A stretch of DNA of 55,976 bases from contig JACRAK010000029.1 of NCBI GenBank assembly GCA_016234725.1, positions 1 to 55,976 on the forward strand, read 5' to 3'. This DNA comes from Candidatus Azambacteria bacterium (GTDB lineage Bacteria > Patescibacteriota > Minisyncoccia > GWC2-36-17 > WO2-46-25). The stretch's first letter is position 1; the number at the start of each line of letters is the position of its first letter. The position numbers were made by a program, and so were the translations under genes. The notes beneath the pieces are model-generated. The model had not been told where the DNA came from, made no database searches, and was given only the letters and a program-made list of their open reading frames with translations. Below are positions 1 through 55,976 of this stretch, piece by piece.

Positions 1-372
1 AAGAAGCTCTTGCAAGATATCATCAGGTACAGGAACGGCGGCGCGTACGGGGCTTATGCCCGGATAGCGCCACGCGGTGATGACGCGCAACTTCGGCTTG
101 CCTGTTTTTGTTTTCACTTTCAGCGGCTGATACATCACCCATACCTCTTTTTTGTGCTTTCCCCCGGTCTGCTGCATCACCGCAATGGTATTTGGCGCAA
201 CGCCTTCTTCGCTGCGTTCTGGCGAATTGATGACGCGCCGTACAAGCCCTTCGGAGATACCGTAATACATCATTTTCTGGACGATATGCATCGTCCAACT
301 CAGCTTTTCGTCGTCTTTGGGGGCTTTAAAACGACCAAACCCTCCGGAGGGAGGGTTTGGGGATCTTCTCAT
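1..372 (-). CDS. Conserved hypothetical protein, partial (runs off the window start); possible DUF4258/BrnT-like fold
   Basis: Read manually, not in the ORF track: ATG at 372, MRRSPNPPSGGFGRFKAPKDDEKLSWTMHIVQKMMYYGISEGLVRRVINSPERSEEGVAPNTIAVMQ...EVWVMY...RVITAWRYPGISP, open to base 1. It follows dsbA closely. Confidence 0.7.
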   Translation of the reverse strand, partial: MRRSPNPPSGGFGRFKAPKDDEKLSWTMHIVQKMMYYGISEGLVRRVINSPERSEEGVAPNTIAVMQQTGGKHKKEVWVMYQPLKVKTKTGKPKLRVITAWRYPGISPVRAAVPVPDDILQELL

Positions 373-376
373 TTTA

Positions 377-1180
377 TTAGAGCGCAGCATCAATGATTCT
401 TTTGACATCAAGGGGTTGGCGGGCATCTTCGAATGGCAATGCACCCGGGATCACTGATTTTTCGCCGCTTGCCGATATCACGACGCTGTAGGGCGTTCCG
501 CGCGCGCCCGCCGCGACCGCTTCTTGTATTTCAGCTTCTATTTTCGATGCATATTTGCCGCTCTCAAGGCATTGCGTGAACTTCGCCGCATCAAGTCCGA
601 CATATTTTGCGATCTTCGGGAGCTCTGCCAGATCAAGCCCGTTGTTCGACGGCGTCACCTCAATGAGCCGATTCGTATATGCCCAGAACTTGTCATTGCC
701 GCCAAGCTCGCCCGCGCATTCGGTCGCTTCCGCTTCTTTGCGTGCTTTGCTGTGCAGTTGATCGATCGGGAAATGGCGGTACACCCATGCCACCTGCCCG
801 CTATATGCCGCAACAGTCTGCTGCATGGTCACATGGAACCGCTTGCAGAACGGACATTCGAGATCAGAAAATTCTACCACTTTCACCGGCGCGTTTATAT
901 CACCGAAAATATGATCGGCCGCGGAAACCGCTTTGATGGTGATCGCTGCGGGCGCTTGTTGCCCCGGAGCGGTTGTAGGCTCGGTAAGTCCCGCTTTTTT
1001 CCCAAGATCGGGTGCCGCCGCTCTTCGCTCGGCCAAACCGCCGTAAAAAATAGCGAGCGCTACGATGATACCGGCCGCGATGATCGCTACAGGAACAGAC
1101 CATGCGTTCGCTTTTTGCGGTAATGATCCTCTCCCCGCTTCGGGAGGAACCGGTGCGGTCTGCTGTGTCTCGTTGTCCAT
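377..1180 (-). CDS. dsbA: DsbA/BdbD-family thiol-disulfide oxidoreductase, membrane anchored
   Basis: N-terminal TM helix; EFSDLECPFC (CxxC); RHFP; GTP cis-Pro motif. Confidence 0.9.
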   Translation of the reverse strand: MDNETQQTAPVPPEAGRGSLPQKANAWSVPVAIIAAGIIVALAIFYGGLAERRAAAPDLGKKAGLTEPTTAPGQQAPAAITIKAVSAADHIFGDINAPVKVVEFSDLECPFCKRFHVTMQQTVAAYSGQVAWVYRHFPIDQLHSKARKEAEATECAGELGGNDKFWAYTNRLIEVTPSNNGLDLAELPKIAKYVGLDAAKFTQCLESGKYASKIEAEIQEAVAAGARGTPYSVVISASGEKSVIPGALPFEDARQPLDVKRIIDAAL

Positions 1181-1204
1181 GTGTCTGCTTATGTTAATGA
1201 ATAA

Positions 1205-2467
1205 TTAATTCGTGAAAGCGGCATACGCGCTCACCAGCCCGTACCCGTAGATATCATCTTGCCCCCCGGTGCCAAGATCGGTGGCGGTCGCCTCAAGTTT
1301 CGCTTGCACTTCTTTCGGGTCCCATGCGCCATTGCAATTGACGTCAAACTCGCTCACACAGCTATTGTCGAGTTCGTCGAATGCGGTATCGGTCGCGCGC
1401 TTGAGCACAAACGCTGCGGCAGCCGCAACATGCGGCGATGCCATCGAGGTACCCGAAAGCGTCGCGTACTTCGTTCCTTTATATGTCGAATAAATGCTCA
1501 CGCCGGGCGCCGCGAGATCAACTTCCGGGCCGCGCGAGGACCAGTACGGCGCGCTGTTTGAGAAATCGGTCGCCGCGACCGCGATCGCTTCCGGGTATGC
1601 CGCGGGATATATGACACTGCCGCCGCTGTTGCCCGCCGCCGCAACCACCACCACGCCTGCATTCTGCGCGCGGATGACCGCATCATGCAGTGATCGCACG
1701 TCCGTGGTCGTTCCTAGGCTAAGATTGATCACCTGCATGCCGTTTGCTGTAGCCCAATCAATACCATCGATCACATCGGAAAGATATCCGGAACCGTTCC
1801 TGTCAAGCACCTTGATCGCATACAGGTTCGCCGCAGGAACGCCGCCCACAACGCCGATCGTATTGTTGAGCGCCGCAACAACTCCCGCAACATGCGAGCC
1901 ATGCCCATTGTCGTCGTTCCAGTTAGAGGTATATGCCACTTCGCTCACGCCGCCTTTGATATTACCTAAAAGATCGGGATGCGTCGTGCTGATGCCGGTA
2001 TCGATGATGCCGATATTGATGCCGCCCCCCGTTTCACCGAGCGTCCATACGCGATCCGCATTGATGCGATAAACGCCCCACGGAAGCATCTGCACGGGCT
2101 GCGTGGCGGCGGGCTTCGCTTTTTTGTCTGTCGCATCCGCGGCGCCTTCAAGCGCCTCCACCACCACATCGTCTTCCACGCGCACCACTTTTGCATTTTT
2201 GAGTAATTTCGTTTCTGATGTGTTGTCCACATACGCGACCAATGCGTCGCCGTGCCGCAGCTTATGCACTTTCACACTGCGCGCCGCGCTGAGTATCCTC
2301 CCCTTCTCAACATCGGAAACTCCGTCTTTAAATACGACTATCTTCCGCTGAGGCAGATTTATTTCCTCTGATTCCGCAAACACAAAGCCAAAAAATCCGG
2401 AAACCACGATTGCGACCAAAAAAACGCTCACAAAACGAAAATAAGGCCTTTTCATATGGTCATTCAT
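1205..2467 (-). CDS. S8 family (subtilisin-like) serine peptidase with signal peptide and I9-like propeptide
   Basis: Catalytic motifs IIDTGI, HGSHVAG and GTSMASPH; oxyanion AAAGN. Confidence 0.93.
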   Translation of the reverse strand: MNDHMKRPYFRFVSVFLVAIVVSGFFGFVFAESEEINLPQRKIVVFKDGVSDVEKGRILSAARSVKVHKLRHGDALVAYVDNTSETKLLKNAKVVRVEDDVVVEALEGAADATDKKAKPAATQPVQMLPWGVYRINADRVWTLGETGGGINIGIIDTGISTTHPDLLGNIKGGVSEVAYTSNWNDDNGHGSHVAGVVAALNNTIGVVGGVPAANLYAIKVLDRNGSGYLSDVIDGIDWATANGMQVINLSLGTTTDVRSLHDAVIRAQNAGVVVVAAAGNSGGSVIYPAAYPEAIAVAATDFSNSAPYWSSRGPEVDLAAPGVSIYSTYKGTKYATLSGTSMASPHVAAAAAFVLKRATDTAFDELDNSCVSEFDVNCNGAWDPKEVQAKLEATATDLGTGGQDDIYGYGLVSAYAAFTN

Positions 2468-2487
2468 TAAAAACTAAATGTCACTAT

Positions 2488-2516
2488 ATAGTACGCCTAA
2501 TGGCAAAAAGCGTCAA
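2488..2516 (-). promoter_or_regulatory. Sigma70-type promoter of the S8 peptidase
   Basis: TTGACG-17 nt-TACTAT on the minus strand. Confidence 0.55.
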
Positions 2517-2545
2517 TCGAATTATCCCCCTCAACATGGGGTTTA

Positions 2546-2676
2546 CCCCGTATATCAACTTTGACAATAAAAAGTGCTTTCTTAGATTGGTACGCCTTAC
2601 AGCTGTAAAACAGTCATTCAAAGAATCACTCGCTGGCTTTGCTGACGCAAAGCCGGTCGAAGTTGTATTACGGGGC
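2546..2676. repeat. Palindromic element family E, copy 1
   Basis: Ends accccgtatatcaactt / aagttgtattacggggc are identical to those of 39640-39775; small internal hairpin ggctttgc-tgac-gcaaagcc. Confidence 0.8.
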
Positions 2677-2913
2677 TTATTTTATCCCCAGAAGCGCTTC
2701 TAATCGCGCCCGATCAAAGCCGATCACGATCTCCCCGCCTACGTCGATCACCGGCACGCCCATCTGGCCTGATTTTTCGATCATTGTTTCCTGCGCGGGA
2801 ATGTCAACAGTGACATCCTTTTCTTCGTACGCGATATTGTGCTCTTTAAAATAGTCCTTCGCCATGTGGCAATACGTACACGTCGGAGTTGTATAGATAG
2901 TAACGTTTGGCAT
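2677..2913 (-). CDS. Glutaredoxin-like protein (NrdH-redoxin/YruB type)
   Basis: YTTPTCTYCH (CxxC), GVPVI and GFD; start taken at MPNVTIY. Confidence 0.88.
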   Translation of the reverse strand: MPNVTIYTTPTCTYCHMAKDYFKEHNIAYEEKDVTVDIPAQETMIEKSGQMGVPVIDVGGEIVIGFDRARLEALLGIK

Positions 2914-3056
2914 AAAAAAATAATTAAGAATGACCCCTCTATCATACATGAGCCGCGGCACGGAAGTCAAAGTTGCCTTCTTGCCACCACGATACCGGCA
3001 ATGATAAAATAGGCATCAGAAGGTCGATTCTTTACACAGTTCTAATATATTTTTAT

Positions 3057-3527
3057 ATGACACAAAAATTCATCAGTGCATCGTTATTTGTCGCATTGTT
3101 TACGCTCGCGGCATTCCCCGTGCTTGCAACGGAAAATGCGACTTCTACAAACGCAACATCCACGCAAGAAAAAGTAAGGCCTGTGGCGCTTTCTTCGCTT
3201 GACGTCGCGTGTATGAAAAATGCGGTTGAAAAACGCGACACCGCGATCATTGCGGCGTTTGACACATTCCATGATTCCGCAAAAACGGCGCTCACTGCGC
3301 GCAAGACCGCGCTTCTTGCGGCGTGGGATATCGCCGACCGCACCGCGCGGCGTGCGGCGCTCAAAAGCGCATGGAGAACGTACGGAGAAGCGATCGCAAG
3401 CGCCCGAAAGACATTTCGCGATGCGCGACTCGCGGCGTGGAAACAGTTCCTCACCGACCGCAAAGCATGCGGCAAAGCGGTCATTTCCGATGACAAAGCA
3501 GAAAGCGGGGTAGACGCGAAACTCTAG
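3057..3527 (+). CDS. Secreted helical hypothetical protein
   Basis: Signal peptide MTQKFISASLFVALFTLAAFPVLA; Ala/Arg/Lys-rich helices bracketed by two Cys; followed by a terminator. Confidence 0.75.
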   Translation: MTQKFISASLFVALFTLAAFPVLATENATSTNATSTQEKVRPVALSSLDVACMKNAVEKRDTAIIAAFDTFHDSAKTALTARKTALLAAWDIADRTARRAALKSAWRTYGEAIASARKTFRDARLAAWKQFLTDRKACGKAVISDDKAESGVDAKL

Positions 3528-3543
3528 CGCTTCCCTGCTGTTT

Positions 3544-3584
3544 AATAAACAAACCGCCGCATCACATGCGGCGGTTTGTTTATT
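3544..3584. terminator. Bidirectional intrinsic terminator
   Basis: aataaacaaaccgccgcat-cac-atgcggcggtttgtttatt between convergent genes. Confidence 0.75.
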
Positions 3585-3592
3585 GAAAACAA

Positions 3593-3851
3593 CTGTAAAT
3601 TACGAAATGTCAGATTCGAGGCGCGCCGAGCCGCGACTCCGCTGTCGCTCCGCTGGACTGCTGTTTGTTAGCCAATCACTTCTTACGACTCGGCCTTCGG
3701 CCTCCCTGCACTGCGTTTTGTGGCTTCGCTACGCTTCAGACAAAACGGGAGCTTGGACAAACAGGGAGCACCGTCACCGAAGCTGTACCGTAAGTACAGC
3801 GAGGCGAGACGCGGAGGCGGAACGAAGAAGATGGCGTTTCGTAATTTACAG
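3593..3851. mobile_element. MITE-like palindromic element (family A) containing two nested family B copies
   Basis: Terminal inverted repeats ctgtaaattacgaaatgtca / tggcgtttcgtaatttacag (18/20); family B at 3632-3769 with another B-like copy at 3684-3752. Confidence 0.75.
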
Positions 3852-3855
3852 GAAT

Positions 3856-4266
3856 TTATTCCTCCACCGTCCACGCAACACCATGCTTTTCATGCATGGT
3901 CGCGCGCACCTTTCCCACCACGTCTTTCATGTCCCAGTCGGACTTCACGAGATATTGATAATTCCCCGTTCCGATCTCTTCTGCAACCTGCTCTGCATTG
4001 CTTAGATTGGTAAGAAAAATAACGGGGATATTCGCGGTATCCTGATTCTCCTGCAATTTCTTAAATACCGTCACGCCATCCATCTTCGGCATAACAATAT
4101 CGAGCAGAATGACCGAAGGGATCTTCTCCTGCGCCAGCTTCAACCCTTCTTCGCCGTTGCGCGCCACAAGCGCGTGGAATCCTTCGCGCGTGAATTTATC
4201 CTTCAGCGCTTCCGACAACGACGGCTCGTCTTCCACGATAAGGACAGTATGCGATGTCTGTGTCAT
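3856..4266 (-). CDS. Single-domain response regulator (receiver only)
   Basis: LIVEDE, LLDIVMPKMDG (phospho-Asp), FLTN and conserved Lys. Confidence 0.92.
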   Translation of the reverse strand: MTQTSHTVLIVEDEPSLSEALKDKFTREGFHALVARNGEEGLKLAQEKIPSVILLDIVMPKMDGVTVFKKLQENQDTANIPVIFLTNLSNAEQVAEEIGTGNYQYLVKSDWDMKDVVGKVRATMHEKHGVAWTVEE

Positions 4267-4328
4267 AATATTTATTACGTATTATAGGTGTTCTGTCAGT
4301 ATACACCACCGTCGCATTACGGGGCAAG

Positions 4329-4434
4329 CCACGTCACAATCTTAATCGTGGCATTTTATCTCGATGGCGCGAGCCGTAAGGCGGCTTCGCCTTTGCGCTC
4401 TTTGAAAAACAAATCATCGATGAGATTGTTACGG
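4329..4434. repeat. Palindromic element family D, copy 1
   Basis: Core gagccgtaaggcggcttcgcctt shared with the 50401 and 54409 copies; 13-bp direct repeat ttacggggcaagc at 4317-4329 and 4429-4441. Confidence 0.75.
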
Positions 4435-6753
4435 GGCAAGCTGCCGCGTGCCTACCTTCTTTTGCATCCCTTCAAGCGGTAAAACAACGTAAAACGTCGA
4501 CCCCTTCCCTTCTTCCGACTCAAACCAGATGCTCCCATGCACGTGCTCAACGATCGATTTCACGAGATACAGCCCGAGCCCCGTTCCCTCCGGATCGCGT
4601 TCGCGCACGTTGTCGGCGCGGAACATTTTCGTGAACACCTTATCCTGCTGCTCTTTGGGAATGCCATATCCGGTATCTGCGACCATGATCAGCAGCGTCT
4701 CCCGGATCATTTTCCTTCCGTTCACCGCCTGCCCTTTTTTAACCGCTTCAACGGTAAGCGCTATATTCCCCTTCTCCGGCGTGTATTTTACCGCATTCGA
4801 GATCAGATTCTGGAAAATGATGCGCATGAGCTTTGGGTCAGCCATCATCTGCGGGATGTCTTTTGCGTACGATTCTTTTACAACGATCTTTTTCTTTTTG
4901 ATCGTTTGCTTCATATCCGTCAGCACCGCCTTCACCGTGGTCGTCACATGCATAGGTACCGGCTCCACCATGAACGTGCCCATTTCAAAGCGAGACACAT
5001 TCAGAAGCGCGTCCACAAGCTCCACCATGCGTTTGTTGCCCCGATAGATCTCTTCCAAATATTTTTTCTGCTCTTTAGTGATCTTTCCCGCATCCCCGTC
5101 AAGCAACATCTCGCTGTACCAGTTGATGCTTGAAAGCGGTGTGCGCAATTGATGCGACGCGAGCGACACGAATTCGGTCTTCGCGCGGTCGATCTCCTTT
5201 TCTTTCGTCACGTCGTCAAACACCACCGCAATGAACCGGAGCGCTCCCGCATCATCCCGCACCGGCACCGCCGCCATGCGAAGCGCGATCACCCTCCCGC
5301 TCAGTTCTTCTATATACAAGTCATTCTTTGTCACCGCATGCCCAGACTGCAATACGACATTCACGGGAAGTTCCTCGAAAGGATACTGCTCGCCGCTTTC
5401 TTTTTTTATTCGCTCCCACCGTTGCGGATCGTTCTCAAAATCATTCCCCAGCAGCGCGGCGGCGCGCCCGTTTAACGCTATGATCTCCCCTCGCGGCGCG
5501 CGCATCATGAGCACGCCCAGCGGCAGATTTTCAAGCAGCACGGCGAGCTTCTTTTTTTCTTCTTCCATCCATCGCTGGCGCTCTTCAAGCGATGCCGTCA
5601 TCGCATTGAACGCATGCCCGAGATCTTCGATCTCGTCGCCCGTCCGCGCGACCGTTGCGCGATGGCGCAAATTACCCGCCCGCGCTATTTCCGCGCTTTC
5701 CCGCAGTGCTTTGATGGGTTTCGTGAATATCCGAGATATGAAAAATGAGAGAATGCCGATGAGCGCGGCGAGTACGGCGACAGTGCCATAAAAGCGCGTT
5801 TGCGCCTCTTGCACCGGCAAAAACGCTTCATGCTTATCGATGTCCACGACAAGTACCATCCCTCTCCCTACCAAACACATCGAAGCGCCGAGCACCGTCG
5901 CGCCAGAATGATCCACGTATTCGCCAAGGACCTCTTTTCCGTTCTCCAAGCATTCCCGCACCGGCAGTGTATTTACGCTCACATCATGCGCGGGGTCTAT
6001 CTCTTTCCTGACCGGATGCAAGATAACGCTTCTTTCGCGATCAACGATATACACATGAAGCGTTTTCGTATTCCCGCCAACGAGCGACTCCAGATCCGCA
6101 TTCTCTCTGGTGATGAAATTCGCCGAAAGAATAATTTCCAGCTTATGGGGGTCAAATACATTCACGATGATGCCCAGAAATTCATGGGTGTCTTTATCGG
6201 TGATCGGCACCGCGACCACGAAAGGAGAGATGATGCCAAAGTGAACGTCTCCCAGGGCGGTGCGCACCAGCACCGCCGCCGCTTGTCCTTCTCTGAAATA
6301 CACATCATTGGATTCGTTCTTGCCGATCTCTTTCTCATCGGTTGATGCGATAATAATGCCGTCTTTATTCAGTATCGAGATGCCGGCGAGCTTTTCATCA
6401 AGCGGCTTCTTGTTCACCGAAAGATGCCTGCTGAGCGCTTCTTGGCTCGCCGCAGAACCGGTAGCAATGAGCCGCTTCGTTTCGTCGCGTATATACCCGT
6501 CCGAAGAAAAATCAACTGTCCGCGAAGTGATGTTGTTGAAATATTCAAGCACGCGCACTTCTTTCGACTCCGCCAACAACACGAGTGTATTGAAGAGCTC
6601 TTTTTTCATGATCTCTTGTTCATTGCGTATATAGAGAACACCGAATACCGCCATCGGGAGTAGGCCCGCAAAAAACAAAAAGAATGCGAGCTTCGTGCCG
6701 ATCTTCACGCGAAAATAAGAACGGGATGTTTTTTCCTTTTCTTCGTTCTGCAT
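4429..6753 (-). CDS. Membrane sensor histidine kinase (extracytoplasmic Cache-like, HAMP, PAS, HisKA, HATPase)
   Basis: Two TM helices; HAMP (GDEIEDLGHAFNAM); H-box SHQLRTPL; N-box QNLISNAVKYT; DTGYGI; GTGLGL. Confidence 0.93.
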   Translation of the reverse strand: MQNEEKEKTSRSYFRVKIGTKLAFFLFFAGLLPMAVFGVLYIRNEQEIMKKELFNTLVLLAESKEVRVLEYFNNITSRTVDFSSDGYIRDETKRLIATGSAASQEALSRHLSVNKKPLDEKLAGISILNKDGIIIASTDEKEIGKNESNDVYFREGQAAAVLVRTALGDVHFGIISPFVVAVPITDKDTHEFLGIIVNVFDPHKLEIILSANFITRENADLESLVGGNTKTLHVYIVDRERSVILHPVRKEIDPAHDVSVNTLPVRECLENGKEVLGEYVDHSGATVLGASMCLVGRGMVLVVDIDKHEAFLPVQEAQTRFYGTVAVLAALIGILSFFISRIFTKPIKALRESAEIARAGNLRHRATVARTGDEIEDLGHAFNAMTASLEERQRWMEEEKKKLAVLLENLPLGVLMMRAPRGEIIALNGRAAALLGNDFENDPQRWERIKKESGEQYPFEELPVNVVLQSGHAVTKNDLYIEELSGRVIALRMAAVPVRDDAGALRFIAVVFDDVTKEKEIDRAKTEFVSLASHQLRTPLSSINWYSEMLLDGDAGKITKEQKKYLEEIYRGNKRMVELVDALLNVSRFEMGTFMVEPVPMHVTTTVKAVLTDMKQTIKKKKIVVKESYAKDIPQMMADPKLMRIIFQNLISNAVKYTPEKGNIALTVEAVKKGQAVNGRKMIRETLLIMVADTGYGIPKEQQDKVFTKMFRADNVRERDPEGTGLGLYLVKSIVEHVHGSIWFESEEGKGSTFYVVLPLEGMQKKVGTRQLAP

Positions 6754-6758
6754 GTATA

Positions 6759-7064
6759 TTATCTGTTTTCCGACGTCCTCACCTTGTTCGCGCGCCGGAT
6801 GAGAAAAATAAAAGCGGCATATGCGATAACATACAGCACATATTCCGCCATTTCAGGGATCTCCCCCATTGTGTCTTCCAGCTTAAATAGTTCATACACC
6901 ATATGCCACGCGCGGGCAATGACTAAAATCGTCAGCGTCCACACTACCGCCGCAGTTGCACTATACGTCAGCCCTTTTTGCATTGCGCCTCGCGCCGCGA
7001 ATACCGACAATACGGCAAGAACGACTGTCAGACCGGAAAGAGTAAAATACAAAATTTCTTCCAT
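6759..7064 (-). CDS. Small membrane protein (3 TM), probably co-transcribed with the kinase
   Basis: Three hydrophobic segments; ends 5 nt before the kinase start. Confidence 0.75.
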   Translation of the reverse strand: MEEILYFTLSGLTVVLAVLSVFAARGAMQKGLTYSATAAVVWTLTILVIARAWHMVYELFKLEDTMGEIPEMAEYVLYVIAYAAFIFLIRRANKVRTSENR

Positions 7065-7111
7065 ACTTGTTATTTAATGATATGGCTATATCGTACCACA
7101 TATCGATCAAA

Positions 7112-7147
7112 GCAAAAACAACCCTCACACGTGAGAGTTGTTTTTGC
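7112..7147. terminator. Intrinsic terminator
   Basis: gcaaaaacaaccctcac-ac-gtgagagttgtttttgc stem with T tails. Confidence 0.6.
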
Positions 7148-7166
7148 CGTATGTTTTTTTGAAATC

Positions 7167-7500
7167 CTATCTTTTATTTTTCTTCGCCCCTGCTTTCTTT
7201 GCCGGTTTTTTAGCCGCAGTATTCTTTGTCGCTTCCTTTTTCACGGGCTCTTTCTCGATCACCGTTTCTTTTTGTTGCGCGAACTTCATCCGAACAAGCG
7301 TATCCACCGTTTGGATAAGCCGCTCAACTTTGCATTGACCGACTCTAACTGCCTCTTTATATCGTCGCTTCCTTTATTGCTTTCAAAACTGGTTTTTGCG
7401 GGCGCCCCCCCGCTCTTCCCGCCGCCATCATCCCCGCCGGACCCCCGCCGATAACAATGACATCCCATACGGTTTCGGTTTTCTGTTTTTCACTAGCCAA
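7167..7500 (-). pseudogene. Chimeric remnant: N-terminus of an HI0933/YhiN-type flavoprotein joined to a frameshifted Lys-rich C-terminus of another protein
   Basis: TTG at 7500 gives MASEKQKTETVWDVIVIGGGPAGMMAAGRA (FAD dinucleotide motif) then an early stop. Downstream frames give DDIKRQLESVNAKL / ERLIQTVDTLVRMKF...KKPAKKAGAKKNKR*. Confidence 0.65.
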
Positions 7501-8149
7501 GATGGGCATGGTCGTTATATATCCAAAGGCGCCAAGACGGTTCTTCCTCTGGTGCGCCTTTATATCGCAAGACGGTCAAGCCCGTATTTTCCATTGAGGT
7601 CGCTTTCTGAAATCTTTTAAAGGCCTCTTCCGAAAGAAGATCGCCAAACAACACTCGCGCGACTATAGTGCGCAAAAGATATCCATGGGTCACGACCACA
7701 AGCGACTCCTCTGAACGATTTTTAAGATACGCGAGGGCTTTGTCTGCGCGCGCCATGAGATCGTCAAAGTTTTCTCCGTCTTCTACGCGCAGGCCTGATG
7801 TATACAAACTCCTCTGCCATTCTTTCCACGTTATGCTCGCTCTCTCATCCTCGTGCGACTTGCCGTTTATGCTTGTTGGCTTGATCCGTTCCACAAAAAG
7901 CTCCGAATACTCTACCTGCTTGCCGGTTGCTTTTGCGATAATTTCAGAGGTCTCCTTTGCTCGCTGAAAATGACTCGCGATAAGCACCTCAAATGAAAGA
8001 TGAGAAACCCGTTTTGCAATGCTCTCGGCCTGCATTTTCCCTTTCTCGCTTAGTGGAGAATCAGGGGCCTGATGCACGGGCGCCGCATTATCTTCGCTTT
8101 GCCCATGGCGCACAAAATATATGGTTTTTTCTATCTTTGGATCGGACAT
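7493..8149 (-). CDS. Histidine phosphatase (phosphoglycerate mutase family)
   Basis: FVRHGQS motif, VVVTHG and C-terminal YNDHAHL; start at MSDPKIEK. Confidence 0.9.
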   Translation of the reverse strand: MSDPKIEKTIYFVRHGQSEDNAAPVHQAPDSPLSEKGKMQAESIAKRVSHLSFEVLIASHFQRAKETSEIIAKATGKQVEYSELFVERIKPTSINGKSHEDERASITWKEWQRSLYTSGLRVEDGENFDDLMARADKALAYLKNRSEESLVVVTHGYLLRTIVARVLFGDLLSEEAFKRFQKATSMENTGLTVLRYKGAPEEEPSWRLWIYNDHAHLG

Positions 8150-8198
8150 GATTTTATTGATGCTCCTCTCTAACTCACCTTTCCAAAACTCAACCATA

Positions 8199-8242
8199 CC
8201 ACAAAAAACACCCTTCATTCTAGAGAAGGGTGTTTTTTGTGG
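8199..8242 (-). terminator. Terminator downstream of tRNA-Gln
   Basis: ccacaaaaaacacccttc ... gaagggtgttttttgtgg perfect stem. Confidence 0.65.
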
Positions 8243-8248
8243 ACAGTG

Positions 8249-8319
8249 TTGCCGGGCTTGGATTCGAACCAAGATTGATGGATTCAGAGTCCATATGCCT
8301 ACCGTTAGCAGACCCGGCA
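8249..8319 (-). tRNA. tRNA-Gln(CTG), CCA not encoded
   Basis: Cloverleaf TGCCGGG...CCCGGCA-A; anticodon loop CT-CTG-AA; GTTCGAATC T-loop. Confidence 0.95.
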
Positions 8320-8327
8320 GAAGATAG

Positions 8328-9047
8328 TTATTTATATGTACCGTATTTTCTAAATCGAATCAACTCCCGAAATGCATACACTTCTTTTTTTGCAGATAAT
8401 TGGATCTTAAAACCACTTCTATTCGGATGAAAACCAAGCATGCGAAGCCCCCTGTCTACATCACTTAACAATATCGGATTTTTGTTTGAAAACAACATTT
8501 TATATGTTCCCGTCGGCTTATGAACACAAAAACTCCCCTCCGCTTCATACAACCCGCGCAAACAGCGTATCAGCAATTTTTTATTTCGCCAAACCCACAA
8601 AGGAACACCGACCGTACTGTTTTTTCTGTTTCCCGTTGGAACGCCCAGTCGCCTGCTAATGTGTTTTTCATAAATACTAATGCGGATGCACTGTGCGGTT
8701 TTTACTTTCATGCATCGGGGCTCTTTTTTAAAAATTTTTCTCACGATCATGGTATATCGCAAAACGAACCCTGTATTATTGGCATTCGCCGCGATAATAA
8801 GACGCTCCGTTCTGGGAAACGCTTGAATATGCCCGTCGCCGAGAACAACACCGATGAGCTCCGCTAAATAGCCTGTCTTTGGAAAGGAACCATACTTGCT
8901 TTTTATCTTCCCTCTCCTTCTCATTTCTTTCCGCCATTTTGAAAAATTATCAATGTGCTTCGCGCGCATTGTTTCCGAGATTTTTTTGACAGATGGATGA
9001 GTATCTTTCGTAAACCCTCTGCTCCACCCCTTTTTTGCATTATCCAT
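8328..9047 (-). CDS. Free-standing double-motif LAGLIDADG homing endonuclease-like protein
   Basis: Two helices, LAELIGVVLGDG and CLRGLYEAEG; very basic; AT-richer than its neighbours; probable start MDNAKKG. Confidence 0.8.
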   Translation of the reverse strand: MDNAKKGWSRGFTKDTHPSVKKISETMRAKHIDNFSKWRKEMRRRGKIKSKYGSFPKTGYLAELIGVVLGDGHIQAFPRTERLIIAANANNTGFVLRYTMIVRKIFKKEPRCMKVKTAQCIRISIYEKHISRRLGVPTGNRKNSTVGVPLWVWRNKKLLIRCLRGLYEAEGSFCVHKPTGTYKMLFSNKNPILLSDVDRGLRMLGFHPNRSGFKIQLSAKKEVYAFRELIRFRKYGTYK

Positions 9048-9154
9048 GCTTCCAGCATAGCATACATGCAAAAATTTTCCTACCATTAGACGATAATGCG
9101 GTCAAAAAATAATGCGTGCTTTTGAAAAAGCACGCGCAGTATAGCCCAACGCCG

Positions 9155-10063
9155 TTAAATTTTCAAATGCTTCCTGATGGCGATGACGCTTCCGGCAACG
9201 CTTAACACGATGCCCGCCACGAGCAATATAAGCCACAGCGTGAGAAAGTTCTGCGTGAAATACGCCAAAAGATCCGCGCCGGGGAAGAACCGCGCAAACA
9301 CAGGCGAAAGCACGAAGATGAACGGGTAAAACACCAGCATCGTCGCGATCGACGCGACCGCGCCATAGAGCGCCCCTGCGATAAGGAACGGCCCGCGCAC
9401 GAACCAATTCGACGCGCCCACGAGTTTCATGATATTGATCTCGTCGCGCAACGTGTAGATCGCGATGCGAATAGTGTTGAACGCAACCAACAATGCGATC
9501 AGCGCAAGCACGATGCTCGCCACCGCTCCGCCTTTTCTGATCGCCGACACGATCGCCGTCAAACGGGTGATCGTTTCCTTGTTTTCGTAATAGTTCACCT
9601 TATTGATGAGGTCCTTATATTGATCGCCCTCCAAAAAACTCACCACCACGGGGAAATTCCCCGGATCTTTCGCTTTGATATTCAAACTTGCTTCGAGCGG
9701 ATTTTCGTCTATCTCCTCAAGCGCCTGAAGCACCACGGGGTCGTCTTTGTGCTTTTCTTTGAACCGCGCGAGCGCTTCGTCGCGCGAAACATACGCGACG
9801 TTCTTCACTTCGCTGAGCGCCAGCAGGTCATTTTTTACTTTCAGCACCTCCGCTTCATCGGTATCGGGCTTGAAATACACCGACACGTCTATCTTGTTCT
9901 CAAGATTCCCCACGAGTGCCTCGGTAAGCACCGAAAGAAGCACCAGCCCAAGCACCATCGAAAGGGCGAGCATCATCACTGAAATGGTCGCGGTCGAAAG
10001 CCAGCCGTTGCGCCAAAAATTAAGCACTCCTGCAGTAACGATACGTTTGAATGTTGTGATCAT
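9155..10063 (-). CDS. ftsX: Cell division permease-like protein FtsX
   Basis: NFWRNGWLS, EINIMKLVGASNWFVRGPF, 4 TM; downstream of ftsE. Confidence 0.93.
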   Translation of the reverse strand: MITTFKRIVTAGVLNFWRNGWLSTATISVMMLALSMVLGLVLLSVLTEALVGNLENKIDVSVYFKPDTDEAEVLKVKNDLLALSEVKNVAYVSRDEALARFKEKHKDDPVVLQALEEIDENPLEASLNIKAKDPGNFPVVVSFLEGDQYKDLINKVNYYENKETITRLTAIVSAIRKGGAVASIVLALIALLVAFNTIRIAIYTLRDEINIMKLVGASNWFVRGPFLIAGALYGAVASIATMLVFYPFIFVLSPVFARFFPGADLLAYFTQNFLTLWLILLVAGIVLSVAGSVIAIRKHLKI

Positions 10064-10070
10064 AAATCAG

Positions 10071-10165
10071 TGTAAAGTCTATAAAGTCGTAAAGGAGAAA
10101 GTCATTGAGTCGCTTTGCGACATCCCCGGACTTTTGACTTTAAAGACTTTACGGACTTCGGACTA
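10071..10165. repeat. Inverted pair of short tandem arrays (taaagtc / gacttta units, about 9-nt period) at the ftsE-ftsX junction
   Basis: tgtaaagtc tataaagtc gtaaag ... gacttttgactttaaagactttacggacttcggact. Confidence 0.7.
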
Positions 10166-10840
10166 AAGAATATATCTCCCCCCTTCTTCATCCCGCACGA
10201 TCTTTCCTTTATCAACGCTTACCACGCGCTTGTTGATCGTATTGATGATCTCGCGGTCATGCGTGGCTAAAATGATCGTCGTGCCAAGCTCGTTGATCTT
10301 CATGAGCAAGCGGATGATATCCCATGTGTTGAGCGGGTCGAGATTCCCCGTCGGCTCGTCGGCAATGATGATATCGGGCTGATGCACGAGCGCCCGCGCG
10401 ATAGCGACGCGCTGCTGTTCCCCGCCGGAAAGCTCGCTCGGGAAATTACGCGCCTTTTGCTCGAGCCCCACCAGCTGTAATATCTGCGGCACGTCTTCCT
10501 CTATTTCTTTTTTACTGCGGCCCGCGACCTCCATCGCGAACGCGACATTTTCATACGCCGTTTTCTGCGCGAGCAATTTAAAATCCTGAAACACCGTGCC
10601 GATCCGCCGGCGCAACATCGGCAATTCTTTGTGCGGGAGCGCGGTGATCTCCTTGCCGTCAAGGAACACCTTTCCTTCCGTCGGTTTTTCTTCGGCAATG
10701 AGAAGTTTAAGGAGCGTCGACTTGCCCGCGCCCGACTGGCCGACAATGAACACGAATTCTCCCTGCGCGATCTTCAGATCGACTTTGTCGAGCGCGGCGT
10801 GAGAATTATAATATTTGGAAATGTTTTCGAATACGATCAT
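10163..10840 (-). CDS. ftsE: Cell division ATP-binding protein FtsE
   Basis: GQSGAGKST, VFQDFKLL, LSGGEQQR and IADEPTGNLD. Confidence 0.95.
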   Translation of the reverse strand: MIVFENISKYYNSHAALDKVDLKIAQGEFVFIVGQSGAGKSTLLKLLIAEEKPTEGKVFLDGKEITALPHKELPMLRRRIGTVFQDFKLLAQKTAYENVAFAMEVAGRSKKEIEEDVPQILQLVGLEQKARNFPSELSGGEQQRVAIARALVHQPDIIIADEPTGNLDPLNTWDIIRLLMKINELGTTIILATHDREIINTINKRVVSVDKGKIVRDEEGGRYIL

Positions 10841-10844
10841 GGGG

Positions 10845-10945
10845 ACAGAAATTAGAATCTAGAATTTAGAAACTAGAAGTAGGATAGCACACAAACATCA
10901 AAGATTAAAGATTTTGTTTTCTAGCTTCTAGATTCTAATTTCTGT
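10845..10945. repeat. Heptamer-unit inverted repeat at the prfB-ftsE junction
   Basis: acagaaattagaatctagaa (10845-10864) is the exact reverse complement of 10926-10945; TAGAAnn tandem units. Confidence 0.8.
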
Positions 10946-12053
10946 TCCCAGCTCTGCTTCGATAAACAACGCGATGTCGCCCTCGAGTACATCTTTGACT
11001 TGCGAGGTCTCCGCGCCCGTGCGATGATCTTTTACCATTTGATATGGGTGCAATACATACGAGCGTATCTGACTGCCCCATTCTATCTTCACGCGCTCCC
11101 CTTTCAGCTCGGATATCGCGTGCGCTTTTTGCTTTTCAAGCTCCCCGGTCAGACGCGACACCAACAGCTTCATCGCCTGATCTTTATTTGCCTGCTGGTT
11201 GCGCTGGGACTGGCACGCCACGATAATGCCGGTCGGCTTATGATGAATGCGTATCGCCGTTTCGCGCTTGTTCACGTTTTGCCCGCCGGGACCCGAAGAA
11301 CGGAACGTATCGATCTCAAGATCGTCTTTGGGTATTTCGATGCTTTCTGTTTCCTCGATCTCGGGGATCACTTCGACGAACGCGAATGACGTGTGCCGCA
11401 GTTTCTGTGCCGAGAACGGCGACACGCGCACAAGCCGGTGCACGCCCATTTCTTTTTTCAGATTGCCGTACGCATATTTCCCGCTGATCTCCACCGTCGC
11501 ATTTTTCGTCACCGGCCCCTCTTCGCCTGTGCCCTCTCCGAAATGCTGATGCACTATCGTCACCGTCCACCCTTGGCTTTCCGCATACCGGATATACATG
11601 CGCAATAACATAGACGCCCAATCCTGCGCATCCTGCCCGCCCGCGCCCGCATACACGGAAAGAATGGCATTGTTTTTATCATATGTTCCTGAGAAAAGCT
11701 TCAGCCGGCGCGCACGCTCAAACGCCCGCTCAAGATCGGCAAGGTCTTTCTCAAGCTCCTGCTCAAACTGCTCCCGCTCTTTCTGATCGGCAACGGACGC
11801 AATAAACTCCCAGTCATGCGCGGCTTTGAGAAGCCGCGCACTAAAGCTTTCCCATTCTTTCACCTCTTCTTTTTTCGCATTGAGTTCTGCAGTGATGCCC
11901 GCCGCTTTTTTGTGGTCGTCCCAAAAATGCTCCTGTTGGGTTTGCTCCTCAAGCGCGAGAATGTCTTTATGGAGCGCCGCTAAGTCAAAGACGGTCCTTC
12001 ATCGTCTGAAGGCCCTCCGTAAGATTAGCTATTTTTTCTTTGAAATTGGTCAT
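10928..12053 (-). CDS. prfB: Peptide chain release factor 2, with programmed +1 frameshift
   Basis: ATG at 12053 gives [22 protein letters not shown], then CTT-TGA-C at 11990-11984; the +1 frame continues DLAALHKDI...; SPF and GGQ motifs. Confidence 0.95.
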
Positions 12054-12066
12054 CTTCAAATACTGT

Positions 12067-12142
12067 TGGAGCCACCTCCCGGATTCGAACCGGGGACCTC
12101 TGCTTTACGAAAGCATTGCTCTACCAGCTGAGCTAAGGTGGC
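12067..12142 (-). tRNA. tRNA-Thr(CGT)
   Basis: 76-nt cloverleaf GCCACCT...AGGTGGC-TCCA; loop TT-CGT-AA. Confidence 0.97.
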
Positions 12143-12155
12143 GCGCTTTCCTTCC

Positions 12156-12821
12156 TTATACTTTTTCACACTTTCTTTCCATCTGCCGTATCACGATGAA
12201 AAGCCACGCACCGACAAGCACATAACTTCCGATGACATCGGACGGCCAATGCGCGCCGAGATATATCCGTGAAACGCCTATCGCGCCGACCATCGCAACG
12301 CCCGCGACGACCGCAAGGATCCGCAACGAAAGCCGCGGCGTATGCCGTAGTAAAAAATAAACCAAAATACCAAAGAAGGCAAGCGAAAGCGCCGCATGCC
12401 CGGAAGGAAAGCTGAACGTGTGTTCCACGAGCGCTTGAAACCCTGATGGGCGCGGCCTCGCCAACACCCACTTCATCACTGCCGCTACGCCCGCCGCCCC
12501 GCCGACAGATGTTGCAAGCGCCGAAGCGTGCGCCGCCATCTTGCGATACAAAAACCATGCCACGCCTATAATGCTCAACCCCGCCATGACCCCGCCACTG
12601 CCAAGCACAGTGATCGCACGCATGCTCTGGGTTAAGACATCGCTTTGCATCGTAGTAGCAAGCGCGAGAAGAGGGTGGTCGATAAAAGCAAGCGCGCCCT
12701 TCCCCGCGAGCACGGCTGAGACCGCTATGACAACCGCAACAAACGCCGCGTACGCGCCTGCAACGAAGAAAAACCGCCTGTCAAAAAAACGCGTACACAA
12801 AGTGAGAGATGTATACATCAT
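12156..12821 (-). CDS. PAP2-family phosphatase (undecaprenyl-diphosphatase-like)
   Basis: KWVLARPRP, SFPSGHA and SRIYLGAHWPSD; ATGA overlap with dgkA. Confidence 0.92.
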   Translation of the reverse strand: MMYTSLTLCTRFFDRRFFFVAGAYAAFVAVVIAVSAVLAGKGALAFIDHPLLALATTMQSDVLTQSMRAITVLGSGGVMAGLSIIGVAWFLYRKMAAHASALATSVGGAAGVAAVMKWVLARPRPSGFQALVEHTFSFPSGHAALSLAFFGILVYFLLRHTPRLSLRILAVVAGVAMVGAIGVSRIYLGAHWPSDVIGSYVLVGAWLFIVIRQMERKCEKV

Positions 12822-13177
12822 GCCGCGAACGCATACAGCGCAACGATAAGCCAGCACACGGACGCGATGAGCGCCGCTCCCGCCATCATGTCTTTGATAT
12901 GCTTTATCTCCTCAAGCTCTGCCGGCAACAGGAGGTCCATTGCTTTTTCGATCGCGGTATTCATCAACTCAACAATAAGCAATAGCGCGCTTGCAAGAAC
13001 CAACGCGATCTTATATGAAGACGGGATCGGCTTGGACCCGAGCACGATGATCGCCGCGATCGCCGCGTATACCATAAGCCGAAAATTCAATCCTCCCCAA
13101 AATGCGTGATGCAACCCCCGGAATGCGTGCGGGAAACTTTTAAGGACTTTCTTTGCTTTTACTATGTTTTTTTTCAT
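12818..13177 (-). CDS. dgkA: Diacylglycerol/undecaprenol kinase DgkA family
   Basis: SFPHAFRGL, VELMNTAIEKAMD and IKDMMAGA. Confidence 0.88.
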   Translation of the reverse strand: MKKNIVKAKKVLKSFPHAFRGLHHAFWGGLNFRLMVYAAIAAIIVLGSKPIPSSYKIALVLASALLLIVELMNTAIEKAMDLLLPAELEEIKHIKDMMAGAALIASVCWLIVALYAFAA

Positions 13178-13344
13178 TGTATTTTTCGTGCGGACGGCAT
13201 GCCGCTCCCCAGCGGCGCGATCGCCGCGTGCTCGATCATGGACGGCGCCATGTCTTTCGTGCCGCGCTGCAACAGGAAAAAAGCATACCCTGCGACAAGT
13301 ATCGCTACAAACCCAACGCCCGCGGCAATAAAAAAGTATTTCAT
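13174..13344 (-). CDS. Small single-TM protein (56 aa)
   Basis: MKYFFIAAGVGFVAILVAGYAFFLLQRG...; fills the gap exactly and overlaps the dgkA start (ATGA). Confidence 0.6.
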   Translation of the reverse strand: MKYFFIAAGVGFVAILVAGYAFFLLQRGTKDMAPSMIEHAAIAPLGSGMPSARKIQ

Positions 13345-13350
13345 ATACGC

Positions 13351-13545
13351 TTACCCTATTTCTTTTCGATGCCCCTCGGCATCGTATTCATACATCTTCC
13401 CTTCTTCCTCATCTTTTGTCATGCGGCATGAGCTGTCGCAAAACGGCTGATTCTTGGACAAGCCGCACATGCATATCCGCACCGACCCCTCTTTTGGTGT
13501 CATTTCATACGGACCTTTTGCGTCTTTTATAACTCGCCGCGCCAT
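13351..13545 (-). CDS. CDGSH-type iron-sulfur domain protein (variant motif CDSSC)
   Basis: GPY...ICMCGLSKNQPFCDSSC matches the C-x-C-x2-S-x3-P-x-C-D-G-S-H pattern except G>S and H>C. Confidence 0.85.
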   Translation of the reverse strand: MARRVIKDAKGPYEMTPKEGSVRICMCGLSKNQPFCDSSCRMTKDEEEGKMYEYDAEGHRKEIG

Positions 13546-13620
13546 AGTGCAGTGATTACCGGTATTCTCTCATTCTAACAGATTTTTGCCGACATAGAAA
13601 ATAACTCATACCGTAAAAGA

Positions 13621-13652
13621 AAGCCCGGCCGGTTGAAAAACCGGTCGGGCTT
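13621..13652. terminator. Intrinsic terminator
   Basis: aagcccggccggtt-gaaa-aaccggtcgggctt. Confidence 0.6.
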
Positions 13653-13656
13653 GAAA

Positions 13657-14109
13657 CTATAACATCTCTTTAAAAGGCGTTTTCGCAAAGAAGCGGACGC
13701 TGTTTGGAACCTCTTCTATCGCGACCCGCACGATCTTCCACCCTTTTCTTATGCCGATTTCTTTTCCCCAGAGACCATGAGCGTCTCGTATCGACGCCCA
13801 GAAAATGCCCCGCACTGCTGTTGCCTTTTCGTGTAACCCTCCTGCTGATTCCGGGCATAAAACTCTCTTGGGAATCTTATGCCCTAATGCTCGACGCATT
13901 TCTTGGTCAAACGCTCCATCTCCTTTTTCCTGATATCTTTCGGCAAGTGCATACAGCTTTTTGTATCCTTCGCTCACCACCCCCACCACATGTTCTCCCG
14001 GGGCAACTTCATCTATCGGTTTAAATTCATCGGGGTCAATCCCGTCTATTTCCTGCAACAGCGTATACATCCACTCCGCCGCAACCCCATCCCCTTTTTG
14101 TTTTTTCAT
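13657..14109 (-). CDS. Hypothetical protein
   Basis: 150-aa ORF with GGGGGTGTGG upstream of the ATG and a terminator downstream. Confidence 0.65.
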   Translation of the reverse strand: MKKQKGDGVAAEWMYTLLQEIDGIDPDEFKPIDEVAPGEHVVGVVSEGYKKLYALAERYQEKGDGAFDQEMRRALGHKIPKRVLCPESAGGLHEKATAVRGIFWASIRDAHGLWGKEIGIRKGWKIVRVAIEEVPNSVRFFAKTPFKEML

Positions 14110-14228
14110 ACCACACCCCCTATTTTAAGATTTTTTGTGTTTTGATTTTTAAAGACCCGCTGCCTGTTTCTTATTGATATACCATATCCGTTTAAAAAAG
14201 CAAGAAGCGGCATTGTACCGCTCGTTAA

Positions 14229-14645
14229 TTATAAATCAACCTTAGTTAATTTATCACATAAATCATTTATTGAATCAAATTCAATGAGCGGCTCGGCCAA
14301 CTCCGCCAAAAAAGTGGTTTTTGTTCCTCGCTTCAGCGCAAGTGCGAACGATTTGCCTTTCGCTAACATATAGCCGATTTCCAATAACATTCCTTCGCTT
14401 TTTTGGTCAGATCTTACAAACGCTAAAATTACATCGCTTTTATCGAGCCGCTCTAAAGCATGGTTTAGAATTTCTTTGTTTGTTTTGTGATTCTCCTTAA
14501 ACCATTTTTCATCCTCTATTGAACAATAAACAGTGTGCCCGACAGATCGCAAGACAGACAAAATTTTTCCGAGCGTCTCAGTCAACTCATGTATGTCTTC
14601 GCCTGTAAATCTGTAAACTAGATAAATGTTTTTTGGTTCGTTCAT
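14229..14645 (-). CDS. Nucleoside 2-deoxyribosyltransferase-like protein
   Basis: IYLVYRF, LDKSDVILAF and SEGMLLEIGY motifs; AT-rich. Confidence 0.72.
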   Translation of the reverse strand: MNEPKNIYLVYRFTGEDIHELTETLGKILSVLRSVGHTVYCSIEDEKWFKENHKTNKEILNHALERLDKSDVILAFVRSDQKSEGMLLEIGYMLAKGKSFALALKRGTKTTFLAELAEPLIEFDSINDLCDKLTKVDL

Positions 14646-14656
14646 AAAGTTTATAT

Positions 14657-14720
14657 TGGAGCGGGATACCAGAATGGTTCGACAAGCTCACCACAGGGCG
14701 AACTGGCGTCTGTTGCTTGG
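14657..14720 (-). pseudogene. 3' half of a tRNA-Gly with a 23-nt palindromic insertion in the T-loop
   Basis: Minus strand CC-AA-GCAAC-AGAC-GCCAG-TTCG[ccctgtggtgagcttgtcgaacc]ATT-CTGGT-ATCCCGC-TCCA; no matching 5' half found nearby. Confidence 0.8.
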
Positions 14721-14748
14721 CCCCGCAAAAATTTACTGACACTTGAGC

Positions 14749-14820
14749 CACGACTCGGCTTTCGGCCTCGCTGGGCTGCTATTTGTTGCCAATCGCTTCG
14801 CTCTCGGACAAATAGGGAGC
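14749..14820. mobile_element. Family B element inserted at the 3' end of tRNA-Gly(CCC)
   Basis: cacgactcggc...ccaatcgcttcgctctcggacaaatagggagc, preceded by gagc. Confidence 0.78.
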
Positions 14821-14888
14821 GGGTAGCGGGAATCGGACCCGCGTCTCAACCTTGGGAAGGTCGCATAATGCCATTATACTATACCCGC
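14818..14888 (-). tRNA. tRNA-Gly(CCC), CCA not encoded
   Basis: GCGGGTA...TACCCGC-T; loop TT-CCC-AA. Confidence 0.93.
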
Positions 14889-14899
14889 ATTTTTGTATC

Positions 14900-15073
14900 G
14901 CCAGCACCCGTTATTCTTTCTTTTATCTTAACGGAAGCCACGACTACACTATCGCTCCGCTGGACTGCTGTTTGTTGCCAATCGCTTCGCTCTTGGACAA
15001 ACAGGGAGCGCAGCCCTCCCATAATTATGATAAAAGGCGTGAGCGGATTAAAGAAAGAATGATGGATGCTGGC
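14900..15073. mobile_element. Family C palindromic element, copy 1, interrupted by a family B element (14939-15009)
   Basis: Stem gccagcacccgttattctttcttt / aaagaaagaatgatggatgctggc; cores ttaacggaagc[B]gcagccc and gcgtgagcgga. Confidence 0.82.
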
Positions 15074-15083
15074 AGAATATTTC

Positions 15084-15470
15084 CTACTTCCCGAAAAGAG
15101 CGCGAAACCATTTCCGGGGGTTTGATTCTTTGCTCTCTGCCGCGCTTTGCGCGCTCTCTTTCTTTTGGATCGTTGTGTCGCGCCCGCCTACGATGATCAC
15201 CGCTTTCTCCCCTTCCTTCTGAAGATTCAGCTTTTTGCGCGCCTCTTTCTCCACGTACGCATCGTCGTTGAGGCGCTTGATGAGCACATGCAGGTCGTCG
15301 CTTTTTGCGCTTAATGCCTTCAACTCTCCGTCGATGGTTGAAATATGTTTCGTTATCTGATACTTTTCATATGAGACGCGCCCCACCTTATATACCAATA
15401 CGCCCGCAATTGCCACAAGTGCGAGCGCCACGATCATCGTCTTTCTCCCTTTGGCGGTACGGCGGCTCAT
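15084..15470 (-). CDS. Septum formation initiator (FtsB/DivIC family)
   Basis: TM helix, coiled coil and YVEKEARKKLNLQKEGEK. Confidence 0.85.
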   Translation of the reverse strand: MSRRTAKGRKTMIVALALVAIAGVLVYKVGRVSYEKYQITKHISTIDGELKALSAKSDDLHVLIKRLNDDAYVEKEARKKLNLQKEGEKAVIIVGGRDTTIQKKESAQSAAESKESNPRKWFRALFGK

Positions 15471-15493
15471 ACGCACCAATAATAGCTAATTCC

Positions 15494-15595
15494 ATGACAA
15501 AGCACAAGAAAATAGTGACCACCATTTGGACCGTTCTCGTCGTTCTTATCGTCATCTCGATGGTCGCGTTCACCATCCTTCCGCTCCTCGGATAG
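15494..15595 (+). CDS. Small membrane peptide (33 aa)
   Basis: MTKHKKIVTTIWTVLVVLIVISMVAFTILPLLG: basic N-terminus plus one TM helix. Confidence 0.6.
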   Translation: MTKHKKIVTTIWTVLVVLIVISMVAFTILPLLG

Positions 15596-15660
15596 AACGT
15601 AGAATGTAGCGAGTAGAACGTAGGAGTAACATCCTTCTACTGCCTACTCGCTATTCGCTA
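15593..15660. repeat. Inverted heptamer arrays between convergent stop codons
   Basis: tagaacg tagaatg tagcgag tagaacg taggagt ... ctactgc ctactcg ctattcg cta. Confidence 0.8.
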
Positions 15661-17535
15661 ACTTCTTTGCAGTACTTTGAAGTAGACGTCGGGGGGGATA
15701 TCCACCTTCCCCATCGCCTTCATTTTCTGCTTGCCTTTTTTCTGCTTTTCAAGCAGTTTTTTCTTGCGTGAATAATCGCCGCCGTAGAGGTACCCGGTGA
15801 CATCTTTGCGCATCGCGGAAATATCTTCGCGCGCGATGATCTTGCCCCCGATCGCCGCCTGGATCGACACTGCAAATAACTGGCGCGGGAGCACTTCTTT
15901 CAGCTTCGCCACGAGCGCCTTACCCCTGCGTACCGCATCCGCGCGCGGAACGATCTGCGCGAACGGCTCCACGATATCCCCCGCCACAAGCACATCCATT
16001 TTCACCAGATCGTTGGGCACGAACCCGATCAGCTCGTAGTTGAGCGACGCATAGCCTGATGTCGCGGATTTAAGCCGGTCGTAAAAATCGACCACCACCT
16101 CGGCAAGCGGCACTTCGTAACGCAACAGCACTTTTTCGGCGGTCACATACTGCGTTTCTTTTGAGATGCCGCGCGATTCATTCAGCAGCTGCATGACCTG
16201 GCCGAGATACTCAGCGCTCGTCAGGATCTCCACTTTCGCGTACGGCTCAGAGATAACCAGCACCTCGCCCGCATCGCGGATCTGGCTTGGCGAATAAATA
16301 ACATATTCTTCTTGATTGCGGGTCGTAATGCGATACGAAACCGACGGCGCGGTGATGAGCGGTACGATGCCGTATTCCCTGCTCAAGCGCTCCCGTATGA
16401 TGTCCAGATGAAGCACGCCGAGAAACCCGCACCGAAACCCCCGCCCGAGCGCATCGGATTGTTCGGGCTCGAAATAAAACGACGCATCGTTGAGCCGAAG
16501 TTTTGAAAACGCATCGCGGAGCATATCGAACCCATCCGCGCTCTGCGGGAAAAAACTCGCGAACACGACGCGCTGCGGTTCTTTATACCCGACAAGCGCT
16601 CCCTGCGCCCGCTCGCTCTCGTGCGTCACCGTGTCGCCAACGCGCACTTTATTTATTTCCTTCAGCCCGGTGGCGATATACCCGATCTCCCCCGTTTCAA
16701 GGATATCTTTTGATTCAAACTGCGGGCGGAATACGCCCGCCTCTATCACTTCCGACATCGCATCCGCCATCATGAACCGCACGACCTCGTGCGCTTTCAC
16801 CGAGCCGTCCATGACGCGGATATTCGCCACGACGCCTTTATACGAATCATACGAAGAATCAAAAATGAGCGCCTTGAGCGGTCCCTTGGGATCTCCTTTG
16901 GGCGGCGGCACCATCGTCACCACTTTTTCAAGCAACTCCGGAACACCTTTGCCTGTTTTACCGGAAATGTATAATATCTCGCTTTGCGCGATGCCGAGTA
17001 TCTTTGATATCTCTTCGGCCGCCTCTTCCGGGCGGGCATGCGGGAGATCGATTTTGTTGACCGCAGGAATGATAACAAGCCCCTGCATCAATGCCTGCTC
17101 CAGATTCGCGAGTGTTTGCGCCTGCACGCCCTTGGTCGCGTCAACCAGCAAGATCGCCCCTTCCACCGCGGCAAGCGAACGCGACACCTCATAGCCGAAA
17201 TCGACATGGCCGGGGGTATCTATCAAATTCAGAATGTATTCTGAATTTGATAACTGATGACTCATAACTGATGACTCGTGACCGCCGGATCCTGAAATTT
17301 TGCTATTTGTTATACGTTTTAAGTTATCAGTCGATGGTCGGTAGACCATCCGCACCGGTTGCATTTTAATGGTGATGCCGCGTTCACGCTCGATGCTCAT
17401 CGTATCGAGCATTTGGTCCTGCATTTTGCGCTTTTCTACCGCGCCCGTGAGGTCCAAGAACCGGTCGGCAAGCGTCGACTTGCCATGATCAATGTGGGCC
17501 AGTATTGCAAAGTTGCGGATATATTTCTGATCCAT
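15658..17535 (-). CDS. lepA: Elongation factor 4 (LepA) with an in-frame repeat-derived insertion
   Basis: [31 protein letters not shown] and KKLLEKQKKGK. Confidence 0.97.
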   Translation of the reverse strand: MDQKYIRNFAILAHIDHGKSTLADRFLDLTGAVEKRKMQDQMLDTMSIERERGITIKMQPVRMVYRPSTDNLKRITNSKISGSGGHESSVMSHQLSNSEYILNLIDTPGHVDFGYEVSRSLAAVEGAILLVDATKGVQAQTLANLEQALMQGLVIIPAVNKIDLPHARPEEAAEEISKILGIAQSEILYISGKTGKGVPELLEKVVTMVPPPKGDPKGPLKALIFDSSYDSYKGVVANIRVMDGSVKAHEVVRFMMADAMSEVIEAGVFRPQFESKDILETGEIGYIATGLKEINKVRVGDTVTHESERAQGALVGYKEPQRVVFASFFPQSADGFDMLRDAFSKLRLNDASFYFEPEQSDALGRGFRCGFLGVLHLDIIRERLSREYGIVPLITAPSVSYRITTRNQEEYVIYSPSQIRDAGEVLVISEPYAKVEILTSAEYLGQVMQLLNESRGISKETQYVTAEKVLLRYEVPLAEVVVDFYDRLKSATSGYASLNYELIGFVPNDLVKMDVLVAGDIVEPFAQIVPRADAVRRGKALVAKLKEVLPRQLFAVSIQAAIGGKIIAREDISAMRKDVTGYLYGGDYSRKKKLLEKQKKGKQKMKAMGKVDIPPDVYFKVLQRS

Positions 17536-17553
17536 ACGTCTTTATTCTGTGAA

Positions 17554-19242
17554 TTATTGTTTTTCCTCCGAACCGCTCACGGGGAAAAGCCGCGAAAGGA
17601 ATATTCTTTTTACCGGAAGCGAGAACGACTGCACGACTGAAGCGAATTCCGGGATACGGAGTATGTGCGACGCGGCGCCATACACGATCGCGCCCGCGAC
17701 AAGCGCAAAGCCCCCCTGCGCAAACACGCCCGCAAACGTCTGCATATTCACCCATTGTGCGGCAATATGCAATGCCCCATACACCGCGACCGCCATGCAC
17801 GCTGCGGCTACGTTGATCTTGAACAAGGAGGGAACGATGCGCGCACTGTCAAAATGTTCCACGCGCACCATGAATGCAGAGTACAGCGCTAAGAGGTTTA
17901 TCACGCTCGCAACCGAAAACGCGAGCGGCAACGCAAGGATAGCCGCGTGCGCGAGATCAGAAACCCGAAATATCGCGCCGACCACGCGTGCAAATTCGCC
18001 GCCCGCGGTCATCAGATGAAGAAAATAAAAACTGAGGAGTGCGGCGAGCGCCGTTGATGCGATATTGATGACCACGGGGGTCTTGGTGTCTTGCAGCGCG
18101 TAAAATGCGCGTGAAAAAAGCGGTACCAAGCTTTGCGCAAAGATAGAGAGCGCGAATGCGCCGACTGCCGCCGCGGTCAAGCGCGTATCTTCCCATGAGA
18201 ACTGGCCGTATCCGAGCAGCACGCGCACGAGCTGCGCGCGCATAAGGATAAGAAACAATGAAATAGGGATCACGAAATACAGGATCTGATTGATCGCGTC
18301 ATAGAGCTTGTTTAAGAATGCATCTATGTCCCCTTTCGCGTAGCTGGCGGCAAGAAACGGGAATACCGCACTCACGAACGAAAGTGCGATGATGCTGATG
18401 GGGACGAACTGCAGATCATTCGCAAAATAAAAGACCGCGATGCTTCCCGAGGCGACCGTGGACGCGATCGCCGTGACCACCACGAAATTAAGCTGGTTTG
18501 CCACAAGCCCTACGGTGCGGGGCAGCGAAAGCCGCGCGATCTTTACAAGGCCGAGGTGCCGTAGCGTGAACTCGGGCCTGAAAGAAAACCCGAGTTGCGC
18601 AACCGCGGGGATCTGAATGAGAAAATGAAGCAACGCACCGAGTACAACGCCGACCGCAAGTCCCGCGACGCCGAATGGTTTTACGAGAAACAGCGCGCCG
18701 ATGATGATGCCGATGTTATACATGACCGGCGCGAGCGCAAAGGCAAAGAATCGCCTGCGCGCCTGAAGCATATTACCGATGATGTTGGACGCGCCAAGCA
18801 ATATGGGGCTTAAAAACATGATACGCATCAGGAGTGCGGTCTGCGCCTGCTTTTCCCCGTCAAAGCCGGGCGCGACCAGCGCCACAAGCCACGGCGCGAA
18901 CACCGCGGCGATCGCGGCACATACCGCAAACACCGTGCAAAACACGGTAAGCACGACGTTCGCGAGCCGCCACGCTTCTTCTTTATTGCGCGCCTCGTAT
19001 TCCGCGAACACCGGAATGAACACCGAACTCAATATGCCGAGAATGAGAAGGCTGTACAGGAAGTCCGGGATGAGAAACGCGGCAAAATACACATCCATCG
19101 TATCTCCCGCGCCGAATTCGCCGGCAAAAATGCGGTTGCGCAGGATGCCAAGCGCCTTGGATAAAAAAGAAAAAAAGCCGATCATGACCGCGGCGGAAAA
19201 AATGACATCGAACTCTGCGTTGAAAATATTACGCCATTTCAT
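17554..19242 (-). CDS. murJ: Lipid II flippase MurJ (MviN)
   Basis: SKALGILRN, YFAAFLIPDF and RAFYALQDTKTP; multi-TM. Confidence 0.93.
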   Translation of the reverse strand: MKWRNIFNAEFDVIFSAAVMIGFFSFLSKALGILRNRIFAGEFGAGDTMDVYFAAFLIPDFLYSLLILGILSSVFIPVFAEYEARNKEEAWRLANVVLTVFCTVFAVCAAIAAVFAPWLVALVAPGFDGEKQAQTALLMRIMFLSPILLGASNIIGNMLQARRRFFAFALAPVMYNIGIIIGALFLVKPFGVAGLAVGVVLGALLHFLIQIPAVAQLGFSFRPEFTLRHLGLVKIARLSLPRTVGLVANQLNFVVVTAIASTVASGSIAVFYFANDLQFVPISIIALSFVSAVFPFLAASYAKGDIDAFLNKLYDAINQILYFVIPISLFLILMRAQLVRVLLGYGQFSWEDTRLTAAAVGAFALSIFAQSLVPLFSRAFYALQDTKTPVVINIASTALAALLSFYFLHLMTAGGEFARVVGAIFRVSDLAHAAILALPLAFSVASVINLLALYSAFMVRVEHFDSARIVPSLFKINVAAACMAVAVYGALHIAAQWVNMQTFAGVFAQGGFALVAGAIVYGAASHILRIPEFASVVQSFSLPVKRIFLSRLFPVSGSEEKQ

Positions 19243-21341
19243 TTGATGGTTGCACGTATGATTACATCGGTAGTGCCGTCCATAGAAATTGCCGACAGGT
19301 CTCTTCCTATTTCATCGATCGCCTGCATTCCTTCGGGCGCCACAAGCGAAAAATTGACCCCCGCAGAAACTCCCGGTTGTTTTTGGAATATGAATGTCAT
19401 CGGCGTACGCGATGCCTCCTGCGTAAATGAAAATGGCAGCCGATAGCGGACGATGGCCGTAACACTTTTCTTTCCTACCGCAACCCATCCGCCAAACACC
19501 GTTTTCCCGGATTCTTCAAAAATACGCACGCCCGATGCGTCATTGCGCGTCGCGCGCTCCGACACCGCAAGATCCTCATCAATGATAAATCGCTCCTCTG
19601 CATAATCGATCTGCGGCAGTATCGTTGCCGCGGCGATCCCGGACGCTTCCAGCAGTTCTGATCCGGCAGGAACATATATCCGCATATACCGCTCGTGTTC
19701 TGCGCCCGCGCCGTTTTTGGGAACAAACTGCACCGCGACCGTATTGATGATATCCCCATTCTCTTCGATATGCGTCTCTTTCCACACATCTTCTTGTACC
19801 GCCACCGCGGCGCCGCCGACATCGCTTGATACCACCGCAAGATAATCCGCGCCTTCTTCGCTGATCACTTCCCCGCCCCACCCTTCTCTCACGATCATGT
19901 CCTGATGATCGCGTTCCGCAAGCCACACCAAAATATCCTTTTCACGCAGACCTTCCTGCATCGCCTGCATGAATGCACGGGTAGTGTCGCCCGAAAACGT
20001 CGGGAGGATTTCGCTGATCGCCCTCAGCACGTCTGTGTGCGCAAGACGCTCGCGATTTTCGCTGTTGACCAGTACCCCGTCATTCCCTTTGACCGGCCCG
20101 GTAAGCGCAAGAATATTTTTCAGCGCGCGATCGTTGAGCGCGATGACGCCGTCCGCATCGCCCCCGCCCGACTTCCCGTAAAAATAGGCTATCTTTTTTG
20201 CGGAAAGCGGGAAATCCAAAAACCAATTCGCGTCATGGAGCGCCCACGCGGTGGCGGTCTTCTGGATCGGCTCGGGGGGAACCACATTCACCTGAAGCTG
20301 GCCGTCAACGCCATAGACATCATCAAAAACAATACCGGTGATCGCACCGCCTTGCGTCGTAATAACTCCCACGGAACGGATCGCGCCGCCGGTCGCCCGG
20401 GCGACAGCGCCGTCTTGCGCGACCAATACGAATTTCCGGGGACGCTCCACGCCCAGCGCCCATACGGCAAGTTTCAAATACGATGCGAGCCGTCCCGCAT
20501 GCGCGCCCGCGAGCGCAAGCTGAGGCGCAAGCGCACCGATGTGCGTGCGCGCATCATCGGCTAAAACAGCATCGTCCTTTGCCTCGGCAAATACCTCCTC
20601 CACTCTGCGTGATACGCTAGACGCCTCTGCTATCCCCACCAGCGCGTCACCGATCGATTCCCCCGCTGTCGCGCCCGCATACACATCCTTCATGCGAAAG
20701 AAAGAAGCAAAGGACACCTGAAACAGCGGTTCCATTCCTTGGGCAAGTTTTTCTGCCGCACCGAGAGCCTCCCGTTCAAGTGCCGAGACGCCTGCGGATG
20801 CGCCGCCTCCTCCCCGATGAATGAAAGAAGCGAGTGTGCCTTGCATGGAGGCAACAACCGCGCGACCGCCTTGTTCCCGCTCTGTTGCGCGCTCATGCGC
20901 GGCATGGAACAGAAACATCGCTTGTGCAAGATCAAATTGGGCCAGTGACCGTTGCGCGGAAAGAATGTCTTCGTACGCCGCGCGCGCGTCGGCAAATGCC
21001 GGCACTCCTTGCATGCTCCCGCTCCACCGCCATGCTGCGCCAAAAACAGCGGTAAGCACTACGACGCCGAACGCTCCCGTGAGCGCAATGCGCCATAGAA
21101 AAGAAAATCGGGAACTAAAAGGCGGCGGCGCGGCAACGCGCTGCCATTGCGGCCCTTGCGCCGCCTGTTCGCGCTGATATTGCTCAAAGTATACGTTGCT
21201 TTGCTGATTCGTGTGTTTGAGGTAGAACCGGGCAAATTGCGACTCTTCCCATTCGTGTTCCACGTCAAACGGCGCGTCGCGCTCGGATGCAGCAAATATG
21301 CTTTGTTCCTTTTTTTGTTTTTCCGAAGAAGAGCCGCTCAT
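19239..21341 (-). CDS. DUF4012-like membrane-anchored protein (degenerate)
   Basis: LVAQDGAVARATGG (cf. QNxxExRxTGG), HDANWFLDFP, DGVIA, YMRIYVPAGSEL and FQKQPG. Confidence 0.75.
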   Translation of the reverse strand: MSGSSSEKQKKEQSIFAASERDAPFDVEHEWEESQFARFYLKHTNQQSNVYFEQYQREQAAQGPQWQRVAAPPPFSSRFSFLWRIALTGAFGVVVLTAVFGAAWRWSGSMQGVPAFADARAAYEDILSAQRSLAQFDLAQAMFLFHAAHERATEREQGGRAVVASMQGTLASFIHRGGGGASAGVSALEREALGAAEKLAQGMEPLFQVSFASFFRMKDVYAGATAGESIGDALVGIAEASSVSRRVEEVFAEAKDDAVLADDARTHIGALAPQLALAGAHAGRLASYLKLAVWALGVERPRKFVLVAQDGAVARATGGAIRSVGVITTQGGAITGIVFDDVYGVDGQLQVNVVPPEPIQKTATAWALHDANWFLDFPLSAKKIAYFYGKSGGGDADGVIALNDRALKNILALTGPVKGNDGVLVNSENRERLAHTDVLRAISEILPTFSGDTTRAFMQAMQEGLREKDILVWLAERDHQDMIVREGWGGEVISEEGADYLAVVSSDVGGAAVAVQEDVWKETHIEENGDIINTVAVQFVPKNGAGAEHERYMRIYVPAGSELLEASGIAAATILPQIDYAEERFIIDEDLAVSERATRNDASGVRIFEESGKTVFGGWVAVGKKSVTAIVRYRLPFSFTQEASRTPMTFIFQKQPGVSAGVNFSLVAPEGMQAIDEIGRDLSAISMDGTTDVIIRATIK

Positions 21342-21351
21342 ATCCTTTGTA

Positions 21352-22740
21352 TTAACATGCGGACCGATCACGAAGCACCAGCATAACCGTCCTCAGTAAT
21401 ATTTTAATATCCAAAAAAAGCGACCAATTCTCGATATAATACGTATCAAGCTTGACCTCTTCTTCAAACGGCAGATTCGAAGACCCCGAGATCTGCGCCA
21501 TCCCGGTCATGCCCGCTTTCACCACCAGCAGTTTTTTATGATGTCGTTCATATTGGCCTACCTCTTCCGGCTCATGCGGGCGCGGTCCCACGAGGCTCAT
21601 TTCCCCTTTCAGCACGTTAAAAAGCTGCGGCAACTCATCGATGCGCGTCCTGCGCAGCGCTTTCCCGATACGCGTCACCCGCGGATCATTGTGCATTTTA
21701 AATAACGGGCCGCCGTCATTTCGCTCATTGAATTCCGCAAGCTGTTCTTTCATTTCATGCGCGCGATCAACCATGGAGCGGAATTTATACATCGAAAATT
21801 TCTTTCCTAATGTGATGCGGTCAAGCGCCACAAACACCGGCCCCTGCGAATCGAGTTTCACCAGTATCGCCGTTGCCGCAAACAAGGGCGACAGCGTAAT
21901 GAGCCCCGCCGCCGCGCCAACGCAATCCATGATCCGCTTGATCACCCGCCCCCACCCATCAAGCGCGGTGTGCTTCACCTCAATGAGCGGAATGCCGCCC
22001 ACCACGTCCACCTCCACATTCGTCGTAAGCGCCTGAAAAAGCGTCGGCGCAAAACGGAACGTCAAATGCCGATCGCGGCAGAATTCCGCAAGCTCCACGA
22101 TCGCTTCTTTGCCGTAATCCGCGCGCCCCACGATGACCGCATCAATGCCTGGGTTTTCGATCGCTTGTTTTATTCCTTCCAGATCAAGCGCCGCGATCTG
22201 TTTTACCACGCGATACCGCAGCGAAGGATTGCGTCCTATTTCGCGTTTAAGGATATCCGAAACCTCGTCATCGCCGATAATGAGCGCGCGTTTTACGCCA
22301 AACTGATATCGCACCGCGCAATACCGCTCCACCACGCGAAGCACCATCCTCCCTAAAAACACATAGCCGATCGTAAGCGCCCATGCGGCGATCACGATGA
22401 ACCTCGAATCAAACCATTCACGCGTGATAAAGATGTAAATGATGATGGCCATCATCGCAAACGACGCCGCAGCGACCACTTGGAAAAATTCTTGGATGAT
22501 GTCCCCGCGCCTTGAGCGATACAGGCCGATGAGCGCGAACATCGCCATGCAAAAAGGAATGAATGACAGAAGAATAATGATGTACTTCTCAAGCGGCAGA
22601 TTCAAATAAAAGAGCACCGGACGATACTGGCTGACCAGCGCGCTGGTGCGCAAAAAATACGCGGAGATGCCCGCGAAAAACAGCATGATAAAATCAACCG
22701 GCACAAGCGCGACCGTGAACAAAAGCGCCGCTTTTTTCAT
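21352..22740 (-). CDS. Exopolysaccharide polyprenyl glycosylphosphotransferase (WcaJ/WbaP-like)
   Basis: KFRSM, DPRVTRIG, IDELPQLFNVLKGEMSLVGPRP and GMTGMAQ. Confidence 0.93.
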   Translation of the reverse strand: MKKAALLFTVALVPVDFIMLFFAGISAYFLRTSALVSQYRPVLFYLNLPLEKYIIILLSFIPFCMAMFALIGLYRSRRGDIIQEFFQVVAAASFAMMAIIIYIFITREWFDSRFIVIAAWALTIGYVFLGRMVLRVVERYCAVRYQFGVKRALIIGDDEVSDILKREIGRNPSLRYRVVKQIAALDLEGIKQAIENPGIDAVIVGRADYGKEAIVELAEFCRDRHLTFRFAPTLFQALTTNVEVDVVGGIPLIEVKHTALDGWGRVIKRIMDCVGAAAGLITLSPLFAATAILVKLDSQGPVFVALDRITLGKKFSMYKFRSMVDRAHEMKEQLAEFNERNDGGPLFKMHNDPRVTRIGKALRRTRIDELPQLFNVLKGEMSLVGPRPHEPEEVGQYERHHKKLLVVKAGMTGMAQISGSSNLPFEEEVKLDTYYIENWSLFLDIKILLRTVMLVLRDRSAC

Positions 22741-22749
22741 AGTACCCGC

Positions 22750-22778
22750 ATCATAGCGAAATACCGCGTATTATTCAA
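22750..22778 (-). promoter_or_regulatory. Sigma70-type promoter, near-leaderless transcript
   Basis: TTGAAT-17 nt-TATGAT, ending 10 nt upstream of the ATG. Confidence 0.5.
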
Positions 22779-22900
22779 CCCGCCTAAATTTTTGCACTCA
22801 TGTGCACGATGCTGGCCACATATCTGCTCTGGTTCTAGTATTGCAACCGTATAAAACCGTTTGTTTAAAGAGCTACTTTTAGTGCAAAAACTTAGGCGGG
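22779..22900. mobile_element. Family F palindromic element (CCCGCC...GGCGGG ends)
   Basis: TIR cccgcctaaatttttgcact / agtgcaaaaacttaggcggg (19/20), flanked by TCAA on both sides. Confidence 0.8.
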
Positions 22901-23098
22901 TCAATCCCAAAAAATATGCCCGCTCCTCACTAATAAGGAAAAGGCGGCATATATAAGGAAATTCACCGCATGAAATTGGGAAAATATAAGTTCCTCAGAG
23001 CAAGACTTGAGGAACCTATATTTCGTCTTCACTCGGACGCTGTGCACGAGATTACTCGTCCCCGCGCTCCTCGCTAGCCAAAATAAGGAAATATAAAC

Positions 23099-23125
23099 AA
23101 AAAGCGAGGAAATCCTCGCTTTTTT
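23099..23125. terminator. Intrinsic terminator downstream of rnpB
   Basis: aaaaagcgagga-aa-tcctcgcttttt. Confidence 0.7.
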
Positions 23126-23153
23126 GCATACGGGCATTCGGAGCAAACCGGTG

Positions 23154-23590
23154 AAGATGTACGTAAGCCGGATTCTGTTCCGCCAGCCGGAAAACCGGCC
23201 GGTCGGCGACGATCATTTCTCTTGTCACCGCATTACTGCGGTGATCATGCGACTACCTGCTTTCAAGGAAAGCATATTGTCTTGCACCCGACAAGGATTT
23301 GGCCGTTTCACCCCCGGTGTTGCCATCGGGGCTCGCCCTTGCTCGCTTGCGCGAGAAGGGCGCCTTCCGTCTTTCGTTGGAAAGCGTCTCTGTTCGCACC
23401 TCTAAGGTCGCCCTCGACGGCCGTTAGCCGCTGCCGTTGCCCGCCCAAATTTTTTATCTCTTGACTTTTTGTCGCGCATGCGCAAACGGCGTTTTTCGCG
23501 TTCGCAAAAAATAAAAAATTTGGGCGGGCGGGTGTCCGGACTTTCCTCTCCCCCGCGTTACCGCGTGAGAGCGATCGTCTGTGCATCTTA
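23154..23590 (-). ncRNA. rnpB: RNase P RNA with a family F-like hairpin insertion
   Basis: Universal motifs GAGGAAAGTCC and AACAGAATCCGGCTTA; P1 AAGATGCAC/GTACATCTT. Confidence 0.95.
23440..23528. mobile_element. Family F-like element inside rnpB
   Basis: cccgcccaaatttttta / taaaaaatttgggcggg, perfect 17-bp inverted repeat. Confidence 0.8.
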
Positions 23591-23654
23591 GCATCCCGGT
23601 TTGCTCCGGATGCCCGTAAAATATCCGATGAAATGAACAAAATATCGCCTTTAT

Positions 23655-23683
23655 AGTATACAAGAAAGCGTCTAAAAAGTCAA
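23655..23683 (-). promoter_or_regulatory. rnpB promoter
   Basis: TTGACT-17 nt-TATACT. Confidence 0.65.
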
Positions 23684-23892
23684 ATCATCGCGGCAAAAAA
23701 AACGGTTCGCGCGCGTATTGACACGGGGGTTATCCACTCCTTTGCGCATCACTTGCGCGCTGTGATATGATACGAAAATACGGAGAAAAATTAGCCCCTT
23801 TATTTATCATATTATAACTATTAAGAAGACGGGATTGCGATTTGTGTCTGCGCGCAACGCGCAGACAAATCGGGAACCCATTTTTTATCACT

Positions 23893-25959
23893 ATGCCCGC
23901 CGCAATAAAGTTCACAGAGATCCGCAAACGAGATGGGAGGATCGTTCCTTTTGACAAAGACAAGATCACTGCGGCGCTCGAAAAAGCGGGGTTCGCGACC
24001 GGTGAATTCGGGCATGATGTTGCGGCACATTTGATGCAGCGGGCGCTTGATGTCACGCAGGAGAAGATCGCGGGCAAGGTCCCCATGGTGGAAGAGATCC
24101 AAGATGCCGTTGAAGAGGCGCTCCTTGGCTCGCGCTACAAAAAAACCGCAAAGGCGTATATTATTTACCGCGACCAGCACGCAAAAATGCGTGAATTGGT
24201 GTCTGCGGCAAATGTGGACCTGGTAGACAGCTATCTGGAGAAGCTCGACTGGCAAGTGCGCGAGAACAGCAACATGTCGTACTCGCTCCAGGGGCTTAAT
24301 AACTACCTTTCTTCTGAGATCAGCAAGATCTACTGGATGAACAAGATCTATACGCCCGAGATCGCCAAAGCGCACATGGGAGGCGACCTCCACATCCACG
24401 ATCTCAACCTCCTTGCGTCGTATTGCGTCGGGTGGGACCTGCAACACCTGATCGCGGAGGGTTTTAAAGGCGTCCCCGGCAAAGCGGAAAGCAAACCGCC
24501 CAAGCATTTCCGCAGCGCACTCGGCCAAGTGGTGAACTTCTTTTATACACTCCAGGGGGAATCGGCCGGCGCACAGGCGTTCTCCAACTTCGATACACTG
24601 CTTGCGCCGTTCATCCGTTACGACAACCTTACCTATGACGAAGTAAAACAAGCGATGCAGGAGTTCATGTTCAATATGAACGTGCCGACGCGCGTCGGCT
24701 TCCAGACGCCGTTCACCAACATTACGATGGATATGCATCCGTCGTCGATCTACGCGAAGTCCCCCGTCGTCATCGGCGGCAAGCCGCAAAAAGAAACATA
24801 CGGCGAATTCCAAAAAGAGATGGACATGCTCAACAAAGCGTTCTTTGAAGTGATGATCGCGGGCGACGCGAAAGGCAGGCCGTTCACATTCCCCATTCCT
24901 ACCTATAACATCACCAATGATTTTGAATGGGACAATCCGAACTTCAAGCCGTTGTGGGAGATGACCGCAAAATACGGCATCCCGTATTTTGCGAACTTCG
25001 TGAATTCGGACATGTCCCCCGACGACTCGCGTTCCATGTGCTGCCGGTTGCGGCTTGACCTGCGCGCGCTTGAGCGCCGCGGCGGCGGCCTGTTCGGCGC
25101 CAACCCGCTCACCGGTTCCATCGGCGTTGTCACCATCAATCTCCCCCGTATCGGGTATCTCGCAAAATCAAAGGAAGATTTCTTTGCCCGCGTTGAAAAA
25201 CTGATGAAGATCGCGCGGGAAAGCCTTGAGATCAAGCGCAAATGCCTTGAGCGCTTCACTGACCGCGATCTGTATCCATATACGAAGTTCTACCTTGCGA
25301 GCGTGAAACAGCGCTTCAATCAATACTGGGCGAACCACTTCTCCACCATCGGCATCGTAGGGATGAACGAAGCATGTCTTAATCTCCTCAAAAAAAGCAT
25401 CACGGATGATGAGGGGCATGCATTCGCGGAATCAGTGCTTGATTTCATGCGCGATAAACTCCTTGAGTTCCAAGATGAGACCGGCAATCACTATAATCTT
25501 GAAGCGACCCCCGCCGAAGGCACCGCATACCGCCTCGCAAAGATAGACAAAGCGGCGTACCCAGACATTGTCTGCGCGAACGAAAAGCAATATAGAGAAG
25601 GCGCAAAGCCGTTTTACACGAACTCGACGCACCTCCCCGTCGGGCACACCGACGATATCTTTGAAGCGCTCGACCTTCAAGACAGCCTGCAAACGCGCTA
25701 TACCGGCGGCACCGTGCTCCATGGGTTCATCGGCGAAAGCATGCCGTCAGCGGAAGCAACGAAGAACTTGGTCAAAAAAGTCGTTTCGCAATACCGTTTG
25801 CCGTATTTCACGATCACACCGACATTCAGTATTTGCCCGACGCACGGATATATCCCCGGAGAACACTACTATTGCCCGCGCTGCGATGAAGCGCTTGAAC
25901 AACATAATGCCGTACCGGCACAAAAAAAGGTCGAAGAAGCAGCAGTGGTAAAAAAATAA
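23893..25959 (+). CDS. nrdD: Class III (anaerobic) ribonucleotide reductase with ATP cone, lacking the C-terminal glycyl-radical segment
   Basis: IRKRDGRIVPFD ATP cone; HIHDL; SMCCRL; ATPAEG; TPTFSICPTHGY...CPRC; no RVxGY. Confidence 0.93.
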   Translation: MPAAIKFTEIRKRDGRIVPFDKDKITAALEKAGFATGEFGHDVAAHLMQRALDVTQEKIAGKVPMVEEIQDAVEEALLGSRYKKTAKAYIIYRDQHAKMRELVSAANVDLVDSYLEKLDWQVRENSNMSYSLQGLNNYLSSEISKIYWMNKIYTPEIAKAHMGGDLHIHDLNLLASYCVGWDLQHLIAEGFKGVPGKAESKPPKHFRSALGQVVNFFYTLQGESAGAQAFSNFDTLLAPFIRYDNLTYDEVKQAMQEFMFNMNVPTRVGFQTPFTNITMDMHPSSIYAKSPVVIGGKPQKETYGEFQKEMDMLNKAFFEVMIAGDAKGRPFTFPIPTYNITNDFEWDNPNFKPLWEMTAKYGIPYFANFVNSDMSPDDSRSMCCRLRLDLRALERRGGGLFGANPLTGSIGVVTINLPRIGYLAKSKEDFFARVEKLMKIARESLEIKRKCLERFTDRDLYPYTKFYLASVKQRFNQYWANHFSTIGIVGMNEACLNLLKKSITDDEGHAFAESVLDFMRDKLLEFQDETGNHYNLEATPAEGTAYRLAKIDKAAYPDIVCANEKQYREGAKPFYTNSTHLPVGHTDDIFEALDLQDSLQTRYTGGTVLHGFIGESMPSAEATKNLVKKVVSQYRLPYFTITPTFSICPTHGYIPGEHYYCPRCDEALEQHNAVPAQKKVEEAAVVKK

Positions 25960-25969
25960 TTCACACCTT

Positions 25970-26122
25970 ATGGAAAACGAGAAACGTCAGCGCTGTGAAG
26001 TATACTCCCGCGTCGTCGGCTACCTCCGCCCCGTGTCCCAGTGGAACGAAGGCAAACAGGAGGAATTCAACGACCGTAAAGAGTATAACAAACAACTCGA
26101 AGTGACCGACTGCGCCTGCTAA
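25970..26122 (+). CDS. Stand-alone NrdD glycyl-radical domain (50 aa)
   Basis: MENEKRQRCEVYSRVVGYLRPVSQWNEGKQEEFNDRKEYNKQLEVTDCAC; below the ORF-track cutoff. Confidence 0.88.
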   Translation: MENEKRQRCEVYSRVVGYLRPVSQWNEGKQEEFNDRKEYNKQLEVTDCAC

Positions 26123-26158
26123 GTAAAGCTTCCGACGTGGCCTTCCCTTTGACTATGA

Positions 26159-26268
26159 CCACCGTCATTTTCAATTCTTTCTTTAATCCGTTCACGCTCT
26201 TGTATGTAAGGATCATTGAAGAGCTGCACTTCCGTTAAAATAAAAGAAAGAATTGAAAATGACGGTGG
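26159..26268. repeat. Family C element, copy 2 (reverse orientation)
   Basis: Stem ccaccgtcattttcaattctttcttt / aaagaaagaattgaaaatgacggtgg plus conserved cores. Confidence 0.82.
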
Positions 26269-26278
26269 CATAAGAACT

Positions 26279-26977
26279 ATGAATATCGGAGGATGGCAAA
26301 AAGTAAGCCTCGTGGATTTCCCGGGGAAGATCGCAACCATTGTCTTTACGAATGGTTGCGTTTTTCGTTGCAGTTTCTGCTATAACCCCGACCTCGTCGT
26401 CGGCCCCTTTCCCGCGCGCATCCTTGAGGATGAATTCTTCGCATTCCTTGAGAAAAGAAAAGGCAAGATCGAGGGCGTCGTCATCACCGGCGGCGAGCCG
26501 ACCGTACAGGCAAACCTTGTCGCCTTTATGCAAAAAATAAAAGCGATGGGGTTTGCGGTGAAGCTCGACACCTGCGGGTATCTGTCCGACCGCGTTAAAG
26601 AAGCGCTTGCAAGCGGCGCGGTGGATTATGTCGCAATGGACATCAAAGCGCCGCTTGAAAAATATTCGCTCATCACCAATATACCGGTCGAGACCGACCG
26701 CATCCTTGAAAGCATTCGCTGTATCATCAACTCGGGTATCCCGCATGAATTCCGTTCTACGCTCGTGGAAGGCATTCATGAACCTGACGATATTTTAAAA
26801 ATGGCGCAGCTTATTACGGGGGCTGACGCCTACTACCTGCAACGCTTCCGAAGCGCAGAAAAACTCATCAACGCGTCATTCAAAGAAAAAACAGCGCCAT
26901 CCGAAGCGCTGCTCAAAGACCTCGCCGCGCAATGCGAAAAATATGTGAAAAAATGCGAATTGCGCGCGGCGGCGTAA
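26279..26977 (+). CDS. nrdG: Anaerobic RNR activating radical SAM enzyme
   Basis: GCVFRCSFCYNP (CxxxCxxC), ITGGEPT; downstream of nrdD. Confidence 0.93.
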   Translation: MNIGGWQKVSLVDFPGKIATIVFTNGCVFRCSFCYNPDLVVGPFPARILEDEFFAFLEKRKGKIEGVVITGGEPTVQANLVAFMQKIKAMGFAVKLDTCGYLSDRVKEALASGAVDYVAMDIKAPLEKYSLITNIPVETDRILESIRCIINSGIPHEFRSTLVEGIHEPDDILKMAQLITGADAYYLQRFRSAEKLINASFKEKTAPSEALLKDLAAQCEKYVKKCELRAAA

Positions 26978-26993
26978 AATATTTTGAATTATA

Positions 26994-27103
26994 CAGTCGC
27001 TCCCTGCATTCTTTCTTTTATCTTAACGGAAGAGCAGCCCTTTCATATTATCTTATAAATAAAGGGCGTGAGCGGATTAAAGGAAGAATGCAGGGAGCAA
27101 CTG
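26994..27103. repeat. Family C element, copy 3
   Basis: Stem cagtcgctccctgcattct / agaatgcagggagcaactg; cores ttaacggaagagcagccc and ggcgtgagcgga. Confidence 0.82.
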
Positions 27104-27109
27104 ACTATG

Positions 27110-27529
27110 TTATCGGTCGAGAGCTTCATTCAACGCTTTGTCCGCAAGCGTATTCTTCTCGCGCGGCACATGCGTGAATGTCACGCGCCCCAGGTCTGTT
27201 TTCAAATTCCATATCTCGATGAACAGCTCCTGGATATGTTTGGTAGAAAGCTTGTACTGTCCTGATAGTTGGCGCACAAGAAGCTCCGAATCCGCACGCA
27301 CCTCAACGTCCATCTGCTTTGCCCGCTCTTTCCCAAAGAGCGCTTTTATTTTTTTGAACGCAAAGATCACCGCTTTGTATTCGGCTTCGTTGTTCGTTCC
27401 GTCCTCCACGCGCTCGCCGTAGGTATGGAGCACTTTTTCGGTCGTGCCATCAACTAGCACGACGCCGATCGCTGATGGCCCCGGGTTCCCCCGCGACCCG
27501 CCGTCGGTATAGACAATAAGTTTGTTCAT
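27110..27529 (-). CDS. rnhA: Ribonuclease HI
   Basis: YTDGGSRGNPG, TNNEAEY, DSELLVRQ and HVPREKNTLAD. Confidence 0.92.
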   Translation of the reverse strand: MNKLIVYTDGGSRGNPGPSAIGVVLVDGTTEKVLHTYGERVEDGTNNEAEYKAVIFAFKKIKALFGKERAKQMDVEVRADSELLVRQLSGQYKLSTKHIQELFIEIWNLKTDLGRVTFTHVPREKNTLADKALNEALDR

Positions 27530-29379
27530 AGTGATTTCCGTATATCTTTTAATTTCAATTGCAATTCTTTCGTGCCGTTCCATTCATTCGCTTCAAGCTC
27601 AAACACCACGTCCACGCACGCCCCGACATCGCACACCTGCATGCGTTCCGAAAGCCCGAATCCGATGCAATTAAAGAACTTCACTGCGCCATCGTCGCTT
27701 GCGGCTTTGAGCATCATCTTAAGATGGCTCTCTTTCTCCCCCACCAGCCGCGCTGACGCGACCGTCGCGTTGCGCAACAACAGCGTCGGCTTTCTGTTCC
27801 CTTCGCCGTAGGGTTCAAAGCGCGCTAAAAGATCGCACAGTTCCCACGTCACTTCATGCGGCGCCACCTCCGCCTCGACAAGGAGCGACGGTGTGGGTAT
27901 CTTTGCCGGGAGTACGCGCTCCCCTTCCTCGCGCAGAAGCGCGGAAAATTGCGCAATATTTTCTGCATTGATCGCAAACCCGCCTGCGGCCGCATGTCCC
28001 CCGAATTCAAGCAATAAATCCCCTCCTCCTTTTTCATTGCACGCGCGCATCACCTCGACCACATTGAACCCCTCGATGCCGCGGCACGAACCCTTGAGAT
28101 TGCCGTTCGCTCTGCCGTACACGAACGACGGCACGCCGTATTTATCGGTAAGGCGGCCCGCCGCAAGCCCCACCACGCCTACCGCCCATTCTTCTTTCCC
28201 GAGCACAATGATGCGGGGCTGCTTGCCTGATGCTTGTATTTCTTCCGCGATCATCGCTTCCGCCTCTTTTAATATCTGGTCGATCGTTTTCCGCCTGCCA
28301 TTATTGAGCTCCTCCACCCGCTCCGCAAATCGCTGTGCCTTGTCTTCATCTTCGGTGATCAGCAATTCGAACGACACCGTCGCATGATCCATGCGCGACG
28401 TCGCGTTGATGCGCGGCGCGATCATGAACGCTATGGTCTCTGCCGTCACCGCATCCGCGGGCAACGGGAACGTCAGATGCTCAAATGCGCGCGAAGGCCG
28501 CAAACACAACAGCGTGCGCAGGCCGATGCGCTGGGTCTTTCGTATCACGATAAGGCCGTATTTCACGAACGTGCGGTTCTCGCCCACAAGCGGCACCATA
28601 TCCGCGACCGATGCGATCGCCACCATATCCAGAAGCCACTTTTCCCACCCTTCGGGTATTTCGAGCTGTTTCGCTTTTTCGGACTGCACCAGCGCGCACG
28701 CCACTTTGAACGTTACCCCCGCGGCGCATAATGTCTTAAAAGGATACGGCTCCCTTTCGCACTTGGGGTCAATGATCGCATATGCCGCGGGAGGAATAGG
28801 CGGCACCAGATGATGGTCGACGATGATCACATCGCGTCCATGCTCGTTCAAATACGCAACTTCTTTCACGTCCGTCACGCCGCAATCCACCGTGATCACA
28901 AGGCCGATACGCGTATCGGCGATGATCTCTGTAAGCGCTTTTTCCTGCAGGCCATAGCCCTCATTAAATCGATCAGGTATATACACATCCACCTCCGCGC
29001 CTAATTTTTTAAGCGTCGTATAGAGTATCACCGAACTGCAAATGCCGTCCGCATCATAATCGCCGTACACAAGGATCTTTTGTTTTTTCTCGATCGCATC
29101 CCAAATTCTCGCGACCGCCTTTTCCATGTCTTGGAACAAATATGGATCATGCACATCGACGCTGTATTCCGCATCAAAGAATTCATCGATCTCGCGCTGG
29201 GTCGTTAACCCGCGGTTATGGAACAGCTGGAGTATCACCGACAACTGTTCGGGAAATTGCAATATAAAATCATCGGATATCTTCCCTGCGAGCTTCCACC
29301 GCTTTCCTTGTCCGCTTTCCTCGTGATATACGATCGTCGCCTCCCGTATGCTTTGTGGTGCAGTAGTCGTCTTTTTCAT
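27526..29379 (-). CDS. recJ: Single-stranded DNA exonuclease RecJ
   Basis: YGDYDADG, TVDCG, VDHH and GGHAAAGG; start approximate. Confidence 0.95.
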   Translation of the reverse strand: MKKTTTAPQSIREATIVYHEESGQGKRWKLAGKISDDFILQFPEQLSVILQLFHNRGLTTQREIDEFFDAEYSVDVHDPYLFQDMEKAVARIWDAIEKKQKILVYGDYDADGICSSVILYTTLKKLGAEVDVYIPDRFNEGYGLQEKALTEIIADTRIGLVITVDCGVTDVKEVAYLNEHGRDVIIVDHHLVPPIPPAAYAIIDPKCEREPYPFKTLCAAGVTFKVACALVQSEKAKQLEIPEGWEKWLLDMVAIASVADMVPLVGENRTFVKYGLIVIRKTQRIGLRTLLCLRPSRAFEHLTFPLPADAVTAETIAFMIAPRINATSRMDHATVSFELLITEDEDKAQRFAERVEELNNGRRKTIDQILKEAEAMIAEEIQASGKQPRIIVLGKEEWAVGVVGLAAGRLTDKYGVPSFVYGRANGNLKGSCRGIEGFNVVEVMRACNEKGGGDLLLEFGGHAAAGGFAINAENIAQFSALLREEGERVLPAKIPTPSLLVEAEVAPHEVTWELCDLLARFEPYGEGNRKPTLLLRNATVASARLVGEKESHLKMMLKAASDDGAVKFFNCIGFGLSERMQVCDVGACVDVVFELEANEWNGTKELQLKLKDIRKSL

Positions 29380-29390
29380 TCGTATTACTG

Positions 29391-30398
29391 CTACTGGATC
29401 AATCCTTTCGTCCGAAGGTCTGTTTTTGACTGCTCCATGGTGGTCATGCCGTCTTTCGCGCCTATTTGCATTGCAGAGAAGATGCTTGCGAGGCGGTTTT
29501 CGCGGATGAGGTTCGAAACCGCGGGCGTATTGACCATGATCTCCCACGAAGCGACGCGCGCGCCGCCGCCTTTGCGCGGCAAAAGTTCGCGGGACACCGC
29601 CGCCACGAGGATATTGGAAAGCTGGTTGAGGATCTGCTGCATCTGGTTGGGGGGGAAGATGTTCATGATGCGCTCGATCGCTTCCACCGTGGACGCGCTG
29701 TGAATGGTGCCAAACACCAGATGCCCGGTTTCTGCGGCCGAGAGCGCGGTTGAAATGGTCTCGAGGTCGCGCATTTCCCCGACCATGATGATGTCGGGGT
29801 CCTGCCGGAATGCCGCGCGGAGCGCATCCGCGAACGAATGGCTGTCGAGTCCGATCTGCCGCTGTTCGATCACGGCGAGTTTGCGCGGATACACGAACTC
29901 GATCGGATCTTCAATGGTGATCACATGCACACGCCGTTCCTGATTGATCATATTGATGATCGAAGCGATCACCGATGACTTTCCCGATGCCGTGGACCCT
30001 GTCAGCAAGACCAACCCCTTTTTAAGCTGGGTAAACCGGGAAATAGTGGGGTGAAAATTCAAGAATTGCGGGGTCGGGATCGTGCTTGACACCACGCGGA
30101 TCGACAGCGCGAACATCCCCTGCTGAAGGTGGATGTTGGTGCGAAACCGGTTCCCTTCGAATGAATAGATGATGTCGAGCTCTTTCCCCTGTGCGACGCG
30201 CTCGCGCGCCTCATCGGTGGGGATGATGGAAAACACGAACTCCGCAAGCCCTTGCGCATCGACGTCTTCGTTCACCAGCGCCTCTAAATTTCCCTCTATT
30301 TTCCCCACTGGCGGCTGGCCGGCGATAAGATGGATATCGGACGCTTTTTTTGCGATCGCCACGCGCAGATAATTGTGAAACACATCGAGTACTTCCAT
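29391..30398 (-). CDS. pilT: PilT/PilU-family type IV pilus retraction ATPase
   Basis: ASDIHL, GSTASGKS, TIEDPIE, RQDPDIIMVGEMRD and AETGHLV. Confidence 0.9.
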   Translation of the reverse strand: MEVLDVFHNYLRVAIAKKASDIHLIAGQPPVGKIEGNLEALVNEDVDAQGLAEFVFSIIPTDEARERVAQGKELDIIYSFEGNRFRTNIHLQQGMFALSIRVVSSTIPTPQFLNFHPTISRFTQLKKGLVLLTGSTASGKSSVIASIINMINQERRVHVITIEDPIEFVYPRKLAVIEQRQIGLDSHSFADALRAAFRQDPDIIMVGEMRDLETISTALSAAETGHLVFGTIHSASTVEAIERIMNIFPPNQMQQILNQLSNILVAAVSRELLPRKGGGARVASWEIMVNTPAVSNLIRENRLASIFSAMQIGAKDGMTTMEQSKTDLRTKGLIQ

Positions 30399-30432
30399 AC
30401 TATATTAATGCTTAACTTATAATGCAACCTTT

Positions 30433-30490
30433 TCTTTCACGTTTTTATGTTTTAAGTTTAACGTTTCACGTTTTATGTTTCAAGTTTTAT
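30433..30490. repeat. Heptamer tandem array overlapping the pgk stop
   Basis: tttcacg ttttatg ttttaag tttaacg tttcacg ttttatg tttcaag ttttatg. Confidence 0.8.
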
Positions 30491-31667
30491 GCAGAAGCGC
30501 GTCTATGCCGGGCATCGGCTCGCCGGCGAGAAATTCGAGCATTGCGCCGCCGCCCGTGGAAATAAAATCGATTTTTTTAGAAAGCCCGAGCTTATCAACG
30601 CTCGCCGCCGAGTCACCCCCGCCTACGATAGTGAATGCCTTGCTTTTTGCGACCGTCCGCGCGAACGCTTCAGTGCCCGCCGCAAACGGCGCAAGCTCGG
30701 AAAGCCCGAGCGGCCCGTTCCAGATGATTGTGCGCGCACCGGCGGCAATGTGATCGAACAACCCCGCGGTATCGGGGCCGATATCCAAGATAAATTCGTC
30801 TTCAGCGACCCTCCCGACCCCCACTATCCTCCCCACTGCGTCAACGGAGATCTTTTTTGCCACCACCACGTCAACCGGCAAGTGGATCTTGGTGGACATC
30901 CAATTCACTTTTTTGAGCTTCTCAACTATTTCTTTATCGAGCTTCGATTTGCCCACCGCGATCCCCTGCGCCTGCAAAACGTGATTCGCGATCATCCCGC
31001 CAAGCAAGATATTATCCGCTTTATCAAAGAACCGCTCAATGAGCTTGATCTTCGTTTCGATCTTTGCGCCGCCCATGGCGATCAGCAACGGGACCTTTGG
31101 CTTCATATACGCCCGATGGAGCACCGCAACCTCCTGTGCAAGCAAAAGCCCCGCATACGAAGGAAGAAAACGCGTGATCATTGCGATCGAAGCGTGCGCG
31201 CGATGCGACACCGAAAACGCCTCGTTCACATAGACATCGCCAAGCGACGCAAGGCCGCGAGCAAATTCTTCATCGTTCTGCTCCTCGCCTTTATGAAACC
31301 GAAGGTTCTCAAGCAGCACGATCTCTCCCGGCTTCATCTTTGCCACTGCCTTGTGCGGCAGTGACCCGATGCATTCCGATACAAAACGAACCGGTTTCTT
31401 TAGGTCTTTCGCAAGTCGGCGGGCAAGCCGGCGAACACTAAAACACGCCCGTTCTTTCCCATTCAGAGCGCCTGCGGGCGGCCTGCCAAAATGAGTAATA
31501 AGAATGATCTTCGCTTTTTTACGCGCAAGCAACCGCAGCGTAGGAATGGTTTTTATGATCCTGAAATCGTCTTCGATCACGCCGTCTTCCACCGCCACGT
31601 TGAAATCGACCCGTACCAGTACCCGCTTGCCTTTTACATCCGCCTTGTCGATGGTTTTTAGCCTCAT
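30480..31667 (-). CDS. pgk: Phosphoglycerate kinase
   Basis: RVDFNV, LLENLRF, WNGPLG, GGGDS and ISTGGGA. Confidence 0.96.
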   Translation of the reverse strand: MRLKTIDKADVKGKRVLVRVDFNVAVEDGVIEDDFRIIKTIPTLRLLARKKAKIILITHFGRPPAGALNGKERACFSVRRLARRLAKDLKKPVRFVSECIGSLPHKAVAKMKPGEIVLLENLRFHKGEEQNDEEFARGLASLGDVYVNEAFSVSHRAHASIAMITRFLPSYAGLLLAQEVAVLHRAYMKPKVPLLIAMGGAKIETKIKLIERFFDKADNILLGGMIANHVLQAQGIAVGKSKLDKEIVEKLKKVNWMSTKIHLPVDVVVAKKISVDAVGRIVGVGRVAEDEFILDIGPDTAGLFDHIAAGARTIIWNGPLGLSELAPFAAGTEAFARTVAKSKAFTIVGGGDSAASVDKLGLSKKIDFISTGGGAMLEFLAGEPMPGIDALLHKT

Positions 31668-31760
31668 AATTGCTTTCTATCATACCATAGGAACAGACGC
31701 CTCAAAACCCCCGTTCCATTGTTGGCGGCACGCATCGCCGCATGGTACAATGGCACTATC

Positions 31761-33104
31761 ATGGATATTCAACGCATTGCGCAAAAAAAAAACATCATTA
31801 TTCTCGGGGCTGGGTTTGGCGGGAGCGCCTGCGCACGCACACTGGAGGATATACGGCGCGCGCATCCCTCTTCATTTCAGGATCTCAATATAGTTCTGGT
31901 GGATAAAAAAAACTACTACCTGTATACGCCATCCCTCTATGAGATCGCCACTACGGCGGCAGACGATGCCGCTCCCCTTGCACTCAAACGAGCGGTAGGC
32001 ATCCCCATTGAGGACATTGTTGCGCGTACGGCGATAAAATTCGTCCAGGGCAACATCACATATGTCGACCTTGGCGAGAAAAAGATCTCCTTTGAAGACG
32101 GAACGGTATTATCATATGAATATCTGGTGTATGCGATCGGATCGGAGCCGACCTATTTTGGCATTCCCGGAGTGAAAGAACACGCCATCGCGCTTAAATG
32201 GCTTGAAGACGCGATCCGCATCAGAGCGGAGGTAAAAAGAAAATACGACACGAAGCTCTCCGAAGAAGCCCTTGCCGTCGTGGTCGGCGGCGGCGGCCCG
32301 GCGGGCATCGAGGTCGCCGCAGAACTCATCGGATATGTTAAAAAACTCAACCAAAAAACAGGGAAAAATATTTCCTGCTCCCCCATCATCGTAGACGGCG
32401 GCGCGCATGTGCTTGCCGGGTTTGACGACTTCACGGTCACCAAGGCGACCGCGCGGCTTCTGTCTGTCGGCGTCCGCATTAAATGCGGGTTCGTCATCGC
32501 GCATGCAGATGAGAAAGCGGTGTATGTAAAACCCGCTCCCCCGCCGCCGCCAGCCGCAGGCAGTGCAGCGCCGCAAGAACAGCCGGCAACGGAGGAGGCG
32601 CTTCCCTACGACCTCTTTATTTGGGGGGGAGGCGTGCAAGCCGCATCCGTCCCTTCGGGAGATTGTCTTATAAAAGAAAAGCGCGGAAGAATAGAGACAA
32701 ATCAATGCCTTGTCTGCACGCCCACCGGAGAAAACCTTGAAATAACAAAAAAAGTTTTTGCCATCGGCGATGTTGCATGCTTCACCGATCCGAAAACAAA
32801 ACGCGCGATGCCGGGCACCGCACAGGTAGCCGCGGCAGAAGGAAAAGCGGTCGCACATAATATCCATCAAGCCATCGAAGGAAAACCCCAGATCCCTTTC
32901 GTGCCAAAAGCCTCATATCCTTTTGTCATTCCTGTCGGAGGCAAATATGCGATCGCAAAAATAGGCCCGGTCCGCTTCAGCGGCTTTTCCGGGTGGATTT
33001 TCGCACAACTCGTTGAGCTCTATTACTTTTACTCCGTTACCCGCGATCTCGGGGTTATTCGCCGCTGGTGGCGCGATATTAAGATCTTCACGCGCAACGA
33101 TTAG
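31761..33104 (+). CDS. NAD(P)/FAD-dependent oxidoreductase, type II NADH dehydrogenase-like
   Basis: ILGAGFGG, VGGGGPAGIEVAAE, FAIGD and AQVA. Confidence 0.87.
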   Translation: MDIQRIAQKKNIIILGAGFGGSACARTLEDIRRAHPSSFQDLNIVLVDKKNYYLYTPSLYEIATTAADDAAPLALKRAVGIPIEDIVARTAIKFVQGNITYVDLGEKKISFEDGTVLSYEYLVYAIGSEPTYFGIPGVKEHAIALKWLEDAIRIRAEVKRKYDTKLSEEALAVVVGGGGPAGIEVAAELIGYVKKLNQKTGKNISCSPIIVDGGAHVLAGFDDFTVTKATARLLSVGVRIKCGFVIAHADEKAVYVKPAPPPPPAAGSAAPQEQPATEEALPYDLFIWGGGVQAASVPSGDCLIKEKRGRIETNQCLVCTPTGENLEITKKVFAIGDVACFTDPKTKRAMPGTAQVAAAEGKAVAHNIHQAIEGKPQIPFVPKASYPFVIPVGGKYAIAKIGPVRFSGFSGWIFAQLVELYYFYSVTRDLGVIRRWWRDIKIFTRND

Positions 33105-33140
33105 CGCGCTTCTTTAATTCTTATCAATCGGTTTTACCTT

Positions 33141-33250
33141 CTCCGGTCATTCTTAATTCTTTCTTACATCCGCTCACGCCCTTCTCTATAACAATTAATG
33201 AAGGGCTGCGCTTCCGTTAAGATTCCAGAAAAAATTAAGAATGACCGGGG
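33141..33250. repeat. Family C element, copy 4 (reverse orientation)
   Basis: Stem ctccggtcattcttaatt / aattaagaatgaccgggg; cores tccgctcacgccc and gggctgcgcttccgttaa. Confidence 0.82.
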
Positions 33251-33274
33251 ATCGCCTTCGCAATCCAAAGAATT

Positions 33275-34015
33275 TTAAAGGGACGCGAGCATTTTTGCAA
33301 ACTCCTCTTTGTCGGTCGAGGCTCTCCCTACCAGCACGCCGTCGATCCCTTCTTGAAGGACAAAGTCGCGGATATTGCGGGAGTCCACCGACCCTCCATA
33401 GAGCACTTTGAGCATGGTCGCCTGTGCGGCGCCAAACATCTCGCTCACGACCTTCCTGATATAGATCGCCGCAGAAAGCGCGTCGTTGGGCGTATCTGAA
33501 ACCCCCGTACCGATCGCCCATATCGGCTCGTATGCGATCGTAATGCGCGCAAGCGCGCCTTTCGAGATCCCCGTAAGCGCGGCGCGCGTCTGTTCCCCCA
33601 CCGATTCGGGAACCGCCTTTTTATCCTCCCGTTCCCGCTCGCCGACACAGATGATCACGTCAAACCCGCCGGCCAACGCCATATCCACCTTCTTGCGTAT
33701 AATATCGTCGCTCTCTGAAAAATGCTGGCGCCGCTCGGAATGACCGACGATCACCGTCCCTACGCCAACCCCTTTGAGCATATCTGGTGTGATCGCCCCC
33801 GTGTACGGACCGCTCTCTTTCCAAAAAACATCCTGCGCGCCAAGGCGCACCGTACGCCCTATCTTTTTTTTGACCGCAGCAAGAAACACGAACGGAGGGC
33901 ACACCACCACCGTGGTGCTTTTTTTTATTTTTACCTGTGCTATTTTCTTTGCAATGCGTTCCGCTTCTTTCGCGGTGGCAACATACGCTTTCCAATTTGC
34001 AACAATGAGTTTCAT
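33275..34015 (-). CDS. tpiA: Triosephosphate isomerase
   Basis: ANWK, GHSERR, AYEPIWAIGTG and LYGGSV. Confidence 0.96.
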   Translation of the reverse strand: MKLIVANWKAYVATAKEAERIAKKIAQVKIKKSTTVVVCPPFVFLAAVKKKIGRTVRLGAQDVFWKESGPYTGAITPDMLKGVGVGTVIVGHSERRQHFSESDDIIRKKVDMALAGGFDVIICVGEREREDKKAVPESVGEQTRAALTGISKGALARITIAYEPIWAIGTGVSDTPNDALSAAIYIRKVVSEMFGAAQATMLKVLYGGSVDSRNIRDFVLQEGIDGVLVGRASTDKEEFAKMLASL

Positions 34016-34025
34016 GGTATGCCGT

Positions 34026-35048
34026 TTATATCGTTTTCACTTTTCTTAAAAATGCCGCGGCGTCTTCAGGCGCGATCGCGGATATCTCGATGCCGGTCCC
34101 CATCTCAAAGCCGGCCCAAATGGATGTCTTTGGCAGGATCTCGATATGCCAATGATAATGGCCGTGCTTCTCGCTGTCGGGCGCTGTATGAATAAAAAAA
34201 TTATATGCGGGGTCATTTAAGCCGTTCCGCAGGCGCGTCAGCTGTTTTTGCAGCATCTTTGCCGCCAGTGCGAGATCGCCGTCCTCGAGCATGCCGAAAT
34301 TCGGCTGGTGGATCTTCGGAGAGATCCGCACCTCGAACGCCACCTTTGAAGCGAACGGGGTAAACGCGACAAACCGCTCGTTCTCATCGATGATCCTTTT
34401 TTTCACCCGCAACTCGTACTGGATCATCTCGCAATGCACGCAGGTCCCGTGCTCGTGAAAAAAACGCTCCGACCCCCGCAAGCTGCGCGATACATCGGGC
34501 GGGATCACCGGCATCGCGATCAACTGCGAGTGCGGATGCGGAAGCGACGCGCCCGCTTCGCGTCCGTGATTATGAAACACCAGAACATAGGCGACGCACT
34601 TTTCATGCTCAAGCGACCGGTACCGTTCCCGATACGCGCGCACCAGATTGATCATCTCTTCCGCATCAAGGTCAGGAATATAACGCTTGTGATCCCTGAG
34701 GATGAACACCTCGTGCGACCCCACCCCATCCGCCAACGTATACGGGCCCTCTTTAGAAAAAGAATTGCACGGCGCCTTGCTGAATGCGGGAAATTTATTA
34801 GGAACGGCGACCACGGACCACCCGGTCGAGTGCCCTCCTTGCCGATAATCGTAGCGTACGAACGGCTTTTCTTTTCTTTCCGATAGCACCTCAAACGGAC
34901 ACTGAGAAATCGGTGCTTCTTGTTTTTTTGGCTTTGCGCCCACCGCGAACGCATGCGGGCGCTTTCCGCGCGCCAGCGCGATCACTACCCAATCCCCCGA
35001 CACCAGGTCTTGCCGCAATTCCGATATATTTTTCTTTTTTGTTGCCAT
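34026..35048 (-). CDS. galT: Galactose-1-phosphate uridylyltransferase family
   Basis: CPF, NKFP, AGASLPHPHSQ (HxHxQ). Confidence 0.92.
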   Translation of the reverse strand: MATKKKNISELRQDLVSGDWVVIALARGKRPHAFAVGAKPKKQEAPISQCPFEVLSERKEKPFVRYDYRQGGHSTGWSVVAVPNKFPAFSKAPCNSFSKEGPYTLADGVGSHEVFILRDHKRYIPDLDAEEMINLVRAYRERYRSLEHEKCVAYVLVFHNHGREAGASLPHPHSQLIAMPVIPPDVSRSLRGSERFFHEHGTCVHCEMIQYELRVKKRIIDENERFVAFTPFASKVAFEVRISPKIHQPNFGMLEDGDLALAAKMLQKQLTRLRNGLNDPAYNFFIHTAPDSEKHGHYHWHIEILPKTSIWAGFEMGTGIEISAIAPEDAAAFLRKVKTI

Positions 35049-35057
35049 AAAGAGGCG

Positions 35058-35804
35058 CTACGCCCGCACTGTTGTGCGGCGATATCTGCCCAGCAGCATA
35101 TTCTTTCGCACCACAAGCAGGTCGCGCAATGTCGTGACATAGGCGCTCAAACCGACTTTTGATTCGCCTTTATTTATCCATTCCACCGGAAGCTCTTTGA
35201 TGCGATAGCCGAGTTTTTTTGCGATCACCAGGATCTCAATATCAAACCCCCACCGGGTAAGCGTCTGCAAAGCGAACACCTCTTGAGCGGCACGCGCAGA
35301 AAAGAGCTTGAACCCGCGCTGAGTGTCGTGTATCTCCCAAATGGCAAGCAGGCGGATAAGCAACTTCGCCCAATGGCCGAGCGCGCGCCGGTACCATGCG
35401 GCATGCTCTTCTATCTTTGCGCCCGGAAGCTCTATGGAAGCGATCACGACATCATATCCTTGCGAGAAATAAGAAATGAAAGTATCACAATACTCAATGG
35501 ATACAGAATTGTCGGCGTCCATGAATAGGCGGAACTTCCCACGAGCCGCCAGCATCCCCTGCCGCACGACATATCCTTTGCCGTTATTTTCTTTATTGTC
35601 GATGAGTACAAGCCCCTGCATCGTGCGTGCGCGTTCTGTAACCACCTCGCCCGTGCGGTCACTGGACCCGTCGCTTACCACCAGCACTTCATAGGTAAAC
35701 GATTGTTTTTTGAGATACGCATCGACCGCCTCAAGCGTTTTGCCGAGGCGATGCTCTTCGTTATATGCAGGAATGATGACCGATAAAAATACCTCTTTCT
35801 CCAT
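35058..35804 (-). CDS. GT2 glycosyltransferase (dolichyl-phosphate glucosyltransferase-like)
   Basis: IPAYNEE, DGSSD, GKG, FMDAD, DTQRGFK and FDIE. Confidence 0.9.
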   Translation of the reverse strand: MEKEVFLSVIIPAYNEEHRLGKTLEAVDAYLKKQSFTYEVLVVSDGSSDRTGEVVTERARTMQGLVLIDNKENNGKGYVVRQGMLAARGKFRLFMDADNSVSIEYCDTFISYFSQGYDVVIASIELPGAKIEEHAAWYRRALGHWAKLLIRLLAIWEIHDTQRGFKLFSARAAQEVFALQTLTRWGFDIEILVIAKKLGYRIKELPVEWINKGESKVGLSAYVTTLRDLLVVRKNMLLGRYRRTTVRA

Positions 35805-35906
35805 AGCAATAAAATTATACCACGACAAAACCGCTTCACAAAATAAAACGACCCAAAGCGCATACGTGCTCCGGGTTTCGCGCTGAACCATGTCGCACGC
35901 GACACA

Positions 35907-36293
35907 TTATTCTTTTTTCCTGTTTCTGTCGATCCAGCTTTGTAAAATAAGCGCGGCGGAACTCTGGTCTAGCGTGTTCTTTTTTGCGCCGTCACGTGTG
36001 GCCATTTTCGTCGTGAATATTTCATTCTCATACACCACCGGTATCTGCACGAATCGCGCGAGCGCATCGCCAAACATCCGTATCGTCCGCATGAACGGCG
36101 ACACTTCCCCGATGAGCATCGGCATACCAATGACGATCTGCACCGGCTTTTCCGCGTCGCATATTTTTTTGATCTCGGCAAGCGTTGAAGATATATTCTC
36201 GATCGTCGCATGCGGAAACGCGATCATACCGTTGTCGTCCGACACCGCGATGCCAATGCGCTTCTCACCGTAATCGATGCCGAGATATTTCAT
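35907..36293 (-). CDS. ruvX: YqgF/RuvX pre-16S rRNA nuclease
   Basis: LGIDYGEKRIGIAVSD and DQSSAALILQ. Confidence 0.92.
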   Translation of the reverse strand: MKYLGIDYGEKRIGIAVSDDNGMIAFPHATIENISSTLAEIKKICDAEKPVQIVIGMPMLIGEVSPFMRTIRMFGDALARFVQIPVVYENEIFTTKMATRDGAKKNTLDQSSAALILQSWIDRNRKKE

Positions 36294-36299
36294 AAAACA

Positions 36300-36389
36300 G
36301 GAAGCTTGAATCTTGAAACCTAAAACTCGAAACAAAAATTATGAATATGTCATACCCCCTGTTTCATGTTTCACGCGTCATGCTTCAAG
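36300..36389. repeat. Inverted heptamer arrays at the map-ruvX junction
   Basis: gaagcttgaatcttgaaacctaaaactcgaaac ... gtttcatgtttcacgcgtcatgcttcaag. Confidence 0.75.
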
Positions 36390-37157
36390 ACCGGTTAGTA
36401 TCTCGCACCCCTCCTCTGTCACCAGCACCGTGTGTTCAAAATGCGCCGCAAGCGAACCGTCCATGGTGCGGATACCCCACCCGTCTTTGTCGGTTTTAAT
36501 GCGCCAATCGCCTGCGGTCACCATCGGCTCGATCGCAATGGTCATGCCCGCAACAAGCGCCTCGCCGGTTCCCTTTTTGCCGAAATTCAAGATCATCGGC
36601 TCTTCATGGGCATGATGCCCCACGCCGTGCCCCGCAAGTTCGCGCACCACGGAAAAACCCTCGCGCTCAACGCATAGCTGAATGGCGTGCCCGACATCGC
36701 CGAGCTTCGCGCCCGCGCGCACGGCAGCGATGCCTTCATACAGCGCTTTGTTCGTCACCGCGATAAGTTTTTGCGTTCGCGCGGGAACGCCGCCCGCCGC
36801 AACCGTGAGCGCACTATCGACGCACATCCCCTCGTACCGAACGCCAAGATCGAGGCTCACTACATCGCCGTCCCGGATAACCTTACCTTCATACGGGATC
36901 GCATGCACCACCTCGTCATTGATGCTCACGCACAGCGCGGCAGGATACGGTGACGCCGCTCCCTCCGGCTGGTAGCCCAAAAAAAGAGGTGTAGCGCCGT
37001 GCGCGGCGATGATCCTCTCCGCTTCCGTATTGAGTACCGCAGCATCTGCGCCCGGCGCAACCATAGCCGCAACGCGCGCAAGTACATCTGCCAAGATCTT
37101 TCCTCCGCGGCGCATGGCGGCGATCTCTTCTTGTGTATTGATAACGATAGGCGCCAT
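36378..37157 (-). CDS. map: Methionine aminopeptidase type I
   Basis: SINDEVVHAIP, GHGVG, IAIEPM and AHFEHT. Confidence 0.95.
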   Translation of the reverse strand: MAPIVINTQEEIAAMRRGGKILADVLARVAAMVAPGADAAVLNTEAERIIAAHGATPLFLGYQPEGAASPYPAALCVSINDEVVHAIPYEGKVIRDGDVVSLDLGVRYEGMCVDSALTVAAGGVPARTQKLIAVTNKALYEGIAAVRAGAKLGDVGHAIQLCVEREGFSVVRELAGHGVGHHAHEEPMILNFGKKGTGEALVAGMTIAIEPMVTAGDWRIKTDKDGWGIRTMDGSLAAHFEHTVLVTEEGCEILTGLEA

Positions 37158-37173
37158 TGTTCCGTGCGGAATT

Positions 37174-37854
37174 TTATTGCTTTGGAAAGACGTTTCTCTT
37201 CGCAAGCGCTTTCACTATTTCCTGATGCACCGCCTCCGGGTCTTGCTCGCCATTCACCACAATAAGCTTGCCTTTGCTGCGATAATGTTCAACCACCTTC
37301 ATCACTTCGTGGTCAAACCAATCAAGCCGCGATTCAATGCCTGCGGGATTATCTTCCGAACGGATCGTCAGGTCTCCGCCGCAATATTGGCAATGCGTTT
37401 GAGGCGCTTCTTGCTCATTTTCTACGTACGCTCCTCGCTTGCATACGCTGCATATGCGCCGTTTCATCAGGCGGTGACGCGCGACCTCGCGTGAAATATC
37501 GATAAGTACCACTTTTACTTTTTTCCGTTCGAACCAATCAAGCACCTCGTCGAGCGTCGTCGCCTCTCCGAGCATCCGCGGGCTGCCATCAAACAACACG
37601 CCTTTATGCACATCGGTATACGCAAGCTTTTCCATCCAAATAAAAAATGGCATCCAGGAAGGAGCGAGCTTCCCTTGTGCCATTGTTTCTTTCATCCGGT
37701 GCGCGGCGGCGTTTTTACGTTCAGAAAATTTCCGTAAAAGATCGCCGGTGCCGATGTATTCGAGATCAAACTCTCGCGCAAGAACCTGCGCTTGAGTACC
37801 CTTTCCGCTTCCTGAGCGCCCAAGCATAATAAGATTAAGTGGTTCTTTCTCCAT
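37174..37854 (-). CDS. adk: Adenylate kinase (Zn-lid type)
   Basis: GRSGSGKGTQ, DGSPR and CxxC...CxxC lid; lies after secY. Confidence 0.93.
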   Translation of the reverse strand: MEKEPLNLIMLGRSGSGKGTQAQVLAREFDLEYIGTGDLLRKFSERKNAAAHRMKETMAQGKLAPSWMPFFIWMEKLAYTDVHKGVLFDGSPRMLGEATTLDEVLDWFERKKVKVVLIDISREVARHRLMKRRICSVCKRGAYVENEQEAPQTHCQYCGGDLTIRSEDNPAGIESRLDWFDHEVMKVVEHYRSKGKLIVVNGEQDPEAVHQEIVKALAKRNVFPKQ

Positions 37855-37926
37855 TGCACTTCTATTCTATCACGAGATGTGATGTGTTAAAAATCACTCG
37901 TCTCGCTGAAGATAAGGCGAAGCAGG

Positions 37927-39201
37927 TTAGAATTTTTCGTACTCGTGCATGACGAGCTGTGCGTCGATCTGCTTCATCGTATCGAGCGCGACAGACACCA
38001 CGATCAACAACGCCGTACCACCGATCGAAAGCGTCGCGGTACCGGTAAAATATTGAATAATGAACGGCAGGACCGCAATAATGCCCAGCGACACCGCGCC
38101 TGCAAGCGTAATGCGATTCATGACCCGCGCGAGAAACTCCGCGGTCGGGTTTCCCGGCCGGATGCCCGGCACGAACCCGCCATGCTTCTGCACGCCTTCC
38201 GCGATCTCCTTCGTATCAAACGTGACTGCGGTATAAAAATACGTAAAAATGATCACGAGAATAAAATACACCGATCCGTACATCAGCCCTCCCGCTTTAA
38301 AAAATCCGGCGAGCGAGGTCCCGAGATCTTTGATCCACTCCTGATGCGCCAACTGCATGAAATTGCCAAGCATCTGCGGGAACAACAGGATCGATATCGC
38401 AAAAATGATAGGGATGACCCCTGCTTGATTCACCTTCAACGGAAGGTATGTCGACGTTCCTCCATATACCTTTGATCCGCGCACCCTCTTTGCATATGAA
38501 ATGGGAATATTCCGCTGGCTGTCGTTGATAAACACGACGCCCGCGATCACAATGACAAATACGATAAGAAACACGACCACCGTCGGGATCATGGACGGGT
38601 CGAAATTGAGGAAGAACTGGCCCACTTTTGTCGGTACAGCAGCGATGATACCCGCAAAGATGAGCAGTGAAATGCCATTGCCGATCTTTTTTTCCGAAAT
38701 AAGTTCGCCGATCCACATCAAGAATACCGTTCCCGCCGTGATCACCGAAAGGTTGGTGATGAGCGAAAAAAGATCAAGCCGGTCAATGACATTCTGATTC
38801 TGGAGCAACGCCAAAAGACCATACCCCTGCAAACAGGCAAGCGGTATGGTTAACAGCCGCGTGTATTGATTGAACTTCTGCCTTCCTTGTTCTCCTTCTC
38901 CCTGGTACAGCTCTTTGAGCTGGGGGAAGATCATGGTCAGAAGCTGCATGATAATGAGCGCGGTGATGTAGGGGCCGACGCCCAGCATGACAATAGAGAG
39001 ATTATCGAGCGCGCCGCCGGAAAAGATATTGAGCAATCCGAAGAATTGATTCCCTTCAAAAAAGCTCTGCAATCTGCTCACATCGATCCCCGGAACCGGG
39101 ATGACCGCCGCCACGCGGAACACCGCCAGCAACGCAAGCACGAAAAGGATCTTCCTTCTCAGATCCTTTGTTTTAAAAATTTGTATCAATTTGTCCATCA
39201 T
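37927..39201 (-). CDS. secY: Preprotein translocase SecY
   Basis: LGVGPYITA, IGNGISL, AGVIPIIFA and PGIRPG. Confidence 0.97.
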   Translation of the reverse strand: MMDKLIQIFKTKDLRRKILFVLALLAVFRVAAVIPVPGIDVSRLQSFFEGNQFFGLLNIFSGGALDNLSIVMLGVGPYITALIIMQLLTMIFPQLKELYQGEGEQGRQKFNQYTRLLTIPLACLQGYGLLALLQNQNVIDRLDLFSLITNLSVITAGTVFLMWIGELISEKKIGNGISLLIFAGIIAAVPTKVGQFFLNFDPSMIPTVVVFLIVFVIVIAGVVFINDSQRNIPISYAKRVRGSKVYGGTSTYLPLKVNQAGVIPIIFAISILLFPQMLGNFMQLAHQEWIKDLGTSLAGFFKAGGLMYGSVYFILVIIFTYFYTAVTFDTKEIAEGVQKHGGFVPGIRPGNPTAEFLARVMNRITLAGAVSLGIIAVLPFIIQYFTGTATLSIGGTALLIVVSVALDTMKQIDAQLVMHEYEKF

Positions 39202-39210
39202 ACTCTAGAC

Positions 39211-39639
39211 CTATTCCTTTACCGCGCCCCCCGCCTTTTCGATCTTCTCCTTCGCCGATGCGGATACAAAACATCGCTCTACGGTAAGTTTCTTTTCCAG
39301 CGCCCCGCCGCCAAGTATCTTTACCAAAGGAAATGTGTTTCCTCTCTTTTCGATAAGGCCGTGGGCATGCAGTGACTCCGGGGTCACCGCGTCGCCTGAG
39401 GCAAATACCGCATCCATTGCAAAAAGGTTCACGATCGCGTGTTTTGTGCCGATGCTCTTAAAGCGATACCCGCGCAATTTCGGGATTTTTTTGATCAGAT
39501 CGCGTTCTGCGGGACGGATCCTGTGTCCTGCGCGCGACTTCTGTCCTTTTGTCCCTCGTCCGGACGTCTTTCCATGCGCGCCGCCCCGCGCGATGCGTTT
39601 CTTGCTTTTCTTTTTATTCCGTAATTCGTGAAGTTGCAT
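39211..39639 (-). CDS. rplO: 50S ribosomal protein L15
   Basis: GKTSGRGTKGQKSRAG; KIEKAGG. Confidence 0.95.
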   Translation of the reverse strand: MQLHELRNKKKSKKRIARGGAHGKTSGRGTKGQKSRAGHRIRPAERDLIKKIPKLRGYRFKSIGTKHAIVNLFAMDAVFASGDAVTPESLHAHGLIEKRGNTFPLVKILGGGALEKKLTVERCFVSASAKEKIEKAGGAVKE

Positions 39640-39775
39640 ACCCCGTATATCAACTTGGATAATGTTCACATTATCAAAAGTTGTAATAAATAATTATTCT
39701 TGCGTATATCCTTTAGCATGCCCCCGCGCAAGGTCTTTCGCATGCGAAAGACCAATCCAAGTTGTATTACGGGGC
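39640..39775. repeat. Family E element, copy 2, at the rpsE-rplO junction
   Basis: 17-nt ends identical to 2546-2676; gcata direct repeat at both junctions. Confidence 0.8.
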
Positions 39776-39781
39776 ATATGA

Positions 39782-40297
39782 TTATTGTAACGGCGTTGCT
39801 TCGCTTGCCGAAACCGCCTGCACGGGTGCCGCAGGTCCTTTCTGCCGCCGCAGCTTCAAGCTCCTGAGCGCCGCAACCGTCGCCTCGCTTACATTGATCT
39901 TATTCGAACTCCTTCCTTGGATCTTTCCGGTGACGTTCTTTATTCCCGCAAGCTCGCAGATCACCCGCACTGCGCCGCCCGCAATGATGCCTGTTCCCGG
40001 TTTTGCCGGCTTCAGCAGCACGCGTGCGCTTCGAAACTTCCTGCTCACCGTATGCGGAATGGTACCGTTATAGGTATTGATCTTGGTGATATTTTTTTTC
40101 GCTTGCTGGATCGCTTTTTCAATGGATGCGGCAACGTCGAGCCCTTTTGCGGTCCCTACGCCGACGCCGCCCTTTCGGTCGCCGAGCGCGATCGTCACGC
40201 GGAAGCTGAACCGTCTCCCGCCCGCCATCGTACGCGCCACTCTCCTGATATCGAGGGTCTTTTGGTCAAACTCTGATTTTTGTCGTTGCATTGCCAT
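39782..40297 (-). CDS. rpsE: 30S ribosomal protein S5
   Basis: RRVARTMAGGRRFSF; GTGIIAGG. Confidence 0.96.
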   Translation of the reverse strand: MAMQRQKSEFDQKTLDIRRVARTMAGGRRFSFRVTIALGDRKGGVGVGTAKGLDVAASIEKAIQQAKKNITKINTYNGTIPHTVSRKFRSARVLLKPAKPGTGIIAGGAVRVICELAGIKNVTGKIQGRSSNKINVSEATVAALRSLKLRRQKGPAAPVQAVSASEATPLQ

Positions 40298-40299
40298 AC

Positions 40300-40629
40300 T
40301 TAAAATAGTAATCCTCCGGCTCGCGCGCCCTCGGCAACTTCTTTAATTCTCCCGTGATACGGGAATCCGCCGCGATCAAACACCGCTTTCGTGATACCTG
40401 CTTCTTTTGCTTTTTTCGCGATCTCCTCGCCCACTTTTTTCGCACGCTCCGCTTTCGTGTGTTTGCCTTTGTGAGCAACATCGGATGCGGAACACAGCGT
40501 GACCGCTTTTGCATCATCGATAAGCTGGGCATACGTGTATTTCGTCGAACGAAATACCGCAAGGCGGGGCGCAGATGCGGTGCCTTGTATCTTTGCCCGT
40601 ATTCGTTTGTGGATCCGTGTACGATTCAT
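40300..40629 (-). CDS. rplR: 50S ribosomal protein L18
   Basis: PRLAVFRS; VFDRGGFPYHGR. Confidence 0.96.
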   Translation of the reverse strand: MNRTRIHKRIRAKIQGTASAPRLAVFRSTKYTYAQLIDDAKAVTLCSASDVAHKGKHTKAERAKKVGEEIAKKAKEAGITKAVFDRGGFPYHGRIKEVAEGARAGGLLF

Positions 40630-40638
40630 AGAATTGCT

Positions 40639-41175
40639 TTATGCGGTCCCTGCGCGCTTGCCTTCTTTGCGCCGAATTATTTCTCCCGTATATCGAATTC
40701 CTTTCCCTTTATATGGCTCAGGCTTCTTCAGCTTGCGGATGTTCGCCGCGATCTGGCCTACGAGCCCCTTATCGATGCCTGAAATGGAAATGGCATTCTT
40801 CTCAACATGGAACGCAATGCCCGCAGGCGCTTCGAATTCAACGGGATGAGAAAAGCCGAGCTGCATTACGAGCTTGTTCCCGGAGAGCGCTACGCGATAC
40901 CCCACGCCTTCCAACTCAAGTTTCTTCGTGAACCCCTCATGCACGCCTTTCGCCATGTTCGCGATAAGCGCGCGGGTCAACCCCACAAAAGCCTTTGATG
41001 CGTTTTCGTGCGCTTTCCGGACGATCACCAGGCCGTTTTCCTGCGTCACCGCGACCGCAGGATGCGCGTGCAATGCCAATTCCCCTTTTGGCCCCTTCAC
41101 GGAGACCATATTTCCCTCGATGCGTACTTCGATCTTCTCGGGTATTTTTATTGAATTTTTTGTAAGACTTGCCAT
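40639..41175 (-). CDS. rplF: 50S ribosomal protein L6
   Basis: VKGPKGEL; PEPYKGKGIRY. Confidence 0.96.
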   Translation of the reverse strand: MASLTKNSIKIPEKIEVRIEGNMVSVKGPKGELALHAHPAVAVTQENGLVIVRKAHENASKAFVGLTRALIANMAKGVHEGFTKKLELEGVGYRVALSGNKLVMQLGFSHPVEFEAPAGIAFHVEKNAISISGIDKGLVGQIAANIRKLKKPEPYKGKGIRYTGEIIRRKEGKRAGTA

Positions 41176-41180
41176 AGGGA

Positions 41181-41570
41181 TCACCACACTTCACAGATAA
41201 CCTCTCCGCCAACGCGCTTTCGACGCGCCTCTCTATCGGTCATTAATCCTTCGGGTGTTGAGATCACCGCGATGCCAAAACCCTCTCGAATAGAATGCAT
41301 TTTTGCGGCGGGTGCATACACTCGCTGGCCGGGCTTCGATACGCGCGCAATACTGCTGATCGCGGAAGAGCCATCTTTCTGATATTTCAATTTCACCGCA
41401 ATGGTTTTGCGTATTTTTTTCCCCTTCTTTTCAAACCCGTCGATGAAATTCTCCCGCTTTAAGATCGCGAGTATCGCCGACTTGATCTGTGAATACGGAA
41501 TACTCACGGTCTCATGACCGGCTGCTTTCGCATTGCGTATTCGCGTGAGCATGTCTGCAATAGGATCCAT
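41181..41570 (-). CDS. rpsH: 30S ribosomal protein S8
   Basis: MDPIADMLTRIRNA; SKPGQRVY. Confidence 0.97.
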   Translation of the reverse strand: MDPIADMLTRIRNAKAAGHETVSIPYSQIKSAILAILKRENFIDGFEKKGKKIRKTIAVKLKYQKDGSSAISSIARVSKPGQRVYAPAAKMHSIREGFGIAVISTPEGLMTDREARRKRVGGEVICEVW

Positions 41571-41669
41571 AAATATCTTATAACCTGTATCGTAAATCTT
41601 GGAACATAAAACGTAGATTCTGAAATATGAATTGGGTTTTACGTTTCATGTTACCTGTTTCATGTTTTC
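41571..41669. repeat. Inverted heptamer arrays at the rpsN-rpsH junction
   Basis: taacctg tatcgta aatcttg gaacata aaacgta ... ttttacg tttcatg ttacctg ttttcatg. Confidence 0.75.
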
Positions 41670-41853
41670 ACCAGCTTGATCGCGTTACTCCGGGGATCTC
41701 GCCTTTTTGCGCAAGCTCCCGGAAACAGATCCTGCACAGATCGAATGCGCTGATATAGCCGCGCACCCGTCCGCATCGAAAACACCGATTTACTTTTCGT
41801 GTCGAGAATTTTGGTTTCCGTTTTGACCGCGCAATGGTTGATTTCTTTGCCAT
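41668..41853 (-). CDS. rpsN: 30S ribosomal protein S14, Zn-binding type
   Basis: RCFRCGR...LCRICFRE. Confidence 0.96.
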
Positions 41854-41864
41854 ACCAACAAATA

Positions 41865-42404
41865 TTATTTCTTCAGGGGAACTCCCATCATACGGAACAT
41901 GTATTCCGCCGCCTTCTTATCCCAAGAATTGGTCACGATGGTTATCTCAAAACCGAAGATATTCCCCGCTTTTTCGTGGCTTGCCTCAGGAAACACAATA
42001 TCTTCTTTTATGCCGATAGTCAAATTACCCGCCTGATCGATCCCATTCGTGCCGATACCGTGAAAATCCCTCGTGCGGGGAAACGCGATGGAAACAAGTC
42101 GGTCGAGAAAACTGTACATTTTTTCGCCTCTGAGCGTCACCTTCACGCCGATGGGCGTTCCTTGGCGAAGTTTGAACGTAGCGATGGATGTGCGCGCGAG
42201 TGTCTTCACCGCTTTTTGCCCCGCGATAAGCGTGAGTCCGCGCTCCACCGACTCGACGGCTTTCTGATCCCCGGATACTCTGCCAACGCCCGAATTCAAG
42301 ACGATCTTGCGGATCTTTGGCGCTTGCGCATCAAGGCGATACCCGAATTCCTTCTTCATCGCAGGCACCACTTCTTTTATATATTTTTCTTTAAGACGGT
42401 TCAT
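41865..42404 (-). CDS. rplE: 50S ribosomal protein L5
   Basis: IGVKVTLRG; PRTRDFHG. Confidence 0.96.
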
Positions 42405-42406
42405 AC

Positions 42407-42712
42407 TTATATCGTTGCGTTGCATTTTTTACATATCCGCGACTTGATGTCTTTCGATATCTGATACCCGACGCGCGCGGGCTTGGAACATTTCGGACAG
42501 ATAAGCATCACGTTTGAAATATCAAGCGGCGATTCTTTTGAAATGATCTGCCCTTTTTCACCCTGCTTTCGCGGGCGCATGTGCACTTTACGCATATTCA
42601 ACGACTGCACTACCACGGCGCGATCGTCCGGGAGCACCTGCATGATCTTTCCCGATTTCCCTCGATCTTTTCCTCGCATGATCACTATATTGTCGCCTTT
42701 TTTTACTTTCAT
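42407..42712 (-). CDS. rplX: 50S ribosomal protein L24
   Basis: KKGDNIVIMRGKDRGK; SNVMLIC. Confidence 0.96.
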   Translation of the reverse strand: MKVKKGDNIVIMRGKDRGKSGKIMQVLPDDRAVVVQSLNMRKVHMRPRKQGEKGQIISKESPLDISNVMLICPKCSKPARVGYQISKDIKSRICKKCNATI

Positions 42713-42722
42713 ATGCGTTGCG

Positions 42723-43088
42723 TTATACCACCTCCGGCGCGAGTGAAACTAATTTTGTAAATCCTTTTTCCTTCAATTCCCGAGGGATCGGACCGAAGAT
42801 CCTTCCCCCTTTCGGTTCCTGCCCGTCCACGATCACCACCGCATTGTCATCAAATCGGATATGGGAGCCGTCTTGCCGCGTGAATGACCGCCGCTGGCGC
42901 ACCACCACCGCTTTCACCACGTCTGATTTTTTTACCGCCTTCCGCGGCTCGGCGACTTTGACCGTGCCGACGATGATATCGCCGATTCGCGCGTATCGCT
43001 TGCGCGTGCCGCCCAATACGCGAAAACACTGGACGATTTTCGCCCCGCTGTTATCTGCAACCTTACACATGGTACGCGGCTGGATCAT
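42723..43088 (-). CDS. rplN: 50S ribosomal protein L14
   Basis: VADNSGAK; RFDDNA; SLAPEV. Confidence 0.97.
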
Positions 43089-43107
43089 ATCTGTTCGTTA
43101 AAAACTG

Positions 43108-43353
43108 TTATACTCTTCCGATCACTGTCCATTTTTTATCTTTTGAGATCGGGCGCGTTTCTTCGATCACTACCTTGTCGCCGACCTTATATTCCTTCTT
43201 CTCATCATGCGCTTTATAGCGCTTCGTCACCGTATAGCGCTTGCGGTAGATGGGGTGCTCTTTGATGCTCGTCACCGACACTACCACTGTTTTTTGCATG
43301 GCATCAGATACCACCTCCCCCTGCAATGTTCGTTTTTGTTTTTTTTCTTCCAT
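43108..43353 (-). CDS. rpsQ: 30S ribosomal protein S17
   Basis: GEVVSDAMQKT; ETRPISK. Confidence 0.96.
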   Translation of the reverse strand: MEEKKQKRTLQGEVVSDAMQKTVVVSVTSIKEHPIYRKRYTVTKRYKAHDEKKEYKVGDKVVIEETRPISKDKKWTVIGRV

Positions 43354-43385
43354 GGTATTTAGAACCCATCTTAATAAAAAGCCGA

Positions 43386-43580
43386 TTATACCAGCTGTTT
43401 CGCACGAAGTAAAGTGAGGATCCTTGCCCGTGTTTTGCGCGCCGCAGCTATCGCCTTCACGTTCTTTAATTTATTGAACGCGCGGTCAAAACGAAGGGTT
43501 TTTAACTCTTCTTCGCATGCGAGAAGGTCTTTCTCGAGCTCTCCGGATGATTTTGATCGCAACATTTCTGTCTTTTTCAT
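43386..43580 (-). CDS. rpmC: 50S ribosomal protein L29
   Basis: LRF...RKTRARILT; syntenic position. Confidence 0.92.
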   Translation of the reverse strand: MKKTEMLRSKSSGELEKDLLACEEELKTLRFDRAFNKLKNVKAIAAARKTRARILTLLRAKQLV

Positions 43581-43584
43581 ACTG

Positions 43585-44001
43585 TTATATCTCGCGTTTT
43601 ACGAATTTCGCCGCAAGCGGGAGCTTTGATGACGCTTTCCGCAGCGCTTCTTGGGCTATTTTTTCATCGACGCCGTCCATCTCGAACAATATCGTTCCCG
43701 GCTTGATCACCGCAACATAATGATCGACGGACCCTTTTCCGCCGCCCATCGGCACTTCTTGCCCCTTTTTGGTGATCGGCTTATCGGGAAATATCCTGAT
43801 CCAGATCTTCCCCGACCGCTGCACGTACCGGGTCATTGCGCGCCGCGCCGCTTCGATCTGCCGCGACGTCAGCCATGCCCGCCCCTTCGCCTTCAAGCCG
43901 AATGCGCCGAAGCTCAAATGGATGCCGCGCGACGCCACGCCGCGATCGCGTTTTCGTCCTTTGTGCCATTTCCTATGTTTTACTTTTTTGGGCAATAACA
44001 T
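43585..44001 (-). CDS. rplP: 50S ribosomal protein L16
   Basis: RQIEAARRA; WIRIFPDKP; MGGGKG. Confidence 0.97.
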
Positions 44002-44010
44002 GACTCGAAG

Positions 44011-44691
44011 CTATTTTGTATGTTCCTTCTTTTCTTTATCAAATACTTCTCCCTTATAGATCCAGATCTTTACGCCTACCACGCCGTACGTGCAATATGC
44101 GTTCGCGGTCGCGTAATCAATGTGCGCCCGCAATGTCGCAAGCGGCATTCTTCCTTTGCTCAGCCATTCCGTGCGTGACATTTCGCCTCCGTCAAGCCTT
44201 CCGGACACCCTGATCTTCGCTCCGATCACGTCGCCGCTTTGCATGGTCTTTTCCAGCGTTTGCTTCAACACTCGTCTGAACGGAAGCCGTTTCTCGATCT
44301 GGTCTGCGGCCTGTTGTGCGACGATCGGCGCGCGGCCTTCCGGCTTGGACACCTCTTCCACCTGGACCCGGATCTCTGTCTTTGCTTTTTTATCGACGCG
44401 GATCGCGTTATATTTCTTTTCGATCTCGTTTTTAAGCGCTTCGATGCCGCCGCCGCCTTTGCCGATGATCAGCCCGGGCCTTGAGGTATGAATGATCACC
44501 GTGATCTTATTCGCCGAGCGCTCGATCTCGATCCGTTCAAGTCCGTTCTTCCTGAGTTTTTCAACTAAAAAGCTGCGAAGATAATAATCTTCTTTCAAGA
44601 AATCTTTATATGCTTTCTGCTGAAACCATCGCGACCTCCACCCCTCATTCACGCCGATCCGGAAGGCCAATGGATTTACTTTCTTTCCCAT
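44011..44691 (-). CDS. rpsC: 30S ribosomal protein S3
   Basis: MGKKVNP; RPGLIIGKGG; GVKIWIY. Confidence 0.97.
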   Translation of the reverse strand: MGKKVNPLAFRIGVNEGWRSRWFQQKAYKDFLKEDYYLRSFLVEKLRKNGLERIEIERSANKITVIIHTSRPGLIIGKGGGGIEALKNEIEKKYNAIRVDKKAKTEIRVQVEEVSKPEGRAPIVAQQAADQIEKRLPFRRVLKQTLEKTMQSGDVIGAKIRVSGRLDGGEMSRTEWLSKGRMPLATLRAHIDYATANAYCTYGVVGVKIWIYKGEVFDKEKKEHTK

Positions 44692-44713
44692 GTGCGTAAT
44701 CGCAAATTATTTA

Positions 44714-45268
44714 TTATTTATCTTCGTGCGCGTGGAATGCCCGTCGCGCGATACCGGTCAAACGCCGCCCCGTTGGCGCGGGCTTTTTCGCTACTTGCGC
44801 GCGTACGGCGGGCTTTTTTTCATGCGTCATGGCCTTTTTGCTTTTCCCTTCTTCCTTCGCTGTTTTCTTTGCCGGCATGACAAGCGCCATCTTTTTCTGA
44901 GAAACCTTTTTCCCCGTGTGCGTCATATTTCTATCTTTCTTTTCCGATAAAGTCAAGCTGATATGGGACATTCTCTTCCGGATCGTATAGGAACTTCCCC
45001 GCGCGCGCGGCATGCCGCGCTTCAATGTCTGCCCTTCGTTCACGAAGATCTCCGAAATATACAGATCCTTGGGGTCAAGCTTGAAATTGTGCGTCGCGTT
45101 CGCCACCGCGGAATCGATCAGCTTTATGATCGGCAGCGCCGCTTTGCGCATAAGGAACGTAAGCTGGGTCTTTGCGTCGCCCACGTTGCGTCCCCGAACA
45201 AGCGCGGCAACAATTCTGACCTTGCGCGGTGATATTCGTATATTGCGGAGATGGGCTTTTACGTGCAT
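44714..45268 (-). CDS. rplV: 50S ribosomal protein L22 with basic C-terminal extension
   Basis: ISPRKVR; SAVANA; PRARG; then an extra Lys/Ala-rich tail of about 70 aa. Confidence 0.95.
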   Translation of the reverse strand: MHVKAHLRNIRISPRKVRIVAALVRGRNVGDAKTQLTFLMRKAALPIIKLIDSAVANATHNFKLDPKDLYISEIFVNEGQTLKRGMPRARGSSYTIRKRMSHISLTLSEKKDRNMTHTGKKVSQKKMALVMPAKKTAKEEGKSKKAMTHEKKPAVRAQVAKKPAPTGRRLTGIARRAFHAHEDK

Positions 45269-45285
45269 ATATGTTGCGTATCGTA

Positions 45286-45615
45286 TTATTTCTTAGGCGC
45301 TGCTGCTGCCGGCGCTGCGGCAGGGGCGGTCGCGGTCTGCGCTTTTGCTTCCAGTTCTTTCTGCATCTTGCCGCCATGTCTGACAAATTTCCGCGTGAGC
45401 GAAAACTCTCCGAGCCGATGGCCCACCATGTCTTCCGTGATGAACACGGGGACATGCGCCTTGCCGTTGTGTACGCCAATGGTGAACCCGATCATTTCCG
45501 GCGAGATCATGGATGCGCGCGCCCATGTGTTGATGGTCGCTCCCGGCTTTACCTTCGCGATCTTTTCGAGCAATCGCTCGTCAACGTATGGTCCTTTTTT
45601 CAGGCTTCGTGACAT
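45286..45615 (-). CDS. rpsS: 30S ribosomal protein S19
   Basis: MSRSLKKGP; MVGHRLGEF. Confidence 0.97.
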
Positions 45616-45619
45616 ATAT

Positions 45620-46447
45620 TTATTTCTTTACTTTTCGTGAAACGATAAATTTATTCGTAGGATGATTCTTCTTGCGCGTTTTTTTGCCAAGCGCATGCTT
45701 GCCCCACGGCGTCTTCGGATACGGAAGACCGATCGGCTGCGCTCCTTCACCGCCGCCATGCGGATGATCCACCGGATTCATCGCCGAACCGCGCACGGTC
45801 GGCCGGATGCCGCGCCATCGCGACGCCCCCGCTTTTCCGTAGCTGATGAGATTATGCTCGGGATTCGAAAGCACGCCGATGGTCGCCAAGCACGATGAAA
45901 GGATCCTGCGCACTTCGCCCGAAGGCATCTGCACGTTGGCATATTTTCCTTCGTGCGCCATGACTTTCGCGGAAGACCCTGCGCTCCGCACGATCTGCCC
46001 GCCCTTCCCCGGCTGCATCTCCACATTATGGATGAAAAAACCCACCGGTATCTTTGCAAGCGGCAACCGGCTTCCGTCCGCAAGCGGCGCGTTGTCGGAC
46101 GTGATCACCGCATCGCCCACTTTCATGTTCTTCACCGCGAGCACATAGCGCTTTTCGCCGTCATGATATTGGATCAGCGAAATGAACGCAGAACGGTTCG
46201 GGTCATATTCGAGCGCGATGATCGTGCCCGGAATGTTCATTTTATTCTGCTTGAAATCGATCTCGCGGAAAAGCTTTTTATTGCCGCCGCCTTTGTGGCG
46301 TACGGTGATCCTTCCCTGTTTCGAGCGCCCCATTCTCCGCTTGCGGCCGAATGTCAGCGACTTCTCCGGCTCTTTGTTGGTGAGCATGGAATAGTCAGCG
46401 ATCGATCGCTGTCGTTGTCCCGGAGTTGTTGGTTTCAGTAATTTCAT
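45620..46447 (-). CDS. rplB: 50S ribosomal protein L2
   Basis: EYDPNRSA; [14 protein letters not shown]. Confidence 0.98.
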
Positions 46448-46455
46448 ATGGTGCG

Positions 46456-46878
46456 TTATACGCCGATATCTATCGTTTCGCCTTCTTTTATCGTTACCAT
46501 CGCTTTTTTAAATCCCGGGACACGCCCTTCGTGACGCCCGAGGCGCACCTTTTTCCCGGGCATATTCATCACGTTTACTTTCGTCACCGTAACTTTGAAC
46601 ATGCGCTGGATCGCTTTTACGATCTCATTTTTCGTGGTTGCGCGCGCGACCTTGAATACATAGGTATTCTGTGCCGCACACCGCGATGTTTTTTCAGTGA
46701 TATACGGATGCTCGATCACGCGCCCCGCATATACCGGCCGCATCTGCACCGATCCGGTATGCTCCGGTGCCGCATCGCTGACCGTCGCTTTTTTTACGCG
46801 TGATACAACCGCCTCCTTCTTTGGAGCTTTCGTTTCTTGTTCAGACAATGTCTTTTTGATTGTGCCGATAATGGACAT
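46456..46878 (-). CDS. rplW: 50S ribosomal protein L23 with N-terminal extension
   Basis: PYITEK; KKAMVT. Confidence 0.94.
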   Translation of the reverse strand: MSIIGTIKKTLSEQETKAPKKEAVVSRVKKATVSDAAPEHTGSVQMRPVYAGRVIEHPYITEKTSRCAAQNTYVFKVARATTKNEIVKAIQRMFKVTVTKVNVMNMPGKKVRLGRHEGRVPGFKKAMVTIKEGETIDIGV

Positions 46879-46887
46879 ACTGGAAAA

Positions 46888-47682
46888 TTACGCTTTTTTC
46901 TTCGCCTGCTTCTTTCCCTTTTTTACTGCCGGCTTCTGCGTCTGCTTCTTCGCTTTCTTGGCCGGCGCGGTCCGTGCGGCTTTTTGCGCGGCAACCCTTT
47001 TTATTTCCTGCGCTTCCTGTGCCGATGCGGGCTTCTTCATTCCTCCGTACGTTTTTTCGATCACTGCGATCGCCTCTTTCGGGATCATCACATATCTGTA
47101 TATCAAAAGGTCGTGCACATTCAAGCTGTCTGCGCGCAGTACTTTCACATTCGGAAGATTGCGCGCCGCAAGCGTAACATTCATATCTGCGCCGGGAATG
47201 ATAATAAGCGTCTTCCGCGTTTCCACCTCGGGCAAGATGCCCATGAACGCGCGAAATACGTCCGCCATATGTTTTGTTTTCGGCTTTTCAAATGCAAGCG
47301 CGTCAAGCACCGCGATCTTGCCCGCTTTTACTTTGGACGAAAGCATCATCGCGAGCGCTTTCTGCTTTTGTTTTTTATTGATCTTCAAAGAAAAATTCCG
47401 CTCATTGCGCGGACCGAATGTCACGCCGCCGCCCGTCCACAACGGAGACCGGATGGAACCGTGCCGCGCGCGGCCGGTGCCTTTTTGGCGCCACGGCTTC
47501 TTGCCGCCGCCGGAAACCTCGCTCCTGTCTTTGGTGTGCGCGATGACCTGCCGCGCATTGCAAAACTGCACCCGCATTGCCTGATGCACCACGCTGTCTT
47601 TATGCGGCACGCCGAACACGCGCTCCGGAAGATCGTATGTTCCCACCTTTTTCCCCTCTTGATTGTATACCACTGTTTCCAT
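46888..47682 (-). CDS. rplD: 50S ribosomal protein L4 with Lys/Ala-rich C-terminal extension
   Basis: KPWRQKGTGRARHGS; start METVVY. Confidence 0.96.
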   Translation of the reverse strand: METVVYNQEGKKVGTYDLPERVFGVPHKDSVVHQAMRVQFCNARQVIAHTKDRSEVSGGGKKPWRQKGTGRARHGSIRSPLWTGGGVTFGPRNERNFSLKINKKQKQKALAMMLSSKVKAGKIAVLDALAFEKPKTKHMADVFRAFMGILPEVETRKTLIIIPGADMNVTLAARNLPNVKVLRADSLNVHDLLIYRYVMIPKEAIAVIEKTYGGMKKPASAQEAQEIKRVAAQKAARTAPAKKAKKQTQKPAVKKGKKQAKKKA

Positions 47683-47687
47683 ATTAT

Positions 47688-47732
47688 GTTCCCTGTTTGT
47701 CCAAGAGCGAAGCGATTGGCTCACAAACAGCA
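47688..47732. repeat. Truncated family B copy (reverse) at the rplC-rplD junction
   Basis: Reverse complement tgctgtttgtgagccaatcgcttcgctcttggacaaacagggaac matches 14966-15009. Confidence 0.8.
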
Positions 47733-47747
47733 ATGTTGAATTTTAAT

Positions 47748-48350
47748 TCAGCCTTTGATCTCAAGCAGTGTTCCGCGTCTTCCCGGGACCGCGCCCGCGA
47801 CTGCCAATATATTATGTTCTTTGTCGATCTTCGCCACCGTCAAGCCGGTCACGGTCTTGCGCACGCCGCCCATCCTTCCCGCCATGCGCGTTCCTTTGAG
47901 CACGCGCTGCGGCCATGTCGCGCCGATAGAGCCCGGTTCGCGCTCGCTGTGTTTTTGCCCGTGCGACGCTCTGCCGCCGCCAAAGTGATGGCGTTTCACC
48001 ACGCCTTGAAATCCTTTTGCTTTGCTCGTGCCGGAAACCTTTATCGCGTCGCCTTCAGCAAACAGGGACACGTCGATCGCGTCGCCTACTTTCTTGTCCG
48101 CCGCGCCTTTGGTGCGATATTCTTTCAATACGGCAAATGCGCCCAGGTCGCGCACATGGCCTTTTTCCGGTTTGTTTGCTTTATTCTTTGCGCCAAACCC
48201 CAGCTGTACCGCATCATAGCCGTCGCATTCTTTCGTGCGCACCTGCGTCACCGTGCATGGCTGTACGTCAATGAGCGTCACTGCAATAGCGGCGCCTTTT
48301 TCGTCGAATATCTGTGTCATGCCGATTTTACTCCCTAACAAGAACTTCAT
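47748..48350 (-). CDS. rplC: 50S ribosomal protein L3
   Basis: KIGMTQ; KGFQGVVKRH; MAGRMG. Confidence 0.97.
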   Translation of the reverse strand: MKFLLGSKIGMTQIFDEKGAAIAVTLIDVQPCTVTQVRTKECDGYDAVQLGFGAKNKANKPEKGHVRDLGAFAVLKEYRTKGAADKKVGDAIDVSLFAEGDAIKVSGTSKAKGFQGVVKRHHFGGGRASHGQKHSEREPGSIGATWPQRVLKGTRMAGRMGGVRKTVTGLTVAKIDKEHNILAVAGAVPGRRGTLLEIKG

Positions 48351-48496
48351 ATTTTTTTCGCAAAAAATGGGCTGTTAGCCCATTATAGAGAAGGCACAGG
48401 TTCGATGCTTCGCATCAATTGTAATGACAAATGCTTCTCATTTACATTACACATCGTTCCGCGACACCACAAGGGTGGCGCGGAAGCATGTGTAAT

Positions 48497-48823
48497 CTAA
48501 ACCATCTTTATCTCGATGTCTACCCCCGCGGGCAGATTCAAATTAGTAAGGGCATCGATGGTTTTCGGGGTCGGCTCGCCGATATCGATCAGCCGCTTGT
48601 GCACCCGCATCTCGAAATGCTCGCCTGAACTTTTGTGCACGAACGTCGAACGATTCACCGCGTACTTTTTGATCTCGGTCGGCAATGGGATCGGCCCAAA
48701 CACCGAAACGCCCTGCCGTTCAGCCGCCTCCACGATCTGGCGCGCGCTGTTATCGATGATCTTATTATCATACGCTTTGATCTTTATCCTCAGTTTTTGT
48801 GTGGCTCCTTCTTTTACTGCCAT
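48497..48823 (-). CDS. rpsJ: 30S ribosomal protein S10
   Basis: RIKIKAYD; GPIPLPT; HKRLIDI. Confidence 0.97.
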
Positions 48824-48825
48824 AT

Positions 48826-48925
48826 CTTGAATCTTAAATCCTGAATCGTGAAGCTTGAATCTTGAGTTTCGGGTTTTATGTTGCGAGTTTCAAGTTTCAA
48901 GTTGTGTGTTCCAAGCTTCATGTGT
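48826..48925. repeat. Inverted heptamer arrays at the tuf-rpsJ junction
   Basis: cttgaat cttaaat cctgaat cgtgaag cttgaat ... gtttcgg gttttat gttgcga gtttcaa gtttcaa. Confidence 0.82.
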
Positions 48926-48926
48926 G

Positions 48927-50120
48927 CTACGCGATGATCTGAGTCACCACGCCCGCACCGACCGTTTTACCGCCTTCGCGGATCGCAAACCGCTGCTTTT
49001 CTTCAAGCGCGATCGGCGCAATTAATTTAACCTTGATCTTCACGGTATCGCCCGGCATGACCATTTCAGCGCCCTCCGGCAACGTGACATCTCCCGTCAC
49101 ATCCGTGGTCCTGATATAGAATTGCGGCTTATACCCTTTGAAGAACGGCGTGTGCCTTCCTCCTTCTTCTTTCGTAAGCACATACACCTCCGCTTCAAAT
49201 TCGGTGTGCGGCGTGACCGAGCCCGGCTTCACGATGACCTGGCCGCGCTCCACGTCTTCTTTCTTGATACCGCGGAGCAGCACGCCCGCGTTATCACCCG
49301 CCATCGCTTCATCAAGCGACTTGTTGAACATTTCAATGCCGGTGATCACCGTCTTGGTGCTCGGGCGCAAACCGACGACTTCCACTTCATCGTTCACTTT
49401 CCCTCTCCCGCGCTCTACTCTCCCCGTCACCACCGTACCGCGGCCTTCAATGGAGAAGATGTCTTCGATCGGCATCAAGAACGGCTTGTCGAGGTCGCGG
49501 ACCGGTTCCGGGATGTATTCATCCATGGTCTCAACGAGCTGAAGCACTTTCTTCGCCCATTCGTCATCCTTTGAGGTCGCCTGAAGCGCCTTAAGGCCTG
49601 AACCGCGGATGATCGGCGTGTTTGCGCCGTCGTATTTGTATTTCGTCAAAAGCTCCCGGATCTCCTCCTCAACGAGGTCAACCAGTTCAGGATCGTCCGC
49701 CATATCAACTTTGTTGAGGAATACGATCAATCGCGGCACGCCTACCTGATGCGCAAGCAAGATGTGCTCGCGGGTCTGAGGCATCGGACCGTCTGATGCC
49801 GCCACTACCAGCACCGCGCCATCCATCTGTGCGGCACCGGTGATCATGTTCTTGATATAATCGGCGTGCCCCGGAGCATCGATATGCGCATAGTGCCGCT
49901 TTGCCGATTCATACTCTGAATGATGCAATGCGATCGTGATCCCGCGCGCCTTTTCTTCGGGCGCCGAATCGATCTGATCAATAGACTCCACTTTCGCCTT
50001 GAACCCCGCGAGGTTGAGGCAATGGAGGATCGCCGCTGTCAACGTGGTCTTCCCGTGGTCGACATGACCAATGGTACCTACGTTCACATGCGGCTTTGTG
50101 CGTTCAAATTTCTCTGCCAT
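48927..50120 (-). CDS. tuf: Elongation factor Tu
   Basis: GHVDHGKTT; [13 protein letters not shown]; NKVD. Confidence 0.98.
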
Positions 50121-50174
50121 AGGTTATTTAATTAATAAGTTATAATAATAAATACGAATACAAAAAGCCCTAAG

Positions 50175-50354
50175 GGGACTGTTACCGAATACCATTTCTA
50201 CTGCAATCCTTATATTTCGGCTGCGATTTTGTGAAAATTTCTCACTATATACGCCGTATATGCCTCAAAATTTTCACTTCATCTCGCCTGCCTACCGGTA
50301 GGCAGGCTCGAAATATGAAGATTTCGCTACGAAAGCGTATTCGGTAACAGTCCC
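50175..50354. mobile_element. MITE-like element in the tuf leader with a nested 22-nt palindrome
   Basis: Perfect 18-bp TIR gggactgttaccgaatac / gtattcggtaacagtccc; gcctgcctaccggtaggcaggc at 50286-50307. Confidence 0.8.
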
Positions 50355-50371
50355 TAAAAACGAATAGAGGC

Positions 50372-50400
50372 ATTGTAAGGAAAGATACTGGTTTCGTCAA
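50372..50400 (-). promoter_or_regulatory. Putative tuf promoter
   Basis: TTGACG-17 nt-TACAAT. Confidence 0.6.
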
Positions 50401-50511
50401 CCCCGTTAGAAGTTTAGCGATTGGCTTTCGGTCAATACAGCATGAGCCGCAAAGGCGGCTTCGCCTTATTGCCAACGTGATAAAATGACTTTTGATGAAC
50501 TTCTAACGGGG
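50401..50511. repeat. Family D element, copy 2
   Basis: ccccgttagaagtt / aacttctaacgggg; core gagccgcaaaggcggcttcgccttattg; gtcaacccc direct repeat. Confidence 0.82.
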
Positions 50512-50521
50512 TCAACCCCCC

Positions 50522-50881
50522 TTAAAACGGTAAATCCTCTAAATGAATGCCATTTCCCCGACTATTTACCGTAAGAGACCTTTCCTCCTCTTGTTCGCGG
50601 TCAAGCGAGTTCAGCAATGCCTTGATCTCCGCCTCCTCCGTGCCTGAAATATCCTGCGGCACCGCCCCTGTATCGTAATCGATCAGCTTCTGAATGATGC
50701 TTGCATCGTCCAGCTGCTGCTGGCGCGGATCCGCCCACATGCGCACGCCTTCGATCTTCTTTGCTTTCACGCTTTCCTGATACTCCTGAAACGGCACCAC
50801 CACATACGCGGGCTTGCCGTTTTCCATCACCACAACGCCTTTGGTGATCGATTGTAATATTTTGGAGATGTCGTCGAACAT
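50522..50881 (-). CDS. Hypothetical protein with a Phd/YefM-like N-terminal fold
   Basis: KGVVVMENGKPAYVVVPFQEYQ resembles the Phd/YefM beta-hairpin; acidic tail ending EDLPF. Confidence 0.65.
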   Translation of the reverse strand: MFDDISKILQSITKGVVVMENGKPAYVVVPFQEYQESVKAKKIEGVRMWADPRQQQLDDASIIQKLIDYDTGAVPQDISGTEEAEIKALLNSLDREQEEERSLTVNSRGNGIHLEDLPF

Positions 50882-50961
50882 AAATCTTGGATCATGAATC
50901 TTGGATCGTGAAACCTGCGTTTCACATTTCCTGTTTCATGTTTCATGTTTTAAGTTTCAAG
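50882..50961. repeat. Inverted heptamer arrays after fusA
   Basis: aaatcttggatcatgaatcttggatcgtgaaac ... gtttcacatttcctgtttcatgtttcatgttttaagtttcaag. Confidence 0.82.
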
Positions 50962-50962
50962 G

Positions 50963-53068
50963 TTACTTTATCTTCCCCGCAATGATGTCTTCGGCAATAT
51001 TTTTCGGCACCTCGTCATAATGGGAGAATTCCATCGAGAATGAAGCGCGCCCTTCCGTCATGGAGCGGATCTGCGTGGAATAGCCGAACATCTTCGCGAG
51101 AGGCACCTTTGCGGTGATGACCTTGATATTGCCCCGGTCATCGATGCTTTCGATCTTGCCGCGTTTTGAGTTCAGGTCGCCGGTCACATCGCCCATGAAT
51201 TGCGGGGGGGTGATCGCCACCACCTTCATGACCGGTTCCAGGATCACGGGGTCTGCGCGCCGCACGCATTCCTGGAATGCCATGGAGCCCGCGATCTTGA
51301 ACGCCGCCTCGGACGAGTCGACTTCATGGTATGAACCGTCATAAATGATCGCCTTCACGTCCTTGATCGGATATCCGGCAACCACACCTTTATCAAGCGC
51401 CTCTTTCACGCCTTTTTCAACTGCCGGTATGTATTCTTGCGGCACGACGCCGCCTTTCAATTCGCTTTCGAATTCAAACCCTGCGCCGCGTTCACGCGGC
51501 TCTACACGCAAGCGCACATGGCCATACTGGCCGCGACCGCCGCTTTGCTTGATATACTTTCCTTCCGCTTCCGCGGTCTTCCTGATGGTCTCCCGATACG
51601 CCACCTGCGGCGTACCCACGTTCGCGCTCACGCCGAACTCGCGGAACATGCGGTCAACGATGATCTCCAAATGAAGCTCGCCCATACCTGAAATAATGGT
51701 TTCTGCCGTTTCCTGGTCAACCCGGATGCGGAACGTCGGATCCTCTTCTCCAAGCCGGCGAAGCGCAAGACCCATTTTTTCCTGATCCACTTTTGTTTTC
51801 GGTTCGATGCGGATCGAAATGACCGGTTCAGGGAATGTGATGCGTTCTAAAATGATCGGTTTATCCTCGTCGCACAGCGTGTCGCCGGTGGTGGTGGTCT
51901 TTAACCCGACCGCGGCGGCGATCTCGCCCGCAAAGATCTGGTCTACTTCTTCCCGCTGATTTGCGTGCAAGCGAAGAATGCGGCTGATGCGCTCTTTCTC
52001 TCCTTTCGTGGAATTGTATACATATGACCCTTTCGTCAGCGTTCCGGAATAAATACGGAAGAATGCAAGCGAGCCGACGAACGGATCGGTCGCGATCTTG
52101 AACGCAAGCGCTGAGAACGGTTCCGCGTCGTTCGGACTTCGCACGATCTCTGCATCGGTATTTGGGTCGATGCCGGTCACCGCGCCGCGATCAAGCGGCG
52201 ACGGAAGATAATCAATGACGGCGTCGAGCACCAACTGCACTCCTTTGTTCTTAAGCGCCGTACCGCACAATATGGGGTTAATGGTTCCTGCGATCGTCAG
52301 CCGTCTGATCACCGCCTTGATATCGGCGACCGGAAGCGCCTCTCCCGCAAGATATTTTTCCATCATCGCATCGTCTTCGGACGCGATGGCGTCGATCATT
52401 TCTTCCCGGTATTTTGCCGCCCGTTCTTTTTCCGTATCGGGGATCTCTTTACTATCGAGGATCTCGCCGTGGCCTCCCGAGAACGTAATGAATTTTTCCG
52501 TGATCAGATCGATCACGCCTTCGAATTTCTCTTCTTCACCGACGGGGATCTGGATAGGCACCGCTTTGGGGTTCAGCCGCTCCCGAATGGACGCAACGTC
52601 TTTTTCCCACCGCGCGCCGGTACGATCGAGCTTATTGATAAAACAAACACGCGGCACTTTATATTTGTCCGCCTGATGCCATACCGTTTCCGATTGCGGC
52701 TCCACGCCCGCTACGCCGTCAAACACCACGACGCCGCCATCGAGTACGCGGAGCGAGCGCTCCACTTCAACGGTGAAATCCACGTGTCCCGGCGTATCGA
52801 TCAAATTGATGCGATGTTCAAACGCCTTATTTCCCTTTTGGTAGGTCGGGATCCAAAAACAGGTGGTCGCGGCGGCGGTGATCGTAATACCGCGTTCGCG
52901 TTCCTGTTCCATCCAATCCATGACCGCCGCGCCTTCATGTACTTCGCCGATCTTATGCGACACGCCCGTATAAAAAAGAACGCGCTCAGACACGGTGGTC
53001 TTGCCCGCATCAATGTGCGCGATAATGCCGATATCTCGTACTTTCTCTAACGGGTATGCTCGTGTCAT
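50963..53068 (-). CDS. fusA: Elongation factor G
   Basis: AHIDAGKTT; DTPGHVDF; GMGELHL; QSGGRGQYG. Confidence 0.98.
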
Positions 53069-53154
53069 AAATATCGTATAACCTGTAACTTAAATCTTGA
53101 AACGTAGGAACAGGAACCCGTGATTCACGTTTCAAGTTACACGCTTCATGCTTT
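53069..53154. repeat. Inverted heptamer arrays at the rpsG-fusA junction
   Basis: taacctg taactta aatcttg aaacgta ... attcacg tttcaag ttacacg cttcatg. Confidence 0.8.
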
Positions 53155-53622
53155 CTACCAGCTGAAATGCGCAAATGCCTTATTTGCCTCTGCCATTCTG
53201 TGAGTATCCATCTTCTTCTTCACTGCGGCGCCTTCGTTCTTTGCGGCAAGCAGGATCTCTTCCGCAAGTTTATCCGCCATCGGCTTCCCCTTTTTTGCAT
53301 GCGCGGCGGTAATGAGCCAGCGGAATGCAAGTGCAAGCCGGCGCTCCCCCCGCACCTCGCGAGGAACCTGATAGTTCGCACCGCCGATCCTTTTTGACTT
53401 GAGCTCAACGAGCGGCGAGATATTGCGGATCGCCGCATCAAAAAGCTCCATGGGGTCTTTTTTTGATGTTTCCTTCACGTTTTCAAGCGCACCATAGACA
53501 ACGCGTTCCGCGGTCGTCTTCTTGCCACCGATCATCACGATGTTGATAAGCTTTGCCACCACCGGATTGTTATACAGATGATCCGGCTCTATTTCCCTTT
53601 TGTATTTTTGCTTTTTCCTCAT
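53155..53622 (-). CDS. rpsG: 30S ribosomal protein S7
   Basis: RIGGANYQVP; HRMAEANKAFAHF. Confidence 0.97.
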   Translation of the reverse strand: MRKKQKYKREIEPDHLYNNPVVAKLINIVMIGGKKTTAERVVYGALENVKETSKKDPMELFDAAIRNISPLVELKSKRIGGANYQVPREVRGERRLALAFRWLITAAHAKKGKPMADKLAEEILLAAKNEGAAVKKKMDTHRMAEANKAFAHFSW

Positions 53623-53640
53623 TTTTTCCTTATTTCCTTA

Positions 53641-53915
53641 TTAGAACCTATCTTAATAATATATTCAGCCGCGATACGTGTCCATTCCGCGTTGGGACAA
53701 GGAGCGACGACGCAGGAGTAGTTTCACTACTTCAAGAAGGAGCGACGCGGTATCCGGCGCGGAATGGCCGTATCCCTTCGGGTTCTGGCGATTTTCATTC
53801 ATCACTTTGTTGCTTCTCGTCATGGTAATATAATTAGCATTTCCTCGTCGCGCCTCGTGCTGAAAGAAAATCGCTCAAGAACGCGGCTAGAATCTATTAT
53901 TAAGATAGGTTCTAA
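53641..53915. mobile_element. MITE-like element between rpsL and rpsG
   Basis: TIR ttagaacctatcttaataatatattc-agccgcg / cgcggctagaatctattattaagataggttctaa; the right end overlaps the rpsL stop. Confidence 0.8.
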
Positions 53916-54328
53916 GCTTTTTTTGCCACCTTCGATCCGTATTTCGATCTCCCTCGTTTCCTATTCTCTACTCCGGAGGTATCGAGCACACCGCGCACTA
54001 CGTGATAACGCACGCCCGGAAGATCCTTCACTCTTCCGCCGCGGATGACCACCACCGAGTGCTCTTGCAAGCTATGTCCTTCGCCGCCGATGTATGCCGT
54101 TACTTCTTGGCCGTTGGTAAGCCGTACTCTCGCAACTTTTCGGAGCGCCGAGTTCGGTTTTTTCGGGGTAATGGTCTTCACGACGGTGCATACTCCCCGC
54201 TTGAACGGCGAGTTATAATCTTTCGGCTTATTCTTGATAACGTTAAAACTCGTCCCCAATGCAGGCGACTTTGATTTGCTTGAAACCTTCTTTCTTCGCT
54301 TTCGCACCAATTGATTTATGGTTGGCAT
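53912..54328 (-). CDS. rpsL: 30S ribosomal protein S12
   Basis: MPTINQLVR; [10 protein letters not shown]; [10 protein letters not shown]. Confidence 0.98.
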
Positions 54329-54379
54329 ATCTCTATATAAAAAAATGCATCGCTTCATGCGATACCTAACGCACTACCA

Positions 54380-54408
54380 AAGATAGCAAATGCCTCGGCA
54401 AAAGTCAA
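54380..54408 (-). promoter_or_regulatory. Putative str operon promoter
   Basis: TTGACT-17 nt-TATCTT with extended TGn. Confidence 0.55.
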
Positions 54409-54518
54409 CCCCGTTTACAATCTTTTAACATGACAACTCATACAGTACGAAAAAGCCGCAAGGCGGCTTCGCCTTATTGTCTCATTAAAAACAGGACAGC
54501 GCCGAGATTGTAACGGGG
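54409..54518. repeat. Family D element, copy 3
   Basis: ccccgtttacaatct / agattgtaacgggg; core agccgcaaggcggcttcgccttattg; 11-bp direct repeat gtcaaccccgt. Confidence 0.82.
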
Positions 54519-54541
54519 TCAACCCCGTCTTAAAAATGAGA

Positions 54542-55156
54542 TCAGAATGAAACGCCAGTAAACAGGCGGAAGAGGACTCTGATAATAGGCATAAGAAATT
54601 GAAATCCGAAGAAAATAAAAAGAAGCAGGATGAGCGTGCCGTTCTGCTCTAAAAATCGTTCTATTGCCGCATGCCGCTCCCCCAATACGGCAAACAGCAG
54701 CTTTGACCCGTCAAGCGGAGGGATCGGCACAAGGTTAAACACTCCAAGGAGCACGTTTATGTATACGATGACCTCAAGCGCCATCGCAAACGCGTCAGGA
54801 AGTGAAACGACGCGCAACACCATACCAAGCACGAGCGCGATGGAAAAATTCGCCAGCGGGCCTGCTGCGGCAATATATGCCACGCCTCGTTTCGGGTCGC
54901 GCAAAAACATCGGATCATACGGCACCGGCTTCGCCCACCCGAACAAGAAGCTTCCCCCGCTCCCGAAGTAGGTCAACAGCGGGAACAAAAAAGAGCCGAA
55001 CACTTCGAGATGCTTCACCGGATTAAGCGTCAGCCGGCCGAGATTTTTCGCGGTAGGGTCGCCTAAGTGATTGGCCATCGCGCCATGCGCCACCTCGTGA
55101 ATTATCGCAGAAAAGATGAGTACGACGATCTGAAAAATGGCAAGCTGAAAATCCAT
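54542..55156 (-). CDS. Site-2 protease (M50 family)
   Basis: HEVAHG (HExxH); AAAGP; FNLVPIPPLDG. Confidence 0.93.
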   Translation of the reverse strand: MDFQLAIFQIVVLIFSAIIHEVAHGAMANHLGDPTAKNLGRLTLNPVKHLEVFGSFLFPLLTYFGSGGSFLFGWAKPVPYDPMFLRDPKRGVAYIAAAGPLANFSIALVLGMVLRVVSLPDAFAMALEVIVYINVLLGVFNLVPIPPLDGSKLLFAVLGERHAAIERFLEQNGTLILLLFIFFGFQFLMPIIRVLFRLFTGVSF

Positions 55157-55218
55157 ATGCCCCCTATCATAGCAGACTCTTGATTATCTTGAAAGAACAT
55201 GCTACCTTAACTTGTACC

Positions 55219-55289
55219 GTGAAACATGAAACTTGAAACTTATTATTTATCGTTTCTATGATTCAAGATTCATGCTTTACGATTCATGA
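55219..55289. repeat. Inverted heptamer arrays upstream of rpmB
   Basis: gtgaaac atgaaac ttgaaac ... gattcaa gattcat gctttac gattcat. Confidence 0.78.
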
Positions 55290-55292
55290 ATT

Positions 55293-55481
55293 ATGCCACG
55301 ATCATGTACTGTGTGCGGAAAGACATCTGCATTGTCCACCGTCATCAGAAAATTAAGAGGGAAATTCAACCCGACCACAAAGAAGCGAAAATACCCAAAC
55401 CTCCAGTGGGCGGTCATTGACAGCGCCCGCGTTCGCGCATGCACGCAATGCATCCGAACCGCGAACAAAGCAAGTAAATAA
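55293..55481 (+). CDS. rpmB: 50S ribosomal protein L28
   Basis: MPRSCTVCGK...KRKYPNLQW...ACTQCIR. Confidence 0.9.
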   Translation: MPRSCTVCGKTSALSTVIRKLRGKFNPTTKKRKYPNLQWAVIDSARVRACTQCIRTANKASK

Positions 55482-55492
55482 CATTCGTTTCA

Positions 55493-55520
55493 AAAACCCC
55501 GCCCTCTGGGCGGGGTTTTT
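55493..55520 (+). terminator. rpmB terminator
   Basis: aaaaccccgccc-tct-gggcggggttttt. Confidence 0.75.
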
Positions 55521-55554
55521 GTTTTTTACGGCTTATACTATAATGAAACACGCA

Positions 55555-55843
55555 CGGGCTGTAGTACCTGCCCGCCATAAGCCTAACACGTGGTCGCCAC
55601 GGTATTCGCCGGAATATATTACTCTGTACTCCTGTGTATTTCTCTGACAGGCGATTGGCAGGCGGGCAATGGCAGTACGCATGCACTTGCCCGCCCAAGT
55701 TTTTCATCGGGCCATCGTATAGTGGTAGTACGCAAGGCTGGGGGTCTTGTAGTCTGGGTTCGATTCCCAGTGGCCCGAAAGATAAAAACTTAGGCGGGTG
55801 AAGGGTGCATGTAGTCCGAGTTCGATTCTCGGCATCCCGACCA
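55555..55843 (+). tRNA. Outer tRNA-Pro (probably UGG) interrupted by two palindromic insertions; function uncertain
   Basis: Exons CGGGCTGTAGTA | CAATGGCAGTACGCATGCACTTG | GGGTGCATGTAGTCCGAGTTCGATTCTCGGCATCCCGACCA; C1-G72 and A73 Pro identity, encoded CCA; inserts at 55567-55666 and about 55690-55802. Confidence 0.75.
55708..55778 (+). tRNA. Inner tRNA-Pro(GGG), intact, nested in the anticodon-loop insertion of the outer tRNA
   Basis: CGGGCCA...TGGCCCG-A; anticodon arm CAAGG-CTGGGGG-TCTTG; T-arm CTGGG-TTCGATT-CCCAG. Confidence 0.93.
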
Positions 55844-55976
55844 TTCAAGACAAGTCAAATTTTCGGAAGAGGTTGCCTCGGGGCTTCGCCCCTCGGCATC
55901 TCCGCGTCCCGCAAGGCGGGACGCGGTAAATCGCCACGGTTCGAAAAAATCCATTCGGACTTTCCGGTTGAGGAGA

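Follow-up and report, generated by a model that had tools for sequence, protein, structure and literature searches.

The window, by which we mean the whole stretch of 55,976 nucleotides analysed here, is contig C19 of a 923-kb genome in 32 contigs, labelled G000. G001–G010 denote relatives from the same family, with genomes of 0.5–1.2 Mb and with G002 in the same genus, and L-numbers denote further loci that were compared. The locus of interest lies on the minus strand downstream of divIC (Table 1). All parts named there by a first-pass annotation made from the sequence alone, namely an intact tRNA-Gly(CCC), a family B element, an arm, a 3′ half joined to this arm at CC-AA and an encoded CCA, were found as placed. 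The intact gene is the only intact Gly(CCC) gene found in G000, which has three intact Gly genes when all anticodons are counted. A short CTC duplication is presumed at its 3′ end, where the B hairpin follows. The 3′ half reads, in order, CC-AA, the anticodon stem strand GCAAC, a 4-nt variable loop, the T arm, the acceptor strand and CCA.

Table 1. Features of the tRNA-Gly(CCC) locus and a comparison locus, in window coordinates.
Feature	Position	Strand	Remarks
divIC (septum formation initiator), upstream synteny anchor	15084..15479	-	PF04977, E 5.6e-12
Fold-back repeat E with a B copy inside (14933-15008)	14900..15073	-	Similar element at the same site in G001
Intact tRNA-Gly(CCC)	14816..14888	-	ARAGORN; Rfam 59.4 bits
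B hairpin repeat at tRNA 3′ end	14745..14817	-	Complete Thr nest (C13) has a related hairpin at this place
10-nt spacer	14735..14744	-	Same length as the spacer 3′ of the inner tRNA in other Gly(CCC) cassettes, up to their right arm
Right inverted-repeat arm of cassette, 14 nt, AAATTTTTGCGGGG	14721..14734	-	Identical in G002
Displaced 3′ half of another tRNA-Gly(CCC) allele, from position 35	14657..14720	-	Encoded CCA ends at 14657
23-nt hairpin-repeat insert in T loop of displaced half	14676..14698	-	Related insert at about the same place in G010
Nucleoside 2-deoxyribosyltransferase-like gene	14229..14645	-	Absent at the site in G003 and G004; other gene in G002
Complete Pro-in-Pro nest, comparison locus	55555..55843	+	

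As far as testable, the locus is no assembly artefact: a separately assembled contig of run X1 spans 13000-14852 with 0 differences to the window, an agreement that is no independent confirmation because X1 is probably the source sample. Of the genome's words, 98% are present in one groundwater run, which, like the size of the genome and of its relatives, would suit a member of the Patescibacteria (CPR). The fold-back repeat upstream of the tRNA has 20 listed copies in G000 (14900-15073, 26175, 27088, 33157 and others on other contigs), with a conserved core and with outer arms that are copy-specific yet still complementary; by eye, its right part resembles the end of a GIY-YIG gene.

The 3′ half reaches a score of 51, whereas 60 random stretches used as background give at most 32, and it is 40/41 identical to an allele of another genome; judged by these sequence comparisons, it is not a chance resemblance. 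With the 23-nt T-loop insert set aside, and among 60 alleles compared, its closest counterparts are intact Gly(CCC) genes of other genomes (40/41 for L040, 39/41 for L039), both of which, by eye, have a divIC-like gene upstream. Against the three intact Gly genes of G000, identity is only 27/41, 27/41 and 28/40, the last value being that of the neighbouring gene, with which the fragment would pair at 1/5 positions of the anticodon stem and 5/7 of the acceptor stem. Since the nearest alleles are CCC, we assign the half to the CCC isoacceptor and have dropped a reading of its anticodon as GCC. The fragment is thus a fourth Gly allele of G000, a CCC isoacceptor that has lost its partner. The first-pass annotation spoke of a different tRNA-Gly; this holds for the allele, and the relation is closer than a common amino acid, as both genes are of the same isoacceptor. 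ARAGORN and Rfam both miss the 3′ half, for which the T-loop insert, not noted in the first-pass annotation, probably accounts, and Rfam returned no family for the fragment or for the hairpins.

The 5′ half and left arm, reported missing at the locus, are indeed absent there, and no orphan 5′ half was found elsewhere in the 923-kb assembly by motif scans or by short BLAST with four allele queries, whose best matches (E 0.24 or worse) were D arms of other tRNAs only. A left arm CCCCGCAAAAATTT had been predicted, which proved only approximately right: the real matching left arms read (C/T)TTACCCCGTTAAATTTT, and the sole exact genomic match of CCCCGCAAAAATTT lies within a tRNA-Trp nest. Extra Gly calls were obtained in intron mode at a relaxed threshold on contigs C23 and C27; the call on C23 sits in coding-like sequence and was rejected.

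The locus was recovered in 10 genomes of the family including G000, and not in G009. Parts of a nest, i.e. of a complete tRNA gene lying inside the halves of another, occur at the divIC site in six of these 10, and the remaining four (G003, G004, G007 and G008) carry a plain gene. Full nests are present in G002 and, with another arm type, in G006, so that the nested arrangement sought by the first-pass annotation in relatives does exist. Only the 5′ side is found in G005, and G001 shows a left arm before the tRNA, followed by the contig end; only the 3′ side remains in G000 and G010, the latter with a related T-loop insert. In G002, the orthologous site next to divIC has, in order, the 5′ half up to position 34, the left arm, an inner Gly(CCC) gene, the right arm and the 3′ half. 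Its left arm is broken up by B-type hairpins, its right arm is the same 14 nt as in G000, and its outer anticodon stem pairs at 3/5 positions with a 1-nt loss. The young nests G006 and L089 pair fully. Compensatory changes in the T stem distinguish the 3′ halves of G000 and G002, and the inner alleles of the two genomes are only 81% alike. This fits separate events and supports the recurring process that had been suggested. The two displaced halves have the same acceptor type.

Outside the family, parts of a nest occur at three of 16 recovered loci (G026, G027 and G031). A search for the junction pattern matched 17 of 401 genomes of the class, compared with 6 matches for the reversed control; real loci number six (G000, G006, G010, G117, G138 and G189), which is a floor since the pattern missed the nest of G002. 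The left-junction pattern gave two matches in the 401 genomes, both due to chance, and the left-arm pattern five in 301 genomes, comprising three Gly nests found before by the other searches, one Ile nest and one chance match. Pattern loci in metagenomes and viruses amount to at least 124 (at least 118 metagenomic and 6 viral). A Gly(CCC) gene lies upstream of the arm in 13 of the 124 listed, 10 of them distinct, and 111 are not Gly(CCC) loci; a cassette was seen in none of 10 viral pattern loci inspected. Among the matches listed, Gly(CCC) loci show the left arm (C/T)TTACCCCGTTAAATTTT, and at several of them nests that combine two arm types are stacked in layers. The 5′ half of these loci is either intact, reduced to a short stub beside the left arm (L102, L123, L156 and L178) or gone (L162 and L177). 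T-loop inserts in displaced halves are found in G000, G010, G189, L102, L118 and L140.

Nesting is not confined to Gly. By eye, about 13 of the 43 intact tRNA genes of G000 are nested like-in-like, within what is left of a gene with the same amino acid specificity; ten of them lie in an anticodon loop (Val TAC, Val CAC, Glu CTC, Thr, Trp, Pro GGG, Pro CGG, Ala CGC, Leu CAG and Gly CCC) and three in a D loop (Val GAC, Ile GAT and Phe). The Thr nest on contig C13 keeps both halves and has a B-type hairpin directly 3′ of the inner tRNA, and Val(CAC) retains a 5′ stub and a 3′ half damaged in the T loop. In the complete Pro nest, complementary arms join the halves in the predicted fold (z -3.7 against shuffles); the G002 nest, for which the folded stretch lacked both ends of the outer gene's 3′ side, folds no better than shuffles (z -0.8). 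At contig C26 (14422-14700), a tRNA-Ala(CGC) sits within a second, identical copy as well as within an older allele, and the 3′ end of the tRNA recurs, inverted, in the left arm.

The arm of this family, with 31 matches compared with 3 for the reversed control, also bounds intergenic hairpins. Furthermore, the RNase P RNA gene of the window carries a non-tRNA insert (23440-23528) bounded by the CCCGCC arm family; similarly spaced arm pairs in G001, G002 and G004, and more widely spaced ones in G003, may represent the same RNase P RNA site. Locus L254 (G192, contig C13), a D-loop locus with multiple nesting, has Gly-type arms on both sides of a tRNA-Ile(GAT) whose first bases are GCGAG. Hence, the arms are not specific for Gly.

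We consider it probable that a resident tRNA-Gly(CCC) gene was split by a cassette carrying its replacement, and that a later deletion removed the 5′ half together with the left arm. A cassette made up of left arm, complete tRNA-Gly(CCC), spacer and right arm, as seen in complete copies in relatives, would have entered the resident gene of G000 after position 34, and the intact tRNA-Gly(CCC) of the window would be the cassette-borne copy. The cell would have survived because the cassette supplies the same isoacceptor, consistent with the single intact gene of this kind in the genome. The orphaned halves, no longer selected, would gather hairpin inserts and mutations, of which the T-loop insert is an observed case. 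A deletion between the two similar 5′ ends could then have taken out the old 5′ half together with the left arm; the same deletion on the 3′ side would yield the opposite half-nests, and both deletions a plain gene. A small GIY-YIG nuclease acting in trans, with host repair joining the ends, is the likely driver of the insertion, as its association with such loci suggests.

This history is supported by the full nest of G002 with its identical arm, by the left arm of G001 and by the occurrence of all stages within the family, together with stubs of 5′ halves, the matching spacer length, the decaying outer halves and the roughly 13 nests among 43 tRNA genes. Between a leader common to G000 and G001 and the tRNA, G001 has GC, then the last part of a B-type hairpin and then the left arm; in G000 the leader runs straight into the tRNA, as a deletion of the old 5′ half and left arm would give. 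The history is weakened by the lack of any trace of left arm or 5′ half at the locus itself, so that the full nest is a reconstruction, and by the flanking-gene tree, in which plain G004 falls among nest-bearing genomes, with weak inner support, and G001 is not the sister of G000. The decayed nest proposed by the first-pass annotation is the likeliest history, one that stops short of proof against a one-sided insertion.

The alternative that deserves most weight, although we regard it as clearly less probable, is that a full nest never existed here. Either a one-sided event took place, with homologous pairing at the 5′ end of the tRNA and the arm joined at the anticodon loop, or recombination within the tRNA imported arm, 3′ half and downstream gene as a block from a nested donor. 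The intact tRNA of G000 is 95% identical to the plain allele of G004 and 92% to that of G003, as expected of an old resident; however, an allele nearly identical to it is cassette-borne in G031. Compared with G003 and G004, the gene downstream of the locus is inserted, and this gene differs among genomes, G002 included. In G000, G002 and G010 alike, the 3′ half comes with a differing downstream gene, in keeping with block import; yet tRNAs that lack a displaced 3′ half (G005 and G007) are also followed by variable genes. Half-nests may be primary products, as the loci L190, L207 and L210 suggest. Against this stand the left arm kept at the site in G001 and G002, the existence of eroding 5′ stubs, and the common acceptor type of the displaced halves in these two genomes, G000 and G002, in keeping with a shared old resident. 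Under either history, the fragment remains a displaced original and the arm a member of the cassette family.

Two further readings are very improbable. According to the first, the fragment is a tandem second tRNA-Gly that lost about 28 internal bases, and GCGGGG is its own acceptor 5′ strand instead of an arm. This motif does pair with the fragment's acceptor strand in the predicted fold, and the leaders of Gly genes in the family look arm-like; but other loci read ACGGGG or TCGGGA at this place, which is no tRNA start, and have complementary left arms (CCCCG/CGGGG in L089, L102, L123, L156 and L178, TCCCG/CGGGA in L038 and L211). G002, which has the identical arm and a separate 5′ half, largely refutes this reading. 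According to the second, held to be just as improbable, the fragment is an ordinary attR of an integrase island which, after restoring the tRNA, was reduced to the B hairpin. A tRNA, a short insert and a 3′ fragment from the anticodon loop make up the Islander signature (PMC4383910), and G000 has one tyrosine and one serine recombinase match. Neither of these is close to the Gly locus, however, no integrase ORF was found in the ~95 nt between tRNA and fragment, and the pairing expected with a restored gene fails, the low stem pairing and 28/40 identity given above refuting an ordinary att duplication. True 3′-end duplicates in G000 (Gly TCC, Glu TTC and Pro TGG) are exact copies, unlike the fragment. 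An att-site duplication of an intact tRNA-Gly, with relatives never nested, was the outcome that the first-pass annotation had set against its own proposal; the half copies none of the three intact Gly genes and relatives are nested. Least probable of all is a split or intron-like tRNA whose 3′ half is joined, as RNA, to a separately made 5′ half: complementary arms unite the halves in complete nests, as in the Pro fold, young nests (G006 and L089) pair fully and the fragment keeps its CCA, but the assembly holds no partner 5′ half, the T loop is broken by the 23-nt insert, the outer halves of G002 are damaged and an intact Gly(CCC) is present.

Returning to the split by a replacement-carrying cassette, we examined 25 of the family's 46 GIY-YIG matches for a candidate mover. 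Eight of the 25 loci have a same-strand tRNA at most 200 nt downstream, and arm-bracketed GIY-YIG genes abut tRNA-Ala in G000 (contig C1) and tRNA-Gly(TCC) in G003. The Ala-in-Ala nest L211 encloses a GIY-YIG gene and is bounded by TCCCG/CGGGA, and L208 has arms of this type at the anticodon loop of an Ala 5′ half. In L085, a Gly(CCC) 5′ half broken after position 34 is followed by a GIY-YIG frame (PF01541, E 1.9e-12); next come an intact Gly(CCC) and an arm that exceeds AAATTTTTGCGGGG by one T. The GIY-YIG loci L190, L207 and L210 each combine a 5′ tRNA fragment and an intact tRNA with no displaced 3′ half. From this association, small GIY-YIG nucleases are likely the movers of the cassettes. 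This assignment is weakened by the fact that only L085 among 41 Gly(CCC) loci has such a gene, its frame lacking an ATG, GTG or TTG start and the G000 Gly locus having none. As to other enzymes, the only tyrosine integrase match of G000 lies on contig C26, and two Y1 transposase matches were found; the serine recombinase was rejected as mover, its single match lying at tRNA-Asp, where no arm of the Gly family was seen. No target duplication occurs at type I Gly junctions, and CAAG is repeated at type II junctions. In the window itself, a LAGLIDADG-like ORF (8328-9101, minus strand; PF14528, E 8e-5) lies between a tRNA-Gln-like 5′ stub (9101-9078) and an intact tRNA-Gln(CTG), possibly a nuclease-plus-tRNA replacement by a different nuclease family.

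Bacterial MITEs and REP/REPIN elements are short, non-autonomous elements with inverted-repeat ends and many copies; they are not known to carry a whole tRNA matched to the target. The cassettes resemble MITEs in being non-coding and multicopy and, in complete nests, in their terminal inverted repeats, of which the right arm alone survives in G000; they may differ in target duplication, of which no constant form is seen, and in the mover, for which GIY-YIG nucleases and not DDE or HUH transposases are the candidates. In its working, the process resembles tRNA-dependent lysogeny of actinobacteriophages, in which an element breaks a host tRNA without restoring it and brings a complete tRNA of the same isotype (PMC10865867). 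Here, too, the target is not reconstructed and a same-isotype tRNA is supplied, as observed in G002, G006 and L089 and as presumed for G000. The phage system involves a whole prophage, a tyrosine integrase and a common core of ~10 bp (PMC10865867); in contrast, the nests consist of ~110-bp non-coding cassettes with terminal arms and layered stacking and have no integrase nearby, and no phage genes were found at the Gly locus.

A GIY-YIG nuclease beside tRNA genes recalls SegB of phage T4, a free-standing homing endonuclease of the tRNA cluster that spreads itself and neighbouring tRNA genes, recognises a T-loop motif and acts by gene conversion between phages (PMC2330249). In the nests, however, it is the anticodon loop or D loop of a chromosomal gene that is broken; the old halves stay and arms flank the insert, with cleavage being putative. 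Islander islands likewise leave an intact tRNA and a downstream 3′ fragment from the anticodon loop, but there the target is restored from an attP fragment, so that the displaced fragment matches the gene (PMC4383910). In the nests the fragment is a different allele, and in relatives both halves surround a complete tRNA. A search of openly available full texts gave no account of nested tRNA replacement in these bacteria. The Gly locus is a real, probably dead remnant of an apparently undescribed process of tRNA replacement.

In these small genomes, most tRNA genes exist in a single copy; they are presumably essential and are usually taken as vertically inherited. We propose, tentatively and with somewhat less than even confidence, that the Gly locus is a frozen stage of a running cycle in which GIY-YIG nucleases and cassettes overwrite essential tRNA genes without an integrase: the anticodon loop would be broken, a gene with the same anticodon put in, both old halves would erode, and the plain gene could be hit again. 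If this were so, many ordinary-looking tRNA genes would be horizontally swapped replacements and some apparent att scars displaced originals. Within one genus, the Gly(CCC) locus presents a full nest, a 5′-side remnant, a 3′-side remnant (G000) and a plain gene; since this series gives a route to loss of the scar, replacement may be much commoner than complete nests suggest. Nor is a tRNA followed by a 3′ fragment always an integrase att site. The value of the locus lies in its place in this series and in its pointing to GIY-YIG enzymes as candidates.

Several further observations were made in G000. Short non-coding inserts that exactly duplicate the last 14-20 bases of a tRNA gene (C16 57283, 3036 and 35103; C6 17844; C26 18015) form a second family, distinct from the nests. 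A tRNA-Thr(GGT) on contig C13 (16171-16456) is split by a 212-nt group I-like intron and is uninterrupted in G004. Contig C6 carries a tRNA-Ile with anticodon TAT (6661-6733), which is rare in bacteria. Finally, clusters of degenerate heptamer repeats of the TTTCATG/TTTCAAG type occupy about 10 intergenic places of the window between 30415 and 55295.

Follow-up and report, generated by a model that had tools for sequence, protein, structure and literature searches.

Three inverted repeats in the window, by which we mean the whole 55,976-nucleotide stretch of DNA analysed here, are confirmed as genuine copies of a very small mobile hairpin found in Patescibacteria, a group of ultra-small bacteria. 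The genome from which the window comes measures 923 kb in 32 contigs, of which the window is C19. The best overall explanation, which we consider likely to be right, is that these repeats, denoted family F, represent a miniature mobile DNA element of this group in its gene-less, cargo-bearing form. Since the sites of an intergenic copy and of a copy in a tRNA-Glu(CTC) gene are found empty in sister genomes, family F is mobile DNA. These empty sites also lack the arms, and therefore arms and cargo arrive together, often with a 3–6-bp duplication. The ORF-bearing form of the element encodes a GIY-YIG domain only.

Three copies with common arms

Allowing one mismatch, the arm CCCGCCYAARTTTTT has six matches in the window, arranged as three inverted pairs, against a mean of 0.08 in 100 dinucleotide-preserving shuffles, none of which reached six. 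The following pairs were identified by arm match.

22779–22793 (plus) and 22886–22900 (minus): arm pair of copy 1
23440–23454 (plus) and 23514–23528 (minus): arm pair of copy 2
55690–55704 (plus) and 55784–55798 (minus): arm pair of copy 3

All three lie where the first-pass annotation had placed complete elements with shared arms. The identity that it had reported between the right ends of copies 1 and 3 also holds: the 16-mer aaaaacttaggcgggt is the same letter for letter at 22886–22901 and 55784–55799. Its description of the interiors as unrelated is accurate for the three window copies compared with one another and fails beyond them, as the interior of copy 1 belongs to a six-copy family. 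Each copy is predicted to form a long hairpin from either strand, with folding z-scores of −5.2 to −7.5.

An intergenic insertion with a duplicated target

Copy 1 lies between a gene for a 462-aa protein (21352–22740, minus strand) and the RNase P gene, and comprises the following features.

22775–22778: left target TCAA, present as a single TCAA in the empty sites of G004, G001 and G002
22779–22900: copy 1, a gene-less 122-nt hairpin element, defined by its arms, its fold and its absence from three sister genomes
22901–22904: right target TCAA, the second copy of the duplicated TCAA

The arms of copy 1 are 19 nt long (CCCGCCTAAATTTTTGCAC and GTGCAAAAACTTAGGCGGG) and enclose an interior of 84 nt. 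The first-pass annotation had noted the TCAA on either side and had proposed a comparison of empty and filled sites in sister genomes. The filled site in the source genome reads TCAA, the 122-nt element and TCAA again, and the orthologous site in the three sister genomes reads ...tattat TCAA tc..., without the element and with TCAA only once. The interior of copy 1 forms a family with five copies in the source genome and one in G003, a genome of the same genus, at 71–86% identity; the relatives sharing the 84-nt interior are C27:9397 and C27:9521 (in tandem), C4:12369, C10:6786 and one on contig C22 of G003. Elements elsewhere that carry this interior in the same orientation are flanked by TTGA on both sides. 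Since TCAA occurs once in the empty site and the same-orientation copies have TTGA in its place, the TCAA of copy 1 is derived from the target and is not an element end. Copy 1 is best explained by these sequences as a recent intergenic insertion in which TCAA was duplicated.

A reading of the interior as a structured RNA was set aside, as a consensus alignment fold (Alifold) of the interior family yields the arm helix and weak inner stems only, on either strand. The possibility that the interior is a deletion derivative of the nuclease gene described below was dropped, as the match between the two (score 104.7) lies within the range of shuffled interiors (94.4 ± 5.2, best shuffle 110) and is not significant. 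A −35 box had been said to abut copy 1; the one consensus match there, on the minus strand (TTGAAT at 22778–22773, followed by TATGAT), carries no weight, with one site found and 0.9 expected by shuffling.

A probable old insertion in the RNase P RNA gene

Copy 2 is contained within a structural RNA gene.

23149–23590 (minus): RNase P RNA gene, bacterial class A (Rfam RF00010), host of copy 2
23440–23528: copy 2, a hairpin element of 89 nt within that gene, defined by its arms, its fold and the Rfam alignment

The gene matches RF00010 with 111.3 bits (gathering score 100), and 105 nt stand at copy 2 where the model has 13. The same insert, 89–90 nt long, is also found in the sister genomes G001, G002 and G004. 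Across the four genes, the arms and subterminal parts are invariant and the central ~30 nt are variable. In G003, a family-F hairpin takes the place of helix P3, as it does in other lineages (L102 and L131), and contigs of more distant relatives have 22 or 34 other letters at the position occupied in the window by copy 2. These other short inserts indicate that the site is a variable hairpin of RNase P RNA, in which an extra helix is probably harmless. Accordingly, the sequences are best explained if copy 2 is an old insertion that became fixed in this hairpin, its extra helix being tolerated. In RNA runs, 6–10% of sampled words were found and the RNase P region was covered by relatives' contigs alone; RNA contigs neither covered the 89-nt insert nor showed a junction across it from the source organism, and these data have no bearing on excision.

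Family F across the genome and across Patescibacteria

The first-pass annotation had proposed that all arm pairs of the genome be collected. At up to two mismatches, the arm has 56 matches in the 923-kb genome, mostly forming pairs 35–150 nt long, about 20 of which were listed. Pairs enclose a whole tRNA for Glu-CTC, Trp, Val-CAC, Pro-GGG, Ala-CGC and Leu-CAG, and pairs with diverged arms enclose whole tRNAs for Val-GAC, Val-TAC, Ile-GAT and Pro-CGG. Apart from the copies with the interior of copy 1, the remaining pairs have other interiors or are bare palindromes with a centre of 5–9 nt.

Of 41 related genomes, 13 contain the exact arm, among them 8 of the 10 that belong to the same family, as well as members of four other families of the class; the reversed pattern, used as a control, has two matches in all across the 41 genomes. 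When one genome per species was scanned for arm pairs 70–100 nt apart, at least 120 loci were obtained from many lineages of Patescibacteria, the record titles of the matches listed naming Uhrbacteria, Kaiserbacteria, Wolfebacteria, Buchananbacteria, Azambacteria and many others. A tRNA is the cargo in 14 of the 120 matches listed at this spacing. Among 20 loci from other genomes searched against Rfam, known RNAs were found at only four: L092 lies in 16S rRNA, L106 in 23S rRNA and L101 beside 5S rRNA, and L067 resembles RNase P RNA only weakly, its 33.5 bits falling short of the gathering score. Several sites without an Rfam match are recurrent, with the element placed between GAGCA and TAAAGGTT, between ATCTTACA and TCAAGAAA, and between AATGTTGT and CTGCAACA. 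Where such hairpins interrupt genes for tRNA, RNase P RNA or rRNA, they interfere with gene prediction, and the tRNA half-genes left behind resemble split tRNAs.

tRNA-carrying copies split matching tRNA genes

Copy 3 illustrates the tRNA-carrying form. As the first-pass annotation had stated, its cargo is a whole tRNA, and it is nested in another gene for the same tRNA.

55555–55843 (plus): outer split tRNA-Pro(GGG) gene, type B, with CCA; an intact homologue is present in G001
55567–55666: decayed hairpin insert in the D loop of the outer tRNA-Pro gene, with arms CCTGCCCGCC and GGCAGGCGGG
55686–55802: copy 3 with its junctions, consisting of CTTG, arms and cargo (55690–55798) and TGAA, in place of TG (U33–G34)
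55707–55779 (plus): cargo of copy 3, a complete tRNA-Pro(GGG), type A (ARAGORN; Rfam tRNA, 58.5 bits)

The outer gene, whose 5′ part starts with CGGGCTGTAGTA and whose 3′ part ends with catcccgacca, is broken twice. In the D loop, the decayed hairpin separates GTAGTA from CAATGG; the intact homologue of G001 has these two directly next to each other. In the anticodon loop, which reads ATGGGGT (A-TG-GGGT) in G001, the window has A-CTTG, copy 3 and TGAA-GGGT. The type A cargo is 94–100% identical to the plain tRNA-Pro(GGG) genes of G007, G004 and G008 and 83% identical to that of G005; in these four genomes the locus is plain and of the window's inner type, and the upstream gene and terminator of the window locus are shared with G004. 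The nesting is reciprocal, with type A placed within type B here and an intact type B within a split type A in G001. Copy 3 is probably a replacement cassette, in which arms and a whole tRNA-Pro(GGG) landed on U33–G34 of a resident tRNA-Pro(GGG). Such an event would kill the resident gene while supplying a substitute, and for this reason the host could not lose copy 3.

The same arrangement is seen at tRNA-Glu(CTC). The intact gene of G004 and G001 reads cttgg TTCT-CA-T ccaag, and the source genome reads cttgg TTCT-TTCA, a 106-nt element and CAAG-T ccaag, with another tRNA-Glu(CTC) carried by the element. Here, too, the nesting is reciprocal (type I within type II in the source genome, type II within type I in G007 and G003), and the cargo type is a plain gene in G005 and G002. 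Resident and incoming tRNA alleles have therefore swapped roles between sister genomes. In every readable case, intact x-CA-y is converted to x-TTCA, element, CAAG-y. The target within the tRNA is a CA, or TG when read from the opposite strand, and lies in either the D loop or the anticodon loop. Likewise, cargo and split host tRNA have the same anticodon and lie on the same strand in every readable case. Nested genes of this kind account for about one quarter of the tRNA genes of the 0.92-Mb genome.

Thirteen ways of removing the element were applied to 23 cases with a tRNA cargo, and the outer tRNA was scored as rebuilt if ARAGORN recovered a tRNA with the same anticodon on the same strand. 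Substitution of CA/TG for the element with its four flanking nucleotides on each side rebuilt the outer tRNA in 9 of the 23 cases. The twelve other rules, which involve no substitution, rebuilt one or two each, and removal of the element alone rebuilt two. None of the rules tried rebuilt the remaining 14, which is attributed to further inserts or deletions in the outer genes.

These results bear on an RNA-level reading, in which the arms are introns or RNase III processing stems and the outer tRNAs are functional after excision. Such modules would be at home in the RNase P, 16S and 23S rRNA genes and beside the 5S rRNA gene; the invariant arms and drifting centre in the four RNase P genes suit this reading, as does a compensatory T-stem change in the outer tRNA-Pro halves of the source genome relative to G006. 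However, a 7-nt anticodon loop is regained by none of the single excisions, substitution of CA/TG performs better than removal of the element alone (9 against 2 of 23), several outer tRNAs are plainly decayed (by a deletion at tRNA-Trp and a second insert at tRNA-Pro), copy 1 lies between genes and has a duplicated target, and no Rfam intron family was matched. We therefore regard the RNA-level reading as very improbable, although the hairpin may in addition be processed in the RNA. A bulge–helix–bulge pairing of the flanks was considered separately and rejected from the sequence, as there are no 3-nt bulges 4 bp apart.

On the preferred mobile-DNA reading, the outer tRNA genes are dead and replaced by the cargo tRNA. 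Since a cell survives insertion into its only copy of a tRNA gene just when the element supplies the same tRNA, the match between cargo and target is likely to be due at least partly to selection; and since the resident gene is split, an element with a matching tRNA could not be lost afterwards. The tRNA-carrying copies would thus amount to in situ replacement of essential genes, for which no prior description was found in the literature covered. Full-text searches of this literature, which includes few subscription journals, returned no account of tRNA genes nested in one another in bacteria, nor of a GIY-YIG element with inverted repeats.

A single-domain GIY-YIG nuclease gene between the arms

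No enzyme gene for family F lies inside the window, as the first-pass annotation had stated; the partner ORFs lie outside it. The full-length form is ~290 bp long and consists of inverted-repeat arms of 15–22 bp around one gene for a single-domain GIY-YIG protein of 84–90 aa, the stop codon of which is placed inside the right arm. The source genome has three GIY-YIG genes of 90–96 codons and one fragment. Its sole family-F-like copy is on contig C1, where an 86-aa ORF is enclosed by the arms TCCTCCTAACTTTTTGAAC (21921–21939) and GTTCAAAAAGTTAGGAGGA (22189–22207), with the stop in the right arm. This element lies between dnaJ and tRNA-Ala and is flanked by CTTG and TAAA; its arms are diverged, with 12–13 of 15 positions equal to the family-F arm. 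In G003, an 84-aa GIY-YIG ORF is found between canonical family-F arms (CCCGCCTAAATTTTTGTGC and GCACAAAAATTTAAGCGGG), and the protein is 54% identical to the 86-aa protein of C1. The two match Pfam GIY-YIG with 62.4 and 62.1 bits, respectively, and contain no other domain. The nearest solved sequences are the UPF0213 proteins 1ZG2 (E = 9e-7) and 1YWL.

Homologues of the GIY-YIG protein occur in 37 of the 41 related genomes, in up to eight copies each and some with in-frame stops. Because they are present regardless of the exact arm, co-occurrence of nuclease and arm does not discriminate. The arrangement of the gene is more informative. A strong inverted repeat, ~250–290 nt apart, brackets 18 of the 30 GIY-YIG loci listed in relatives. 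These repeats belong to several arm families, most of which start with (A/T)CCC, and in several unrelated arm families the ORF exactly fills the space between the arms and stops within one. A scan of metagenome contigs for family-F arms spaced by 235–265 nt yielded 27 loci (22 distinct). Fourteen of 16 distinct ORFs pass Pfam GIY-YIG, and tblastn detected the protein at seven of eight loci lacking a Pfam-supported ORF, with another start, an in-frame stop or a truncation. A GIY-YIG gene or remnant is thus present at 26 of the 27 loci, L234 alone being without one. Short direct repeats flank many of these elements, for example TATG, CATA, GATG, CATC and GTTGAC.

The first-pass annotation had described family F as a non-autonomous element with constant arms and variable cargo, mobilised in trans. 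The empty sites in three sister genomes, the ~20 arm pairs and the full-length partners with the same arms all bear this out. Its guesses at the enzyme fared less well. It had named HUH/TnpA, IS110 and tyrosine recombinases as candidates, and copies enclosing an ORF hold GIY-YIG in the proportion given above. Candidates of other classes do occur in the source genome, namely a pair of RAYT-like Y1 genes, an IS110 transposase on the 2.3-kb contig C32 and a single Xer-like recombinase; all were considered as movers of family F and set aside, as none has a link to the arms. The RAYT-like ORFs (249 and 243 aa) match Pfam Y1_Tnp with 35.3 and 33 bits and NCBIfam REP_Tyr_transpos with 38.4 and 36.2 bits, short of the cut-off of 80. 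Both are bracketed by a different palindrome, TTACGAGGT(C)..ACCTCGTAA, which has 9–17 matches per search pattern in the source genome. The analogy that had been drawn with IS200/IS605 falls on the same evidence, together with the origin of TCAA as a duplicated target. Judged from these sequences, the enzyme of family F is probably neither HUH nor IS110.

The two RAYT-like ORFs, and a hairpin shape similar to that of REP doublets, would suit a reading of family F as REPIN-like repeats moved by the Y1/HUH transposases of the genome. We consider this extremely improbable, as the Y1 genes have their own palindrome, no Y1 gene was found between family-F arms, and nearly all ORF-sized family-F elements contain GIY-YIG. 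Another reading takes the repeats as ordinary MITEs of an unsampled DDE-type insertion sequence, with the GIY-YIG gene as a mere passenger. The terminal inverted repeats, the 3–6-bp direct repeats and the many gene-less copies are as expected for such elements, but a passenger would hardly fit between the arms exactly, with its stop in the arm, in several arm families, and no longer family-F copy with another ORF was present among the spacings scanned (70–100 and 235–265 nt). This reading is quite improbable.

The nature of the nuclease invites a further alternative, since GIY-YIG enzymes are classic homing endonucleases. A pre-existing arm–spacer–arm palindrome would be the target of the nuclease, and the cargo (nuclease gene, tRNA or other DNA) would be copied into its centre by double-strand-break repair, so that the arms would not be ends of the mobile unit. 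Short empty palindromes with 15-nt arms and a 5–9-nt centre do exist (C1:1445, C16:51775, L002, L004, L006, L007 and L020), the cargo is always central in the palindrome, and small GIY-YIG genes adjoin tRNA genes on contigs C1 and C9. However, at the sites of copy 1 and tRNA-Glu the sister genomes are devoid of the arms as well as the cargo, and homing is consequently an unlikely explanation.

A possible mechanism of transposition

Insertion polymorphism, a partner ORF, nested tRNA genes and a consistent junction rule are observed; the GIY-YIG protein may, by analogy, be the mobilising enzyme of family F. DNA between two arms, whatever its sequence, would fold as a single strand into one long hairpin. 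On the model of the published Ssn nucleases discussed below, the GIY-YIG nuclease would recognise the arm hairpin in trans regardless of the cargo. If each strand were cut 4 nt beyond the stem, TTCA and CAAG could travel with the element. Such a cut leaves the plain TCAA duplication of copy 1 unaccounted for. In addition, a hydrolytic GIY-YIG nuclease alone cannot rejoin DNA, and a host ligase or repair is needed.

Two junction types coexist, namely plain duplication (TCAA, TATG) and replacement of CA by TTCA..CAAG. Single mechanisms for both were tried and rejected: a target-site duplication of 2 or 4 nt and serine or tyrosine recombinase cores do not fit both types, nor do an IS608-type target plus end, P-nucleotides or blunt capture after loss of a 2-nt 3′ overhang.

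A fuller extension of the mobile-DNA reading is conceivable, although we consider it less likely than not. In this extension, ~290 bp of arms and an 84–90-aa GIY-YIG gene would form a complete autonomous transposon that moves as folded single-stranded DNA together with 4 nt of its old flank. Its tRNA-loaded forms would act as addictive gene overwriters homing to matching tRNA loops, with rival alleles replacing each other in turn across Patescibacteria. If this were true, the element would be the smallest known transposon. If the nuclease is the mobilising enzyme, a ~290-bp element would exemplify a new enzymatic route to DNA transposition, and the Ssn nucleases would have a natural role as enzymes of selfish elements. 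The hairpins are also predicted recognition sites for a set of nucleases specific to single-stranded DNA, which are of biotechnological interest.

Comparison with known systems

Family F shows the features of MITEs, with terminal inverted repeats, a target-site duplication and multiple gene-less copies. Similar to Correia/NEMIS, RUP and Nezha, it has a longer partner with the same ends as the gene-less copies. In contrast, the family-F partner measures only ~290 bp and has a GIY-YIG nuclease as its only gene, with no recognised transposase. MITEs are also not known to carry a functional tRNA or to insert into the tRNA gene that matches it.

REP and REPIN sequences are moved by RAYT (Y1 HUH) transposases. 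Family F resembles them as a set of non-autonomous repeats that form hairpins and whose arms are better conserved than the centre; in both, a single-copy enzyme that recognises single-stranded DNA hairpins presumably acts in trans to mobilise the repeats. It differs in having GIY-YIG rather than HUH and no GTAG tag, and the RAYT-like genes of the genome carry another palindrome. IS200/IS605 elements have a different subterminal hairpin at each end, no terminal inverted repeat and no target duplication, and they encode TnpA (Y1). Their features, and those of PATEs, their gene-less derivatives, are absent from family F, which has near-perfect terminal inverted repeats, a duplicated TCAA and GIY-YIG in its full copies.

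Integrative elements and prophages with a tyrosine integrase are reported, by Williams in 2002, to occupy tRNA genes. Islands of this type carry an integrase and a partial tRNA duplicate that restores the gene at attL. They share with family F the use of tRNA genes as targets, including the anticodon loop, and the preservation of tRNA function. Copy 3, however, is a 109-nt element with no ORF and a whole tRNA inside the split gene, and the single Xer-like recombinase of the genome lies elsewhere. Family F does not behave as tRNA introns of the group I or bulge–helix–bulge type, given the outcome of removing the element alone and the Rfam results. Insertions in the rRNA genes of CPR bacteria were reportedly described by Brown et al. 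in 2015. Family F is comparable to rRNA intervening sequences in adding stem-loops at helix tips of structured RNA genes sporadically among relatives; it differs as one sequence family that is also intergenic and in tRNA and RNase P genes and is linked to a nuclease. SegB of phage T4 is a free-standing GIY-YIG homing endonuclease in a tRNA cluster. A small GIY-YIG gene beside tRNA genes and selfish replacement of tRNA alleles are common to both systems, but Seg proteins have DNA-binding domains and are not known to be associated with inverted-repeat ends or with hairpin derivatives that lack the gene.

The closest published system in the sources covered is that of the Ssn GIY-YIG single-strand nucleases with their NTS/SRM hairpin repeats (PMC11893778). 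SsnA is a 94-aa GIY-YIG protein that binds its hairpin repeat only as single-stranded DNA, cuts a few nucleotides 5′ of the stem and still cuts a stem assembled from two separate halves. It needs flanking non-palindromic bases that give the hairpin an orientation; cutting is strand-specific, and a C just 3′ of the palindrome is critical (PMC11893778). Among 142 family-F elements, 76 have such a C directly following the extended palindrome on one strand, which is about the frequency expected by chance. The ssnA gene is often flanked by the hairpin repeat, and the authors liken NTS–ssnA–NTS to an insertion sequence; the main text of Chenal et al. (2025) mentions neither Patescibacteria nor tRNA (PMC11893778). 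The two systems share a single-domain GIY-YIG protein of ~90 aa, a hairpin-forming repeat with many gene-less copies, and non-palindromic flanks by which the hairpin is oriented (PMC11893778). The family-F gene lies between the two halves of one long hairpin, with arms that pair across the whole cargo, whereas each Ssn flank is a complete small hairpin (PMC11893778). Family F is further set apart by insertion polymorphism, target duplications, whole-tRNA cargo and copies within tRNA, RNase P and rRNA genes.

Split, nested and interrupted tRNA genes

The following tRNA-related features were located in the Candidatus Azambacteria genome (G000).
G000:C26:14300-14700 (locus L239), tRNA-Ala(CGC) nest in which two left arms accompany a single right arm
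G000:C9:5380-5512, 5' part of a tRNA (GCGCCCTTAGCTCAGCTGGTAGA), a palindrome and the start of a GIY-YIG ORF
G000:C13:16171-16456 (L237:72-357), tRNA-Thr(GGT) with a 212-nt insert at position 37/38
G000:C6:6661-6733, tRNA-Ile with anticodon TAT

In the tRNA-Ala(CGC) nest, a distance of 65 nt separates two copies of the 5' half with its arm, and the 3' half recurs past the right arm. On contig C9, the D arm of the tRNA 5' part is interrupted by the palindrome TCCGTCAGCTGACGGA, after which the GIY-YIG ORF starts at the contig end. The tRNA-Thr(GGT) gene is the sole copy in the ARAGORN output; its insert contains no family-F arms and has no Rfam intron match (E<=0.01). In the related genome G005 (contig C21, locus L009), a tRNA-Ile(TAT) is itself the cargo of a family-F element, which sits within a second tRNA, in its D loop.

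Sequences beside tRNA genes

A repeat of approximately 30 nt (..gtttcaagatttaagtttcatg..) containing TTCAAG recurs upstream or downstream of tRNA genes, and approximately eight further copies with 87-100% identity occur in G000. It is possibly linked to the TTCA/CAAG junction of the tRNA-carrying family-F copies. Separately, the leader and five first bases of tRNA-Gly genes match the family-F right arm, AAAAAYTTAG+GCGGG, a coincidence that may reflect chance or provide a clue to the origin of the arms.
G000:C10:23480-23515, C16:22450-22560 and C9:5300-5380, examples of the TTCAAG repeat
G000:C6:15564-15578, C16:57273-57287 and G003:C35:237-320 (G003, a related genome), matches of the right-arm sequence to tRNA-Gly

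RAYT-like transposase and tmRNA genes

G000:C26:4632-5381 and C30 (L053:1210-1941), paralogous pair of RAYT-like genes for Y1 transposases of 249 and 243 aa
G000:C23:42408-42813 and C30:60094-60478, two tmRNA genes

The palindrome TTACGAGGT(C)GCACCTCGTAA lies at both ends of, and within, each RAYT-like Y1 gene, and few copies exist elsewhere in G000. The two tmRNA genes of this 923 kb genome encode different tag peptides; their co-occurrence could be caused by a second strain, contamination (3.8%) or a mobile copy.

Recurrent family-F sites in other genomes

Among the loci submitted to Rfam, no match was obtained at the recurrent family-F sites of other genomes. The same conserved sites hold family-F hairpins in many lineages (L056, L058, L072, L074, L080, L081, L105 and other loci), and include the following arrangements, where [E] denotes the element.
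tGAGCA[E]TAAAGGTT
ATCTTACA[E]TCAAGAAA
AATGTTGT[E]CTGCAACA

Follow-up and report, generated by a model that had tools for sequence, protein, structure and literature searches.

The closest parallels to the locus studied here come from several distinct systems. The Rickettsia palindromic elements (RPE) have been found in protein genes as well as in tmRNA and M1 (RNase P) RNA (Ogata et al. 2000, 2002, cited through Delihas 2007, PMC2229807); as summarised there, they are palindromes of 100-150 nt, some intergenic, others forming in-frame parts of proteins or lying within RNase P RNA, and they are presumed to be neutral. Palindromes in RNase P RNA are thus already known, and the insert described below adds one more case in which an outer helix tolerates a palindrome. 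The bacterial MITEs Correia, ERIC and RUP appear in the MITE table of the same review (PMC2229807). The Ssn nucleases (cd10448 GIY-YIG) cut their own NTS/SRM hairpin repeats as single-stranded DNA, and their authors note an IS-like architecture (Chenal et al. 2025, PMC11893778); the accessible text of that paper does not mention Patescibacteria and shows neither mobility nor insertion into RNA genes. In CPR bacteria, rRNA genes carry short non-intron insertions as well as GIY-YIG-encoding ones, which are not introns and do not look like homing (Tsurumaki et al. 2024, PMC11270868), and CPR RNase P RNAs can have large helix extensions (Lui et al. 2021, PMC8172020). The main texts of these two papers describe no inverted-repeat family and do not link the short inserts to GIY-YIG units, tRNAs or P5.1, and their supplements may list such inserts. 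Finally, type B RNase P RNA has a P5.1 helix with an L5.1-L15.1 contact (PMC5066622). A literature search that reached few subscription journals, and main texts rather than supplements, returned no description of the arm family reported here, of nested Patescibacteria tRNAs or of a P5.1-like helix in CPR.

The window, i.e. the whole 55,976-nt stretch of Candidatus Azambacteria DNA that was analysed, is contig C19 of a 923-kb genome (labelled G000 below). It carries the only RNase P match of the whole genome, with the following features.

23655..23683, minus strand: sigma-70-like promoter upstream of rnpB, by consensus match only (10 of 12)
23149..23590, minus strand: rnpB, RNase P RNA with a class A core (Rfam RF00010, 111.3 bits, E 3e-33)
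23538..23548, minus strand: GAGGAAAGTCC motif in the region of the P4 5' strand
23531..23534, minus strand: P5 5' strand, partner 23285-23288 (from the Rfam structure line, the partner strand located separately)
23439..23529, minus strand: palindromic element, a hairpin of 91 nt in the place of P5.1
23511..23528: second arm of the perfect 18-bp inverted repeat
23440..23457: first arm of the same repeat (consensus of the family: CCCGCCYAARTTTT)
23431..23435, minus strand: P7 5' strand, partner 23290-23294 (register backed by compensatory changes in relatives, read by eye)
23099..23124, minus strand: terminator-like hairpin downstream of rnpB, a consensus match only

The score lies above the RF00010 gathering threshold of 100, as expected of a class A RNA. 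The alignment to a bacterial RNase P model that the original prediction had proposed places an unmodelled insert after the GAGGAAAGUCC motif. Since the P5 and P7 strands were located on its two sides, the hairpin lies between P5 and P7. The P1 pairing is apparently longer than in the model and reaches to about 23130-23620, as read from the sequence. P17 is deleted in the alignment, the position of the P6 5' strand is occupied by the hairpin, and no P17/P6 pseudoknot is visible; in other words, the class A pseudoknot of P6 with P16/P17 was not found. The genome encodes RnpA and the RNA-free HARP enzyme was not found in it, so the RNase P RNA is likely essential.

The inverted repeat at 23440-23528 is perfect and begins 9 nt past the GAGGAAAGTCC motif, just as had been predicted from the window; its length had been slightly undercounted as 17 bp. 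There are 18 perfect pairs inward from 23440/23528 and one further outer pair (23439/23529), which makes a stem of 19 contiguous Watson-Crick pairs that extends to about 25 pairs via two G-U pairs and ends in a variable tip. The two G-U pairs are invariant and are possible only on the RNA strand. The folding energy of the 111-nt stretch is -49 kcal/mol (z = -6.3), and none of 200 shuffles was equally stable. The 91 nt fold as a single hairpin, and neither a group I nor a group II intron core was found, as no intron family is among the Rfam matches of the window.

In the reading we prefer, a non-coding palindromic element replaced the P5-P7 helix through a DNA-level swap that was likely driven by a GIY-YIG nuclease, and the element is likely retained as an outward stem. 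On the sequence comparisons below we give this reading as a whole a probability of about 0.65.

The P5-P7 site was compared in 75 RNase P loci of this Patescibacteria class, i.e. 35 that include this genome and four congeners, and 40 chosen across families from 150 listed matches. A clear hairpin between P5 and P7 was present in 70 of the 75 genes, weak in one, absent in three and unplaced in one. A script parsed 54 genes and showed hairpins of 5 or more pairs in all but one, which had a weak hairpin (median segment 25.5 nt, range 16-175); the 21 genes read by eye gave 17 hairpins, three absences and one unplaceable case. The P5 and P7 pairs change in step among the relatives, again as read by eye. 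The original prediction had assumed that only a few nucleotides belong here, which is true of type A RNAs such as the Rfam consensus; in this class a hairpin is the norm. The event is thus the replacement of one helix by another at a tolerant site, rather than an insertion into a tight junction.

The position between P5 and P7 is what we take to be the P5.1 site of type B RNAs. The window RNA resembles type B, as far as the source cited above describes it, in having a hairpin at this position in an RNA that lacks the P6 pseudoknot. It differs from type B in its class A core, in the absence of P15.1 from the Rfam alignment and in the helix loop, whose sequence is unconserved across the class. 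A fixed loop contact of the L5.1-L15.1 kind is unlikely because the length varies so widely (16-175 nt) and the loop is without conservation.

The long form of the helix is found in four of the five genomes of the genus (G000, G001, G002 and G004) and in five metagenome contigs. An assembly artefact was considered as an explanation and was rejected, since the same insert occurs in three further genomes and the five metagenome contigs. In the 8 distinct long-form sequences, 23 of the 24 stem pairs are invariant and 99% of the cells are paired, and 29 of the 40 tip positions are variable. The counted stem alignment of these 8 sequences contains no compensatory pair, i.e. the covariation is zero; one change to G-C from U-A in G002, beside an alignment gap, was left out of this count. 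The invariance of the stem could therefore reflect recent ancestry or DNA-level homogenisation.

The 91-nt helix is quite probably retained in the mature RNase P RNA, and removal of the hairpin from the RNA appears unlikely. Retention is favoured over excision because the tRNA genes hit by the element are dead, because its insertions in proteins keep the frame (39 nt) and because it is found in both orientations. Of the two fates offered in the original prediction, folding out as a closed stem is thus the better one. A closed stem does not disturb the register of P5 and P7, and an RNA with such an outward-pointing helix can therefore be expected to fold and function. Cutting, or even joining, is enzymatically possible, since RNase III is encoded and a RtcB/archease-like operon is present. 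We note that in the latter (G000 C1:1057-3460, L273) genes for 2',5'-RNA-ligase-like, archease-like and RtcB proteins (Pfam) stand in one run; the ligase-like and archease-like names follow sequence resemblance, and we take the run to be an RNA repair operon in a reduced genome.

The presence of RNase III makes it conceivable, if unlikely, that the long stem behaves as an intervening sequence, i.e. that RNase III cuts it, nothing is rejoined, and two RNA pieces are held together by P5 and P7; among the alternatives this is the strongest. The stem is long enough for this enzyme, the arms found in the window also occur in 16S and 23S genes, and a cut-without-joining fate has been suggested for short non-intron inserts of CPR 23S rRNA in the text of PMC11270868. 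One relative's RNA-library contig moreover ends 3 nt short of the hairpin base, but this end is equally explained by strain differences at the helix or by reverse-transcription stops, and the contig belongs to another organism. One metatranscriptome (0.05 share) placed on the window and on the relative L016 yielded short contigs of other organisms, at best about 92% alike to the window and none spanning the hairpin; no relative that was compared matched this metatranscriptome, at most 4 of 10 alleles being shared. The helix of most relatives, at about 20 nt, is too short for RNase III cutting and is apparently tolerated. Even if it took place, such cutting would be a side effect that leaves the origin of the element unaffected.

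The origin is a separate matter, and here the arms are informative. Both arms of the RNase P copy are identical to the 14-nt family consensus, which gave no exact match in the shuffles. The interior behaves differently from the arms: its 55 nt reach a best local score of 20 against the other copies, which 7 of 200 shuffles matched (18 comparisons). An interior common to the RNase P copy and the other window copies was therefore rejected, and only the arms are shared. One of the two 4-nt ends of the RNase P copy resembles the family consensus and the other does not, and no direct repeat flanks the copy.

In G003, the genus member that lacks the long form, P5.1 and P19 carry another arm family, and the window arm family is found at P3; in other words, close relatives exchange whole arm families among P3, P5.1 and P19. 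At this same site the element is present in a 34-nt version (L220) in G082, which belongs to a different taxonomic family, and the close relative L016 has a short helix with outer bases similar to those of the element. The outer helices of these RNase P RNAs have thus been repeatedly overwritten by palindromes. The original prediction had set a homologous helix, inherited across the lineage and unrelated to the dispersed repeats, against its own reading. The inherited helix is there; its version in the window is related to the repeats.

One could suppose instead that a native P5.1-like helix was lengthened in place and that its likeness to the repeats comes from shared short GC-rich ends or from later gene conversion. 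The helix is indeed class-wide, 10 of the 75 start with a CCGCC/CCTCC-type end (four of these ten being this insert), the interior of the RNase P copy is unmatched and the long form is conserved in the genus. However, the exact match of both arms to the consensus, the exchange of arm families among P3, P5.1 and P19, each of which also surrounds a GIY-YIG gene, and the presence of the same arms at the same site in an unrelated taxonomic family all argue against lengthening in place, and we consider it improbable.

The arms belong to a dispersed family. Allowing no more than one mismatch, the 923-kb genome contains 44 matches to the consensus, compared with 0, 2 and 2 for three dinucleotide-shuffled versions; the list of arm pairs has 23 entries. 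These include the palindromes at 22779-22900 and 55690-55798, whose arms had been predicted to resemble those of the RNase P insert; they do belong to the same arm family, and their interiors show no clear match to that of the insert. Across the family the arms are shared and the interiors differ between copies. The copies that matter in what follows are these.

22779..22900: intergenic 122-nt copy with a 4-nt direct repeat
55686..55802, plus strand: copy including its 4-nt ends, carrying tRNA-Pro(GGG)
55707..55779, plus strand: intact tRNA-Pro(GGG), nested in the element
55555..55843, plus strand: dead outer tRNA-Pro, interrupted twice (by sequence reading)
G000 C27:5103-5137, C1:1445-1479 and C30:3410-3442: short copies within the reading frames of alaS, a 2',5'-RNA-ligase-like gene and a proline-rich ORF
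G000 C1:21921-22207 (L239): 287-nt GIY-YIG element with variant arms and the family 4-nt ends, adjoining tRNA-Ala
G000 C13:29324-29607 (L241): second GIY-YIG gene in a hairpin, with a different arm family and similar 4-nt ends

The intergenic copy shares its interior with four other genome copies and lies 38 nt ahead of the point where a 462-aa sugar-transferase-like ORF begins. Two genes, alaS and the 2',5'-RNA-ligase-like one, contain element copies as clean in-frame additions of 39 nt (+13 codons); these additions are missing in the matched relatives (5 of 5 and 4 of 4, respectively). Among the copies both orientations relative to the transcript occur. A two-arm scan of public genomes gave at least 120 loci; of the 80 titled records 72 come from Patescibacteria, 4 have no assignment and 4 bear the label of another taxon. 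An Rfam scan of 20 selected public loci placed copies in 16S rRNA (3), 23S rRNA (2) and a TPP riboswitch (1), and at four public loci (L079, L156, L164 and L178) RNase P motifs seem, by eye, to surround the element, with no RNase P call by Rfam.

Several side observations concern the same genome. A 150-nt variant-arm copy in an apparent 23S rRNA gene (G000 C21:8298-8447; L049) is common to a genome of another genus (G005). The 5' ends of some tRNA-Gly genes are the last bases of an element arm (G000 C6:15574 and C16:57283; G003 C35:855-859). The window also holds hairpins of 7-nt tandem units (10840-10950, 30415-30505, 36282-36389, 41568-41671, 48810-48922, 50870-50968, 53066-53150 and 55202-55295) and further dispersed palindrome families (3629-3724, 14750-15077, 26159-26268, 26994-27103, 33139-33250 and 47690-47720); two copies of the latter flank ORFs for a 705-aa anaerobic ribonucleotide reductase-like and a radical-SAM-like protein, and others lie around tRNA-Gly. 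Two different tmRNA genes are called in the assembly (G000 C23:42408-42813 and C30:60094-60478), for which 3.8% contamination is reported.

As a palindrome family of RPE type, with lengths in the 100-150-nt range and with intergenic copies, copies that extend protein reading frames and copies within RNA genes, the present family is close to the Rickettsia elements. It differs from them, as far as they are described in PMC2229807, in lineage (another phylum) and, to judge by that description, in arm sequence. Moreover, unlike the RPE of that account, its copies share only the arms, enclose interiors unrelated to one another (among them whole tRNAs and a nuclease gene) and replace existing helices; a candidate mobiliser is at hand, whereas none is named there for the RPE.

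This candidate emerged from larger copies. In 401 genomes of the class, searched for arms 200-500 nt apart (which covers elements up to about 530 nt), five long two-arm elements were found. Three of them enclose a GIY-YIG ORF of 79-87 aa, one of these lying in a 23S gene, and the other two are non-coding rRNA inserts; GIY-YIG is the only kind of ORF between the arms in this size range. PF01541 scored above its cut-off in all five proteins of 79-87 aa, and NCBIfam and PDB searches gave weak GIY-YIG/UPF0213 matches. Homologues occur in 95 of 151 genomes. Among the best 30 of 271 matches, 16 were closed by an inverted repeat versus 0 of 57 shifted control windows; six of the 30 loci have the window arm family and 14 have no clear inverted repeat.

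The same pattern is seen within the genomes compared most closely. The protein of the C1 element has 85 aa. In G001-G005, 7 of 15 short GIY-YIG matches are enclosed by inverted repeats; G003 has a 288-nt GIY-YIG element with standard arms next to tRNA-Gly. In G005 the RNase P helix P3 is itself a 319-nt GIY-YIG element (L286; G005:C24, about 24120-24440) antisense to the RNA, and a second G005 GIY-YIG element has the arms of the G003 P5.1 helix. Three arm families were thus found both as bare RNase P hairpins and around a nuclease gene. As a further observation, the arms of the G005 P19 helix are those of the P3 GIY-YIG element of the same RNA. A GIY-YIG gene with the window arms was not found in G001, G002 and G004, though all three keep the insert. 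The proteins with window arms form no single supported clade (4 changes, in a tree resolved too poorly to reveal co-evolution with the arms).

The likeness to the Ssn system, as described in PMC11893778, is considerable: in both there is a small single-domain GIY-YIG gene (79-87 aa here, i.e. below about 100 aa) flanked by hairpin repeats that are also multi-copy alone. In Ssn, however, separate 28-nt hairpins stand on each side of the gene, whereas here one inverted repeat closes the whole gene, and the published SRM motif has no match in six elements and two in the whole genome. That Ssn enzymes cut their own hairpins as single strands offers a plausible chemistry for the spread of the element. 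The link to the nuclease is an association; on balance we lean slightly towards the view that a GIY-YIG nuclease spread the element.

REP doublets are paired with RAYT transposases. Like MITEs and REP doublets, the family consists of small, non-autonomous, multi-copy units with terminal inverted repeats that fold into a long stem. An ordinary element of this kind, moved by a DDE or HUH (RAYT-type) transposase with the GIY-YIG genes as passengers, and with the RNA fate as in our preferred reading, would fit the arms as terminal inverted repeats, the 13 of 120 public copies with 4-nt direct repeats and two Y1_Tnp (HUH/RAYT-like) matches (G000 C26:4896-5129 and C30:11093-11329; L066 and L067) that could be an alternative mobiliser. 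The family nevertheless differs from MITEs and REP doublets in that TA termini are missing, no transposase was found between the arms and target duplications are mostly lacking. Direct repeats are absent from 80 of the 120 copies, from the RNase P copy and from the clean protein insertions, and 11 of the 13 repeats are one and the same tetranucleotide, so that they resemble element ends and not target duplications. All ORFs between the arms were GIY-YIG (3 of 5 elements, searched up to about 530 nt). The junction types also differ: in tRNAs 2 nt are replaced, the two proteins have clean insertions, and the 13 copies have 4-nt direct repeats; we know of no end rule among those of IS982, IS1380, IS91 and IS200/IS605 that fits them all. 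On the elements searched, up to about 530 nt, we hold a transposase of this kind to be hardly probable as the mover, though a longer copy that bears one may exist. A subfamily (public loci; G000 C6:3387 and C13:7267) has the same tetranucleotide at both ends, often right at an apparent start codon.

The tRNA genes give the most direct view of the junctions. The element at 55690-55798 had been placed in a tRNA-Pro gene by the original prediction, and so it is, except that the host gene is dead and an intact tRNA-Pro(GGG) lies inside the element. The dead gene is broken in the anticodon loop by the arm-family element and near the D arm by a second hairpin family (about 55568-55667). The same nested layout is found elsewhere in the genome for Thr, Glu, Ala, Leu and a second Pro, and in more decayed form for Trp and Val. 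In five of the eight anticodon-region cases (Thr, Glu, Pro, Ala and Leu) the element with its 4-nt ends exactly replaces a CA or TG dinucleotide of the loop, and in these five the nested tRNA would have its anticodon loop completed by that dinucleotide. No single cut-and-join can restore the 7-nt loop in the five cases, and the nested intact tRNA has the same anticodon. Among the 120 public copies 13 enclose a tRNA, and 9 of these 13 keep the dinucleotide junction rule, by reading. Nested tRNAs of the same isotype lie at G000 C10:23520-23705, C13:9270-9550, C13:16740-16910, C18:780-930, C26:14390-14640, C26:15180-15440 and C29:8470-8890, in addition to 55555-55843 of the window; some sites have two or three inserts from two hairpin families, and on C26 the 5' half together with the left arm is duplicated in tandem (65 nt).

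That no single excision restores the loop, and that both orientations occur, is our main argument for movement at the DNA level rather than splicing at the RNA level. An RNA-level intron, precisely removed and its flanks joined by RtcB, is very improbable for the same two reasons and because the interrupted tRNAs decay, with nested copies taking their place, and the protein copies preserve the reading frame, even though RtcB has archease-like and 2',5'-ligase-like neighbours in a reduced genome and the element ends form a small internal loop beside the long stem.

Returning to the DNA-level swap, we suggest the following course of events. The ancestor had a short hairpin at the P5.1 position, which would have been exchanged for a nuclease-less copy of the element. 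This may have happened once, in the ancestor of the four genus members, with vertical inheritance since, and similar outer bases, as in the short helix of L016, may have guided the swap. The nuclease would recognise its own hairpin on single-stranded DNA, as Ssn nucleases do, and its nick would seed a new copy elsewhere, either the arms alone or the arms plus the gene, the target being a further hairpin or loop with a short end sequence in common. Copies at the outer helices of essential RNAs could survive thanks to the perfect closing stem, the ribozyme being presumably indifferent to the length of the helix, whereas copies in tRNA loops would kill the gene and survive only with a replacement tRNA aboard.

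A wider possibility is put forward tentatively. Patescibacteria may host an undescribed, transposase-free class of 'gene in a hairpin' elements of about 290 nt, in which a single-domain GIY-YIG nuclease copies the arms onto other hairpins and loops. There would then be several arm families with a nuclease apiece, and these would continually overwrite the outer helices in RNase P RNA and rRNA, extend proteins by in-frame loops and give rise to tRNA genes nested in tRNA genes; even the P5.1-like helix seen across the class may be such a copy, eroded and domesticated. The inserts described for CPR rRNA and RNase P RNA resemble the present family, according to the main texts of the papers cited at the outset, in occurring in the same hosts and at the tops or bases of stem-loops.

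What the locus means for these bacteria goes beyond one gene. The P5.1-position helix is a class-wide feature of class A RNase P RNAs that lowers the model score and helps to explain missed annotations. One arm sequence links swollen CPR RNase P and rRNA helices, nested tRNAs, in-frame peptide insertions and tiny GIY-YIG genes, which gives a named enzyme and substrate to test for the spread of short non-intron inserts and non-homing GIY-YIG genes in CPR. It also bears on how palindromic repeats move without a transposase. The arm family is thus a handle on a testable class of mobile elements, and as such it is more interesting than the RNase P insert alone.

Follow-up and report, generated by a model that had tools for sequence, protein, structure and literature searches.

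An intact tRNA-Pro gene nested within the anticodon loop of a second tRNA-Pro gene in a Candidatus Azambacteria genome

Results

A tRNA-Pro gene within a tRNA-Pro gene downstream of rpmB

The stretch of DNA analysed here (hereafter the window, 55,976 nt) is contig JACRAK010000029.1 of a Candidatus Azambacteria bacterium, whose genome we denote G000. Close to its right-hand end, downstream of a ribosomal protein gene, an intact tRNA-Pro gene lies between the separated parts of another, in the arrangement listed below, where "shell" denotes the interrupted outer gene and "cassette" the arm-bounded insert in its anticodon loop.

55293..55481 (+): rpmB, encoding an L28-like ribosomal protein; 62-aa ORF upstream of the nested locus
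55491..55521 (+): intrinsic terminator-like hairpin 3' of rpmB; 14-bp stem, then a T run
55539..55544 (+): TATAAT hexamer, candidate -10 box; 10 nt 5' of the outer gene
55555..55566 (+): shell tRNA-Pro, 5' acceptor strand, positions 8-9 and start of the D stem; homologous shell in G006
55567..55666 (+): insert 1, in the shell's D arm; 100 nt, from a second family of palindromic elements
55667..55685 (+): shell tRNA-Pro, D loop, 3' strand of the D stem, position 26, 5' strand of the anticodon stem and first loop base
55686..55689 (+): CTTG, conserved left flank of the cassette, also found at other nested loci
55690..55704 (+): left arm of the cassette, CCCGCCCAAGTTTTT; inverted repeat, family-wide motif
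55708..55778 (+): inner intact tRNA-Pro(GGG), from ARAGORN and Rfam; CCA not encoded
55784..55798 (+): right arm of the cassette, AAAAACTTAGGCGGG; inverted repeat
55799..55802 (+): TGAA, conserved right flank of the cassette, also found at other nested loci
within 55803..55843 (+): shell tRNA-Pro, GGGT (the last four loop bases), 3' strand of the anticodon stem and variable loop
within 55803..55843 (+): shell tRNA-Pro, T arm, 3' acceptor strand, discriminator A and CCA (55841-55843)

The Pfam Ribosomal_L28 profile aligned with the rpmB ORF over 59 of its 60 positions (E 2.6e-4; 21.4 bits, under the 27-bit cut-off), and the rpmB-tRNA-Pro arrangement is orthologous in relatives. The TATAAT hexamer may serve as the -10 box of the entire nested unit; a promoter scan with a two-hexamer consensus called no promoter at this position, and a similar sequence, CTATAATGA, precedes the plain tRNA gene of a relative, G008.

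The nested structure, an intact gene within a split outer gene, is real. ARAGORN called the inner tRNA-Pro(GGG) at 55707-55779, and Rfam RF00005 matched it at 55708-55778 over model positions 1-71 (58.5 bits, E 2e-11, threshold 29), which, with its full cloverleaf, makes it a full member of the tRNA family. The enclosing arms are 15 nt each and 93% complementary, and the insert in the anticodon loop, from CTTG through TGAA, measures 117 nt, of which the inner tRNA accounts for 71. The initial annotation had described just such an intact gene between palindromic arms, and it had also placed the outer tRNA-Pro correctly at 55555-55843, with an encoded CCA and one C:U mismatch in the acceptor stem: paired by hand, the outer cloverleaf has 6 of 7 acceptor pairs, 4 of 4 in the D stem, 5 of 5 in the anticodon stem and 5 of 5 in the T stem. 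As encoded, this outer gene was called by neither ARAGORN nor Rfam and has no 7-nt anticodon loop. Its resemblance to tRNA-Pro is nevertheless far beyond chance, since ARAGORN called it as tRNA-Pro once both inserts were deleted in silico. Excision of insert 1, as proposed earlier, leaves GTAC-AATGGCA-GTAC, and the ends of the insert pair (8 nt exactly complementary, 55569-76 with 55661-68). The distal part of the shell (55803..55843) is a 74% direct repeat of the 3' half of the inner gene, and is 87.5% identical to the shell of a Pro(CGG) locus on another contig of G000, C26.

Could the repeats of two tRNA-Pro genes have been misjoined in metagenome assembly? Four groundwater DNA runs from two studies contain the window sequence in part or whole, and an independent assembly of one of them (X1) gave a 1,916-nt contig at depth 22 that covers 55200-55743 with 0 differences, and includes rpmB, the 5' part of the outer gene, insert 1, the left arm and the start of the inner tRNA. 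The left side of the locus is thus confirmed. The X1 contig stops at 55743 within the inner tRNA, the right-hand junctions were recovered in short pieces only, and the locus lies 133 nt from the contig end, all of which leaves some room for an artefact on the right. The same architecture and junction motif recur at the orthologous site in G006 and at 20 other loci in many genomes, and we regard a misassembly as scarcely credible.

The outer gene was a GGG tRNA struck at TG

Deleting 55690-55802 gives the loop CTTGGGG on a 6-bp stem, as the initial annotation had noted, and ARAGORN accepts the product as a 76-nt Pro(UGG). The sequence of this product stands; its reading as a UGG tRNA does not. 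Uninterrupted genes of the outer type, found in groundwater contigs of other organisms (run X4 at depth 29, run X1 at depth 6.5), read ...GTAGTACGCA, TGCATG, GGGTGCATG..., with the loop A-TG-GGGT, and putting TG in place of the entire segment from CTTG to TGAA (55686-55802) restores a standard 74-nt Pro(GGG) according to ARAGORN. The outer gene was formerly a GGG tRNA, not a UGG tRNA, and was struck at TG.

A search of the genome for another tRNA-Pro(UGG), set beforehand as a test of the view that the locus supplies two isoacceptors, found an intact gene at C16:35103-35174 (ARAGORN; 56 bits in Rfam). The 43 tRNAs of G000 include an intact Pro(UGG), Pro(CGG) and Pro(GGG), so that decoding lacks nothing without the outer gene.

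Splicing of the outer halves is disfavoured

If the outer tRNA were functional, the hairpin-bounded inserts would act as introns and its halves would be ligated, for example by RtcB, so that the locus would make two mature tRNAs. The initial annotation had raised a version of this idea, in which one precursor yields two Pro isoacceptors by excision and ligation; this is not supported, since the outer gene was itself a GGG tRNA and the spliced product would only repeat the anticodon of the inner gene. G000 keeps an operon of 2H-phosphoesterase, archease and RtcB in a genome of 0.92 Mb, as splicing would lead one to expect, but the splicing endonuclease domain tRNA_int_endo (PF01974) gave no match in this genome, which is scored 100% complete, in a search whose control matched four archaeal genomes. 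RtcB itself was found in only 3 of 20 genomes with the arm motif described below, compared with 98 of 301 overall, and was not found in G285 (which has 7 nests), G006, G007 or G008.

The positions of the inserts, in loops as with many archaeal introns, suit splicing, as does the tolerance of a member of the hairpin family by the RNase P RNA gene (see below); the junctions themselves do not. Pairing by hand at the C19, C13, C10 and C26 junctions gave bulges on one strand only, with neither a bulge-helix-bulge nor a restored 7-nt loop, and the two orientations in which the hairpins occur would present complementary, and so different, RNA sequences to any enzyme. Several cutting schemes were tried and rejected. 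Cuts at fixed offsets from the motif, keeping (0,2), (1,1) or (2,0) flank bases, gave wrong anticodons or loop sizes across loci; cuts staggered by 2 nt in the manner of RNase III, and cuts like those of RNase P/Z at the base of the arms, both worked by hand, gave a wrong loop size or anticodon (in one example a Thr body with a Lys-type loop); and leaving CTTGAA in the loop produced a 78-nt 'Phe(GAA)' in ARAGORN, which we regard as an artefact.

The state of the shell speaks for a working outer tRNA, and it also weighs against our own preferred reading of the outer gene as dead. The focal shell remains near-perfectly paired, encodes CCA, differs from that of G006 by one compensatory T-stem change, and is accepted by ARAGORN when restored; together with the arms it is conserved about as much as the adjacent rpmB. 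Constraint on the shell could account for this. Elsewhere, shells carry extra inserts and have about 18% broken pairs overall, some lack whole arms (the Trp shell), and live genes turn into shells in sister genomes. Splicing of the outer halves is accordingly disfavoured, and we hold a functional outer tRNA to be very unlikely.

Nested tRNA genes recur across the genome and the class

Nesting is an architecture found genome-wide in G000 and class-wide. Read by eye, at least 9 of the 43 tRNA genes of G000 are in nested loci (Pro-GGG, Pro-CGG, Ala-CGC, Glu-CTC, Thr-TGT, Val-GAC, Ile-GAT, Leu-CAG and Trp), and two further loci, Val-CAC and Val-TAC, were found by script only. Of 301 genomes sampled from the class, 20 contain the arm motif CTTG-CCCKCC...GGMGGG-TGAA, and a reversed-pattern control gave 0 matches in the rows checked. 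At every one of the 20 loci fetched from other genomes, an intact inner tRNA lies within an outer tRNA for the same amino acid, and one nested locus is three layers deep. The junctions obey one rule in both orientations, in which TG becomes CTTG-hairpin-TGAA and CA becomes TTCA-hairpin-CAAG, and at all nests read the inner gene has the orientation of the outer, whatever that of the hairpin. In a scan of all species, 80 stretches (L034-L113) were examined among at least 120 listed; 5 of the 81 matches in them enclose a tRNA, the rest being GC-rich chance matches. Text searches of the literature, with subscription journals outside their coverage, found no nested tRNA genes in bacteria.

An automated comparison of outer with inner genes, which parsed 30 of 32 loci, counted 536 canonical pairs among the 651 aligned and 76 altered on both sides relative to the inner gene; these totals are approximate, with the flank mis-set for CCCTCCCACC-type arms. 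Judged by this pairing, the outer genes are diverged real tRNAs.

The same comparison bears on a local origin of the nests, in which a tRNA-free hairpin enters a resident gene and the inner copy arises in situ, for instance when break repair at the hairpin copies a sister or allelic tRNA into the loop; no ready-made cassette would be needed, and the outer gene would still be dead. Several observations favour such copying. The arms vary with the genome and not with the tRNA they enclose (the fetched G285 loci all have CCCTCC-type arms, mostly CCCTCCCACC, and the G000 loci have CCCGCCYAARTTTT), a pattern that sits uneasily with a free exchange of cassettes. At Ala-CGC (34 + 36 nt) and Ile-GAT (47 nt) the parts of the outer gene match the inner gene with 100% identity, which suggests local copying or gene conversion, and the Ala locus contains tandem copies of a unit made of the 5' half plus an arm. 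The constant co-orientation of inner and outer genes fits as well, as does the existence and transposition of tRNA-free hairpins of the same family. Most outer genes, however, differ from their inner genes by many compensatory pairs: at L029 all 22 of 22 pairs are kept at 49/73 identity, 8 of them altered on both sides, and the corresponding numbers of altered pairs are 6 at the C6 Val locus and 5 at L014. Moreover, the focal inner and outer genes belong to different lineages, both known as plain genes elsewhere, a series of layers (A/B/C) holds three distinct alleles, and the identical cases can be explained by gene conversion between close direct repeats. We consider a local origin unlikely.

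The cassette hairpin family moves as DNA

Hairpins of the cassette family also occur in the window without a tRNA:

22779..22900 (strand not assigned): tRNA-free copy of the cassette hairpin family; 122 nt, intergenic, TCAA duplicated at its flanks
23440..23528 (-): cassette-family hairpin copy, an enlarged hairpin within the RNase P RNA gene (23149-23590, minus strand)

The 122-nt copy is missing from 3 of 3 congeners examined (G004, G001 and G002), and comparison with the empty site shows a 4-bp duplication; as this tRNA-free copy demonstrates, the cassette hairpin family moves as DNA. RF00010 recognised the RNase P RNA gene at 111 bits, and 105 nt of the gene stand in place of 13 in the model; the hairpin is enlarged likewise in G004, and G006, G008 and G303 have one of ~20 nt at the same position. 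In G000, 52 single arms fit the consensus with no more than 2 changes, mostly as inverted pairs 20-220 nt apart. With terminal inverted repeats (arms of 15-21 nt), many copies and, at the intergenic copy, a target duplication with empty sites, the family is MITE-like; no cognate autonomous element or transposase with matching ends was found, and no arm pair in G000 spans more than about 220 nt. That no transposase or recombinase was found linked to the elements counts against cassette-borne replacement, and so does the form of the tRNA-loop copies, which are unlike simple insertions: TG alone is repeated, with an extra CT and AA absent from the uninterrupted gene, in contrast to the plain 4-bp duplication at the intergenic copy. 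This extra CT and AA is left unaccounted for by att models of serine or tyrosine recombinases, by IS200/IS605-type insertion 3' of a tetranucleotide, and by a simple 2- or 4-bp duplication.

An arm search of G285 found six sites, of which five are arms of known nested loci and the sixth lies at C5:64187. Viral contigs gave 5 arm matches, all in GC-rich coding sequence and 0 with a tRNA, and 0 matches to a second arm variant.

Insert 1 represents another family, whose relatives with the same ~23-nt ends lie on C21 and C29 of G000, twice in G006 and twice in G003; six copies measured by script are 100-104 nt long, and the insert matches no Rfam family. Nor does any Rfam family match the ~120-nt elements associated with T loops or a 212-nt insert in tRNA-Thr(GGU). 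Shells gain further tRNA-free hairpins at the Thr, Leu and C26 Pro loci, as the focal shell has gained insert 1.

A protein gene may have been entered as well. ThpR of G000 has 10-14 extra residues in a hairpin segment compared with three CPR homologs, and the segment aligned without gaps to solved structures; an in-frame hairpin insertion is likely from the sequence.

Layer order and the state of the site in relatives

Members of one genus differ in the state of the same gene, which is live in one genome and survives in others as a dead shell. One Pro(UGG) type, compared over its last 30 nt, is the live inner gene in G210 and is identical (30/30) to the shell of G303 and to the middle layer of G269, and the shell of G210 matches the outermost layer of G269 at 28 of 30 positions.

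At the focal site, the alignment of the rpmB-tRNA-Pro region suggested by the initial annotation recovered insert-free alleles in G004 and G008, where a plain gene of the inner type follows rpmB with 3' flanks resembling those of the shell; G006 keeps the full nest. The plain gene of G008 has a TATAAT-containing 5' flank in common with the focal locus, and in G007 an insert-1-like hairpin is joined to the 5' end of the tRNA. The states of G004, G008 and G007 may be read as nest collapse. The focal inner gene is 99%, 100% and 94% identical to the plain tRNA 3' of rpmB in G004, G007 and G008, respectively, which is only suggestive of horizontal arrival: other tRNAs in the comparison are 73-100% identical, and the value for G007 stands no higher than the upper end of the conservation usual among tRNAs (76-95%).

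Discussion

We propose that the locus arose by serial replacement of tRNA genes by palindrome-bounded cassettes, and that the outer gene is a dead shell, an explanation we consider probable. It is in essence the second possibility offered by the initial annotation, that an element carrying a tRNA for the same amino acid killed its host gene. A cassette composed of CTTG, an arm, a complete tRNA-Pro(GGG), an arm and TGAA would have replaced TG (U33-G34) in the outer anticodon loop, and a palindromic element of the second type would later have entered the D arm. Decoding would fall to the inner gene alone. It would be transcribed from the old gene's promoter, because it has none of its own, within a precursor of ~300 nt in which the arms would clamp into a helix and the inner cloverleaf would fold independently; in a predicted fold (z -2.7) the arms pair and the inner gene adopts its cloverleaf. 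RNase P, 3' trimming and the CCA-adding enzyme would free the inner tRNA, and RNase III may cleave the arm helix; the genome encodes RNase P RNA, RNase III and a CCA-adding-type enzyme.

A shell that no longer decodes might still be useful, as a structured leader and trailer that gives the inner gene a promoter, protection, or recruitment of RNase P or RNase III. The inner gene adjoins the arms and has no promoter of its own; at several loci the arms are stacked on the inner acceptor stem or close to it, and the RNase P RNA of the genus has a hairpin of the same arm sequence. Arms and flanks are also strongly conserved across families, but the DNA-level mobility that was tested accounts for conserved ends without a role in RNA. 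Shells range from intact to fragmentary, and the close relatives G004 and G008 manage with a plain gene at the same site. A useful shell therefore seems to us distinctly improbable.

Extended to other loci, the replacement reading holds that cassettes of the MITE-like hairpin family would land at TG in the D or anticodon loops of tRNA genes, recurrently in CPR bacteria. A strike on an essential gene would be seen only where the cassette brings a working tRNA of the same kind; the newcomer would become the live gene and the old gene a shell, decaying or lost by recombination, and the cycle could restart inside the newcomer. As a more tentative proposal, which is possible but which we would not press, tRNA genes in CPR bacteria might be mobile, with arm-tRNA-arm cassettes acting as self-propagating replacements in the manner of homing or gene drive. 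A structure- or ssDNA-specific enzyme would then target the loop TG of tRNA and RNase P RNA genes, and one tRNA allele would sweep through populations and species, leaving a stratigraphy of replacements in dead shells.

Should replacement be the correct reading, a very small non-coding element, by bringing along a functional copy of the gene it targets, could overwrite an essential single-copy gene again and again. Such overwriting with a copy would be a strategy distinct from self-splicing introns and from integrase-based restoration. The under-calling and mis-calling of genes by tRNA finders in CPR genomes would then have an explanation, the succession of layers (A, then B, then C) would document the turnover of tRNA genes in a single genus, and the pattern would point to an undiscovered DNA enzyme with a preference for loops in genes of structured RNAs. 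Annotators should leave outer shells out of tRNA gene counts, and tRNAs flanked by hairpins, the enlarged hairpin of RNase P RNA and in-frame protein hairpins would be footprints of one element family.

Comparison with known systems

Group I introns interrupt the anticodon loops of bacterial tRNA genes, as the cassette does, but no group I covariance model matched in 53000-55976 at E<=1, and a ribozyme core is not possible in the insert, because 71 of its 117 nt are the inner tRNA. Archaeal tRNA introns occupy canonical and non-canonical positions, and multi-intron and split tRNAs are known; they share with our loci several interruptions per gene (D and anticodon) and related inserts in different tRNAs of one genome. 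The nested loci differ from them in having a bacterial host with no EndA domain found, no bulge-helix-bulge by hand pairing and no association with RtcB, in the conserved sequence of the insert ends, and in an insert that holds a second complete tRNA of the same kind.

Phages and islands with tyrosine integrases target tRNA genes, prefer the anticodon and T loops, and carry the displaced part of the tRNA. Like them, the cassettes insert in a tRNA loop, save its function with incoming replacement sequence and are bordered by partial tRNA repeats. Unlike them, the cassette has palindromic ends and neither an integrase nor coding capacity (the 117-nt insert contains no ORF, and it is bordered by two different halves rather than one att repeat), and it brings a whole tRNA instead of a 3' part, with the old halves remaining on both sides.

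Bacterial MITEs and palindromic repeats include the Correia (NEMIS) elements of Neisseria and the Rickettsia palindromic elements. The hairpin family resembles MITEs in being small and non-coding, with terminal inverted repeats, many copies per genome, a short target duplication, presence or absence among relatives and hairpins in transcripts, and, like the Rickettsia elements, it can sit inside a structured RNA gene and, probably, in frame in a protein gene. To our knowledge, no MITE has been reported with a tRNA cargo that replaces its target tRNA, and the text searches of the literature turned up none. The cassette subset departs from MITEs in just this respect: it carries a complete tRNA gene, it lies at TG of the D or anticodon loop of a tRNA gene for the same amino acid, and constant CTTG and TGAA flanks take the place of a plain duplication, with layered shells as the result.

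Nested proline tRNA genes at the end of the window

Both ARAGORN and Rfam call an intact tRNA-Pro(GGG) gene at 55707/8-55778/9, enclosed by 15-nt inverted arms (55690-55704 and 55784-55798; 93% complementary). Surrounding this inner gene is a second tRNA-Pro in two parts, the shell (55555-55843), which has its CCA end at 55841-55843 and a D arm that is itself split by a 100-nt palindromic insert (insert 1, 55567-55666) whose ends pair. As encoded, the outer gene was called by neither program. Once the inserts were removed in silico, ARAGORN called it as tRNA-Pro, and by hand its stems pair at 6/7 positions in the acceptor (one C:U) and at 4/4, 5/5 and 5/5 positions in the rest. The nested arrangement described in the initial annotation stands, apart from the anticodon. 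An independent contig assembled from the groundwater DNA sequencing run X1 (1,916 nt, depth 22, no differences) covers 55200-55743, which means that the left-hand junctions did not arise through an error of the present assembly; the right-hand junctions are covered in this comparison by short pieces only. The last 6 nt of the shell begin a 138-nt sequence (55838-55975) that runs to the contig end and recurs, at 98.5% identity, at G000:C24:381-518, where it stands behind unrelated sequence; this repeat is separate from the nest and probably broke the assembly at the window end.

The outer gene had been taken for a UGG reader. With the insert deleted as originally proposed, ARAGORN reads a 76-nt Pro(UGG) whose anticodon stem has 6 bp; placing TG where CTTG...TGAA now stands gives it a standard 74-nt Pro(GGG). 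Uninterrupted outer-type genes, found on other organisms' contigs in groundwater runs, carry the loop A-TG-GGGT, so the outer anticodon is GGG and the UGG assignment falls. It is U33-G34 of the outer tRNA-Pro that the inserted block replaced. The Candidatus Azambacteria genome, G000 (923 kb, 32 contigs, scored 100% complete; the window is the whole of contig C19), has 43 tRNAs by ARAGORN, including Pro(CGG) on C26, Pro(GGG) on C19 and, on C16, the separate intact Pro(UGG) for which a search had been advised.

Nested tRNA genes in G000 and in other genomes

When every tRNA was compared with the genome and the loci were then read, the same nested design was found in G000 for Pro-CGG, Ala-CGC, Glu-CTC, Thr-TGT, Val-GAC, Ile-GAT, Leu-CAG and Trp, the last with a decayed shell; Val-CAC and Val-TAC nests were added by script alone. 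Each cassette holds a complete tRNA between arms of the CCCKCC-YAARTTTT / AAAAYTTR-GGMGGG type and interrupts an outer tRNA of matching amino-acid specificity, either in the D loop or in the anticodon loop. At all G000 nests a loop TG has become CTTG-hairpin-TGAA, and a CA on the tRNA strand TTCA-hairpin-CAAG, so that the orientation of the hairpin element follows the strand of the TG; the inner gene always has the orientation of the outer one. The arm sequence is specific to the genome, not to the tRNA. The Ala-CGC locus (G000:C26:14350-14700, minus strand) has three successive 5' halves with a left arm after each, two of these units forming an exact 65-nt tandem; the right arm and the outer 3' half are each present just once.

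The motif CTTGCCCKCC-N(40-200)-GGMGGGTGAA was found in 20 of the 301 genomes sampled from the class (16 of 220 genera), and a reversed-pattern control gave 0 in the rows checked. All 20 matches fetched, out of 33 listed, contain an ARAGORN-called inner tRNA within a same-amino-acid outer tRNA (Glu, Pro, Arg, Ala, Val, Met, Leu and Thr). Six of the remaining 13 are G000 loci, four of them (on C19, C10, C13 and C29) read directly and two covered only by the whole-genome locus reading or scripted comparison. When all species were scanned, 5 of 81 examined among the matches listed enclose a tRNA, the others being GC-rich chance matches; by record title, four of the five are Parcubacteria-group, Ca. 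Buchananbacteria or Ca. Saccharibacteria MAGs and the fifth is 'uncultured bacterium'. From the class distribution and these MAG records we call the host group CPR.

The hairpins as mobile DNA

By eye, G000 has about 25 copies of the hairpin family, and 52 single arms match the consensus. Three loci bear on its mobility:

Window 22779-22900: tRNA-free hairpin copy, 122 nt, intergenic, with duplicated TCAA flanks
Window 23149-23590, minus strand: RNase P RNA gene (RF00010, 111 bits)
G000:C1:695-4957 (L001): operon of 2H phosphoesterase (LigT_PEase), archease and RtcB

The 122-nt copy is absent from the orthologous site in three congeners (G004, G001 and G002), which marks it as a recent transposition. 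Its TCAA duplication is plain; the tRNA-loop junctions carry extra CT and AA. Within the RNase P RNA gene, a first-family hairpin of about 95 nt with CCCGCCCAAATTTT arms occupies 23440-23528, where the RF00010 model has 13 positions; the enlarged hairpin is also present in G004, and a ~20-nt hairpin is found there in three other genera (G006, G008 and G303). A 36-nt perfect copy lies in frame in the 2H-phosphoesterase gene (L001 750-785), directly after the invariant HxTLAR motif, a site at which the G000 protein has 10-14 extra residues relative to three CPR homologs. Insert 1 represents a second family, with ~23-nt inverted ends and a length of 100-104 nt in the six copies measured; three copies are in G000, two in G006 and two in G003, and five of the seven are placed within tRNA genes, in D arms, T loops or variable regions. 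No autonomous copy of the hairpin element was found among G000 arm pairs or by an arm search of G285, nor a viral carrier of the cassette in a search of viral contigs. Two repeat families, presumably multi-copy insertion sequences, recur at the ends of many G000 contigs (e.g. C1, C5, C8, C15-C18, C20, C21, C28-C30).

History of the outer genes

Genus g52 has a Pro(UGG) type that G210 carries as its intact inner gene. Its last 30 nt are identical to the G303 shell and to the middle layer of a nest in G269, and match the G120 shell at 28/30; the G210 shell matches the outermost G269 layer at 28/30.

G269:C1:7284-7988 (L023): three-layer nest, tRNA-Pro(UGG) in a Pro shell in another Pro shell

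The only simple ordering of these layers is that a new gene arrives in the loop of a previously live gene. Across 30 parsed loci with 651 aligned outer pairs, approximately 536 pairs are canonical and 115 broken, and some 76 differ from the inner gene on both sides, which indicates that most of the outer genes are genuine tRNAs, diverged and under relaxed constraint. In G000, outer and inner genes are identical at the Ala and Ile loci. The good preservation of the focal shell may reflect youth or constraint.

Comparison of the rpmB-tRNA-Pro locus in relatives, as proposed at the outset, yielded insert-free genes in some genomes and a full nest in another. A plain tRNA-Pro(GGG)-CCA follows rpmB in G004 (same genus) and G008, with bodies 99% and 94% identical, respectively, to the window's inner gene. 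G008 has shell-like flanks on both sides (CTATAATGA-like 5', CCA-TTCAAGA-like 3'), and G004 has its 3' flank in common with the shell. G007 carries an inner-type gene (100%) whose 5' end is fused to an insert-1-like hairpin; G006, of another genus, keeps the full nest, including the same junction, with a compensatory T-stem difference in the shell. We read the locus as an old nest that would have collapsed by recombination in some lineages. Other tRNAs among these genomes are 73-100% identical, a range against which the identity of the inner gene only suggests that it spread horizontally.

Splicing or loss of the outer gene

The initial annotation offered two readings: that one precursor yields two Pro isoacceptors by splicing, or that the element killed its host gene. 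G000 encodes RtcB, yet this ligase is unlinked to the motif, occurring in only 3 of 20 motif-positive genomes (G000, G229 and G249) versus 98 of 301 overall, and was not found in G285, which has seven nests, or in G006, G007 and G008. No tRNA_int_endo domain was found in G000, and inspection by hand revealed neither a bulge-helix-bulge at the cassette junctions nor, at any constant distance from the motif, a cut that would give every locus a proper loop. RNA from the two cassette orientations would be complementary in sequence, in keeping with recognition at the DNA level. A search of sequencing runs found the locus in no RNA run. On this sequence evidence splicing of the outer tRNA is disfavoured, and the killed host gene is the favoured reading.

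The nested unit would be transcribed from the old gene's promoter (TATAAT lies at 55539-55544, upstream of the shell; a consensus scan called no promoter). The arms would pair in the precursor and the inner cloverleaf would fold, as predicted for the unit (MFE -118.6 kcal/mol, z -2.7). RNase P, 3' trimming and CCA addition would then release the inner tRNA, with the outer halves as by-products; RNase P RNA, RNase III and a CCA-adding-type enzyme are encoded in G000. Hits on essential tRNA genes would be visible only if a working tRNA of the same kind came with the cassette, and dead shells would subsequently gather tRNA-free copies such as insert 1.

Other unusual tRNA loci in G000

The only tRNA-Thr(GGU) found (C13:16171-16456; L173) has a 212-nt insert after the anticodon. 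Its exon ends in T and the insert in G; the insert matched no Rfam family at E<=0.1, and a divergent self-splicing intron is one possibility. In six cases, Pro(UGG) among them, an intact tRNA has its last 16-25 nt directly repeated 100-220 nt downstream (L158-L162):

C16:35103-35296
C16:57283-57540
C16:3036-3273
C26:18015-18265
C13:9566-9794
C6:17655-17928

Three of the intervening segments have in common a ~120-nt element that starts with antisense T-arm-like GGGAATCGAAGGG and matched no Rfam family. A tRNA-like gene at C13:60381-60452 (minus strand; L174), scored at 41 bits by Rfam and uncalled by ARAGORN, has an encoded CCA and appears to have an 8-nt anticodon loop. tRNA-Lys(UUU) was not found in G000; a 5' part that resembles tRNA-Lys and bears an odd hairpin (C9:5376-5512; L175) runs into the end of C9, so the Lys gene may be interrupted or unassembled.

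Comparison with known systems

The focal locus opens onto a wider phenomenon that appears undescribed. The literature searched yielded no description of nested bacterial tRNA genes; a preprint on Asgard tRNA introns is unrelated. Systems for comparison include Correia and Rickettsia elements, tRNA-targeting integrases and archaeal intron transposition. On the features tested, the cassette differs from both archaeal-type introns and group I introns. The nested-tRNA hairpin elements behave like a MITE family; integrative elements can restore the tRNA gene they target, and it is these that the cassettes functionally resemble.
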